DNA of 64,000 bases, from the NCBI GenBank assembly GCA_951406725.2, contig OX597816.1, forward strand, positions 101,618,001 to 101,682,000. Direction: 5' to 3'. Source of the stretch: Octopus vulgaris (lineage: Eukaryota). A model generated the notes under the pieces. The model had not been told where the DNA came from. It made no database searches and saw nothing but the letters and a program-made list of their open reading frames with translations. The position numbers and the translations under genes are program-made. Below are positions 1 through 64,000 of the stretch, piece by piece. Every line of letters begins with the position of its first letter. Positions within the stretch are counted from its first letter, which is position 1.

Positions 1-106
1 AGAGAAGAGGAACTTTATTTTATACATCGTTGCTAAGTAAATATTTATTAAACATATGAATGGAAACATATTTACGCATACACGGTAGCTCAGAAAAGTA
101 GCTGTT

Positions 107-212
107 CATACATACATACATACATACATACATACATACATACATACATACATACATACATACATACATACATACATACATACATACATACATGCATGCA
201 TGCATACATGCA
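107..212. repeat. (TACA)n microsatellite
   Basis: Direct tandem CATA/TACA run. Confidence 0.95.
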
Positions 213-317
213 TGTATATTTGTATATTCTTGCGAAAACGTTAAACGCTCAATATACACCTGTGTTGGGAGTGTCTGTTATAATTAACTGTTAGTAAACC
301 GATTAACGCCTCATGTA

Positions 318-363
<46 letters not shown>

Positions 364-839
364 GCAGACCAGCAAAGAACCAAGAGCTAGACTACAGGCC
401 ACTCACTGACTCATGCCTTGGCGTTCAGATAGCCAGCCTGTAATTAATTTATGTACGTATTGTCTTAATATTCTAATTTACTTTATTGGTGTATGAAAGT
501 TATTTGCTTGTTTCGTGGGTGGTTTATAAATTAGTGCATAACATTACTTCCATCTGTTTGGCGAATTCTATTTACATTTCTTATACAATCCTGCGATGAA
601 TGTGGATTTTTTTTTAATAAGTTAAGTAAACACCATTTAGTGGACTTCCTTTTACCAAAACCAGAGCTTTAAAAAAAAATGCATTGCCGACCCAAAAAGA
701 AAAATTTTTTAAATGCATTTCTGACATTGAAATTAATGAAAGTGAAAAAAAAAAGGATATACGAGGAAATTTAACTGTGAACTTGATGAAATTTTTTACA
801 ACTTTTTATATGGAAGTATTTCTTATTTGTTGGTCGTGT

Positions 840-1060
840 CTTACATTTTTAAAAGAAAATACAGTGTGGAATTCTTTAAATTATCTAAATCCCCTGCACA
901 CTGCAATCGCCCGACACAAATATCTATTACCCATTTACAAGCATCCTCTAAAAGAATTTGGAAAAAAGTGGCTGTAATTGATGTAGCGCTGGACAAGCAG
1001 AAATCGCCTTATTAACAGACACTGTGAAGAACTTTTGAAAAACGAAAAGATCTTAAACTT
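840..1060 (+). mobile_element. Decayed hAT transposase C-terminal dimerisation-domain fragment
   Basis: Frameshifted pieces W..L..IARHKYLLP / ASSKRIW / SRNRL resemble the hAT motif 'lA.kyL..p.tSassER.FS....RnrL'. Confidence 0.45.
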
Positions 1061-2625
1061 TCAGGCAAAAATGAGTTATCTGAAAACAGCGGTAAATATA
1101 CTGAATAAGCATTATGTCTGATTTTGATGAAAAATAGCGAAGTCATTTTTAAATTCTACTTTTTTAAAGGTTGTCCTCAACTATTCAGCACGATTAAATC
1201 CAATCAATTACTGTTGTTGTTTGGACCAAATACACTCATATCACCATTCAATGAATGAAACTTATGTTTCCCTCAACTTTTATCTATTATATACTAGACA
1301 GATCATAGTCTTCGTCTTCGGTTTTCTCGATCCGAGTTGTTCCGCTTATATTTCGACTTCTAATATAGGCTAGCAGGTGATTGTTGAGGCCCAGATTGGA
1401 CTGACAGATTCAATAGCATTCTCAGTGCAGGAACATTGGTGGTTTTTCACTGATGTTAGCTAGTCTTCTCACCTCTCATCTGACATTTAATAAAGGCTTT
1501 TCCCACTCATCTCGAAAGAAAATCGTGAGAATATTAAAATGATCTTCAGCTCACATCAGATAAAATCTTATTCGGTTCTAATAAATGTACACCTGTTGCT
1601 GCAATTAGTTGTTGTCCCTCATCGAGAAAACATGCGATCAAATGTAATCTAGAATAACCAATTTGTTTGTTAATTTCCCCGTATATGGTATATCTTGAAC
1701 TACATTATCTAACATCGCTTCCTTTTGAAGATTGTATTCTTTGAAGGATTTTAGACTATTGTTTTTAGCATAACGTATATATAATATAAAATAAAAGCGC
1801 TTAGCCGTAATACGTATAAATACAAACTTATACATGCTTGAGGCATATTCGAACCTGTAAGAAAGCCATTCACTGTATTTTGTCATAGTACGATGACGGG
1901 AATATAACAGTAATAATAATATTGATTTCAATATCCTTCAAAGCATGCAATCTTTAAAAGAAAGTAATATTAGATAAAATTAGAAACCAATATTAATATA
2001 AAGAGCACGATGTTTACTCTTATTTTAATTTCATTCCTCGAGCAGAAACAGTCTTGAGAGGCAAACAATTTGCAGTTAGAAATTATCGCCCGACAAGGGA
2101 GAAAGACTGCGACTTGATTTCAATTGTCTCCAAGTCAGCTGACTACACTTTTAAAAACTTCTAATTTTCTTCTTCCTGTCAGCATATAGGATCTTTTGAC
2201 CTAGCAAAAATATAATCAGACTAAAGATGATGAAGATTGCTACTACTGAACACACACAAAAAGACCAGCTAAATTGCATTGTAGCATTTAGTTTAATATC
2301 TTATTTTCTAAGTAAAAATTCTGATGATGATGGCAATCAAATAAATTGTAATAATTTATTGAGAGTTCAATTGACTATAGAGAAAATATGTGCCAACGGG
2401 TTTTTATACTAAATTAATTCATTGTGATAATGTGACGGCGGAGATAATGACACATTAAAATTCCGGTCTGATAAATTACAGAAGTTGACAACCGTCTGGC
2501 TACTTTGATGAAGAGCTGGTACATACATATACACACAAACATATTCTCATGCATTCTGATTTATTTCAACTGTATGTTTGTATGTGGGTGTATATATACA
2601 GACACACATACATGCATACATACAT

Positions 2626-2658
<33 letters not shown>

Positions 2659-2757
2659 AATATATATAATATATATAATATATAATATATATAAATATAT
2701 GCATATATACATACATATATGTACATACCTACATATATATGTATATATACAAGCACA

Positions 2758-3690
2758 TATGGGTACAGGACATCAAAAGACGTTGAACACAAGGGAAACG
2801 AAAACATAAAAACAAAAACATAGAAACGAACTTTTTATCGAACAACGAAAAACAACAAACAGAGAAACGAGACATACAACATAAAGAATATTCCCCCTCT
2901 TCAGTTGTCCCTGTTTCATGTACTCCACTTTTCGAAGGCAAGGACAAGACGCGACTTCTTGAAACAATCCTTCCCGCAAAGCAAATTAAATAAAATTTGC
3001 GATTTTATGTAGAGGGTGAAAGTGGTAACAAGAACAGGCCAGTGAGAACAAAACAGTAAAAACAAAAAAAAAAGTGAAAACAGTAAAAGACAGAACAATG
3101 AGAACAAGACAGTAAAAACAAACGGTGTGGGCCGTTAAGTCAAGACGATGGAAAATTTATTCTGAACGTTTAGGAAGGCGAGCTTATGAAAGAGACAGTA
3201 TAAGCACGTTTAGTCTTTACAAAGGTTGTGGGTAGAAAGGTAGATTCTCTTTTGTCACGTGTCCGCAACGAGAGGGTCGAGGAGGAGGAGTGAGAGAGAG
3301 GGAACGGTGAAGGGGAGAGGAGAAGAATAGGGAAGGGTGGGAAAGAAGACCAGAAAGGATGAAGAACAAGAGGGGGGAGAGATAGACAGAGAAGAGATAG
3401 TAAAGATAGAAGAGTGCGCATCGTAATTATTAAGATAAAACTTACTTGGAAAAGGATGCGAGGCGTTCGATCATATTATATACGCCATGATAGATCGCTA
3501 GCTCCTACACGCATTTTTTCTCTCCTTGTTTCTCTCTTTTGTTTTTTTTTTCTGTGTATCTTTCTGTCGAAGAGCGTAGGCTCGAAACGTAAAATACTTT
3601 TTCTATTCCTGGGCGCTATACTAATACATTTGTTTGTTTGCACTCCACCTGCCTTCGTCTTTTGTTTATTTTCGTAAACTTTCCCTTTAT
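2758..3690. mobile_element. Penelope-like terminal-repeat (pLTR-type) remnant(s)
   Basis: The start ATGGGTACAGGA recurs at 21237; the end 3590-3690 resembles 10850-10970; hammerhead-like motif at 3556-3597; flanked by (TA)n. Confidence 0.45.
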
Positions 3691-3712
3691 ATATATATAT
3701 ATATATATATAT

Positions 3713-4045
3713 GGCGCAGCCATGGGTGTGTAGTAAGCAGCTTGCCTTTCATCCACATGGTACCAAATTCAGTCCCACTACGTAGCACCTTCGGCAAGTG
3801 TTTTCTACTATACTCTCGGGCCATGTATATATGTGTGTCTTTGTGCTTGTGTTTGTCTCCCAATCACCGCTTGACAATCGGTGTTGGTGTGTTTACGTCC
3901 CCGTAACCTAGCAGTTTGGCAATAGGTACTGATAGAATAAGTACTAGGCTTTAAAAAAAATATGTCCTTGGGTAGATTTGTTCGACTAAAACCCTTCAAG
4001 GCGGTACTCCAGCATGTCAAATGACTGAAACAAGTAAAATAAAAG
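3713..4045 (+). mobile_element. tRNA-derived SINE, family A (internally deleted)
   Basis: Head ...TCAGTCCCACTACGTAGCACCTTCGGCAAG and tail ...ATGACTGAAACAAGTAAAA shared with 21649, 23205, 54004 and 60190. Confidence 0.85.
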
Positions 4046-4494
4046 AATAAAAGAATATAGAGAGACAGAGGGGAGAAAGAGAGAGAGAGAGATAAAAAGA
4101 GAGATAGAATTAAGAAATAAGGATGAGAAATTCAAGGCATCAGTACATGCGTTTCAAAAGCGTGTTTATTTATTTCATAATGCATAATAAATTACATAAT
4201 ATTACATAATTTCACATTATTGCGTAACCACTTTATTTCCTCGGGAGTTATTCTGCTTTCCATCGGCGAAATTCGATCTTTGTCCCTGTTTGTCCATCCC
4301 CTCAGTAATATTTCCTATATCATTGACGCAGTCAGACGAGTAGTACCATGGAATATAAAGTCTTCGGATTTAAAAGTGCCGAAACTGCGCTTCTAGTCTC
4401 GATTTCCATGGTTGATAAGATCTGTTTCCTTGTATTTCTATTATTATTTATATATTCTATTTTTTATTATTTCACACACACACGGATAAAAAGG

Positions 4495-4689
<195 letters not shown>

Positions 4690-4744
4690 TTGTACGTATG
4701 TATGCATGTGTGTGTTCTCTTTCTAATTATTTAAATTCATCCTC

Positions 4745-5265
4745 TAAGGGAGAATCTGGTTTCTAACAAAGATACAAAGTTCTATCGCTGGAACGTAGAT
4801 AACAAAAATAATGCTATATTTTAAACTTGAGTAAAGTTTTGAATATCTTTACTTGTTGCACTAACAGATATTCGCAATGTGCATGTTAGTTGGTTGATTT
4901 CCTTTTCTGAAAACTCTAGCGTAACCAGATTGTCCCTTAGGCATTTACCCAAAAAACCAAATGCACCGATTATTTCTGATATAATTTTGAATTTATAATC
5001 TGGATATAGAAACTGGAAGTTTTGAAGCAGTTATTCATAGTTATTTTCTTTGTCTCTGATTTTCAAAGAAATATTCGCAATAGCAGAACAGCTGACTTAT
5101 AGGACGGTACATACTTTTCTTGTCTGTCCCAGACAACAATATCCGGCTTGTTGTGGTTAGACTTGACATCTGTTTTGATGGGAATGTTCCACCAGTACTC
5201 CTTGTGTTGACCTTTGTGTATATATCCAATAACAAGGGTATTTTGTATGAATATTTGTATGTATG
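4745..5265. repeat. Unclassified dispersed repeat, copy 1
   Basis: Colinear similarity with 8735-9200 (GGTTTCYAACAAA.ATACAA, AGTTTTG..TAT.TTT, TTTTCTGAAAA, GGTTTYGAAGCAGTT, AACAAYATCCGGCT). Confidence 0.65.
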
Positions 5266-5299
5266 TATGTATGTATGTATGTATGTATGTATCTATGTA

Positions 5300-5447
5300 T
5301 CATCTGGTGAGGAATTTCGCAACCACGCACTCTTGGGTTCAGCCTCACCACATGGCACTTTTAGTGTCTTTTCATATAGCCCTAGAAGAATCAATGCCTT
5401 GTGAGTGAAGTTGGCAAACTGAAATGATGTGGAAGTCCATCGTATAC

Positions 5448-5480
<33 letters not shown>

Positions 5481-5495
5481 TGTGCGTGTGTGTGC

Positions 5496-5539
<44 letters not shown>

Positions 5540-5705
5540 ACATTTGTCCTCCTACCACCTGATATCCAACACTGCTTTGTTTACGTCCTCGTAACTTAGT
5601 GACAGAATAAATACCAAATCAATTTGTTCGTCTAAACAATTCAACGTGGTACTGCAGTATAACCACAGTCCAATGAATGGAACAAATAAACGAATAAAAG
5701 AATAT
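5300..5705 (+). mobile_element. SINE family A, diverged, with internal (GT)n
   Basis: GCCTTGTGAGTG...AAACTGAAA and TTTACGTCCTCGTAACTTAG motifs of family A. Confidence 0.7.
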
Positions 5706-6049
5706 ACACAGAGAAAAAGGTTTGAGTCACTAAACGTGACGCATTTTCAAAATTCTTGATTATCAAAATATTCGTTTTTCTTTTTCTTCATTTATTTTAA
5801 TCGAGCCTTTTATTGTGTTTGCATATTTTTCATTAGCTTTCATGTTTATTCATTTTTAAAAATCAATATTGAATGCTTCTGGCATGATAATCTTCTACTT
5901 CTTTAATCGTTTTAGTTATATTGTTAGCAAGCTTTTACCACAACGCAACTTTGAATTTTAAATTATAGCATTCTTCAAGAACTGTTGCTAATAAAGTTTC
6001 ATTTGACAATTTTTAAATTATCCTTTGAATTAGTAATCTGCCATGAATT

Positions 6050-6500
6050 TTCCATTTGGTTCCAGCAGGAGATTGTTCAAACCAAATGAAAGTGCCCAAA
6101 TGCATGATCTTTGAGATGTTGGTTGGTATACTGCCGATCGCGAAAACAAGCGGCCGAAATGGGGTTCCTTCGAAGGATATCTGAAGGACTGTGACATGTC
6201 AGGGTGCGTAGCCCAGAGTTCAAGAAGTCTCTTCAGGTCGAGCCGTTTCTTCTTGGCATTGTGAGATCACATCTTCGGTACTAAGGACATGTGATTAGAA
6301 TATCACAGGAAAGAGTCGCAAGACGGATTCATCAAGTCCGGCCAACCGACAGGAGACCATAAATGAAACGGTGGGATAATATCGTTAGTTTCAGCTGGTC
6401 ATGCTTAGGGATCCAGCCAGAAAGTCTAATGATGGTTGCTTCTGATAAGACCTAATATAGGAAGTAGTGAGGATTCTACCCCAACATTGCCTCTCAGGAG
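6050..6500 (+). mobile_element. RTE-clade LINE 3' fragment
   Basis: Decayed frame KSLQVEP...RSHLRY*GHVIRISQERVARRIHQVRPTDRRP...RWDNI, the RTE C-terminal 'W.GHV.R....GRP..W' pattern. Confidence 0.7.
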
Positions 6501-6680
6501 TAATGCACAAAAATAATGGATTGATGAGAAAATATTACCATTCTGGAATATGCCGGCTGTTGTAGAAATGAAACAAGATGCTTTTGCATAATTTCTTCCT
6601 GATATGATTTTGTGAAACTATGTCTTGAGACAGATATTGTTATATTCTGGGGTGGTCATTTTTTATCAGAGAATGAGTAG

Positions 6681-7024
6681 CTCAAGACATTGATGATTTA
6701 TGAACTACACCTGTATCTTCATGATACCACTATCATATCTTTTTATTAGTTAAAGGCTATAGTATGTATCTTCTACGAGGAAGATTGCAAAACAAAATAT
6801 CAGAATTTTAAGTTTGTACCATTAAAACTCAATAAATTATCGTATGAACCATCTCAAGACATTGATGATTTATGAACTACACCTGTATCTTCATGATACC
6901 ACTATCATATCTTTTTATTAGTTAAAGGCTATAGTATGTATCTTCTACGAGGAAGATTGCAAAACAAAATATCAGAATTTTAAGTTTGTACCATTAAAAC
7001 TCAATAAATTATCGTATGAACCAT
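6681..7024. repeat. Perfect 172-bp tandem duplication
   Basis: 6681-6852 is repeated at 6853-7024 (CTCAAGACATTG...GAACCAT). Confidence 0.95.
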
Positions 7025-7234
7025 ATTTGCTTATCAAAAACTGGAGTTTGGATTTCAAGCATACATTTGTAGATAATAATAATTATGTTTGCATTTATGA
7101 GTCTATATCTGTTTATATATGTAAAAATAACCTTTACATTGTATAAAAATAAAAAGAATGTGTGTGCGTGCGTGCGTGTGTGTGTCTATGTGTGAATAAC
7201 TGTGTATATGCGCGTCTTCTAAAAACCTGTTCAT

Positions 7235-7880
7235 ACATTAGGTTACACATAGTTTCCTAATAACCTTCATTGAACTGAATATCAATATATAATTTTAAAA
7301 TAGGATAAAATTGTTATAAGAATTTATCAAGTAGTCAGCGTGAAAAACATCATAAGGGAAAAATTATAAATCATTCCTTTAATATATTTATTTATATTAA
7401 GGGCATTACTATACATAAATGCCTCACGCTACGAGGGACTCTTAAAGCCAAAACTACAATAATAAACACATTTTTACCGAACGCGAAGGAATGCAACTCT
7501 CGAAGCGAGCATCTTAAAAACAGATTCAGCCGCAGATCATATGATTTCATACTTAGTGCACAAAATTCACGTTTTAATCGTCAGTGCATACATACATACA
7601 TACATACATTAAAAACATCAAGACATTAAAAAATGAACAAAAAACTCAACATACCAGACGAACACCAAATGTATCCCGTATAGTACATAGAGTTGTTTAC
7701 TCATTATACATCTATATAAAAGGCGGGCTTTTTCGAATTGCATTTCTGTACACGTGTTTATTCAGAATAAATTCAGCACTGAATATATTCCGGTTAAATT
7801 TCCAATTTAAAAATAGGATAAAATTTTTATAAAAATTTATCAAGTAGTCAGCGTGAAAAACCTCATAAGGCAAAAATTAT

Positions 7881-7944
<64 letters not shown>

Positions 7945-8100
7945 TGACCTTGTTACATGTAAAATTTTACTTAATAAAAGAGTTAAATGCAAACATATGG
8001 ACAAATTTCTTTCGTTGAACGGGTGGACATCACCACCCTCTCCGAGGTAAGCTTGCAGTCTCACAAGCTTGAGCCGAAGGGATGCAACTCTTAAATTTTT
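7235..8100. repeat. Element remnant with ~75-bp direct repeats
   Basis: AAAATAGGATAAAATT...TCAAGTAGTCAGCGTGAAAAAC occurs at ~7297 and ~7810; ATGCAACTCT at 7491 and 8082. Confidence 0.5.
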
Positions 8101-8322
8101 TCATTCCTCTTTTTTTTTCCTCACATCCTTTCTCATGTTTTCTCAAAGACTAACGTCCTTTCTCGGTTCTTTCAAAAGAAAACAAGCTATGTTGTGCATC
8201 TGAGTCTGAAAAATTGCTTGCAAACTTACAACACGCTATACACATTATCATGTTGTCACATTATCGTTATTTTCACAACATGAAACTAATTGCAGCTTGA
8301 ATTTAAATCCTAAGTATATAAA

Positions 8323-8353
<31 letters not shown>

Positions 8354-8387
8354 TGTATGTATGTATGTATGTATGTATGTATGTATG

Positions 8388-8670
8388 TATGGCCTAGTTG
8401 TTAACATGTTGCACTGACGATCGCGAGATCCTGGTCTCAATTCCTGAATCAACTGGTGTGTTATGTTTTCGAGCAAAACACTTCATCTCACGTTGTTCTG
8501 TGATCAATTCGACCCATGACGAGTGATACTCTGTACACTCGTTCAGGCAACGTTGGTTTCATGGAAGGATTGAGCAGCACATAAGTTTGATCATTATAAG
8601 CAAATCATTTGTGCAGTTTGTTCAAAAAGGAGTTGCAGAACCGTCTTTCTCGGACTACGAAAGACTATCG
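8388..8670 (+). mobile_element. Diverged tRNA-headed SINE
   Basis: A-box-like TGGCCTAGTTG, B-box-like GGTCTCAATTCC, then GAGCAAAACACTTCATCTCACGTTG as in the CORE-like family. Confidence 0.6.
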
Positions 8671-8734
8671 TCATCATCACCATCATGTATGTATGTCTCT
8701 TTTATTTTTTAATTATTATAAATCTTCCACTGAA

Positions 8735-9200
8735 GAGGGAGCCGGTTTCCAACAAATATACAAGGCTCCATCTTTGGGATGTAGTTAACACAGACGAATT
8801 CTCATTTGGAACTTGAGAAAAGTTTTGCATATTTTTACAGTTCTACTCACAGATTGCTCTTGTAATGTACGAATTAGCCGGTCGATTTCTCTTTCTGAAA
8901 ATCCCAGTTTATCCAGATTCTCCTTTAAGCATTTATTAACAAAACCTAGTGTTCCAATTATTATCGGTATGAATATGAATTCATAGTCTGGCTATAGAAG
9001 CTGTAGGTTTCGAAGCAGTTGTCCATAGATATCCTCTTTTTCCTTGATTTTCAAAGAGATATTTATATTTGGAGGGAAGCTGACCTCTGTGATGGTATAT
9101 ATCTTTGCCCCTCTGTTCCAAACAATAATATCCGGCTGATATGTTTACATTTGGCAAAAGTTTTGAAAGGAATATGTATGCATGTATGTATGTATGTTTT
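8735..9200. repeat. Unclassified dispersed repeat, copy 2
   Basis: Similar to 4745-5265. Confidence 0.65.
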
Positions 9201-10764
9201 TGCACGTCACAATTTTATCTAGTGTGTGTATTCAGGAAACAAGGCAATGTGCTTTGAGGGAGATGTAGCTATTAATTTATTCCATCAAGCAACTGCTTAG
9301 AGGCTCCCACTTTGGCTCAGTGGAGGTGCATTTGTATATGCACGCCTTTGTGCTTGTGTTTGCACGTGAGTTTGTGTGAATGTATGTGTTGCGTGAGCAT
9401 GTGGTGAGTGTGTGTGTATATGTGTGGTCGTGTATAATTTCACCGAAATAGAATAATAAATCCCGTGTTATGGAACAATAGAAGACAATTGCCAGAAATG
9501 AGACTTATTTTAAATGTTTCATGTTTAAAAGCTGAATTTTTCAATCGGATACCAATTAATTAGTTCTTGCGCTCAGCTATTCGTTCTTTACAATCAAGAC
9601 TTAAATATATTTAGCCTTCACAAACCGCTCTTACATTCTGTGTGTGTATACGTTATAGTGTGGTGTGTGATGTACGTGTGCGTGTGCGTGTGTGTGCGCG
9701 CGAGCGTGTGCGTGTGTGTGTATATGTGTGTGCGCGTGTGTGTGTATATGTGTGTGCGCGTGTGTGTGTATATGTGTGTGCGCGTGTGTGTGTGTTAATT
9801 CATATCGAGAATATCTACGGTGGCATTCTTATATGTGACTGTGTGAATTTTTTGTTAGTTTACTTTTTGTTTAAACTGAATATAGAAATATTACCAAAAT
9901 AAATTATCTTTCTTCTCATTATATATTAATTAGTTTATTTATTTATTGTTACTAAAATATAATCCAAGGCCATTATATTAACCTCTAAATAACTGGGTCG
10001 TATTTCTCCGATGAAATAAATATTTAGAAAATAATCGTTCCAATTCTTGTGTCCTTTGTTATAGAAAAATTAACAATAGTTTTCTTCAAATAATTCCAAT
10101 ATTTCTGTGAGATTGTTTCTTTATTATTTGCGAAGTTTAAATATCCTATTTAAATATCCACATATTTTCCTTCCTTCGTTCTTTCTTCTTACTGTTAGAG
10201 TTTGTTTTGTTTTTGTTTTTTGTTTCTTCTTTTTTCTAGTTTCTTTCTATCTCAATCTGTTTGGTTTTTCATTTTGTTCTATTATCATTTTTACAAAATC
10301 TCTTCTCTCTTTATCAATTGATTAAAAGAAAGAGAATTTATTTTTAAAATAAGTTCGATTTACTTATTGTCCTTAGCTTCTACTGAGATTGAATCTAATG
10401 TTGCTCATAACTCTGTGTGTGTGTGTGTGCGTTCGTGTATATGTGCGTACATATATATAGAGAGAGGGGGGAGAGAGGGTAAGGATAAAGGAAGAAGGGG
10501 TGTCCTTGATATTTCGAAGTAGAGCAGAGATTCCTAATCCTTTTTGCAACAAGAACCGGTTTCGGATACAACAGCTTTCCCACAGCCGGAGGATGATACA
10601 CATAACAAAAAATGAAGAGCATTATGTGTAATTTAATTAGTACATACATATATTACATATATAATATATATTTAATGCAAAAACACCCAACAGACTGCGA
10701 TAATCAATAAAATAGAAATAAAATAGAAATAAAATTTTACAATTTATTCTTTCTATGCAGCCTA

Positions 10765-10821
10765 GTATCAAATGATCTGTGGTCCAGTACTGGCCCGCGG
10801 CTCGACGGCTGGGCACCCCTG
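10765..10821. mobile_element. hAT/Charlie-type MITE end
   Basis: Ends GGCCCGCGGCTCGACGGCTGGGCACCCCTG; its reverse complement resembles 54762-54830. Confidence 0.45.
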
Positions 10822-10961
10822 GTATACAGGATATGATTTGAGTGAAAAGTGAAATCCTCTTTCTTTTCTTTCCTTTCCTGAGCGTCCAATAACACTCTAC
10901 TTATTCTACGTCTTCGCATTGTTGTTTTTTGTTGTTGTTTTCTTGCTTGTTCATATTTGGA

Positions 10962-11031
<70 letters not shown>

Positions 11032-11033
<2 letters not shown>

Positions 11034-12560
11034 GGGGGGGTATTTGACTGGTGATCTAAACGAATAGGTACGTTGTGTAAGTGCTATAATTGGTCATCCG
11101 TTAGGTTCCAAGTTCACAGCTGCGGCTAGAGCTAGAGATCCGTCGTAGGTTTCCGAGTTGGCAGGTATATATTAGAGGAAACGACAACAAAAAACAAGGC
11201 AGGACGAGAATCTCAAGTCATTTAGAGTATTTGATTAGAGTAAGGTGAATTTGAAGTAATTAATCAATCAATTAGTTAATTAATTAATTATTGGATGTCT
11301 TACAGCTGTTTCTAAGATATCCCAAGTGATAGGTTAGCATCTATATACACTGGATACTCCGTCATAAGAAACAAGGTGAGTACGTATGAAAATTCTTGAT
11401 AGGGACTTCACAGTTTCTAGAGGAATAAAATAGTAGATAGAAGAATAAAGAGTAAAACAGTAGATAGAAGAATACAGACAGGAGAATAAAGTTCACAGCT
11501 CATTTCTTCCAGAGGATATGGAGATTGGTCTGTACTTCCGTGAAGGTATAGCTGCTTAAGTATAATCCCAGGCAGTATTTTGAATGTTGCGTTCATGTTG
11601 AAGGAATAAATTAAGTGGTCAGCTAGTATGAAAATGGTCCGCGTGGGTATATAGAGTGAGAAAGACAGACATTATGATAGACAAATATGGGTTGTGAGTG
11701 AGTGAATAGATGAGAGAAGAAAGAGAGAAAAGAAAGGAATGGGATAGGTGCAAGAAAGAATGAATGAGAACGAAAGTAAAAAATAAAAAATAAAGATAAA
11801 AGATAAGATACCAGTATTATTCTTCGTTAGGGTCGGTTCTGGAATTGAGGTCAGGCGTTAAGGTTTTGGTAAAGTGGAGGAGGAGGCAGTTATGGCTCTT
11901 AAATAGAATTCTAGTTTCGGTGTGATCAGAAAGAATATTTAAGTCAGCGGTAATTTCTAGGACACTTATGCTGATAGATGAAAGAAAAGAAATACGTACG
12001 TATATTGTAACGATCGTGGATGTACATGGCAAGTGTTATGTGTGTTGATTTTACTTGCATTTAGACCTATGGAAGAATCTAAAGGTACGATAGGACTTAT
12101 GTTTACATGTAGAGAATACTTCGTGATGTTTATCGAGTAAATGGGGTGAATCATGAATTGATATTTGGAGGGCTTCCTTCAGGCAGAGTTCACACACGGA
12201 GCACTGGCCTTGGTATGGGACACAAGAATCTATTATGATCCAGGATATCCTATATGGTATTTTCCTATATCAGATAGTGTATGTCGATTTGCTATGTTCC
12301 TCATATTTAAATGAGTTCAGATGTGCAGAATATCTCTGTTTAAAATTAATAGTAGACTTGATGTAATGGCCAGTAGAAATGTGCAATATGTTGCAGACAA
12401 TGCATTTATATACCATGTTAAACCTTCTGCAAGGGGCTTGCAGTGGGTATTCGGTCACAGATCGGCAGTTACAGCTATATGTCTTATGTGGGTTAGTTGT
12501 GGAAAGGGAGGATGATTGTACTATTTATGGACAAGTTAAAGTATTAGGGGATTGACTCGT
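11032..12560 (-). mobile_element. Penelope-like element 3' part: GIY-YIG endonuclease remnant plus terminal repeat
   Basis: ORF 12270-12458 YPLQAPCRRFNMVYKCIV...HYIKSTINFKQRYSAHLNSFKYEEHSKST continues as W.II..C.PY...C.LCLKE...LLDK..E..STCKH, matching the PLE GIY-YIG pattern. Hammerhead at 11296-11373; end shared with 20440. Confidence 0.8.
11296..11373 (-). ncRNA. Degenerate minimal type I hammerhead ribozyme
   Basis: Minus strand reads TGTTT-CTTATGA-stem II-GAAA-CAGCTG-TA-AGACA: palindromic stem III, one core mutation. Confidence 0.55.
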
Positions 12561-15500
12561 ATTATTATTATTCGGTAGTCTTATTTTTATAACGTGCTTT
12601 CACTGCAAAACCGAGCGCAGCTCTGCGTGCCTTGGATGTGTGCTGTGTGCCTTAGGTGTGTGCTGTATGCCTTGGGTGTGTTCTGTGTGCCTTGGGTGTG
12701 TGCTGTGTGCCTTGGGTGTGTGCTGTGTGCCTTGGGTGTGTGATGCTCTTATAGTTACTGTATTGAAAGTGTTTTACGTAGGATGTGTACGGTGCCTAGT
12801 AGTGCTATTTTTTGTATGTTACATATATTTGTTAGTCCTGATGTTTTTGTTATGTATTTGCCTCAATATATTTTTATCATACCTAATGCGCCTACTATGA
12901 TAGGAATTGTTTCTGCTTTTAGACTCCACATTCGAGTCACCTCTATTTCCAGGTCTTTGTATTTTGAAAGTTTCTTCATTTCTTTTAGAGAAACGTTGTC
13001 ATCTGTTGGTATTGATACATCAATTAGAAAGCATTTTTTCTTCATGATCTCTGACAATTATATTTAGCCTATTGGCCTTAATTTCTGTATCTGTGTGTAT
13101 TGGCATATCCCATAGTATTGTTGCTTTCTCATTTTCTGTGACCTTTTCTGTTGTTATTCCATAGTGTTGGCATAGCTTCAAGTGTATGTAGGTCCCAACT
13201 CTGTCGTGTTTGTGAATATATTCCTTCTTAGCCAGGACTGGGCAGCCAGAGGCAATATGATTTATTGTTTCTTGCCCGTCTCCACATATTCTGCAGTTAC
13301 TTGTTGTTTCTTTTCATATGTTTTTGGTAATTTCTGGTGGGGAGGTTTTGGTCTTGTGCTGCAATTAAAAATCCCTCAGTCTCTGCTTTGAGTCCTGAGC
13401 TCCTCAGCCATTGTTGAGATTTTACTTTGTCTATTTCTTTTGAGTTTAGTTTAACCCAGTATTTGCCATGAAGGGGCTTTACTTGCCATCGTTTTATCAT
13501 GATCCGTTGCTGTTCTAGTTTTAGTTTGGATTTCAGTTATTTTACAGCTTTTGTTGTTTCATCTTTTTCTTCATAGTTGTTAGGTAGTATGACTTCTTGT
13601 TTGCATTTGTCAGCTTCCTTAAGGACTGAAAATGGGTTTTGTTCTGTTCGTGTTTTGTGGCTATTTGTATTAGGTTTCCTTGCTTCTGAAGTAGATATCT
13701 TGGAGTCCTATGGTGGTTATTTTGTAATAGTTTTCTAGCTGTATAAGGCCTCTACAACCGTCTATACGGCCTCTACCGTATAAGGCTTCAACCACCCTTC
13801 TATGTCAGATTTTGTGTTGTGCATTATTTTTCTTGTTTTTCTATCTATTTTGATTAGTTCATTTAGTCCAGTTAAGGAAATTGTAGCTGTAACTTATAAC
13901 TGGGACGGCTAAAGTGTTGATACCTATTATCTTGTTTTTCGCATTGAGTTTTGCTTTCAGTATTAATATAACTCGTCTTTAGTATTCTTTTCTTATTTTC
14001 TCTTTCATTTGTGTATGTTGTATTGTATCTAGTTCATTGATTCCTAAGTATTTCTATGTCTGGCTTTGGTCTAATTATCTTATTTCATTTGCTTTATCTA
14101 GTGTGATGTTGCTACTCCTAACTAGTTTTCCACTTTTCAAGTTTGCTTTTGGCACATTTTTCTAAGCCAAATTTCATGTTTATTTCTTTGGTAAACCCAT
14201 GTTCTGTCTGTAGTAATGTTTCCAGCTGTTTATCATTTGTAGCGTACAGTTTTAGATCATCCATATATAAGAGGTAGCTAATTGTTTTTCCGTAATAGTT
14301 GTATTCACATTCAGTTCTGCTGAGCTTGACAAATAACGGTGTCAGTGCCAAGCAGGAAAGGAGTGGATAGTGAGTCTCCCTGGAATATTCCTCTTCTAAT
14401 GGGGATGGATTTGGTTTTTATGAGTCCCTCTTTTGTTTGGAGTTATAGCACTGTCTGCCATTTATTCATGGAATATGTTATATATTTTATGATTATTGGT
14501 GCAACCTTGTTCATGGCTAGTGTTTCTAGGATCCATTTGTGGGGAATACTATCAAAAGCCTTTTGTTCATCGATCCAGGCCATACTTAGACCCTTCTTCT
14601 TTCTACGGCTGTCTTCAGTTATGGCTTTATTGACCATTAGTTGATCTTTACTGTTGTATGAGCCCTTGCAGCATCCCTTCTGCTCTTCTGGAAACAGGTT
14701 GTTTTCTTCCAAATGCTTGCTCATTCCCTGTGATATTATTGCAATAAAGGCTTTGTAAATTGTATGGAGACAAGTTATTGGTCTGTAATTTTGTGGGTTT
14801 TCTGTTTCAGTGAACTTGGGAATTAGGATAGTTTTCCCTTCGGTGAGCCATTCAGGCATTCTTTCTGGCTCTGCTAGTATGTCATTAAATTTCTCAGCCA
14901 GCTTTTTGTCAGATATTTTGACCAGAAATCGGGGATCTTATCGTTCCCGAGTGCCTTCCAGTTGCTTAGTTTTAGCAGTACCTGGATGATATTTTTAGTT
15001 GTTTTAGGGGTCCAGAGTTGTTCAGGTGCTGAGTTCGTTGTTTTGATAGACTTTTTCTGAGGTTGTTCCTTCGCTGACCACATTTCTTTCCAAAATTCTT
15101 CTGCTGTTGGTACTGCATTAATATCTATTTTATTTTTGCCAAATTCTCGGTAGAATCTTTTGGGGTTGGAGTTGAACTGTTTGTTTTGTTCAAAGAAACG
15201 TTGACGTTTCTCATACCGGCGGATTCTTTGTGCTTTGGCGAGGGCATCTTGCTTTAGCTTTTCCTTTACCTCAGGTAAACCTTTTTTCTGTAATTTTGTA
15301 TTTTTGTTCTCTTCTTGTAGTTTAGTAGTGTTAATTGTCTATTAGTTCCGTTAAGGATTGACAGATCTTTTCTCTTGTTTTCAATTTTTCTGGATATTAT
15401 CTATCTACAGGGTTTGTTTAGGTGGTGGTACTCCTGTTTGGATGGGCTTGAGGGAGTGTCCAGCTTCTTTTGTGGCCACAGTGGCTGCTGCATATATTAT

Positions 15501-16200
15501 ATCATTTAGCCTGGTGATATTGACATTTGTTTCTATAGCTATTAGTTCTGTGACGGCCAGGGTCATGTAATAATAGTATTAATGTTGTTTTAGTATCAAT
15601 TTTAATTTTTATTATATTTCGTTGTTTACTTCGTTTTGTTGGAAATGTTACGTCTGTCTTCGCGTTTTACAGTTCCAGTGCTTATGATATTATCTGGCCT
15701 TGCTGTGTGGTTACTATCTACATTTTCCTGATGTATTTTTCCTTTTAAGTGTTCTATTTCTATTTCTGATTTTTTTTTTTTTTTTTGAGAATATATCTTT
15801 GTATGTTAACTAGTTTATTACAGTTAATTGCTGTATCCAAGTCTTTATTTATGTTATTTTTCTTCCAGATTTTATATGTATATGTTGTGGTGTTTTCGTT
15901 CTTTGGGTAGAACACTGTTGTAAAATAAGCGCGTAGGATTGAAATATATTCCTCACGTGTCATAAGGAATAACGTCCGGCCCTTTATTTTGAGGTTCATC
16001 ATTTTCGTAGGGTACCGGTCCGTTCATTTCTTATGTTAGGTGGTTTTGCGTGTGTAGTTTTTCGTACTTTTTGTGTAACAAGTTTAAAGTACGTACTTCC
16101 CGATTGTTATTCTTGGGTTGAATAATGCCGGTATTATTTAATTCATTCAAAATTTCTTTGAACATGGTGTTTGAGGACGGAGATAGTCTGGTATTGATTG
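12560..16200 (-). mobile_element. Near full-length, disrupted R4/Dong-clade non-LTR retrotransposon (RT + CCHC + RLE)
   Basis: PEWLTEGKTILIPK..NYRPITCL, AWIDEQKAFDSIPH, LLYMDDLKLY, CRICGDGQETINHIASGC, FLIDVSIP..EMKKLSKYKDL..IVGALG; stops and frameshifts; 3' end abuts ATTATTATTATT. The 5' boundary is approximate. Confidence 0.93.
12621..12742. repeat. 20-bp x6 minisatellite in the LINE 3' UTR
   Basis: Unit TGCTGTGTGCCTTGGGTGTG. Confidence 0.92.
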
Positions 16201-16382
16201 GATCGTAATGTGGTGAGTGTGTTTACATGTGGTGTGCGAGCAATGATGATGTACAGTTAAAATACATCATTACATTTGGAAAATAGAAATAAATTTCAAT
16301 GACTATTACTCGGATATAGTCCAAGACTTTGTCAGTTATTTTTGGCTCCATATGATGTCATTATTCCCGATGTATATATATA

Positions 16383-16716
16383 AAGGGTAAAGACCCCCTT
16401 CGGTCATGAATGACCATGGGATTGCACCTAGAAAGTTACCCTCCTAGACACAAGTCCGGGCAAGGTTGTTTATGGAAAACCAGCAGTCGCCCATGCATAC
16501 CAGCCTCCCCTCTCCACGCCACTAGTCTTATCCAAGGGAAAGACAAAGGTCGATACAGCTTGGCACCAGTGACGTCGCAACTCATTTATACAGGTGAGTG
16601 AACTGGAGCAACGTGAAATAAAGTGCCTTGCTCAAGAACACAACACGCAGCCCGGTCCGGGATTCGAGCTCACAACCTCACGATCGTAAGCTCGACGCTG
16701 TAACCACTGAGCCATG
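16383..16716 (-). mobile_element. tRNA-derived SINE with CORE-like centre (family C1)
   Basis: Minus strand TGGCTCAGTGG (A box), GCTCGAATCC (B box), TTGTGTTCTTGAGCAAGGCACTTTATTTCACGTTGCTCCAG; sister copy at 18920-19218. Confidence 0.85.
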
Positions 16717-16720
16717 TATG

Positions 16721-16816
<96 letters not shown>

Positions 16817-16949
16817 TATACATAGAGAGAAAAACAGACACGTCCACAGCATGATTTTTAAATAGGAGGAAATATGGTGCTTTGACGAGGAATGGATCTC
16901 TAGGTCGCATCTAGTCTGCGAGATTAGGATTGAAGGAGAATATACCACA

Positions 16950-17665
16950 GTAACAACAATAACAAGAACATCACGATATCACTAATATAATTCCTAACAA
17001 TAAAGACCTTTTGTCGAAAGCTTACTCAACCAAGACTAACCTGGGGCTAAGCAATTACAACACAAGGCCTACCCCTAGCAACCCAGTAGCGTTGCTCCTA
17101 TTACCACATCAACATCACAACGACCGCGTCAATCTCAAGCCAAGAACATACCACCATCAACACCAACACAACCATCAGCATTACAAGCACTATCATCATA
17201 AACATTATAAACACCAACAAACATGATACAACGACCATTGTCGATACAGTCAATTCCACTAACCTCAACACTTCTACCATTACAACCAAAATGCCGCACT
17301 ACCAGACACCAAACATGTTCAGACAGGTATGTTCACCTGTCGTAATACAGCTCATTAGTAACCCATCTGCCACCCCTAACCTCTAAACAAACACCTTTCT
17401 TTCCCTGCCTTCGCTCCACTCATCAACTACCTTCTTCAAACAATTTCGGTTCAAGACCGATCCCTTGAAAATAAAAATCGTTACAGTAACGTCATTAACA
17501 CTGCCTACCAACACCACTACCACCACCTCTTCCAGCTTCTTCACCTCCTCACCAGCTCACTTCTCCAACACCGCCTACATTTCCATGCTAACAACACCAT
17601 TACCAATACCAGTATTAACATCACCACCAACGCCACTGCTAAACTAGCAGCAACACCACCTCATA
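16950..17665. repeat. Decayed (CCA/ACA)-rich low-complexity tract
   Basis: Strong C/A strand bias with scattered CACCAC and CAACA triplets. Confidence 0.7.
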
Positions 17666-17719
17666 TCCACTTTTCTTTTTTACACTTTTTTTCTCCTTTG
17701 CACTGAGTGACATTGCTCT

Positions 17720-17723
<4 letters not shown>

Positions 17724-17750
<27 letters not shown>

Positions 17751-17797
17751 AATAATAATAATAATAATATAATAATAATAATATAATGATAATGATA

Positions 17798-17895
<98 letters not shown>

Positions 17896-17897
17896 TA

Positions 17898-17979
<82 letters not shown>

Positions 17980-17997
17980 ATAATAATAATAATAATA
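17724..17997. repeat. (AAT)n microsatellite
   Basis: Long, nearly perfect run. Confidence 0.97.
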
Positions 17998-18609
17998 TCC
18001 TTGAAGCCTCGTTCAAATCACAGCTTTTTTTGCTTAGTCACCAGATGAAGGGAAAAACACTCCTCTGCTAGAAAAAAGATGGCGAAACAATCTTGACGAT
18101 TAACGAGGCCGATTACTGGATCCACCCTACACGCAAAAAATATTGTTCGACAAAACTCCACAGTCTAATAACGTTAACGAGTACGAGCAGATCCGTTAGT
18201 ACTGAGTGGAAAGATTTGCCTTACAAACTGAGATCACCAAAGAATTCTAGGAGATGCGTAGCCTCAGTGCATATCTAAGCAACAACAGCTATGGCATGCT
18301 CAACCCGCTACGCAGAGGATGCTGGATGACAGACCACTTGACCTGTGTATCATGTTCCCTCCATAAGAAGCAGAAGAACTCAGACTGCATCTTGATAGAC
18401 CCATCTGAGGCACTTCCGTTCCTTTGGGGAGTGTCTTTAGCCGTAGAGAGATCTGACTGGATCGCGCAGGTCTGATTTCCTGGCCACAATGCAAAATGTA
18501 AGAACCTCGTACCTGACACGTTGTAGAATTTCTTCTAGCTCTTAATGATCTGAGTTCAAATCCCATCATGTCCTGCATAGATGGCAGGTATAATCTGTCT
18601 CCCTGATTA

Positions 18610-18918
18610 AACAATGGCACTCCGCCGGTTACGACGACGAGGTCCCAGCTCATCCCATCAACGGAACAGCCTACGCTGAAATTAACGTGCAAATGGCTGA
18701 GCACTACATAGACACGCGTACCCTTAATGTAGTTCTCAGGGAGATTCAACAGGAGACAAAATGTGACAAGGCTGGCCCTTTGGATTACAGGCCCAACTCA
18801 TTTTTACCAGCTGAGTGAATTGGAATAACCTGAAATAAAGTGTCTTGCTCAAGGACACAACACGCCGCCAGGAATCGAACGCACAAGCTTACAATCATGA
18901 GTCCAATGCCCCTAGCCA
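18610..18918 (-). mobile_element. SINE with CORE-like centre and the tail of 43198-43583 (family C2)
   Basis: Minus strand GTTCGATTCC B box, TTGTGTCCTTGAGCAAGACAC, tail CTCGTCGTCGTAACCGGCGGAGTGC. Confidence 0.85.
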
Positions 18919-18919
18919 C

Positions 18920-19218
18920 AAAATGAGATTGCAGTAGAAAGTTCCCCTCCAAGGTACAAGTCTTGACAAGGTTGTTTATGGAAGACCATCAGTCGCCTAT
19001 GCATAACAACCTCCCCTCTCCACGCCACCGATGTTATCCAAGGAAAAGGCAAAGGGCGATACAGCGTGGTGCCAGTGACGTCGCAGCTCATTTCTACAGC
19101 TGAGTGAACTGGAGCAACGCAAAATAAAGTGTCTTGCTTAAGAACACAACACAGCCCGCTCCGGGAATCGAAGTCACTATTCATGATTATGATCGCGATG
19201 CCCTAGCCACTGAGCCAT
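18920..19218 (-). mobile_element. SINE family C1
   Basis: Colinear with 16420-16716. Confidence 0.85.
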
Positions 19219-19651
19219 GTACCTTCAGAGTTTGTACATATGGTTCTTATATTTATTTGAATTCAGGATTTGCTCACTACTAGGTCATTTGAATGATCGC
19301 AGAACTTGTAATACGAAGAGTGGGTTAATCCTGTATTTATGTGTGAGAGGTGTACACATATGTCTGTATTTTAGAGAGAGAAAAAAACGTGCATGCGAAA
19401 AGGGTTTAAATATATAACTGTGCTCATGTTGACATATTCTGTCACTCTCAAATGCAATTGCACATATATACGAGTATGCACAAAAGTTGACAAAAAGGCT
19501 GCACTTATACAAAGGCATAGTCAGGTAAAAAAAAAAAAAGCGAGAGGTTCAAACACATAGACATAACATGCGCAAAATCTGATGACATGCATGTTGATCC
19601 CACCGACTCAACAATACTCTCACACTCAAACACACACACATGCGCGCTCTC

Positions 19652-19725
<74 letters not shown>

Positions 19726-19730
19726 ATGCA

Positions 19731-19830
<100 letters not shown>

Positions 19831-20073
19831 ATTTGTAAACAAACCCGAAAGGCTTTGTAAGTTGTGGAGAGAAAGCTACTATGGACGGATCATGATATGA
19901 TAATAACTGTATAATATATCATAATATTTTATTCTCCTATTTGAAGCGACAATTTTTTAAATACAAACAAATGACTAAAAAATCGAACACGCATATCAAC
20001 GCTAACATGGCTCCTTGCACATCTGATTGGGCCAAACGATCACCCATCAATTTCAGCCAAATTTATGCAGTTT

Positions 20074-20154
<81 letters not shown>

Positions 20155-20155
20155 G

Positions 20156-20374
20156 CAGGGTTGGCCAAAAGTTACCCGACAGTAAATGAAAATTCCATAA
20201 ATACTATCTGTAATTCTGTATTGACTCGAATGGGAAAATGTGTTACTCACGAAGGACTTCAGTTTGAACAATTTTCATGATATTTCATATTTAGATGTTT
20301 AGATGTTTGTTGAACATAAATAAATCTTGGAATTAAATGGTTTTGATTTACTGTCCGGTGATTTTGGGCCAAAC

Positions 20375-20377
<3 letters not shown>
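20156..20377 (+). mobile_element. Tc1/mariner-type MITE (~220 bp)
   Basis: TIRs CAGGGTTGGCCAAAAGTTACCCGACAGTA / TACTGTCCGGTGATTTTGGGCCAAACCTG, followed by TA. Confidence 0.8.
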
Positions 20378-20429
<52 letters not shown>

Positions 20430-20439
20430 CACACAAAAT

Positions 20440-20883
<444 letters not shown>

Positions 20884-21101
20884 CAGGTTTGGCCAAAAAT
20901 CAAGACCATTTAATTCCAAGATTAAAACAAAAACTTATTTTATATGAGATTTCGCTAATAAAATGACAAATATTGAGCAAAACGGTGATTTTAACTCACA
21001 GCATTCAATTATTAAACATTCATAATTAGAATGAATAAATGAATAAAATTGAATATTTACGGAATTTTGATATACTGTCGGGTGACTTTTGGCCAACCCT
21101 G
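20884..21101 (-). mobile_element. Tc1/mariner-type MITE, same TIR family as 20156
   Basis: TA|CAGGTTTGGCCAAAA ... CTGTCGGGTGACTTTTGGCCAACCCTG|TA. Confidence 0.8.
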
Positions 21102-21109
21102 TATATAAA

Positions 21110-21168
<59 letters not shown>

Positions 21169-21175
21169 ATATAAT

Positions 21176-21227
<52 letters not shown>

Positions 21228-21507
21228 CATGCATATATGGGTACAGGATGTCACCAACGGTTCAAACAACATGAAATACGTAAACAAACGAGTTAGATAC
21301 GTAAACGAGAAAAAATGGAAAACAGGACAAGTAAACAGAGAGAAAGGACCCTTCATCAGTTGTCAGCTGACTATCTACTCCTCATTTCGAGCATTCAACG
21401 ATAATATGAATCTTCAAAGACAGTTGCTCTCATAAATTCTAAAATAAAATTTAGGATTTGTGGAGGGTCAAAGTGGAGGCATACAAGGAAATTATTACAA
21501 GTAAGTT

Positions 21508-21585
<78 letters not shown>

Positions 21586-21594
21586 CATATATAT

Positions 21595-21648
<54 letters not shown>

Positions 21649-21651
<3 letters not shown>

Positions 21652-21820
21652 CGCAGGAGTGGCTGTTTGGTAAGTAGCTTGCTAACCAACCACATGGTTC
21701 CGTGTTCAGTCCCACTGCGTGGCATCTTGGGCAAGTGTCTTCTGCTATAGCCCCGGACCGACCAATGCCTTGTGAGTGAATTTTGTAGACGGAAACTGAA
21801 AGAAGCCAGTCGTATATATG

Positions 21821-21874
<54 letters not shown>

Positions 21875-21989
21875 TATGTCTGTGTTTTTCCCCCTAGCAT
21901 TGCTTGACAACCGATGCTGGTATGTTTACGTCCCCGTCACTTAGCGGTGCTCCAGCATGGCCACAGTCAAATGACTGAAACAAGTAAAA

Positions 21990-21992
<3 letters not shown>
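21649..21992 (+). mobile_element. SINE family A
   Basis: GGCGCAGGAGTGGCTGTTTGGTAAG...GTTCAGTCCC head, internal (TA)(TG) run, ACTGAAACAAGTAAAAG tail. Confidence 0.92.
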
Positions 21993-22049
<57 letters not shown>

Positions 22050-22192
22050 TTAGTTCAATTATCCGCGCTAAAGCACGGTTGCGACACCCCAAGGTCGTAA
22101 CTTCAACCGTGTTTTTTCTGTTGTGATTTTTGCTACCCAGGTATCGGTTAAATTTTGAATAATCCTTAACAAGATAATTCATTTATCCATTT

Positions 22193-22223
<31 letters not shown>

Positions 22224-23204
22224 GCATATACAAATACAAATACATACATACTAACGTCAGCCATACCTTAGTCTTTCTCTTAATAACATCCTAATCAACT
22301 TGCCAATTGAGTCATACTAATACGCAAGGAAGGTTTCTCTAGTATTTTGTGTGTTTGACATACAACACAATAATACATAAAAGCAGTTTGAACTGGTGAA
22401 TTGTCAATCGTCTGCTTTTTCAGAAATTAGCCTTCATGGAGCCAGCTACAGATTACAGTGAAAGAAAATTAATGAAAAAAATCGAATGAAAGTCCACTAA
22501 AATAATAATAGTGAGAACAAAAGACGGAGAAAAAGCTAAATAAAATAATTAATCTCCAGAGAATTCTATTTTATCTAAATCGAATTGAAATGATTAATAA
22601 TTAAGAATTTCTCTTTTACGAATGCACCGATTTTTTTCTAATTGTTTTTACTTATAAATTGTTCTTTGGTTGGTTTCGTTCGTGGCAAATGGCTGTGAAG
22701 TTGGCTGAAATAATAGAATGCCGAGGTAGGATTTAACATCATCATTATCGTCATTGTCTTCTTCTTTTCTTCTTCTTTTTCTTCTTCGTCGTCGTTGTCG
22801 TCAGTATCATCGTTAAAGTTCGTCATCATCGTCATCGATATAGTGGGCGGGAATATTTCACAACATCCCAAGCAGTCACTGTGTATGTATGCCAATTCAT
22901 GTAGGTCACTAGAATTTATTTATACGCATTGATTTTGCGTATCTGTTACTTTATGTAGATATTTTTTAAGTGCTGTGCCAAGTAGGTCTCTTTTTGTATG
23001 TTATGCAGTTAAAGTAACATTACTGTTAAATTTGTTGGTGGGGTGGGGGTAATGATGGTTATGGCATTTGTATTGCTGTTTCTGTTGTTGTTTATCCCAG
23101 GTAAGCCCTAATCAAGCAGACCTATGAGCAAAAGCCTTCCAGTCATTCAGGACTAGTTTATTTCAGACCATATTATCTAATGCATCCTTCATTCTTAAGA
23201 CAGT

Positions 23205-23622
23205 AGGCGTGGGAGTGGCTGTGTGGTAAGTAGCTTGCTTACCAACCACATGGTTCCGGGTTCAGTCCCACTGCGTGGCACTTTGGGCAAGTGTCTTCTA
23301 CTATAGCCTCGGGCCGACCAAAGCCTTGTGAGTGGATTTGGTAAACGGAAACTGAAAGAAGCCTGTCGTGTATATGTAGATCTATATATATGTGTGTGTG
23401 TTTGTGTATCTGTGTTTGTCCCCCCACCCAAATCGCTTGGCAACCGATGATGGTGTGTTCATGTCTCCGTAACTTAGCAGTTCGACAAAAGGAACCGATA
23501 GAATAAGTACTAGGCTTACAAAGAATAAGTCCCAGGGTCGATTTTCTCGACTAAAGGCGGTGCTCCAGCATGGTCGCAGTCAAATGACTGAAACAAGTAA
23601 AAGAGTAAAGAGTAAAGAGAGT
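23205..23622 (+). mobile_element. SINE family A, full length
   Basis: Complete head to tail with (AGTAAAG)n end; splits an older repeat (23090-23200 / 23625-23680). Confidence 0.93.
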
Positions 23623-24569
23623 ATGATTTGAGAAATATTTAGTTGCTACTTCTAACATAGATTAATCCCGCAGAAATCCCTTGTGACATCTCTTTACTTA
23701 TCTGTGTGTGTTTGTACTTACATCTCTTTTATTAACAACTAAACATATACAATAAAAGGAAAGAAAACCTATGTGTTTTCTATTGATATATATTTTCTAC
23801 TTTAATTTATGGTTTAATATTTTCTGAAACTTTTTTGCAATCTTCATTCTTGTATTTACTTTGTTTTTGGCTTTTTTTTTCAGCAACCTTTTCCGTGACT
23901 CTCTCCAAAGTGAAGTGGGAGAGATAGTCATTGAAAAGGTTGCGAATGGCGACAAAAGAACTTTGACGAGCAAAATGAAAACGATTGACTGTTTGGCCAA
24001 CAAGTTAAGCAAACAATCAGTCAGTTAGTTGAATAGATATTTAACCAAATGACTAATAATAAAGGAATAGCATTGAACTAGTTATTAACATTGGCGTGTT
24101 ATTAACATTGGCGTAATGACTCTTCCAAAACACAACATAGTTTTCATGTGCTGGGACAAAATTTCCTATTAGTATGCATTAACAAAAATATCTTGAAGCT
24201 TGCCTTTATCTCACCACTAATGTATCCAAACATGACATAGAGTATTATTACTATTGTGCTTTGGACTCTGCCTCTATAGTATGTGTTTCTGCCGTCGGTT
24301 TCTGCTACTCAAAAATTTCAAATCCGTTCTTTTATTTCCATCTCAAAATTACAGGCTGTTACAATGATAGCAAAGTAGAGAATATAACATTTATAGCCGA
24401 CGATCTGTGAAACAGGCGACCATTGATGGCAGGACGTCAAAGAACCATTTTGCGGTCATGATATGTATATTGGGCTTCGTATATTTGTACCTCAGTGTCA
24501 CTTTGATGGCATGCGTTGCTTTCTCACTCAATAATAACAACAACAACAACAACAATAATACTAATAATT

Positions 24570-24715
24570 CTTTCTATTATGATAACGGGGCCTGAAATTT
24601 CGGAGGAGTGAGTGAGTTGATTATATCGATTACTCAACTGATAACTATTTTATCGATAGGAAAAGAATGAAAGGCAAAGTCGACTACAACGAAATTTTTA
24701 CTCAGAACGTAATAA
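24570..24715 (-). mobile_element. SINE family B (Meta-domain-like), diverged
   Basis: ATGAAAGGCAAAGTCGAC...ACTCAGAACGTAA. Confidence 0.75.
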
Positions 24716-25659
24716 TGGCTTGTATTTAGATACGAGATGAATGTTATATAAATGATAAATACAAACAGAGGTAACAAGCATTACATGATTCAATAGACAT
24801 TTAGGAATTGAAAGTATCCGTTTTGATGTGAGATGCCATGTTTATTGCGATATATAGTGATAGTTTTTACTTCTTTATAAAGCTATTGAAAATTTTGTGT
24901 ATGTTTTTATTTATTTTTTTTTTATTTTTTTTTTAGCCGAGATAATTTTATGAAGAATGACTTCTGAAAAGGATTGCACGTGTGAATAAATCTTGTGAAT
25001 GTTGTATTACTCGCACGGAGAAATTTGGCATTATCGCAGTTGTTTGATAACTCTAGAGCCAACGGGTATGAGGGCAGAGAGCCAATATGAAAGTTATTGT
25101 AAAATTTGATTTGGTTTGACTGTCTGGAAACTTTAAAACTCTGGCGAAAATTACTGTGTCAGAGTTACACATTTTTAAATTTAGACTAGTCTCATGTCTC
25201 GTTTTCGTAAATTTTGTACTTTACTAAAGTAATGACCTCACGAAATAACACCGTAGTTTAAATGACAACTAATAAGAATCTAAGGATTGTTTAGTAACAA
25301 GTCTAGCTTTATAGGGGTTTTTCTGTAAATCTCGAGATATTTACAGCGCTCTATGATAGTATCCGATGTTGGAGGTACGGTAAAAGTTGTGGTTGTTTTC
25401 TGAGATCTAGTTTTAACAGCAATCTTTGTCTAATATTTGGTAACATGCACTGATCTGTTCCGTTAGTTCAATACCTTCAATCTCAAGTTTTAAACACGTT
25501 CTTTTAAACACGAAGGTGGTGCAGGTGGTGGTGGTGGTGGTGGTTCTGCTGCTGTTACTGCTGCTGTCGCTGTCGCTGATCGTAGTAGTGGTGGTGGTGG
25601 TGGTGGTCACCAACAAATTCTCAAATCTCATTTGAACATACTCAAGAGCAAGAAAAATA

Positions 25660-27471
25660 TTGTCAGTGATGTTGTGCTCACATTAAATCCCAGGGATTTT
25701 TGATGATAGATGCTGCGGGAGACCAGAAGTGATGATAGATGCTGTCAAGGACCAGAAGCATCTTAATGATGAAGGAGAGATCCCCCTCAAGAATCTCCAG
25801 GACCAGGAGATAAGTTTATCAATATGTACGACCTCTTTCTTGGAAGCAGTTTCCCAACCTCTTCGAAACGAACAGAAGAATGGGGAGTAGCTTCTTGACT
25901 AATTTCCCAGATCCGATGGCACCTTCAGTGTTCAACTATAAAGTCCTGGATAATATCTCATCCTCTAGTGCCTGCTCGCAACCAGAGTCAACACCTTCCA
26001 CGAATATGCTGACAGGATATTCATGTTTTAACTGGAGAAGCTACTGGTTGCTACGAGGTTAGATGTTGTGCGTGTCACTTATATAGAAGGGAGTTTAAGA
26101 GAGTTTATATAAGAAATGAGATGTAAGGGTGTATACAGGAAAGTACTGAGCAAGACTAAAATGCCAGTCGATTGGATGGACTCCCTCCTTGACTCAATGA
26201 ATATGAGGAACTTCCAAAGTACAAAAGAGCAACTAGCTTACAGCCAAAGGTATATGTGTAACATCAATAGAAGAAATGGCATCTTCATGCAAAACTACAT
26301 TCGTGACGAGGCGGACACCAGATTTGTGTATTACGTAATGCATGCACTGAATAACAGAGAAAAGTCTAGACAAGTTCGCACCGCAGACACAAATGTAGAC
26401 ACATTCCGGGATTTGATTGCGAGTCAACATTTGGCTGACGTCTGTTTGGCTTTTGTAATAGGAAACAATAATCGATTTTACATCAGCGTCATACGCGCAA
26501 GCGTGTAAGAGTCACGATCATAAGAATTACTTATATTTCACATATTTTCAAATTGTGACACAACTATCTTTCAACAGCAAGCGAAGGAAATCGTTTTGGC
26601 AGAACTGTCAGGCATAAAAAGAAGTTGTAGAGACATTTTGTGAGGCTGTCAAGTCAACCATTTCAACAGTAAAATAGTAACAACAGCTCTGCTAAGAAGT
26701 TCGAGCGACTGACTGTTATATTGTTATGACAAAACCAGCCTATTGATATCTATCAAAAAGGCACAAAAGAAACTCTTTTTATCAGAAGAATCGAATGATA
26801 GACAAATTATCATACATCAGTGACTCGCTTCTCCAGCATTCCTGTTGCATTGGGTAGCAAGCATGTATTTAGACAATCAACATACAGACACAGTTAGTGG
26901 TTCCTGTTCCACAAGGGTTTGTCTAAACCAAAGTATGAAAGATGTGAGAATTCCCTTTGGTAGTAATTCCAATGGTTTTCCACAGTTGCCAAGGCGTGAA
27001 GCAAATCTGGGCGACTCGCTCCTTTGTAAGCGCAAATACAGCCCATAGAACAAGTAAACTGAATATTGGTGTAGGAACATCGCAAAACAATGCAGCGTAC
27101 TTGGCTAAAAGGTCGATGTCAGTATAAAAAAAACAATGTTTGAAAATAAATCTCTGTAAATTTTCAATGATTGTGGTTACTTTAATAAGTGATGTTAGCA
27201 TTTATTTTGACCTCGTATGATTCACAAGACAATAATATTTTCGCATAAATGTCGGGTTTCAATTACATGAATTTATTTATTATTTTTGTTTTGTTTTGTT
27301 TTGTTTTATTTCTTCTTCATATTTTTAAACAATTTTTAAGTGCATATTTTAATAACTCCCGATAGCTCTTAAGTTAACACTCATTAATAGGCTCTAAGGG
27401 AACCTCTAGGCAAATATAAAACTTTTATCGAGCCCGTAACGGAAATATCATTATGAAGCAGACTTCCTCTA
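25660..27471 (+). mobile_element. Academ-type (XPG/FEN-like nuclease) DNA transposon remnant
   Basis: DEADTRFVYYVMHAL..VRTADTNV and FHIFSNCDTT match the HEEADTR..H / DTDV / HA..GCDTTS motifs of the Academ XPG domain; possible terminus ...GCAGACTTCCTCTA. Confidence 0.65.
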
Positions 27472-28229
27472 GAAGTTCAGAAATATGTTATCTCCGTCTG
27501 TTATTTTCAGGTGGAATTCGAGCAGCGAAAGGCATCTCGATTCTACAAGACGTTTGATGTCGAAATCAATTTGTGCACCAGAGTCAAAATATTTTTTGTT
27601 TATTTTACTTGTTTTTTCCTCTCTTTTTTTTAGGAATTCGTTTTGTTTTTCTTCATTCTCTTTTACTCCTTCTTCTTTGTTAGATTCATCGGTTATCTAG
27701 TAAACAGAGAACAATTTTTATGTTCTATATTCCTAAACTACTTACAACAGTCTTTTATTACGTTGCTACTGTCTTCTATATTTCCGCTATGTATTTATTT
27801 ATACAATTATAGAATTTCCCTTCTATCTCCCAGTAGTTTGAATAACTGACGGTTTTTACTCGAAGTGTTTTCCACCCTATTGAATTGATCATCGTTCAAT
27901 TCATTACATTGTTACATTCAATCATTATTGCCAGAGTTTATCTGTTAATGCCCAGTGATACATTGTTAATAATTACCTCTATCATTAGTACCCTTATTAT
28001 AGTGGAGATTATCAAACGGAAAGCAGCTATCTCTTCCTCTCCCTACCAATCACTTTCTCCCTCATGTCAGCTCTTACACCAACCACACATTTGATAAAAT
28101 CAAATATAAAGTCCAAAAATATATCTTTGTTTTTGTTTTTTGCATAGATGATTTTGTTTAATTTGCCTTACAATATTTTTCTCTATTTAAGTTGATGTCA
28201 ATGCTTGTCAGCTGATCTTGACATTTATC

Positions 28230-29480
28230 AAAGGAGCTTCCACACTATTGCGTCTGATGACTTCGTACAACTCTCAATCTATCCCACCTTCCAAAGTGCA
28301 ACCCATGCTTTTGCTTCCTTGCCAAAAGTATTTGCCCAAATTCGCAGAATTCTCTTTCCTTACACTTCCAACAACGATAGTTCTGTAAGCCGTACACTCG
28401 CAACTACACAGCATACAATTTGCAAAACCCTCTAATTCTATCTCCCTTCACTCTTCCAGATTCACCACATCGCATACACTCACGCCAAATGCGAAAGTGC
28501 CTTCGGGCACTTCAAAATATCAAGGCCAACGGTCCTGATAGTGTTCCTTCTATTATCCTAAAACATTGCGCCCTAGAGTTAGCTCCTATACGCAAACCCT
28601 TCGAACCTCCCCCGCTCTATAGAAATCTTTGGTCTTTGAAAACTCGCCCCCGTGTTCAAGAGAGATAACCTCTCTGGTCCTCTCTTTTGCACTCACTGTT
28701 AGTATTTATAAAACAGTCATTAACAACGACATCTTTCAGCATCTAGAATCTTTTTCCCCTGTACGGTCTTCGTAGAATCGGATCCTCTGGGGATTTACTC
28801 ACTTCTGGCATCACTTTCCTTGGAGAAATTCAGCGAAAGCAATGCTCACGCCTTCGATTTCAGCAGAGATTTCCATCTGCATCAAAACTGGGTTTTGATG
28901 GCGGATTCGGGTTTCTTCTTCCCCCCTTTCCTTCTACACGTTAATGATTTACCATCATACACAATAAGATTCACTCGTCATTCATCCCTAACGTTCCGTA
29001 ACCATGCAGCATCATCTTGCTACCTAAAAGCCACGCCAACTCACACTGACCCTATGAACAGAGACCGTAAAAGTATCATCCATTAGTCTTTTTCAGCTGT
29101 ATGGAACCACAAATGCTACTCATATCAAGAAAACTTCATTGCGTCATATACTCTATAATCATGAGCAGCACTCAGAGCTTACGAAATTAATTGAGTTTCG
29201 CTACCAGTGAGGAACTTTTCTGACCAAAGCACATCCTTAAAATAGCTAGGACCGTATTCCAACGACTGGCCCCTCCACTCAAGACCAGAAGTTATTTCAA
29301 CTCCGAACAATTATTAATACCCGGCGATGCTTAAATGAGGATTACAACGGAATATCGCTCTCACTTCGAAGACGGTGTCTGCACACAGACACGTTAGATC
29401 ATCCCCCAGAAAAGAATCAGCTGATTCAATGGCATAAAGTTATTCACAGACATGCTCGAGTCTCTGGCTCACATCTTTCC
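28230..29480 (+). mobile_element. CR1/Jockey-group LINE RT remnant
   Basis: RKCLRALQNIKANGPDSVPSIILKHCALELAP (K..GPD.I...LK motif), AFDFSRDF, FLLHVNDLP. Confidence 0.75.
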
Positions 29481-29875
29481 CGTAGGTGTTGATGTGACAA
29501 AAAAAGCAAGGGAAACATGAATGCCATTTGTCACACCCTTCTAGGAGGGTCTGCGAAAACTACTGGACACTGTCCCTTTCTCGAAATCCAGTGAGTAAAA
29601 CAGATAACGGCCAAATCTCTTACTTGTCAAACCCGACAAGTTTTTTTAAAAGGATACGAATACAATTTTGCTCCTGAATAGTCACGACTGGAACGACTTT
29701 TAAGATAGGTCCGCTGGATCTCAGTTAATCTGAAACTAACCAACAATCATGTTCCCTTTGCATCAGAGAGGAAAGGTGATCGCTAGTCTGCGAGAAATGA
29801 AGGACAAATTGCCTTCAAATTGCACCATACCGTCTTAAATTTGGAAACGAAACTTTGGACGATGAATTATATATA

Positions 29876-30721
29876 CACTGGTTTTAAGGCTAAATTTGAC
29901 GATATGTCTTCTTTTTTCAGGAACGGTCTCATGTATTGGTGAACAGATGACAGCGTTTGAGAACATAAAGATTGAAGTTGTAGATGAGAAAAAGTTAGCT
30001 GACACGGAGGACTGGAAGTCATTTTAAAATTAGAAAGGACGAAATACCGACATCAGGACTGCTGCTCATTGCTCTGTGAACATTGTTATGGCTGTAAGAC
30101 ATGACAACGATATCATGAAACGAAGTTTCCCCGAAACCTGTGGGTTTTGGGTGCGTCTCTAGTGAGAGTGACGTCATGCCGTCCCACATCTTTGGACAGG
30201 ACTTTGACTCAACTTAGACGACTATGTAAAGCTGGTGGAGACTGTCGTCAAACCCTGGCTAGAAAGGGTTGCTGCTAGAAGGCTACATGTATGACAGCAG
30301 GATTCAGCCCCTCGCTTTACCTCCGGAAAGCGCCAGTAGTCCTTGTCGAATAATTTCTGCGACTTCACCTGCTTCAATTTCTGGCCTCCTAACTTCCCCG
30401 ATTGTAATGTTATGGATTATTATGTGTGAGACGCGGCTGAGGAAGACACCAACCGCTCTGCCTGCAACACCAAGGCCGAACTGATGGTCAAAATCGAAGA
30501 GGTATTCGCGAAGATCTTCCTTAGGACACTGCGGAGAACGCATGCGCCAGGTCTCGGAGCCGTTTTGAGGCCCCAGTGGAAGCAGAGGGCGACTACTTTG
30601 AGTAAATTCATATCTCATCCATAATCTAGTTGGTATTTGGTGTTTAAAATACTTTTATTTTTGGATGGAATATAGTGCTTTCTTTTACTTTTATGCAACT
30701 GTCAAATTTAGCCTGAACACC

Positions 30722-30726
<5 letters not shown>
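29876..30726 (+). mobile_element. Internally deleted Tc1/mariner element (maT/DD37D-like) with both TIRs
   Basis: TIRs CACTGG.TTTAAGGCTAAATTTGAC / GTCAAATTTAGCCTGAACACCCAGTG; frames QQDSAP, FWPPNFPDCNVMDYYV, RFEAPVEAEGDYFE*. Confidence 0.85.
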
Positions 30727-30762
<36 letters not shown>

Positions 30763-30855
30763 TGTGTGTGTGTGTGTGTGAGTGTGTGTGTGTGTGTGTG
30801 TGAGTGTGTGTGTGTGTATTGGGTGTGCGTATGTCTTTGCGTGTGCGCGTGTGTG

Positions 30856-30954
<99 letters not shown>

Positions 30955-30959
30955 GTTAT

Positions 30960-31127
30960 CCTTCACTTGTTTCAGTCATTGGATTGCAACCATGCTGGCA
31001 AACTGTGTTTGAAGAGTTTAGTCGAACAAATCGACCCAGTAATTATTCTATCCGTGTTTTTTATTACGTTGAAGCGACATAAACAAACCAACACCAGTTC
31101 TCAAGCGGTAGTAGGGACAAACACAAA

Positions 31128-31130
<3 letters not shown>
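30960..31130 (-). mobile_element. SINE family A 3' fragment
   Basis: ACTTGTTTCAGTCATT...TTTAGTCGAACAAATCGACCC. Confidence 0.8.
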
Positions 31131-31204
<74 letters not shown>

Positions 31205-32000
31205 AACACACAAACACGCATATACACACATGTGCGTGCAAGGTACTCAGTTGGAGATGCAGCTGTTGTTACTGGTATATAAATATTAATGTATATGAAT
31301 CAGTGGTAGAGAATGCCGTTCTAAAGAGAGCCACTTTAACGGAAACAAATAAAAATGTAGTTGATCGGGTTAACTGATAAGGGACGTAATTCAGTTCAGT
31401 GAGCTTGCTATTTACTTCCCTTATCAGCTTCATTCCAATATTAATGTAATTAATATTACATGTATGACTAGAGTAACTTTAGTCCTTCCCGTTAACGTTA
31501 CTATAGTTGCTGACGCTACTTCTTGTGTTGCTGCTACCGGTGTTGCTGTTGTTGTTTAACTCCAGGTCGACTCTCACTGAGCAAACTTATAAACAAAGGT
31601 ATCCTGGCTGTATTTTGATTATGATTTGGCTATTATTTCAGTCAAGTCGAATAAATAGTACAGGTTACCTAATCGGCTTCTCTCCTATTGCTGTTATGAA
31701 TGTTTCTTTTTTGTTGTTTTTTGTTTTGATTTCTTTTTTCATTTTACTACTACCTCAGCGAATGATGACTTTTTTGTATTTTGTTTGCCTTTTTTTAGCC
31801 CCAGGTCAAATCTGATTGAAGTAGACGTGATCAAAAGCATTCCAGCATCAACAACTCTTGCTTTTTAGAAGTATGAAGGACTACATTATCTGATATATAT
31901 TTTCATTTCCCAAACAGTTTTAATTTGAGGAATTATTTGGTGTTACTTCTAACAGATCGAGCGACCACATAGAGGCTCCCTCTTTTGCTCATAATGCTGC

Positions 32001-32033
<33 letters not shown>

Positions 32034-32199
32034 CGTTGTTGTTTTTGTTGTTGTTGCAATGGCACTTTCTTCTAACAGTGTAAACCTCGCATTACAAGCG
32101 AAAGAGAGAGCCTCTACGTGGTCGTTCGCTCTGTTAGAAGTAGCATCAAATTATGTCACGTGACACCGGCGTAGAAGTGAAAGAAACAGACAGTGAGTT

Positions 32200-33250
32200 T
32201 GGACTTGGGTTCACAGAGGAGATCCTCCTCCATATCAAACCTGATGAAATGAAAAAGACCTCAGACCTTACCCATCTGATCAATGGGGTGTAACTGCGTG
32301 TGGCAGTTAAAGGAAGCAAGCCAATATGCCACTTGTGTGTTACGAAAAGCCACTTCAGAGCTTTCTGAAACTAAAAACAAAAAAAAAACACAGGTGTGTG
32401 GAAGCCCCTACTATCGCCGAGGCAAACCACGACTACAGCATACAGCGGCAGTAGCAGAGAAGGGAACATGAACAACAACAGCGCCAAGTCGAAATCCGGG
32501 AGGTTAGACGAAACAGATGAGTTCTCTTTAACCAGTCAAATTCTCACGCCATCCCTACCAAAACTACCACCCCCTCAGTCACATCAAAATCAGCTAATCA
32601 CGTAACCACACTTCTAACAACACGAAATAGTAGATGCGACAACCATAGAGCAACAACAGGAACAACAACAGCAACAATAACAACAATAAGAAAGGCTGAG
32701 GTTGCACTGAAAGGAATGCTATTGGTTTAGTAAACCCAGATCACTGGACGTGAATGCGGTTGCCATAAGCGAATCAAGAATTTCCAGGATGCACGCACTC
32801 GTGCCCTTTTTGATTACTACAAGGTGTACGCGTCTCTCAGTTGACCTGGATCGGGTAGAATAACAGTACTTTTTTGAAAAGGCTTTAATCGCGAGGTACA
32901 GACGATTTTATTAGATTCGAACAGAAGATCGGTGCTGCTGGACGTGAGCAGCAGCAAGAGCTATGCCTTCAAATTAGCGGCCGTCTATAACTTGACAGAA
33001 TCAAGGTAGCCGGATTTCTTTAGACTTCTAGAATCATTTTGGAGTGCGTTCTTCTCTTTAGTGCGAACGGGAAACTGAAATGGTTTTTTAGATGCACACT
33101 AGGATTACATGAGCTGATAGGGGAGATTTTGAGCAAAACCCTCGCAAATCTACTCTGATTGTTCCAATCACAAATATTGTTTTGACTGGATTTCTTGATT
33201 GCGTTATTGTGGAATTAGAACAACCGCATTGTGTATTTAAATCGTATCTG
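32200..33250 (+). mobile_element. Tx1/L1-type LINE remnant (ORF1 end + APE endonuclease)
   Basis: LDVNAVAISESR ... GRITVLF*KG...ILLDSNRRSVLLDV...FKLAAVY, typical of Tx1/L1 APE. Confidence 0.65.
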
Positions 33251-33339
33251 GTCACATATTTACTAGATCAGGTACCAGTGATGTTGTTGAAAGTCCATAA
33301 TTTCAACCAATCGGTTATATAAATGAAACAATGAAATGC

Positions 33340-33748
33340 AATATTTTCTTTAAAAATTTTTTTTTTTTTTTTTTTGGAACACTCACTAGGACTTTATCTA
33401 AATGATGTGAGGAGCGAACACGGTAAACGTTTTTACCGGGATGTTTCTACCACAGAAAAGCATTAGCTAGGCAACTGGAAACTCTATATATTTACTCATC
33501 ACTTTTGAATTCTTAAGAGAATTTTCTGGAGCAAAGTACAGCAGAAAATCAAACCAAACTACTTTTTAAACAACAAGTATGCCTTTCCGGAAGTATTTTA
33601 TTAATTATAAATGTATTTCAGAATTTAATTATATTCCACACAAAAACCTGAGCTAATGGAGAAATGTTACAAACTTATTTTGATTAAGCACAAAAGAATA
33701 TCAGTTATTTTCATCTTTGAGACACGAAAAAATATTTGTTCCCCAGTG
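33340..33748 (+). mobile_element. Chapaev3-type DNA transposon 3' remnant
   Basis: VRSEHGKRFYRDVSTTEKH*LGNW...F*ILKR...AKYSRKS matches VSDEHGERFHQDI..ME.RYQG.W; terminus TTTGTTCCCCAGTG. Confidence 0.75.
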
Positions 33749-33949
33749 TTAAATGTTTATTGCCATAACACTTCATTCCCTTTGGAAAAGCAATAACGTC
33801 ACATTTTCCCAATTTTCTCCTTCAGACTGAAATATTGTCCCTCTAGAGGAAACAATTATTTATTTGAATGACGTAACAGATGACACAGTTTGTAGAGAGC
33901 CGAAGTTTGGAACATGTATCAAATGTCGAGCTTAACCCCTTCACTTGTG

Positions 33950-34795
33950 CCAAATGTGCTGTATTATAGAGATATCTTTATTTAGTAACTGTACTGGTTG
34001 ATATTTTTAGCTGTTTGCTACAGTAAAGGTTATATGTAGTTGTCAATTACTGTATTGATATCTGTAGTCGTTCACTACTGCACTGATATCTTTAGTCGCT
34101 CAAAATTGCACTGATACTTTTTGTTGCATAATAATGTATTGGTATCTTTAGTGGTTCACCACTGCACTGATATCTTTAATTATTCACTACTGCACTGATC
34201 TCCTAAGTTACTCAATATTGTACTTATTATGAAGCAATATTCTTTTCTACTCTAGGCACAAGGCCCGAGATTTTTGAGGAGGGGTCAGTCGACTAGATCG
34301 ACACCAGTACGCAACTGATAGTTAATTTATCGATCCCGAAAGGCTAAAAGGCAAAGTCGACCTAGGCGAAATTTGAACTCATAACGTAAAGACAGACGAA
34401 ATACCTATTTCTTTACTACTCACAAGGGGCTAAACACAGAGGGGACAAACAAGGACAAACAAACGGATTAAGTCGATTATATCGACCCCAATGCGTAACT
34501 GGTACTTATTTAATCGACTCCGAAAGGATGAAAGGCAAAGTCGACCTCGGCGGAATTTGAACTCAAAGCGTAACGGCAGACGAAATACTGCTAAGCATTT
34601 CGGCCGGCTTGCTAACGTTTCTGCCAGCTCGCCGCCTTATTATAAAGCAATATTGTACAATCTTTAGCTTTTCATTACAGTACTAATATCTTTCGTTGTA
34701 TTGATGTCGTTAGTTAACTACTGCACTGATATCGTTAGTTGCTCATTCCTGTACTAATATCTTAAGTTATTCAATTCTTTTAGTTGTTCACCCCT
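33950..34795. repeat. Degenerate ~28-bp minisatellite interrupted by a SINE
   Basis: Unit approx. CTACTGCACTGATATCTTTAGTYGTTCA; weaker copies continue at 35500-36000. Confidence 0.8.
34242..34638 (-). mobile_element. Dimeric SINE family B (Meta-domain-like) with 18-bp TSD
   Basis: Two GTCGACTTTGCCTTTCATCCTTTCGG-type cores; TSD TTATTATRAAGCAATATT at 34224-34241 and 34637-34654. Confidence 0.92.
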
Positions 34796-34799
34796 AAGA

Positions 34800-35480
34800 T
34801 TTTGTGTGGTTAATGATTTGATATGGAGGATAACGTGTGAAGCAGCAGCACAACTATTGATTTTATTATAAATTCTACCCGGCTTTCTAAAGAGTTAGCA
34901 ACTGTTGGGGGATTACTTGTTTTCTGGAAGGTCAAGTTTAGTGGAGCAGTTTTTGCTTTGTTTGAGACATCCAGGATATTACCAGTGATCATGAAACCTA
35001 GCATTTGTAGAAACTTTGGAAGTTTTATCTAAGAACTTTCTATGACTAGGGTTCATGAGTGTTTTTATATGTGCAGTGAAGATATCTTTGTGCAGTTGAA
35101 GGAGACGTGATTTATACGGCTCCATCTTTTTGAGGACCTGTTTATTGAGACAGTGTAGGTTTGGCATAAGGTGTCTAGATTTCACGTGAATGATGATTGT
35201 ATGCAGAAGTGAGAGAGAAGTGCAAGTTGATATCGTTTACATAGGAAGTGACATTGTTTGAGTTTTTTGATGTACATGTGGAGAATATATAACTAAATCT
35301 TGAAACACACTTGAGTTCACAGAGTATGATTCAGATAGAGTTCCGTTTTCACATGCTGCGATTATGTAATCTTCAAATGTGAGATTGATGCAACCCCTAG
35401 GCAAGCAATTATTTAGGAGATTCGTATGTTAGACACAATCGAAGACTTTGCAGATGTCAAGTGCAACAGCTTATGTTGTT
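34800..35480 (-). mobile_element. Probable retroelement (PLE-like) N-terminal remnant
   Basis: Fragmentary K/L-rich frames (34979-35185, 34810-35004) inserted in the minisatellite; no diagnostic motif. Confidence 0.3.
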
Positions 35481-36669
35481 CGCTGCTTCTATCTTCAGTT
35501 GATCCCTGATGTACGCAGTATCCTTAGTTTTTAACAATTATTCGCTATATATTGACCGTTTGCTACAATACATTGTAGCTTTAGTTGTTCTCAACTGCGC
35601 TAAGATATTAAGCTGACCACTAATATACATTTTATGGTTGAATTTTCAAGATATAAAATTATATACTGCTTGCTCCTATTTACATATGTTTAACAATTAT
35701 ACGCTATACATTTTGACAATGATCCGGTATATATTGGCTGTTTACTACAATACATTGTAGCTTTAGTTATTCCCTGCTGTGCTGAGATATTAAGTTGTTT
35801 ACTGATATACATTTTATACTAGGTTTTCAATATTGAAAACGATGCACTAGCTTTTTGCTCCCTTACTTAACTTATTTACATATGTTTAACTCTATTCATT
35901 GTTGTACATGGTATATTAATTTATTCGCTATAATACGTGATATTTTGATTTGCTCACAGTTGTACATAGCTTTCAGTTTTCATTATTTTTAGCCTGTTCT
36001 AGACCAGTACTCCGCAACCTCTTTTTACTTGCGGTACGCTTATATTCTTTTCAAAATTCGGTGGCACACCTGAATTAAAAATATAACTAAATGTATAGGG
36101 GAAAATATTATATTCAGGCTACATTGCATTGCACCTAGCATCGTCTCATGGCACACCTAGATCAACTTTGAGGAAACACACTTATTTTCGAAGATGTTCC
36201 AGTCATTACCATGCATTACCCCAGTAACTTTGGACCACATTATGTAATGTGTCCAACGTGACGATAAAGCGTAATTCGTGAGAGACTTGGTTACTATTTA
36301 TGGCAGGTCGATTGATAGTGTAAAGGTTCCTTCGTTGGTTCGTGACATATTTAGTTGATCATAAATAAATTTATTATGATTAGTTATTCACTTCTATACA
36401 TATCTATTTGTCCACTACGGTACGCAGTTTACACGGTAAGTAACTACTTGATCCGGATAGTGTTGCTGTTAAATCGTATGTACATCTTGTAGTATGAATG
36501 AACTACTGAGTTCATGCATGTTGCCTTGGTGAACTCCAATGTTTCACTTCACTTAATAGTTCTTTTACAATTGGATATCAATTTTGCACTTTTTTTTGCA
36601 TTCGCTGTCCATTCGTCAGAAGTATAACTGACCATTATGGTACTGTGATCTGCTGCCTTCCTTTTGCTG

Positions 36670-36824
36670 TCTTCTTCTTCTTCTTCTTCTTCTTCTTCTT
36701 CTTCTTCTTCTTCTTCTTCTTCTTCTTCTTCTTCTTCTTCTTCTTCTTCTTCTTCTTCTTCTTCTTCTTCTTCTTCTTCTTCTTCTTCTTCTTCTTCTTC
36801 TTCTTCTTCTTCTTCTTCTTCTTT
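36670..36824. repeat. (TTC)n microsatellite
   Basis: Perfect run. Confidence 0.97.
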
Positions 36825-36899
36825 CAATCAGGACTCACGCCACTAGCCACAAAGAATAATCTCTAATTCGAGCCTACTCTAAGCTACTAAGAATGTGTG

Positions 36900-37290
36900 T
36901 GGCAACTTGAAGATCCACCCATCACACGCGATAGACTGGCGGTTGCATGGGCGCGAAAGCTATGTTGTTATACGCATTCCGTAAACGGTGGCTTTTAACG
37001 GGTGGAGAGCTGAAACCATCCTGGGCTACAGAGGATTCTGAAAGTTTACCACACCATAGAGGGTTACACCATGGTTCCTCTGCTTTGTGGCAGAAGTAGG
37101 AAGAAAGAGTGAGGGAAAGTTGTGGTGAAAGAATACAGCGGGGTTCACCACCACCACCACCCCGCCGGAGCCTCGTTGAGCTTAGGTGTTTTTGCTCAAT
37201 AAACACTCACAATGCCCGGTCTCGGAATCGAAACCGCGTTTTTACGACCGCGAGTCCGCTGCCCTAACCACTGGGCTATTGCGCCTCCAC
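36900..37290 (-). mobile_element. tRNA-Arg-like SINE, head shared with 43198 but different tail
   Basis: Minus strand GGAGGCGCAATAGCCCAGTGGTTAGGGCAGCGGACTCGCGGTC...GGTTTCGATTCC. Confidence 0.88.
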
Positions 37291-37712
37291 TTTTGCTGTT
37301 GTTGTTGCCGCGGCTGCTACTACTGCCGCTGTTGTTTAACCACCCTTCCCAAGTCCACCCTGACAGAACAGATCTGCTATTAAAGACCAACATGTGTCTA
37401 TTGTGCTAAGATTAGCTTACCGAATGTACTCTGCCTTTTAAAGACGAAACAGCTTGATTTGAGGGAAATTCGGTTGCTATTTCTAACAGACTTCAGGGTT
37501 ACCTGTTGCCTCGTTATATTCAACAGTTTCAAGTAGAAGAAAACTAGATACGATTATTCCCCTGTAGTTTAACAGTATGTACCTGTTTCTGGCATAGGGA
37601 TTTTAACGAACCCAGAAGTGATTTGTTGACTTTCTGATTTTGGTAATTAACCAACGTAATAAATAGGTTTTTCATTTAGTTATTCTAATGTAAAATGTGT
37701 GATAGTAGTATC

Positions 37713-37775
<63 letters not shown>

Positions 37776-37939
37776 TTAGCCCTAGTTCAGCCCTGACTGA
37801 GCTGACTGATGATTAAGGGTGCTCCACCCTTAGCCATACTATCTTTTCCTACATCTGGAATCATATATTCGTATTGCAATATATATATATAAAAAAAAAC
37901 GACAGACAGGGGTTTAATATTACGAAAATTTCGGTTGTC

Positions 37940-38026
37940 GAATGAGTACTAGTGAAACACTGGAGTCGATGTAATCGACTAGTCCCTTCTCCAAAAATTT
38001 CGGGCCTTGTGCCTTTAGTAGAAAGG

Positions 38027-38071
<45 letters not shown>

Positions 38072-38085
38072 TTTATTTTTATTAC

Positions 38086-38116
<31 letters not shown>

Positions 38117-38140
38117 ATTATTATTATTATTATTATTATA

Positions 38141-38219
<79 letters not shown>

Positions 38220-38416
38220 GAATTGTCAGCGCGCTGGACAAAATGCTTAGCGGCATTTCTTCTGCCTTTTCGCCAAGGTCGTCTTTGCCTTCAATCTTTT
38301 CAGGGTCGATGAAATAAGTACCAACTGAACACTGGGATCAATGTAATCGACTTAACCCCTCCCCCACAAAATAGTTACATTTTCCCTTATAATAATAATA
38401 ATAATTATTATTATTA

Positions 38417-38468
<52 letters not shown>

Positions 38469-39156
38469 CATTATACACAACAAATTAGACAGTTAGAAAA
38501 GAAAAAAATCCTAACATCGGGGTACAACAAGTAACCTTAGATGCCAAGAACCCTCCTAAGTACCCTAGTTGTTTTCTGGAGCTGTACTAAACTAGGTGTT
38601 ATGCCTATTTCCTCTATCCATCTGTTCAGATCTTTAGGGATAGTTTCCAATACACCTATAACTACTGAGATACATTTCACCAGCTCTTTCCATAGTTTCT
38701 GTAATTAAATGACTAATGTCGAAATATCGTTCACTAGATGACAATGGCACTCTTCTTTTTTTTTTTTTTTTTGCTTCTATATCTTGTGGAGGAGTTACCG
38801 CAATCCTATATATATATATTAACCAAAATGAAGTAAATTGACACGTTTATTTTTTAAACTTGTGGAAGACACACGCGATGTCGAAATATCATTCACTTGA
38901 TGACAATGGCACTCTTCTTTTTTCTGCTGCTAGTTTTTATTGTTGTTGTTAAGCTGGCAGAATCGTTAGCACGCCGAGCGATATGCTTAGGGGCATTTCC
39001 GCCGTCCTTAGGTTCTGAGTTCAAATTCCGCTACGGTCGACTTTGACTATCATCCTTTCGGGGCCGATAAATTAAGTACTAGTGAAACACTGGAGTCGAT
39101 GTAATCGACTAGTCCCTTCTCCAAAAATTTCGGGCCTTGTGCCTTTAGTAGAAAGG

Positions 39157-39213
<57 letters not shown>

Positions 39214-39273
39214 TTTATTACTATTATTATTATTATTATTATTATTATAATTATTATTATTATTATTATTATA

Positions 39274-39344
<71 letters not shown>

Positions 39345-39560
39345 TAAGGCGGTGAGCCGGGAGAATCTTTAGCACGCCGACGCATTTCGTCCGTCCTTGG
39401 GTTCTGAATTCAAATTCCGCTCAGGTCGATGTTTTTACTATCATCGTTTCGCTGTCGATAAATTACGTACTAAGGAAACACTGGGGTTGATGTAATCGAC
39501 TGGCCCTTCTCCAAAAAATTCAGGTCGTGTGCCTTTAGTAGAAAGGATTAATATTATTAT
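37940..39560 (+). mobile_element. Head-to-tail cluster of family B SINEs separated by (ATT)n
   Basis: Copies at ~37940, 38225, 38950 and 39346; three end GCCTTTAGTAGAAAGG-(ATT)n. Confidence 0.88.
38474..38715 (-). mobile_element. R4/Dong-type LINE extreme 3' fragment
   Basis: Minus frame LQKLWKELVKCISVVIGVLETIPKDLNRWIEEIGI..LQKTTRVLRRVLGI*; the 3' end abuts (AAT)n. Confidence 0.7.
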
Positions 39561-39564
39561 TATT

Positions 39565-40918
39565 CCCTTTGCATAGCTTCTAATACTGGAGATGTACTAC
39601 AGTGTCTTGCAACCCCTATTTGTTCCACGTACTTCTCGAGATTTTTGCTCACTGTTCCCAGGGCTCCGTCAATTATTGGTACTACAGCTACTTTTTTATC
39701 GACCACAAATGCTTAACTTTCCAAGCTAACCTGTCATATCTGTCGACTTACCTTTCTTCCTTATCGCATACCTTGTTGTTAGCTGGGCATGCTATATCCA
39801 TGATCCAGCATTGTTTGTTTTCTTTATCAATTAAGACTATGTCCGGCTTCCTATTCTCAACCTCATGATCGGACTGAGCTATAGGATCTTTGCATTTCCA
39901 TTTTCGACGAGCCTTCAGGTTTGTGGTCGTACCAGTTTTTTGCTCTGTCAAGTCCATACTTGTTGTAAAATGTCCAATGGACAAGCCTGGCTATATTGTC
40001 GTGACATCTCTTATATTCCTTCTAGGATAGTGGCGTACATTGGCTGGTAATATGCCATGCGGTTTCACCATTTTGTCCACAGATTCTGCACTTATCACTT
40101 TCTGCTGTGTTGTCTAGTCTGTATTTTATGTAGTTTATTCTTAGTACTTGCTCTTGGGCAGCACAAATTAGAGCCTCCGTTTCCGGTTTTAAATCACTTT
40201 TAGTCATCCACAGCCATCTTTTTTCTCTGTCTGTCTTATCTTCAGCATCCCTTTGAAATTACCCATGCAATCTTTTCTTTACCCACTGATTTTCAGTTTC
40301 ATTCGTTTTCAATTTCTTGTACAGTGCTTTATCTTTGCAATACTTTATCCTACACAAGCCTGACCTTCTAACTTCTAATAATAGCGGCTCTGTGGTATTT
40401 TTTATATACCATGCTGTTGTTTTCTTCTGCTCTAATGCTGTGTTCACATCCAATAAGTCCTCTTCCCCTTCTTTTTCTTGGTACATACAGTCTGTCTGTG
40501 TCACTTTTTGGGTGGAGTGACCCATATCTAGTTAGCAACTTCCTTGTCTTTCTGTCTAAGCTGTTTATAACTCGTCTACTGTCCGTGCGATTACTCCTGC
40601 TCCATATCTAAGAAGTGAAACCGCCTAGGTGTTGATAGCTTCGATCTTATTCCATCCATTTAATTTCGACTTAAAGATCAGTCTCAGTCTGCGCAAATAC
40701 TCCACCTTAGTTTTTTCTGTCATTTCTTTCTCCATCTATTTCTCCATTTCCAAAGTTCCGAAGTACTTATTGCCCGTCTCTTCTATCTGCTTCATAACCT
40801 CCCCCGATGGTATCGTTAGCCCGTCCATACATTTGATTTTGCATCTCTTCAAGACCAACACACAACACTTTCTCTGTCCGAACTCCATTCTTATATCAGC
40901 ACTGAAGGTATACACCGT
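39565..40918 (-). mobile_element. 5'-truncated R4/Dong-type LINE inserted in (ATT)n
   Basis: FSADIRMEFG..KC, LKPETEALICAAQEQ, CRICGQNGETAWHITSQC, RKPDIVLIDK..WIMDIACP; (ATT)n on both sides. Confidence 0.92.
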
Positions 40919-40920
40919 AA

Positions 40921-40953
<33 letters not shown>

Positions 40954-40981
40954 CATTATTATTATTATTATTATTATTATT

Positions 40982-41180
40982 AAAGCGACGAGCTGGCAGA
41001 ATCGTTAGCACGCCCAGCGAAATGCTTGGCGGCATTTCGTCCGTCCTCAGGTTCTGAGTTCAAATTCCGTTGAGGTCGACTTTGACTATCATCCTTTAGG
41101 GGTCGATGAAATAAGTACTAATTACGCACTGGGGTAATCGACTAGCCCCTTCCCGCAAAATTTCGTACCTTCTGACTATT
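40982..41180 (+). mobile_element. SINE family B
   Basis: GAGCTGGCAGAATCGTTAGCACG...GAGTTCAAATTCC...GTCGACTTTG. Confidence 0.88.
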
Positions 41181-41581
41181 ATTGTTATTAATCAGTGGTT
41201 TTGTTTCCAATAAGCTCCAAACACTTTCGATACATGGAGTATAGGTAATAGTGGTTTAAGTCTATTATTTATTTATCTAATTCTATAGCGCTTCCTTTCT
41301 GAAATAGGCATGATGATTGCATCCATCAGTAGCGTTGGAGTATTTCCAACACTTAGAAATCTTTAAAAGATAAGCTGAAGGAATTTTGAAAAGATGAACT
41401 CAGTATGATTATGAAAGTTGACTAGAAGACCAGCAGATCCTGGAGCTACTTTCTGTATTTACGTAACTTGTTGACTTCAATATATCATTGACTTTTACAG
41501 TTACGTAATTGTGTCAATAATTATGCTGGTTGCCGGGCTGAAAAAAAAATCATCTCACTTCTTGATTTGTTTATTTCCCAT

Positions 41582-41635
<54 letters not shown>

Positions 41636-41875
41636 AATTTCAACTAAGTATATATATATATATACTTCTACCAATATGAGTATCATTACTCTATGAATTA
41701 ATGCACGCAATAGTTACACAACAACACAGACATAGACACATGTTACGTATATGTGTATACATTTATACTTACGTATATTTATGCATCTACATGCGTACAT
41801 ATGCATGCCTAATTGCACATAAATGTAAATAAAACGCACACTCACGCAAAGAAACATTTACACATACATATACAT

Positions 41876-41918
<43 letters not shown>

Positions 41919-42057
41919 ACCCGCAAATATGTTGAGATATATATCCTTTCAATTTACTAGATGCCCTCGTACATTGCGCAGTTATTTTGTGTGTGTGTGT
42001 GTGAGCATGTATGTGAATGTATATAAATCTGTATATCTCTGAATACATATCCGTGTG

Positions 42058-42110
<53 letters not shown>

Positions 42111-42115
42111 TTCTC

Positions 42116-42179
<64 letters not shown>

Positions 42180-43197
42180 CGTGTGTTTGTATTTTGAGGA
42201 GAAGAATATAAAATATTAAAGAAAACGGGGATTCAAACGAAATAAATTTAAGAAAAGAAAGAACAAAACAATATAGTTTTAAAAAAATGAGAAAAGAGAC
42301 GGAAAAGTTTGGGGTAAATAAATTGGTCTGGTTGTAGAGAGGAAAGAGAAGGAATGGTTTTCGTTTGAGCATATCTAGCTGCAGGGATCATTGACGTCAC
42401 TATCGCTCACTACCAGGCCATTCCACTAACCAAATCAACATGTGAATAGTTTATGATGATAGACTAGTATTTTCACTGGATAATTGTTGTCTGAGTGTGT
42501 GTGAAGGCGAGGGTGGCCAGAAAGTCGCACACAAATACATACACGCACACGCACGCACACATGCACGCACACACGCACACACACACACATACATACACAC
42601 GCACACATGCACGCCCACACACGCGCGCACGTGTACACACACACACACACACACACAGATTATATGTACAAGTGTGTATTTTCGTTATCAATTTTTCAAG
42701 TTATTATTTTTTCCAGTCGTTTTTTTTTTATTAGCATGTAACTATGAAACTATTTATCTATTTATCTGTTTTTGTTTGCATGTTTGCATGTATCCGTGTA
42801 TGTATGTATGTATGTATGTATGTATGTATGTATGTATGTATGTATGTATGTATGTAGGTAGGTAGGTAGGTAGGTAGGTAGGTAGGTAGGTAGGTAGGTA
42901 GGTAGGTAGGCAGGTAGGTAGGTAGGTATACTTGTATGCATCTATCTATCTATCTATCTATCTGTGTGTCAGTCTGATCGTCTATCTGTCTGTCTACTTA
43001 TCTATCTATCTGTCTATATGTCCATTCATCTATCAACCTGGATGTTTCTCTGTCTATACTTGTATGTATGTTCGTTCGGATACAATTTTTAAAATTCCCC
43101 ACCAATACAGAAAGAGCAGGTTTTTAATCTACAATAACAAGTCTTTTCCATAGCCTTTTCACGTATCTAGACACTACGTGTGTATGCATATATGTGT

Positions 43198-43583
43198 GGA
43201 GGCGCAATGGCCCAGTGGTTAGGGCAGCGGACTCGCGGTCATAGGATCGCGGTTTCGATTCCCAGACCGGGCGTTATGAGTGTTTATTGAGCGAAAATAC
43301 CTAAAGCTCCACGAGGCTCCGGCAGGGGATGGTGGTGATCCCTGCTGTACTCTTTCACCACAACTTTCTCTCACTCTTACTTCCTGTTTCTGTTGTACCT
43401 GTATTTCAAAGGGCCGGACTTGTCACTCTCTGTGTCACGCTGAATATCCCCGAGAACTACGTTAAGGGTGCACGTGTCTGTGGAGTGCTCAGCCACTTAC
43501 ACGTTAATTTCACGAGCAGGCTGTTCCGTTGATTCGGATCAACCGGAACCCTCGTCGTCGTAACCGACGGAGTGCTTCCATCC
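43198..43583 (+). mobile_element. Full-length tRNA-Arg-like SINE with 14-bp TSD
   Basis: A box TGGCCCAGTGG, B box GGTTTCGATTCC; TSD ATGCATATAWGTGT at 43184-43197 and 43584-43597. Confidence 0.92.
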
Positions 43584-44191
43584 ATGCATATAAGTGTTTC
43601 ATTGTTCGCGGAAATCTACAGGTTCTGTTATATGTATGTGAGCACATACATATGTTTGCATGTCTATACGTATAGATAGAACTTCCTGCTGGCAAAACTT
43701 TTAGAGTGTTTAATAATTTTCAGTTTCATTAATGAATTATGATTATATTTTCTGATTAGCTGTATCCTTTACGCAAAACCGAACAATGCTGATATAATTT
43801 AGAAAATAATCAAATATTCTAATAATCACACGTATAAATCTAGAGCTATAGTCGGGGGTAAAGGATCTGTCGATTTCTCATTTGTCCGACATTGACAATT
43901 TGTGTTTCTATCCTTAATATAAGTTTAACGTCTACGAACAACTGAGTTCCGCTACATTGTACACTTTCTTTTCCCCATCCTGACCATCATGCCTGGTTTG
44001 TTTTGCCTGTTTTTTTAACATTCCTCTAAAAATTCTTTCCAGCAACGGCTAGGGAAGAGCGCCAGATGAATTTTCTTCCTTTATGGGCCTGTTCAATGAC
44101 GCGCACTCGCAGACAGTCACATGTCCTGGCGAGAATTCGTCGTCTCTGGTATAAAACATTTTTGATCCTTTTGCTACTGGAACAAAATTTC

Positions 44192-44244
<53 letters not shown>

Positions 44245-44600
44245 TTTATCTCTCTGTTTCTCCCTCTCTCTTTATCTCTGTTATTCTTTCTCTCTACCTC
44301 TCCCTCTGATATTGTGTTTTTAACACTGCAAATCCATAAGAGAGGATATCTCGTGACAAATACTGCGGTAACTGGCCCCTCGACAGTGTGTATTAAATAC
44401 TCAATTGTCTATAGTGGATTTTTAATCAACCAGGCAGCTATTCGCAACATCAGCAAATATTTTATTCACTTTATTTTATATCAGAGACGACAATTTCTCT
44501 TTCGTGCTTGGGGCTGTCTCCGAGTACGCGGCATTGAAAGACCCAAAAATGGCGGAAATACATCTGAGGCTTTCATAAACCGCGCCGAGACAAATATTTA

Positions 44601-44660
<60 letters not shown>

Positions 44661-45257
44661 CCTCTCTCTCAATCTATCTATCTATTTTTCTATTTATCTA
44701 TCTATCTATCACAAATGTGAACCAGTAATCAATTGGATTTAGAAGATTGAAGTCAGTTTACTTTGTTCTTCCTAAGGAAAACTCACCATTACCAGACTTT
44801 TATTGCAAATTTGTGGTTACATACCCATTGTACTCCTGAGAATAAATACAAAGGAAAAAACCTATAACCCGGATAGAAAATCTGTGAGTTCCTCATTAGT
44901 TCACAAAAAATGTGCTCTTTCTCTACAATTTTAAATGAAGTATATGTATGCATTATATATAAATATTTGTATGTATTATGTATGTATGTTTGTATGTATG
45001 CGTGTGTGAATGTAAATATGTATGTATGAATGTATTTGTATGTGTACGTCTATAAGTGTATGTTGATGAATGGCAGACAGATTACAATTAAACATTTCAT
45101 CTTTCTTCAGCGAATTCTACTATCACAAATGCTAGACTTCTCGTTTACCTCATGACAAACTAATTTATTCCACAGTGTATTTTTCATATAAATATGCGTA
45201 TTTGTTTATGTCTATCTATATTTTCACATACCTATTTTGTTTATTTCTTCGTTTCAG

Positions 45258-45326
45258 AGAGAACTTCATCAGTACACTTGACAATGGTGCAACTTCACTG
45301 ACAAGAAATGGTGGAGCCCATAATCA
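45258..45326 (+). CDS. Candidate 69-nt internal exon (ENFISTLDNGATSLTRNGGAHN)
   Basis: Acceptor TTTATTTCTTCGTTTCAG, donor CA|GTATGT, length divisible by 3, only one open frame. Product not recognised. Confidence 0.4.
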
Positions 45327-47085
45327 GTATGTTTAATTAAGGAAGTAGCGTACAAGACACGGCCAAATTACCTTTCTGATATGAAGAGAAACAATATTAT
45401 TTTCATCAAATTTTTCAGAAGCAATGGCCGACAGCCGAATGACATAGAAGTGTAGATGTCATTCAATTTGGCTTTACAGAAGCTGCACTGGCGATTATTA
45501 AGGAGGAATAGTTGTTGGAGGTACTCATATATCAATTCATTACTTTCAGTCATAAACGAAATAAAAGGAGTCCCTTTAGAGATAATTCCTTTCCCCAGTT
45601 ACATAGCTTCAACAGCAACAAATATGTCAAGCCCCTAAAAAGGACGCCTAACAAAGTAACTTTCTAATATTGATATTCTACATAATTCTTATAATTGAGG
45701 CAGGCGCAATGTTTTTAACTTATCGTAATCTAACAGCTCGTTATAGTTTATAACAAACCAAAATATGACACTATCCACACTTCCGGATAATAGAAAAGAC
45801 ATTTGCAAACGGATATAACTGAATGTTTACAACGGAAATTTGGATAGAGATGTTTATGTCTACAGTTATATTACATTAGTATTCATATCCTTACACAGAT
45901 GGCTATAATCGTAAAAAAATATCATTTTAGAGTTACAAAATATCACTCATCATCATCATCATCAGTTTCATTACTGCATATTTGTTCTCACCTTCATCAT
46001 CATTATTATTATCATCATTATCATCATCATAATCAACATCTCTTTCATCCTCTTTATCATTTTAGAGTCTGTGTTTCCATCCTTGATAAGTTGCATAGAT
46101 GTGTCTCGCTGCATCTTTCTACACATCTCGAAGTGGCTCCCTTATTGTACCTTCTACTGTGACCTCATAACACTGTCCTCCATCATCTATCCCCCATTCA
46201 AATAACCTTGTTCGCGCCACTGCGGTCGTCTGCCTTTCCTACATTAATCGATGCCTAAATGCTTCACAAACTTTGAAATGCTTTGAATGTATTTTGCTGT
46301 GCATCGCATCTGGACAAAGCAATTTATTTTAATACCCATTTTTTTCTACACTGACTTCTTTACGGTACGGTATAATCGAATAATGAAGGGGTTTGCGTGG
46401 TCGCCTGACCTACTAGAAATAGCAACCAAGTGTCTCTCAAATATTCATTCTATTATCTTTACAAAAAATATATATATATTGAGTATATAAAACGATTCAA
46501 AAGTAACTGACACAGCTATTTCACATTTAAACATAAAGTATTCATTGGTTTATCGTGATTGTACCCTCTGCTGAAATCACATAGCTCTAGGATGCTTAAT
46601 TGTCTTACAGACCATTAGCTGCTAAGATAGGTTGGTCGCGGCCAGAATATGTTTGATCATAGATCTGCACCACTTGAACTAACCAGGGGATAAGCAACAA
46701 CATAAATACAGCAACAACGACGGCATAGAATTTGCGCGAAAGTTTCCTACTAGAGGCTAGCGTTTTGTTTAGTGAGAGATTTATATCTCATTTGATTTCA
46801 TCTGTGAACGCTGCAAAAACTGGAATTAAGTACAGTTCTGTGAACTATTAAACGTCCTGAGGTTTCGTAGAAATATTAAACCAATTTAAATGACAAAAAA
46901 AAAAGTGGGTTTGATAAGTCACTAATCGATCGGAGATGTGTTTACTCAGTCACTTCGGTCGTTGAGCCAAGTAAAGCGCTACGTCAAATAGGCAGACAAT
47001 ACGTCAGCCGACACTAAAACCATTTCTCTCTCTTTGTAGTCCAATCGGCTGCTCTTTCTGTCTTCTTTATTTTAATCGATGTAGT

Positions 47086-47160
47086 GAAGAAGAAGAAGAA
47101 GAAGAAGAAGAAGAAGAAGAAGAAGAAGAAGAAGAAGAAGAAGAAGAAGAAGAAGAAGAA
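47086..47160. repeat. (GAA)n microsatellite
   Basis: Perfect run. Confidence 0.95.
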
Positions 47161-47276
47161 AATGCCAATGTAAATGAGATTTGAAGTACAAAGTTGTAAT
47201 GTGGCTAAAAATCGATTCCTAGTGCTCCTACCGCTGCTCCAAGTCGACTATTTATTTACAACACTTGTGTGTGTAT

Positions 47277-47307
<31 letters not shown>

Positions 47308-47554
47308 CGTATGCGTGTCTTTGTTCATGTGTGCGTGTGTATATGTGTGTGTGTTGGCGAGTGCAAGAGGCAGACAGACAGTGAGTGTGAGAGTGTATGT
47401 GTGTGTGTGTGTGTGTGAGTGTGTGTGCGTGTGTGGTTGTATTTATGCTTTATCAAGGATACATCAAGAAATGTTGAAAACGTTCGACCTTTGTCTTTCA
47501 CCATTTAGTTTCGTCCTATTCTATCGATTCCGCCGTTTATTGATTTAATAATGG

Positions 47555-48860
47555 TCTGCAATTTCCAAAGGTGGGATAAGTCGATATTATCGATCAAGTA
47601 CTTAAGTAATACTTCATTTTATCAGCCCCAGAAGGATAAGTTGACCTCGACGTAATTTGAACCTTGAAAATAAAGAATCGGAACAAAGTACTTTTGCCGA
47701 TGCTCTAACGATTCTGTCAGTCCAGCGCCTGTCACTTGATTTGATAATGATTTCTACTTTTGCTTTCAAATTTTGGCACAAGGCCAGCAAGTCCAGAGGA
47801 GGGGTAAGTTGATTACATCGACTCCAGTGCTCAACTGGTACTTACCTTAGCAACCACGAAAGGATAAAAGGCAAGGTCGACCTCGTCGGAATTTGAACTG
47901 AGAACGAGAAGACGGACGAAATACCCATCTTTTTATTACCCACAAGGGGCTAAACATTAAGGAGACAAACAAACAGATTAAGTCGATTACATCGACCCCA
48001 GTGCTTAACTGGTACTTAATTTATTGACCCCGAAAGGATGAAAGGCCTTTGCCTTTCATCGACCTCGGCGGAATTTGAACTCAGAACGTAACGGCAGACA
48101 AAATACCGGTAAGCATTTCGTCCAGCGTGCTAACGCTTCTGCCAGCTCGCCGCCTTTCATTGTGAAATCTAATTCTGATACAAGGCTGAATGTTAGAATA
48201 ATAAATGTTTCCTAACAAAAGCACAAGACCTGAAACTTGGGAAGGAAAAAGTCAATGCCATCGACCTAGTATATGACTAGTACTTTATTTTATTGATCCC
48301 AAAAGGAGGAAAAGCGAATTTCACATTGGCACGATTTTAAGCCTTATAATGACAACAATATTTTTTCTTTATGTTACGTTCTGAGTTCAAATTCCACCTC
48401 GGTCGACTTTGCTTTCATCCGTTTCGGAGTCGATAAATTAAGTACCAGTTGCGTACTGGAGTCGATCTTATCGACTGTCCCCCTTACCCCAAAATTTCAG
48501 GCCTTGTGCCTAGAGTAGAAAAGAATATTTTTCTTTATTATTGCAACCAGAAGATATTCGTTCAGTTAATAAATTCACGTCCAAAAGTGTTGCAAAATAT
48601 GTGGAAAGAAACGAAACGAAAGTTTACGAAAGGAGAATTAACGAGAATATAAAATACGTTGGTTTCAAAGTTTGACACAAGGCCAACAGTTTTGGATGAG
48701 GAGGTAAGTCGATTACATAGACCCCAGTGCTTAACTGGTACTTATTTTATCGACTTCGAAATGATGAAAGGTAAAGTCGACCTCGACAGAATTTGAACTC
48801 AGTATGTAAAGACGGACGTAATACCGCTATGCGTTTTGCACGGCATGATAACGATTCTGA
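47555..48860. mobile_element. Cluster of family B SINEs (four minus copies including a dimer at 47765-48157; one plus copy at 48372-48527)
   Basis: Repeated GTCGACCTCG..GGAATTTGAAC cores in both orientations. Confidence 0.88.
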
Positions 48861-50118
48861 CTTTAGACAATATGCAATATACTCAGATATTCTTAATTGC
48901 ACAGAATAACTATATGCGGTTTAGACTCAACATAAAGACACGTAGCTAAATACAACTCAATGGTGGCTGCTATCAATCGGCTTCAATCATCATCAGGCAA
49001 ACGTTATCATGAAAGAAATCCAGCCAACAACTGAGAGAGCCAACCATTGAATATGATTGAAAAGGAATGATGAAACTTGTTTGGAGTCATGACGTGTGGG
49101 TATAAGTCAGAAACCAATTTGTCTATACGGAAAGTCAGCCCTGCATGACTATACAATTGGAATGGACGGATGATCTCGAAATGGACTTACGATTAAATAC
49201 TAGTTAATCTATCCAATTAGAGGAGCCTCACATCAGTGAGTGGGGCCGGTGCACCGTAAAGTCGTCGGGTGGAAGGCTCCGAAACAGTACGCATTCTCTT
49301 CTGCTGAACCCTGAAACCGACTTACACATGCAAGCTGTTTCCAATTCTTTGTTCAACCGTTTGTGCCATCCGCTAACTTAATAATAGTTGTCTCTAATAT
49401 AAGTACATCACCCACATATATATAGTAACAAAAGGATTGAGAGGTGAGTGTTGTGACGCAGCTTATCGGCTCGTAGGCCTTAAAAACTATCAAATGTAGT
49501 TATTGATAAACAGACAAAACAAATACAGACTCACACAGGTAGATTGAAAAACACTGAGATAGACTGATCCACCAAGCAGATTGACTAACAGATACGCAAA
49601 CAAACTCACTGATGCACAGAAATAACTGACTGTTGCAACGACGGTGTCAACTAAGGCACAGGCAGGCCGAATGATGCACTGGTCGACTGACTGATGCACA
49701 AACATTATTGACTAAGGTAGAGACAGACTGATACTCAGACAAATAAGGACTGGTAATAAACACAGATGAGGGACACAGACATACAGACAAACATAGACAC
49801 TGACACAGTAAGATGAAATATTGCACCGAGTAAATAAACCTCAGCCCTAATCATTTCCACTACCAGCCTCAACCGAGGGTGTATAACGATATAACAATCA
49901 GCAGCCTATCCTAATTCCTGACCGCTCTTGTTGTTAACTTCGCATTTATGAATAATTTGTTTTTTAATAACTTAAGTCATTCTGGACATGTGAGTGCGTA
50001 TATGAATACGAGTGTTGATGCTAATGTGTATATATGTATATGTATGTGATTATTTATGGTTTTGTGTTTTTTATTTGTTGGCAAGTTTTTGTAAGTTTAT
50101 TTATGCGTTCATATGCTC

Positions 50119-50137
50119 AGGCAGCAGGTGGCGCTGT
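50119..50137 (+). promoter_or_regulatory. CTCF-like motif
   Basis: GGCAGCAGGTGGCGCTG versus consensus CCASYAGRKGGCRC. Confidence 0.4.
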
Positions 50138-51139
50138 AAGTTAGATATGGCGTAGGCCACACACTACTGGCCCTAATCTACGTTTGTCTAAGTTGATGTT
50201 ATAAATTTCATAAACCTAAGTGTATATCTGTACTAGTTTATATGTATTATATATTCATGTATATATGTGTGTATATGTATCTGTGCATGATATGCACATG
50301 TGTATGTGCGTATGCCTTCAATAATAAGTTTCTGTATTTGGTTATATACCACCTACTGCTGAAGTAGGTGGTATATCATTATTTATGATTCTCGGAAATC
50401 TTATGAGAAGGGGCTGGTTGCTAAGAAAAACTATTGCATCATTGAAATTTATATCACTGTAAAGAGTTATACGTTGAATTTTTAAAAGATTTATTAATTG
50501 AATTTACAGAATATATGTTAAAAAGTTTCTTTCTTAACCTTTTTTTTTTCTTTATTAAACACTTAGTAATGTAATCAAGAGCGCCAAAGATTGCGGGTGC
50601 CATGTAAATCTGATAGATAAATCATTGATTTTGGAGCAGTTCTACTTAAATGTTCTTCTTACTAATTTCGAATGAAACATCCAACTTCGACTCCTCGATA
50701 GTATATACTTTATATCATAAGCTTCATAGGAAGATCGTGCCTTCATGCCATATTTGGGACAACTTCTGATCATATATATAATGTTTAACACAAAACCGTG
50801 ATATAATTGACATTTTTGGTCGCTCCTCTTGGTCTTAGCATAATCTTCGAAATCTAACATGGCTAGGCGCAGGACCACTGGGAGTCTCAGTGGCAGGTGT
50901 TCACGAACTAGCTCAGAAACAGAGCTGTGGTTAGGAGTCCAGGAGCTATGACTTCTGAAGTTCCAGACGTTTAGCAATATTTCAAGTTTTAATACGACTA
51001 AGTTATAACAGAAAGAGTCGATTTCCTTTGTGAAATTTTCAGTGGAAAAAGCCTCAATAATTAATGGTATTTTGAGAAAAGGCAAAAAAAAAATCCAATC
51101 ATTCAGTTAAGAGAATATTCATAATTTAATAAAACATAT

Positions 51140-51742
51140 TTATGTACTCTTTTCAAAAGCAAATGGTTTCATTATTTCACTGATGTCAATTGTCCCCACA
51201 AGTTTGCTCTCAAAACTAAGGATGACCAGAACATTCATTTTTCTTACCTCTGTGTCGTCATACTCTTCAAAAAGTTCTTGATGGGCTTTAGTTTGTTGAA
51301 AGATCTCTCAGGAGATGCTACTGTAACTGGAAATGTGCTGAATATTTACAATGCAATGCAAATATTTCAAAAACATGTAATTTAACTTGTACATTTTTAT
51401 TGTACTTAAAAGTCGATGTGACCCCCATATCTTCATCGAAGTTTGACGCATGAATTATCTAAAGGTGCCTCAATTTCTCTTGCATGGATCGTCTAGGATT
51501 ATCTTATAATTTTGCACATGCATTATTGAGATCCTCTTCTGTCGTATTTAGATATTGCTACAATGAAGAATTAGCTATTAATTGTATTCGTAACATCAAA
51601 CCACATGGCACTTTGACAATTTCCAAATCTATAACATCTAACGATAAATTCCGTTTGAATCCAGATTTAGGCTTATGAGAACCTTTTTGGACAATCTCCT
51701 CTGCATCATCATCATCACCCTCAATGAAGATAATAATTATAC

Positions 51743-51779
<37 letters not shown>

Positions 51780-52177
51780 CGACGAACTCTGCGATTCACA
51801 TACGCAAAATCGGAGTAGCAAATAAACGAAAACAATCTCTTACCGTTAATGGTGAACATGTTTCTAGATCACAACCCACTATCTGATGTCACTTGGTCAG
51901 AGGTGAGGGCTTGTGGCATTTGGTAAATCTATCGAATATGGTGTTGACGAAGGAAATCAAGCTATTTTCGAGCTTGTGATCTAGAAACATGTTCACCATT
52001 AACGGTAAGAGATTGTTTTCGTTTATTTGCTACTCCGATTTTGCGTATGTGAATCGCAGGGTTCGTCGTATATGGAATCTCCACTTGTAGAAAATGGAAA
52101 AAACAGTCTTTGACTGCCATTTCTAATTCCTTCGGTATGCGGCGAAGCAGCCTGTTGCCCGCCCTTTTAATTATTTT

Positions 52178-52208
<31 letters not shown>

Positions 52209-52900
52209 ACTGTCCCTTTTGATGAGACAGGGGACTCAGTTTGATTCCCTCGGTGACCAGTTTTGCTTCATTTAAATTTGTGACCATTTTCTAGATAGAT
52301 AGAGTAACTCTAAATTTGAGACCTTAACATTTATCTCTTGCCGAGATGATCTCATTTCTATTTTTGATCGGAATCTCTAGCCATATAGAAAGCATGAGAA
52401 CCCGTATTCATTGCATCATTTATTCCATTAATGGTTTTTAGTGCAATATTGAGAGACAGGCTTTTTTACTATTCCAGTAAGACGAACTGAAAATGTCCTC
52501 ACACTTGTCATTCAATCTACTGAACGAATATTTGACAAAACGTAGAGTCTAAGAAGTGTGAATGGACTCACCTACTGCTCCTTGGTTATATCGCGGCACT
52601 TATTACTAGAAGGAAAACGGTAAACTATCTACACTACTCAAAATAAATGTTACTTCCTCCGCGCAACATGCAGTAAAATCTAGTCTACAAACGTCTGAAG
52701 AACTGCATTCACAGCGACTATGGCTAGTTATTACACTGGCCAAACATGTCGACAACGCCATCATAACTCTGTCCAATACAATATTTAATCGGTATCCCAA
52801 AAGGCTTGAGTGCAATCATATTCGCTATTGCAGGACCGTCTTCTTAACACAACCAACAGCAGTTTTTAAAAAATCATGCTTGAACTGCAAATTCAGTTCT
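51140..52900 (-). mobile_element. Decayed hAT transposase (ZMYM1/DUF4371-like type), interrupted by a MITE
   Basis: IGQSYDGVVDMFG (GQSYDGA..MSG motif) near 52740-52780; NICIAL*IFSTFPVTVASPERSF / KLKPIKNFLKS dimerisation motif near 51250-51365. Confidence 0.8.
51776..52072. mobile_element. Young MITE with 99-bp terminal inverted repeats
   Basis: 51776-51874 is the reverse complement of 51974-52072 with one mismatch seen; TA at both ends. Confidence 0.9.
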
Positions 52901-52925
52901 GTTTATGATGACAGAAATATGAATT

Positions 52926-53182
52926 AAGGCGAGCTGGTAGAAAATTAAGGCGGCGAGCTGGTAGAAGCATTAGCACGTCAGGTGAAATGCTTAGCGGTAT
53001 TTCGTCTGCCGTTACGTTCTGAGTTCAAATTCCGCCGAAATCGACTTTGCCTTTCATCCTTTCGGGGTCGATAAATTAAGTACCAGTTATCCACTGAGGT
53101 CGATGTAATCGACTTAATCCTTTTGTCTGTCCTTGTTTGTCCCCTCTATGTTTAGCCCCTTGTGAGAAATAAAGAAATAAGA
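52926..53182 (+). mobile_element. SINE family B monomer with duplicated 5' tip
   Basis: AAGGCGAGCTGGTAGAA then AAGGCGGCGAGCTGGTAGAA; Meta-like core; tail AAAGAAATAAG. Confidence 0.9.
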
Positions 53183-53225
53183 AATATGAATTTCTTACTA
53201 TTACTCACACACACACATACACAAT

Positions 53226-53524
53226 CTGATATACTGAAAAGTTTGTCGGGCTGTAATAAACTTGGTGTACACAATTAAAATATGCATCTGTGTACCATAC
53301 ATAACTTATATACACTCGTGAGTCACTGATGAGACGATGTTTGCCTCACTCCCATATATACTGCGTTTTCTACACAGCATGTCTAGGAAGAGCTTTTCTC
53401 TTAGCCAAAAACACGTCATCATGTCTTTCAATGGTATGGTACACAGACGGCTATTTTAAGTTAATACTGTTTCAGATGCGTACATCGGATTTATCACAGC
53501 CCGACAAACTTTCCGCAATATCAG
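53226..53524. mobile_element. Inverted-repeat element (MITE-like)
   Basis: CTGATAT...AAAGTTTGTCGGGCTGT...TCTGTGTACCATAC is inverted at 53433-53524. Confidence 0.7.
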
Positions 53525-53790
53525 TGACTGAGTTGTTTATTGCTTTCAATATATCGGAGAGCATAAATTCCACATAGACATGTAAGAAGCGAGTTCATAT
53601 TCTTGGCAAGGTCCAAGAAGGCCGAAACGTATCTAGTGTCCTCGTGAATCACTGCAAATGTTTGCCTCGCGCTGATATATATAGCGTTTTTAACACACGT
53701 CTATAAAGTGATTTCCTTCAGACAAAAAACACAGAAGCATATTTTCGGTGATCTATATACGTTAAGCAGAGTGCACAGATGGCTACTTTA

Positions 53791-54000
53791 TGGCGTACTC
53801 CTGTAATCTAGCTACTCAGAGATTTCTTTGGTTGGTTGTCAGCTTTGAGGATGGAGTCCTGATGGTCGATTTTCTATGGTGACCGGGTGTCTGCGCTAAG
53901 TTCGGTAGACAAAATACCCCGAGTCGAGCTGTAGTGCGATCGCACCTGTGAACAGTCGTCAGCTAGCAGCCTGTTCAATACAACTGAACTCCAACCTCTT
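53791..54000 (+). pseudogene. 7SL (SRP RNA)-derived sequence, ~11 nt 5'-truncated, lacking helices 6-8
   Basis: Four colinear 7SL blocks (compared with human 7SL from memory): TGGCG..CCTGTAATCTAGCTACTC; CTATGGTGACCGGGTGTCTGCGCTAAGTTCGG; GTAGTGCGATCGCACCTGTGAACAG; CAGCCTG..CAATACA..CTCTT. Confidence 0.85.
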
Positions 54001-54003
54001 CAT

Positions 54004-54407
54004 AGGCGCAGGTGTGGCTGTGTGGGAAGAAGTTGGCTTCCTAGCCACATGATTCCGGGTTCAGTCCCATTGCGTAGCACCTTGAGCAAGTGTCTTCTGC
54101 TATAGCCCCGTGCCCATCAAAGTCTTTTGATAAGCGGAAACTGAAAGAAGCCCCATCCCCATATATATGTGTATATGTGTGTATGTATCTGTCTATCTAT
54201 CAATCAATCTATCTATTTATAAGTGTGTGCATGTGCTTGTGTTTGTGCTTGTGCTTCTCTACGTTGCCTACGTCGACCGATTTGGCAAAAGAGACCGATA
54301 AAACAACTGTCAGGTTTTAAAATCGAAGTACTGGGGGGTCGATTCGCTCGACTACAGTCCTTCAAACTGGTGCCCCAGCGTGGCCATGATCAACTGACTG
54401 AAACAAT
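54004..54407 (+). mobile_element. SINE family A
   Basis: GGCGCAGGTGTGGCTGTGTGG head through GACTGAAACAA tail. Confidence 0.9.
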
Positions 54408-54433
54408 ATATGTGTGTATGTATACACACACAG

Positions 54434-54473
<40 letters not shown>

Positions 54474-54761
54474 ACAGCCACACACACACACTAATTTTTC
54501 ATGCAGTCACTCCTGGCCAGCTCATCATTAAAATGAGGCTGTCCAATTGGAAATATTACTAGCCGACGGTAGATCAGAGATTCTTCTTCTCATCCTAGTC
54601 ACAGATTATTAACTATGGCCAGCGGGTGGTTAAAATTTTTATGGATATAAATCCTATGCTCATTCAGCTTTGTGAACTGATATTGTTTACTTGATTTTTT
54701 AGTGAAATGCTATCTCTAAGAAATTGGCTGTCGTTAATTTTACGTTAGTAGTTGATTAAGA

Positions 54762-55000
54762 CAGGGGCTCCCAGCCACTGGTGTGCAGACCAGTGCTGGT
54801 CCGTGCATCATTTGGTACCGGGCCGCACAAAAAGAATAATGTAAGAATGATGTAAAAATAATGTAGGAATAACGCAAAGACCGATTCAGAGTGACGCGAT
54901 AAATAACAAAGCTGGACATTTGAATTACAGGATCCATGTATTTCATGGGCTTCACACAGTTTCCGGTTGCTCGGTGGCAGATCTTTTTGGCTACGAAATA
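54762..55000 (+). mobile_element. hAT/Charlie-type MITE fragment
   Basis: Starts CAGGGGCTCCCAGCC...GGTCCGTG...GGGCCGCA. Confidence 0.5.
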
Positions 55001-55121
55001 AATACATACATAGATGGAGAGATATTTAAATAGACAGACTACAGAGAGGGGGGAAAGAGAGGGACAGGGGTAGAGGGGGAACGAGGGGGGAAGAGGGGAG
55101 GGAGAGGGGAGAAAGAGAGAG

Positions 55122-55195
<74 letters not shown>

Positions 55196-55316
55196 GCAGG
55201 CAGGCAGGCAGGCAAACAGATAGGCAGGCAGGCAGGCAGGTAGGCAAGCAGACAGACAGATAGATAGACAGACAGACAGAAAGACGAACAGACAGATAAA
55301 CACACAGACAGACAAT

Positions 55317-55403
<87 letters not shown>

Positions 55404-55685
55404 GCAGACTGACCGGCCAACATATTGTCTCTAAGAAATGGATTTCACAAATCACATAAAACGTGGTTTCTCACACATTGGGAGAAACCTTTCCATCAAA
55501 GCAAACTTAAATAATGGACTTAAATATATTTGACATCAAACGAGTGCATCTCAGTAGACAATACTGTTAAGCGGGTGCATGTTGTGCCGGGTACAAAGTG
55601 TGCACTGTGACACAAGTCCTTAGTGTACTGGCTGACCACTTGCTGGAATATACCTTCATTTTGTTCTAGGTTGCATTCAGGAAGT

Positions 55686-56848
55686 AGTAGTGGTGGTGAT
55701 AGTGGTAGTGGTTTTGGTGGTGGTTGTGGTGGCGGCGGTTGTGGCGGCGGTTGTGGCGGCGGTTGAGGCGGTGGTGGTGGTGGTGGTGGTGGTGGTGGGA
55801 GGATATGTAATTGTGATGGTTTATTGTGGTTGTTGTGATGTTTATTGTTGTTGTTGTAGTGGTGGTGGCGCTGCTGCTGCTGTTGCTGCCGTTGTAGTTG
55901 TTGTAGTTGTAGTTGTGGCTGTGGTGGTGGTAGTGGTGGTGGTGGTGGTGGTAGTGGTGGTGGTGGTGTTGGCTGTGGTTGTGGTGGTAGTGGTGGTGAC
56001 GGTGGCAGTGGCGTTAATTGTCAGAGTTGTGGTGGGGTGGGGGTAGAAGATGGTGGTGGTCATGTATGTAGTGCTATATAGTGCTGATGAGGAGGTGGGA
56101 AAGATGTTAAGTAACGAGGGGGTGTTCGTGGCTACAATCTCCAGTATTTGAGTAATGTCCGCTAGAATAACATGAACAATAGTAACAATAACAACACCAA
56201 CAATAACTACCACGACTACTACTACTACTACTACAAAGACGACAACGATGACACCAACAAACTGAAGAAAAAAGAAAAACGGAATTGTCATATAGAAGAA
56301 AAGAATGTATCGACCAATAAATATTGACATTTGAAGAGGTTTACGGGTTTTTTCGGCATTTTTCGGTGCTCTCTGAACAATCATGTGACTGGTTAACTAT
56401 CAGGGGGTAATAGTAGGGAGAAACGGTAATGTTAGTTGGTGGTGGTGGTGGTGGTGGTGGTGGTGGTGGTGGTGGTGGTGGTGGTGGTGGTGGTGGTGGT
56501 GGTGGTGGTGGTGGTGATGGTGGTGGTGGTGGTTTTGGTGGTGGTGGTGGTGGTGGTGGTGGTGGTGGTGGTGGTGGTGGTGGTGGGCGATGGCGGCGGT
56601 GGTATTTGCAGGAGTTATTGGGGTGGCTGTGAAAATAGTTTGGAGATACGTATGATGGTGGCTGTCGTGAAAGTGATAGTGGTGATAGTAGTGATAGTGG
56701 TGGTGGTGGTCGTCGTCGTGGTGGTTGTGGTGGTGGTGGTGGTGGTGGTGGTGGTGGTGGTGTGGCGGCGGCGGCAATACTTTTGTTATTGTTGCTACTG
56801 ATGTTTCTGTTGTGTTGTGGTTGTTGTTGTTGTTGTTGTTGTTGTTGC
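55686..56848. repeat. Compound (GGT)n/(GTT)n/(CTA)n microsatellite field
   Basis: Long GGT runs; the poly-V/H/G/T ORFs are artefacts. Confidence 0.9.
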
Positions 56849-57124
56849 TTAGAATCAAGTTAACCCTGATTAAACAGACCTATGATCAAAGGTGTTCCAG
56901 CCATAGCCATCCCGTCTTTTTATGAGGGTCAATTTTTATGGCCACATTCCCAGTAATCTAAGCCTACATTAGCTAATGTTTTCTTTTGCATGAGTGCTAG
57001 TGTGAATTAAGGGAGACACCCACATGATAGTGTTGTTGTTGTTTTTGTTGTTGTTGTTGTTGTTGTTCTTCTTCTTCTTCTTCTTCTTCTTCTTCTTCTT
57101 TTTCTTCTTTTCTTTTTCTTCTTG

Positions 57125-57285
57125 GATCCTTTCAGTTCCTGTCTACCAAATCCACCTACAAGACTTTGGTTGGCCAGGGGCTATAGTAGAAAATATTTGC
57201 CCAAGGCGCCTCGCAGTGGATCTGAACCTAGGACCACTTGGTTGTGAAGCAAGCCTCTTAATCATACAGTTATGTTTGCACCTAT
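57125..57285 (-). mobile_element. SINE family A 5' half, diverged
   Basis: CTTTCAGTTCCTGTCTACCAAATCCAC...CTATAGTAGAA...TTGCCCAAGG. Confidence 0.8.
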
Positions 57286-57596
57286 AATTCTTCTTCTACA
57301 ACCTCTCCTTGTTCCTCACCTTATTCTTCCTTTCCATCGCTTCCACATTGCCCTACCTTCTCATTCTGTCGGCACTGCGTCCACCCACTGATCTCATCTC
57401 CCTTCCACCCCAACCGAAGAAACCTCTATGCGATTGTTCGTCTGTTAGAGATAGCAGTCACCATCTTAAAGAAGTGAAGGACTTGTTTGATATATATGGT
57501 TGAAACACCTTTAGCATAGGGCTGCTTCTCCAGAAATTAGCTAAGGTTAAAATTATAATTCAAATAACAGTCGAGATAAATAGATAGAAAGATAGG

Positions 57597-57684
<88 letters not shown>

Positions 57685-58256
57685 CAGACAGATAGACAGA
57701 TAGACAGATAGACAGACAGACAAACGACAGAGAGACAGACGGACAGACAGGCAGATAGATAGATAGCAAAGGAAGGTGAATCATTCGTAAGCGTACAAAT
57801 TAGTGTGTGTATGTGTGTGAGTAGGGGGTCTCTGAACAAACTCCCTATCTCCTGTGCCTGTCTGTCTGACTTCCATGCATATTTCCAATGACACCCCCCC
57901 CCCAACCCACCTTAAAACTAACCAGCCAATAGCCTCCCAGTTTGATTTGCATTGCAATGTATATGTGCTGGTCAACAGTGACAGTTCAATGAAACATTCG
58001 GAAAGAGTGGACGTACAATGACGGACGTAACCGAACTTATGAGAAGAGAAATACACAAACAAGCCTAAGTACATTATCAGAATTAGGTTGCTCGCGTGCA
58101 AATACAGTGATTATCTTCATATCCAACAGATAATATCGGATTATCATCACTGAAAATCCAACGATATTTGATATTTTATTTCACAAATTTATATGTGTTG
58201 TGTATGCTGCTTTGTTTTAAATCTAATTCTGAAGAAAATCTTCCCAAGTACCAAAG

Positions 58257-58313
58257 ATGTCATCTGCTTTCTTGATGACTTTTTATTCGTTGCTATTTTG
58301 CATTCTAATCCAG
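58257..58313 (+). CDS. Candidate first coding exon encoding a signal-peptide-like segment (MSSAFLMTFYSLLFCILIQ)
   Basis: CAAAG-ATG context, 19 mostly hydrophobic codons, CAG|GTAAAG donor; CCAAT (57926) and octamer ATTTGCAT (57945) upstream in non-repetitive sequence. Confidence 0.35.
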
Positions 58314-58809
58314 GTAAAGTAATCTTTCTACTTCTATGTGGGTGTATGTGTTTAAATTTTTTAGAGGTACTGCTGACATAATTGAGCAATAACTAAGATG
58401 TGTATTAGACATAGTGCAGTTTCGACTCTATATTGAAACCCATCAACCTCAAACTGAAATGCTCTTGTAATATATGTTTTCTAACTTCCGTTATACTGAG
58501 CAACAATTTCATTAGAGATTAACATTTCCCCAGATAAGACTTCAGCTATCACAGATAATAATCTAGTACTGATTCTTATCGGCAGCTAGGCGGAATAAAG
58601 CAGTGTTCTGCCAAGAAATACAACCAAAAGCTATAACGAATATGAACAAACTATAAACATGTTGTCGAGTACCATAAATATTCGGCCAATACATAAGTGA
58701 TGTTGGGAAAGACATGAATGTCACAACTTATCAATTATATATATATGTATGTATGTGTGTGTAGTAGTAACTGATTATAGTGTAGTTTGGTCAAATTACC
58801 GTTATAAGG

Positions 58810-58845
<36 letters not shown>

Positions 58846-59057
58846 ACATCATTGATGCCTCTAATACTAACACATCAAATCATTTCTCGATAGCGATACT
58901 GTTTACAATGACGTGTGTGTGTTTGTATGTGTGTGGGTGTTTGTGTGTGTGTGTAGGTATGTATATGGTTGTGTGTATGTATACACACAAACACACACAC
59001 ACACAAATATATATACGTCATAATGGTGGGATACATATTTGTAATATTTGTGAAACA

Positions 59058-59165
59058 CCCAACCATATGGTCTTGGGTTCAGTTCCACTGCGAGGCACCT
59101 TGGACAATTGTCTTCTATGATAGCCCCTGCCGATCAAAGCCTTGTGAGTGGATTTAGTATAGACA
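59058..59165 (+). mobile_element. SINE family A fragment
   Basis: CAACCATATGGTCTTGGGTTCAGTTCCACTGCG...GCCTTGTGAGTGGATTT. Confidence 0.8.
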
Positions 59166-59815
59166 GTATACACGCACACACACACACACATGTATATACT
59201 TATGTATATACATGCATACATATACATACATACATACATACATACATACATACATACATACATGCATGCATACATACATACATACATGCATACATACCAT
59301 ACTATACCATGTCATACCATACGATACAGCCACAGGTGACGAATCTATGACCTTCTTTTAATTCCCAGCTGTAGGCATTTCATCGATAATCCCGCCAAAA
59401 CTGATACCCGTGTCAACGAGAAAGAATTCACGCAATTTTCGATCTGCTTGAAAAAGCAATCAAATTTTCATGTGTATGAAGAAAGGAGGCAATTGGTTAA
59501 TGTAGTTCTAGATACACAATGCCTGAATAACCTAACCCTAACCCTAATCTTAACTTATTCTCTTACTACTTTTCATTATTCCTCATTTTCTTCTCATTTT
59601 AACCTCTTTCTTATTCTGACTGCATTGTGCTTCATGTACTGTTATCTCCTTCCCACGAAGAAGCCTTATGGGGTCGCTGAATCACATGGAGAAAGCAGTA
59701 ACCATCTTAAATGAGTGAAGGACTTAATGAATGGATCAGAGCTCAAAGTTCTTTGAACATAGTTTGCTTGACCAGATGTGGTAGACTGAGAGAGGTGAGG
59801 AGAGAGAGATATATA

Positions 59816-59851
<36 letters not shown>

Positions 59852-60151
59852 AGGTGAATGAGAGAAATAGAAAGCCATCAACTTGATGACTTTTTGTGTT
59901 TCTGTATCTCTTTCATCATAAGTCTGCTCAATGAGGGCTGACTTGGGTCAAAACAAGAACAATGGTGTTTCGCTTAATGTCGATAGAGTAAAGAGATAAA
60001 AAGACTGTGATCAGTTGAATTGGGTTGACAAGACACTTCTAACAAATGTCGTGATTTGTTGGAAAGATATTTTCTCTAATGAAAATCTCTATATTATTTG
60101 TTTTCCTATCATAGGGCACAACTTACTTTTGTCCTTTTTTACTGGAGAAAA

Positions 60152-61225
60152 TACTAGGTAGGATCAATAAGTATCCGGACCGTTGCTGTAGGCGTAGGAG
60201 TGACTGTGTGGTAAGTAACTTGCTAACGAACCACATGGTTCCGGGTTCAGTCCCACAGCGTGGCACCTTGGGCAAGTGTCTTCTACTATAACCTCGGGCC
60301 GACCAAAGTGAGTGGATTTGGTAGACGGAAACTGAAAGAAGCCCGTCGTATGTATGTATATATATATATATATAAATGGCGGTGCCCCAGCATGGCCACA
60401 GCTCATAGGCTGGAACTGGAATCAATCAATCAATCATCAATCATATATGTATGTATGAATGTATGTATATATGTATATATGCATATATGTATGTGTGTGT
60501 ATATGTTTGTGTGTCTGTGTTTGTCCGCCCCCCCCCCCCCCAAACATCGCTTGACAACCAATGCTGGTGTGTTTATGTCCCTGTAACTTAGCGGTTCTGC
60601 AAAAGAGACCGATAGAATAAGTACTAGGCTTACAAAGAATAAGTCCTGGGGTCGATTTGTTCGACTAAAGGCAGTGCTCCAGAGAAAGTTGTCAAGGCGA
60701 TACCTGCTCAGAGACCCGCGCAAAGTTGCAGAAATCGTATGGAGAAATCGTATGAGCCGTACACAAGTGTACAAGTGGTTCAGACCTTTCCAAAATGGCA
60801 TAAAAATGTCGATATTGATGAACGTTCTGGGAGACCTGCAACCAGCAGAATTGAGAAAAATATCGCAGATGCGCGTGCAGCTGTGAAGGGAAATCGTCGA
60901 ATCACCATCCATGAGTTATCAGACGAAGTGCAGATTAGTTACAGTTCAGTTCAGTCCATTACCACTGAAGATTCGGGTAAGAGACGTGCGTCTGCCAAGT
61001 TTGCGCCAAAACTGCTTTCAGCTGAGGAAAAAGACATTCGGGTTTCAGTTGCAGAAGATCTCCTTGATTGTGTCGAGAACGATGAAAACTTTTTGAAAAC
61101 TTTGCGTAGAGCTCTGAGCAACTATCGCTAGGCTTTAGGCAAAATTTGATGCAGACTCTCTGTTCAACTTTCCCTGTCAGGGTCAATGCGACGATCACTT
61201 ATAATCGAACCCAAATGACCTTCAT

Positions 61226-61228
<3 letters not shown>
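60152..61228 (+). mobile_element. Mariner transposase 5' remnant with fold-back inverted copy
   Basis: MSRTQVYKWF / DERSGRPATS...NRRITIHELSDEVQISYSSVQSI...AKFAPKLLS (mariner HTH + WVP-linker region); minus-strand TGKVEQRVCIKFCLK; TIR-like GATCAATAAGTATCCGGAC at ~60162. Confidence 0.85.
60190..60681 (+). mobile_element. SINE family A with rearranged interior, inserted into a mariner
   Basis: Family A head and tail; extra GGCGGTGCCCCAGCATGGCCACAGC tail segment at 60378. Confidence 0.88.
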
Positions 61229-61268
<40 letters not shown>

Positions 61269-61649
61269 ACTCACTCACTCACATGCATGTATCTCTATGC
61301 ATATGTACCTTTCAGTGAAAACCAGTGCATTTGGTTAAAAGACTCCTTAGTATTTGTTCTTTCCAAGTTGCCCAAAGATTCCCTTGTTATACCCACAATT
61401 GTAAATGCAGTGAACAATTGGTTGAACAGATGCAAAGTTGTAACAGTAAGGATTACAAAATAGTTCGCAAAATAATGGCATAAAATTTTAAAACTAAAAG
61501 CAATTTTGAAATAAGAGGTCACTTTCTACTTTAAAACTTAAAAAACTTTTACAACAAAGCAGTAATGAAAATTTCCTCTAAGATATAATTATTTTGGACC
61601 TTGGGAATTACTTAGAACTGATGGTATATAACATTCCGCAAATGCCTTC

Positions 61650-62330
61650 CATTTCCAGCTTTATAGAATCAAAATATTTCTAGGTAGTGCTCCATAAAAG
61701 CTTGTAATGTATACGGCACCACTGTTCTTGTCAAATACTTTTCTTCGGTTCCGGTAGTGTTTACATAAACTCTTTCTTTAAGATAACCCGAAAGGAAAAT
61801 AATCGTGACCAGTCAAATTTGAAATGGAAAGTGACGTTTGCTCCATCCTATACTTTGTTAATAAGGTCTCCTTTGAAATCTTTATCGTGTTTTTCCTTCA
61901 TATTTTTAAATATTCTATATTGTGCCTTTAAGAGACTTTTATGGTATGTTTGTTTTATAAATGTTTAAAGAGATAGATTTGGGAAGCGGGATAATTGAGA
62001 AATCCTATAAGCACACTCACCAGCTATTTGTCTACAGATCATGGCTCTTTCTCAAAATAGTCTACAAAAATATTTTTATCCAAACCAATCTGTGTTTTGA
62101 GAAAGGAAAACAAGTGAACTACTGACAAACAACCTCTGAGCGTGTTTATAGGTTTTATAAATTGTGTAACTTCCCGAATATAACAATAACGATTTTGACA
62201 AACGGTTCCATATAAAAATATGGAAAAGCCAATTCAAAAATTTTAAGTGTTTCTCATTTTTGTTTTTACTAAACTTTTTTCACACCTCTCATTATATACT
62301 CATGATAATGAAGCTCCAAATAATTTTGGA
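61650..62330 (-). mobile_element. Tc1/mariner transposase remnant
   Basis: Minus strand DYF / GYLKERVYVN matches the SPDL..DyFLWGYLK..VY motif; boundaries uncertain. Confidence 0.5.
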
Positions 62331-62619
62331 ATTGCAATCAGATCGGAATTCGTCTGGCACCAAGGATTTCATTAAAAGAAAACTTCTGTTGTTTAAATGT
62401 ACATGATTCAATAAAATGTCATCCTAAATGTAATAGACCATACACTTTTAGTATCACAGATACGAACTAAAAGGTAAGCCTCCATATGCTCGCTTGATCC
62501 ACTAGAAATACCAGCCAAATCTCTCACAAGTCACACCCTAGACAAAGGTATACAAAATTACGAGATAGTTAGGGTTATATCATTATATGTTATATCATTA
62601 TATAGATGTCTTTTTTCTA

Positions 62620-62700
62620 CCAAGGTCGACTTTGCCTTCTATCCTTTCGGAGTCGATAAAATAAGTACTAGTTGAGCATTAGGGGTAATTGTAATCGACT
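62620..62700 (+). mobile_element. SINE family B core fragment
   Basis: AAGGTCGACTTTGCCTTCTATCCTTTCGGAGTCGATAAAATAAGTAC. Confidence 0.8.
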
Positions 62701-62846
62701 AAAGTAGTAAGAACTATTTCAGTATATAGATGTTGCATAGAATGTGTGTATGCAATGTATTAAGCGGTTAGGTGAGACTAAATTTTCTCGAAGAATCCCA
62801 AAGAATTATTCCTAACCATGCACGCTCTTCTCTCTCTCACTCTCGC

Positions 62847-62898
<52 letters not shown>

Positions 62899-62979
62899 AC
62901 TCTCGCTTTCTCTCTTTCTCTCTCTCACTCACTTTAAGCCCCGCACTCACTCGCTCTTCCTCTCTCCCTTTCTCACTCT

Positions 62980-63012
<33 letters not shown>

Positions 63013-63852
63013 GCACACACACACACATACACATTTTCCTCGAGACATGCACATTCACCCATATACATATACTCATAAGATTCCATGAAAACACGGCAAA
63101 CACGAAAATTCTTTACCGCACTAATAGCACAAAACTGACCCCATTACTAAAATTACTTTCTCTTTCGAGTCACACCAGTCATTAACCGTCACTTCTCCGA
63201 TTCCATTATTTATTTCAGCTTCCTTTCTTTTAAACTGAGATCCGTATTTCTTCTTTGGATACTCTTGAAATGATGAACTTCATTCTATAAAGTTGTGATT
63301 CATTTTAGAATCAGAACTTTGTAGAGGGATTTAGGATCTTTTGGAGTTCTATATAGACTTGGAGTGATAATTATTGTATGATGTAGTCAATTAAGATTCT
63401 AGAGAATCATTTATAACCTGAGGACGACACTGATTACCTACTGAAGTTTCTCAAGACGTGTGTCTAACTATCAGTCAATATGTTTTTGTGACGTATAACC
63501 AATTTGATTTTGAAATTCATTTAAACCAACCCTAATAAAAAAAACATTAACCATGTCTAATTTAACTAAAACTGCCTAACCAAGATCAAATTTTCCAATA
63601 GAAAACTGACTATTCTATTTAAGCCCGAATTAGCTGTGATAAAAATGAGAGAACTAATCAAATCTAGTCAGATCAAGATTAACATAACAATCACCGAATT
63701 AATCAAGATTACTGAGTGATCAGACTAGCGGGGATTCTAAACAACTGATCACGCCAAAATTTACCTGAATCAAGGTGAGTAATAAGCTCGGGCATCTGAG
63801 AGGTCAGAGGTTCGCGCCAGGTCGCTTTTAGTACACTGTACATATAGACAAG

Positions 63853-64000
<148 letters not shown>

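What the first reader, a model, noticed from the sequence alone, without database searches (positions are those of the whole stretch)
53791..54000. 7SL-derived sequence with an Alu-like internal deletion in a probable cephalopod
Seen: four colinear blocks matching SRP RNA. The block ending CTAAGTTCGG joins almost directly (via TAGACAAAATACCCCG) to the 3' strand, so roughly 80 nt covering helices 6-8 are missing. The ends still look complementary (AGAG..TTGGTTG with CAA..CAACCTCT) using non-human bases, which argues against human contamination. Known: helices 6 and 8 bind SRP19/SRP54, the Alu domain binds SRP9/14, and loss of the S domain is how Alu/B1 arose; 7SL-derived SINEs are described from very few lineages. 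Inference: either a one-off deleted 7SL pseudogene or a member of an independent invertebrate 7SL-derived SINE or truncated-SRP family. No poly-A tail or TSD is visible, which favours the first.
Basis: partly seen in the sequence, partly recalled or inferred. Interest (0 to 1): 0.75.

Follow-up and report, generated by a model that had tools for sequence, protein, structure and literature searches.

The report
Dead 7SL copy fused to SINE
This is a single decayed copy of the signal-recognition-particle (7SL) RNA that lacks 81 central bases and runs straight into an unrelated jumping element, likely because a retrotransposon enzyme switched templates while copying, as it likely did for most scattered 7SL and U6 copies in this probably-octopus genome; it has not spread as an Alu-like family.

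Summary
Window 53788-53999 is 7SL (Rfam RF00017, E 4e-17), 84% identical to the genome's own intact genes, with one 81-nt deletion (nt 123-203, 3-nt microhomology) that removes helices 6, 7 and most of 8. The 'linker' is itself 7SL nt 205-220. Six runs from six studies carry the same junction, two of them about 6% diverged, so it is real and old. It is unique: none of 67 other 7SL-like loci has it, and only 45 and 53 places match 7SL end motifs genome-wide. The copy is 12% decayed, CpG-biased, and lacks the upstream flank, an intact A box and the T-run. Likewise 39 of 54 dispersed 7SL loci and 30 of 37 non-array U6 loci are followed within 25 nt, on the same strand, by a SINE or a LINE 3' tail (background 1.4%; 0 of 14 genes). 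These are likely template-switch chimeras made by a tail-recognising LINE, as described for U6 in platypus and lizard. Six literature searches listed no such report for cephalopods.

The parts
53788..53904 (+). 7SL RNA nt 9-122: Alu 5' domain (first about 8 nt lost, A box damaged, 4-nt insertion near nt 42) and the 5' strand of helix 5
53905..53907 (+). deletion junction: 3-nt microhomology shared by 7SL nt 123-125 and 204-206; 81 nt missing (helix 6, helix 7, 5' strand and loop of helix 8)
53908..53999 (+). 7SL RNA nt 207-298: end of helix 8, 3' strand of helix 5 and Alu 3' strand; longest T-run at the end is 2 (genes 5-12)
54000..54002 (+). 3-nt junction between the 7SL 3' end and the SINE 5' end
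   Evidence: bridged by contigs in 3 of 4 runs
54003..54406 (+). full-length SINE of a very abundant family (5' half, central microsatellite, 3' half); 15% diverged in its 5' half; head is tRNA-like by recall only (ARAGORN finds none)
   Evidence: depth
54368..54387 (+). decayed 3' stem-loop of the SINE, the same motif that ends an endonuclease/reverse-transcriptase LINE of this genome

Best explanation
It is a single-copy, decayed 7SL pseudogene with a private 81-nt deletion, joined head-to-tail to a full-length SINE, and the pair was likely inserted in one event when a LINE reverse transcriptase finished copying the SINE RNA and jumped onto the 3' end of a 7SL RNA. Shown: the anatomy, the uniqueness of the deletion, the decay, and the same RNA-then-SINE or RNA-then-LINE-tail layout at most dispersed 7SL and U6 loci. 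Inferred: the LINE starts only on RNAs that carry its 3' stem-loop, so 7SL and U6 get copied mainly as passengers; the enzyme stopped about 8 nt short of the 7SL 5' end; the S domain was lost by a microhomology-guided slip, either a skip during reverse transcription or a later DNA deletion, before the split from relatives about 6% diverged. It likely does nothing: no upstream gene flank, a damaged A box and no terminator mean it would not be made as a separate RNA, and the SINE's own internal promoter would start downstream of the 7SL part, so the chimera would not spread.
For: Junction 71-mer: 1 match, itself. Junction pattern with 1 mismatch: 4 matches against 5 in the reversed control, the 3 others without 7SL context. 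0 of 67 other 7SL-like loci share the deletion (51). 7SL 5' and 3' motifs with up to 2 mismatches: 45 and 53 places in 2.8 Gb. Decay: 25 of 204 positions off the source alleles (12.3%) against 0-1% in the 14 gene copies; 14 of 25 changes are C>T or G>A, 6 at CpG; 6 of 16 CpGs hit against 16 of 167 other sites. Upstream 16 of 40 identical to the gene flank (dispersed copies 6-22, genes 33-39, one rearranged array copy 13); T-run 2. 7 of the other 37 first-set dispersed copies have their own deletions of 5-39 nt, the largest (L007, 39 nt in helix 8) also with 3-nt microhomology. Chimera pattern: sense element within 25 nt downstream in 32 of 38 dispersed 7SL copies, antisense 0 of 38, genes 0 of 14, U6 30 of 37, background 1.4% of 155,732 flank positions; held-out set 7 of 16 sense, 1 antisense. 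Short tails are LINE 3' ends: 16 of 25 sampled copies run into an RT ORF element. Divergence of the two halves agrees here (12.3% and 15.3%) and across 8 loci (rho 0.81, p 0.015). Precedent: U6-L2 and U6-SINE chimeras in platypus and lizard (PMC4476161, passages).
Against: Both tests for constraint lean, without significance, towards conservation: 5 pair-breaking changes of 23 against 8.1 +/- 2.3 simulated (P 0.14), and 12-15 differences in 212 nt against 35 in 387 flank nt in run X13 (p 0.16-0.44; counts read). The predicted fold still forms a long helix-5 rod. No TSD encloses the pair, here or convincingly in the 34 other chimeras scanned, so a single insertion is not proven for this locus. 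The age correlation is rho 0.40, p 0.29 when L029 is kept (9 loci); I dropped it because its flanks show a young 7SL sitting inside an old SINE, which also shows that adjacency can arise otherwise. The held-out rate (7 of 16) is lower than the first-set rate. The repeat library was built from flanks of these same loci (leave-one-out; background used the same library). A 3-nt microhomology occurs at 6% of random breakpoint pairs, so it is weak evidence. Template switch and RNA ligation are not separated by these data.
Confidence: 0.85

Rival explanations
1. Two separate events: an older tailless or DNA-level 7SL copy, with a SINE inserted next to it later.
For: No TSD encloses both parts. L029 shows a 7SL and a SINE of very different ages side by side. 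SINEs are very dense in this genome (depth).
Against: Chance of a sense element starting within 25 nt is 1.4%; observed 39 of 54 sense against 1 of 54 antisense. The SINE here begins at its own 5' end, 3 nt from the RNA's 3' end, and is of similar divergence. No gene flank survives on either side.
Confidence: 0.07
2. A conserved S-domain-less SRP-like RNA (Alu domain plus helix 5) that is transcribed, binds SRP9/14 and acts on ribosomes, as primate scAlu or BC200 do (recalled).
For: Kept in relatives about 6% diverged; fewer pair-breaking changes than simulated (5 against 8.1, P 0.14); slightly lower divergence than flanks; the 5' breakpoint sits at the end of helix 5.
Against: 5' end truncated with the A box damaged and helix 3/4 changes, no gene flank, no terminator; CpG-biased decay like 12 other old copies; both lineages went on changing it after their split; neither constraint test is significant.
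Confidence: 0.05
3. A member of a 7SL-derived SINE (SINE1) family.
For: Layout resembles hagfish SINE1-1_EBu: S-domain-deleted 7SL head in front of a LINE-recognised tail (PMC7245038).
Against: One copy; at most about 50 places per 7SL end motif genome-wide; junction lengths, partners and tails differ from locus to locus. Hagfish family: 2363 full-length copies with TSDs.
Confidence: 0.02

Closest known systems
U6/LINE and U6/SINE chimeric retrocopies of stringent LINEs: U6-L2 and U6-Mon-1 in platypus, U6-AnolisSINE2 in Anolis (Doucet et al. 2015, PMC4476161; passages seen)
   Same: Small Pol III RNA at the 5' side, LINE 3' end or SINE at the 3' side, same strand, no poly-A, short or no TSD; chimeras make up most dispersed copies (platypus 40 of 47 analysed).
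   Different: Invertebrate host; passenger here is 7SL as well as U6; partner LINE is an endonuclease/RT element whose clade was not fixed by a tool (CR1-like by recalled motif); most 7SL passengers are near full length; this copy has an internal deletion.
Human 7SL/LINE-1 chimeric insertions (PMC11838501; passages seen)
   Same: 7SL joined to a retroelement in one insertion.
   Different: Rare in human (each newly found RNA type at most 21 loci) and made by relaxed L1; here chimeras are the main form of dispersed 7SL.
SINE1-1_EBu of hagfish (Kojima 2020, PMC7245038; parts 1-3 of 4 read)
   Same: 7SL head without S domain, fused to a tail shared with tRNA SINEs and recognised by a non-L1 LINE; the paper's birth model starts from a 7SL/SINE chimera.
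   Different: 2363 uniform copies with about 17-bp TSDs, intact A and B boxes, compensatory changes and a FRAM-sized deletion; here one decayed copy, an 81-nt deletion that keeps all of helix 5, and a whole SINE rather than a tail.
Alu monomers FAM/FLAM/FRAM and B1 (SINE1 of Euarchontoglires)
   Same: Loss of the S domain with both Alu-domain ends kept.
   Different: They share only 7SL nt 1-63, 76-83 and 267-299 (PMC7245038), end in poly-A and use L1; this copy keeps nt 9-122 and 204-298 and never amplified.
Metazoan SRP RNA (Rfam RF00017)
   Same: Source; 84% identical to the host's genes, which lie in a 13-copy array at G000:C5:143.067-143.116 Mb.
   Different: Lacks helices 6-8 (SRP19/SRP54 sites, established knowledge), upstream flank and terminator.

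Membership tests
7SL-derived sequence (RF00017) | significant covariance-model match and colinearity with the host gene | tested here: met
   E 4.4e-17; 175 of 208 identical
functional SRP RNA gene | helices 6 and 8 intact | tested here: not met
   nt 123-203 absent
functional SRP RNA gene | conserved upstream flank and oligo-T terminator | tested here: not met
   16 of 40 upstream identity, T-run of 2
SINE1 (7SL-derived SINE) | many dispersed copies with the same internal structure | tested here: not met
   junction unique; 0 of 67 other loci
SINE1 (7SL-derived SINE) | loss of the S domain with Alu-domain ends kept | tested here: met
   but the first about 8 nt are lost
SINE1 (7SL-derived SINE) | intact internal A and B boxes | tested here: not met
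   nt 1-8 missing and nt 11 changed in the A-box region; one change and a 1-nt gap near the B box (box positions from PMC7245038)
SINE1 (7SL-derived SINE) | 3' end usable by a LINE (poly-A or LINE tail) | tested here: met
   only through the attached SINE's stem-loop tail
SINE1 (7SL-derived SINE) | compensatory conservation of the Alu fold | tested here: inconclusive
   5 breaks against 8.1 expected, P 0.14
small-RNA/retroelement chimeric retrocopy | RNA copy without gene flanks joined directly, same strand, 5' of a LINE or SINE | tested here: met
   3-nt junction; no gene flank
small-RNA/retroelement chimeric retrocopy | TSD enclosing both parts | tested here: inconclusive
   best repeat 6 nt, in simple sequence; none convincing in 35 loci scanned; L2-type chimeras have TSDs of only 1-9 bp
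small-RNA/retroelement chimeric retrocopy | both parts of the same age | tested here: met
   12.3% and 15.3%; rho 0.81 over 8 loci, 0.40 over 9
small-RNA/retroelement chimeric retrocopy | empty site in an outgroup lacks both parts | not testable with these tools
   no relative genomes held; the most distant runs laid still carry the insertion

The most novel reading that the evidence does not exclude
The octopus genome is a nursery for 7SL-headed SINEs caught before amplification: its stringent LINE keeps welding 7SL RNA, including S-domain-less forms (this copy; young 5'-half pieces ending at nt 93-120 in L172, L173, L175, L176), onto the very stem-loop tail it needs, and the 81-nt gap here arose in the same reverse-transcription event by a second jump to a 7SL piece broken at the helix-5/S-domain boundary. 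That would be the single-copy first step of the hagfish SINE1 birth model, and one of the young tail-only chimeras may already have made a few daughter copies.
Probability: 0.15. Interest if true: 0.6.

Novelty: new member of a known kind. Interest (0 to 1): 0.3.

Why it matters
The locus itself is a dead pseudogene. Three modest points follow. (1) An S-domain deletion alone does not mark a 7SL-derived SINE: the hagfish paper uses the deletion to exclude a chimeric retrocopy, and this single-copy chimera has one. (2) The rule seen for U6 in platypus and lizard, that stringent LINEs copy small RNAs mainly as chimeras, appears to hold in a mollusc and for 7SL; about 70 such loci give a set for testing template switch against RNA ligation, since 7SL and U6 have different 3' ends (recalled). 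(3) Repeat annotation can mistake these chimeras for SINE families: the O. vulgaris annotation lists small 'U' and 'U-L1' SINE classes (PMC13282606 Table 1, passage; whether these are such chimeras was not checked).

Tried and rejected
Human contamination: rejected (host-gene identity; six runs). Assembly artefact: rejected (same calls). SINE1 family: rejected. Expression: no RNA holder listed, and the one guessed-RNA run laid has no cover of the 7SL part; neither is evidence. Folding z-scores are uninformative: -0.77 for this copy, -1.20 for the intact gene. The unconstrained fold used is not the SRP fold, so its pair classes were discarded and redone with domain constraints. TSD scan gave nothing convincing. 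ARAGORN finds no tRNA in the SINE head. The LINE clade was not named by any tool. No Rfam hit at gathering level in the window; 14 stop-to-stop ORFs of 150 aa or more were listed and not followed, none overlapping the locus, so an intronic position is untested. Earlier findings: none by sequence or by the full word set. Literature searches listed no paper on 7SL or U6 chimeras in cephalopods; only listings were seen for most hits, the library lacks most subscription papers, and supplements of PMC13282606 and PMC7245038 were not read. L185 (25-nt match) may be chance and L184 is ambiguous; both were left in the held-out count of 16.

Full report
Observation. Rfam RF00017 matches window 53785-53999 (+) at 69.9 bits, E 4.4e-17, just under the gathering score, with the S domain missing. 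The genome holds intact 7SL genes: 13 copies in an array at C5:143.067-143.116 Mb and one more with the same upstream flank. Against one of them the window copy is 175 of 208 identical, lacks about 8 nt at the 5' end, and has one 81-nt gap, nt 123-203, which can slide over a 3-nt microhomology. On the Rfam structure the gap runs from the end of the 5' strand of helix 5 into the 3' side of helix 8.

The junction is real and old. One contig with no gap crosses it in each of 4 runs from 4 studies (0-2 differences per piece) and in 2 of 4 further runs, which differ from the window at 22 of 356 and 22 of 322 positions; the other two runs do not cover it.

It is not a family. The 71-nt junction stretch matches only itself. 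A degenerate junction pattern gives 4 matches against 5 in the control, and the 3 others have no 7SL context. Because the DNA search skips very common words, I also counted 7SL end motifs by pattern: 45 places for the 5' motif and 53 for the 3' motif at up to 2 mismatches. I examined 68 7SL-like loci (52; 16); none of the other 67 has this deletion. The first look had 94 candidates, so some old copies were not seen. Internal deletions are ordinary among these copies: 7 of the other 37 first-set dispersed copies carry deletions of 5-39 nt.

It looks dead. 25 of 204 positions differ from the alleles seen in young copies, against 0-1% in genes; 14 of 25 are C>T or G>A, like the spectrum of 12 other old copies; 6 of 16 CpGs are hit against 16 of 167 other sites. 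The upstream flank of the genes is absent (16 of 40) and the T-run is 2. Against this reading: pair-breaking changes are fewer than simulated (5 against 8.1 +/- 2.3, P 0.14), and divergence from run X13 is 12-15 of 212 inside against 35 of 387 outside (p 0.16-0.44). Neither is significant, and both tests are weak. With the clock quoted in PMC13282606 (distance 0.12 at 33 million years; passage) the insertion would be roughly 30 million years old; this is an inference and CpG decay inflates it.

What lies beside it. A full-length SINE starts at 54003, 3 nt after the 7SL end, and ends at 54406. This is the rule here. With a leave-one-out library of downstream elements, 32 of 38 dispersed 7SL copies have an element starting within 25 nt downstream on the same strand, 0 of 38 on the other strand, 0 of 14 genes; the background is 1.4% and 1.3% of 155,732 flank positions. 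By eye L007 is a further case and L029 is a false one. A held-out set of 16 older or partial loci gave 7 sense and 1 antisense. For U6, 42 of the 48 loci were examined: 5 form a gene array, and 30 of the other 37 have the same layout, 0 antisense. Partners differ: whole SINEs of several families, SINE 3' parts, and tails of about 50-70 nt. Two tail types were traced. One has 1002 exact copies; 16 of 25 sampled run upstream into an element with an RT ORF whose relatives are about 1000-aa endonuclease/RT proteins, and 9 of 25 stop just 5' of the terminal stem-loop. The other has 151 exact copies; 3 of 20 align upstream with each other as LINE sequence, 1 has a short piece, and 16 are tail-only. 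LINE tails and the SINE tail share the stem-loop. Chimeras with short tails join at that same stopping point.

Mechanism. The best reading is target-primed reverse transcription by a stringent LINE that starts on the stem-loop tail, reaches the 5' end of its template (a whole SINE, or a short tail piece), and jumps to the 3' end of an abundant Pol III RNA. This step is inferred. It fits the strand bias, the lack of gene flanks, the lack of poly-A, the tandem re-copying of 5' ends at several junctions, and the matching ages of the two halves: 12.3% and 15.3% here; rho 0.81 (p 0.015) over 8 loci without L029, rho 0.40 (p 0.29) with it. No TSD was found; stringent-LINE chimeras in platypus have only 1-9 bp. 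RNA ligation before copying, described for human U6/L1 (passage), is not excluded; a 7SL 3'-OH end and a SINE 5'-triphosphate would not suit it (recalled). Whether the 81-nt gap arose during copying or later cannot be told: it predates the split seen. Four 5'-half chimeras end at nt 93, about 107, 118 and 120, near the left breakpoint (122-125), but other 3'-truncated copies end at 38, 170, 191, 213 and 223, so the clustering is weak.

Comparison and novelty. The closest known kind is the U6/LINE and U6/SINE chimera of genomes with stringent LINEs (PMC4476161, passages); rare 7SL/L1 chimeras are reported in human (PMC11838501, passages). The layout resembles hagfish SINE1-1_EBu, whose birth model starts from a 7SL/SINE chimera (PMC7245038, parts 1-3 of 4), but the defining feature, many uniform copies, was tested and not met. 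PMC4758252 (passages) discusses template switching in mollusc SINEs and cites an Octopus CORE SINE, OR2; I did not test whether the partner here is that family. PMC13282606 has no occurrence of '7SL', 'snRNA' or 'chimer' in its main text; supplements were not read. Six searches listed no report of such chimeras in cephalopods. Earlier scan notes report true 7SL-headed families in other invertebrate genomes (unchecked), which would make this single copy less special.

Verdict. Observation confirmed; single decayed 7SL/SINE chimeric retrocopy with a private deletion (0.85); new member of a known kind; interest 0.3, most of it from the genome-wide chimera pattern rather than from the deletion.

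Noticed in passing
L073-L102, L111-L122 (U6 loci): 30 of 37 non-array U6 copies run directly into a SINE or LINE tail on the same strand; partners from several families; 5-copy U6 gene array at G000:C1:139.42 Mb.
   Followed up: yes
L127-L171: Tail-only insertions of two related LINEs are very common (9 of 25 and 16 of 20) and stop within a few bases 5' of the terminal stem-loop, as if a protected 3' piece served as template.
   Followed up: partly
L172, L173, L175, L176, L107: Young chimeras of a 7SL 5' part (ending at nt 120, 118, about 107, 93, 213) joined to a LINE tail or SINE; each has its own junction.
   Followed up: partly
L046 (G000:C5:124.16 Mb), L066 (G000:C5:141.68 Mb): A second 7SL variant with several linked changes near the 3' end; these two copies have T-rich ends and no attached element and may be the source genes of many dispersed copies.
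   Followed up: no
G000:C5:143.067-143.116 Mb: Array of 13 near-identical 7SL genes at spacings of about 3-5 kb.
   Followed up: partly
L007, L093, L068, L104, L106, L119: Short tandem re-copies of the SINE 5' end or of the small RNA's 5' end at chimera junctions, a sign of repeated slipping by the reverse transcriptase.
   Followed up: no
L029: Young 7SL copy (2% diverged) that appears to sit inside an old SINE (19%), with an A-rich 3' junction.
   Followed up: partly
L027, L058: Two 7SL copies interrupted by later insertions of 249 and 228 nt at about the same place in helix 6; L063 has an inverted partial 7SL copy upstream.
   Followed up: no
window 53226-53524: Element with 55-nt inverted arms, MITE-like; the neighbouring 53510-53708 is skipped in run X13 and partly in X12.
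   Followed up: no
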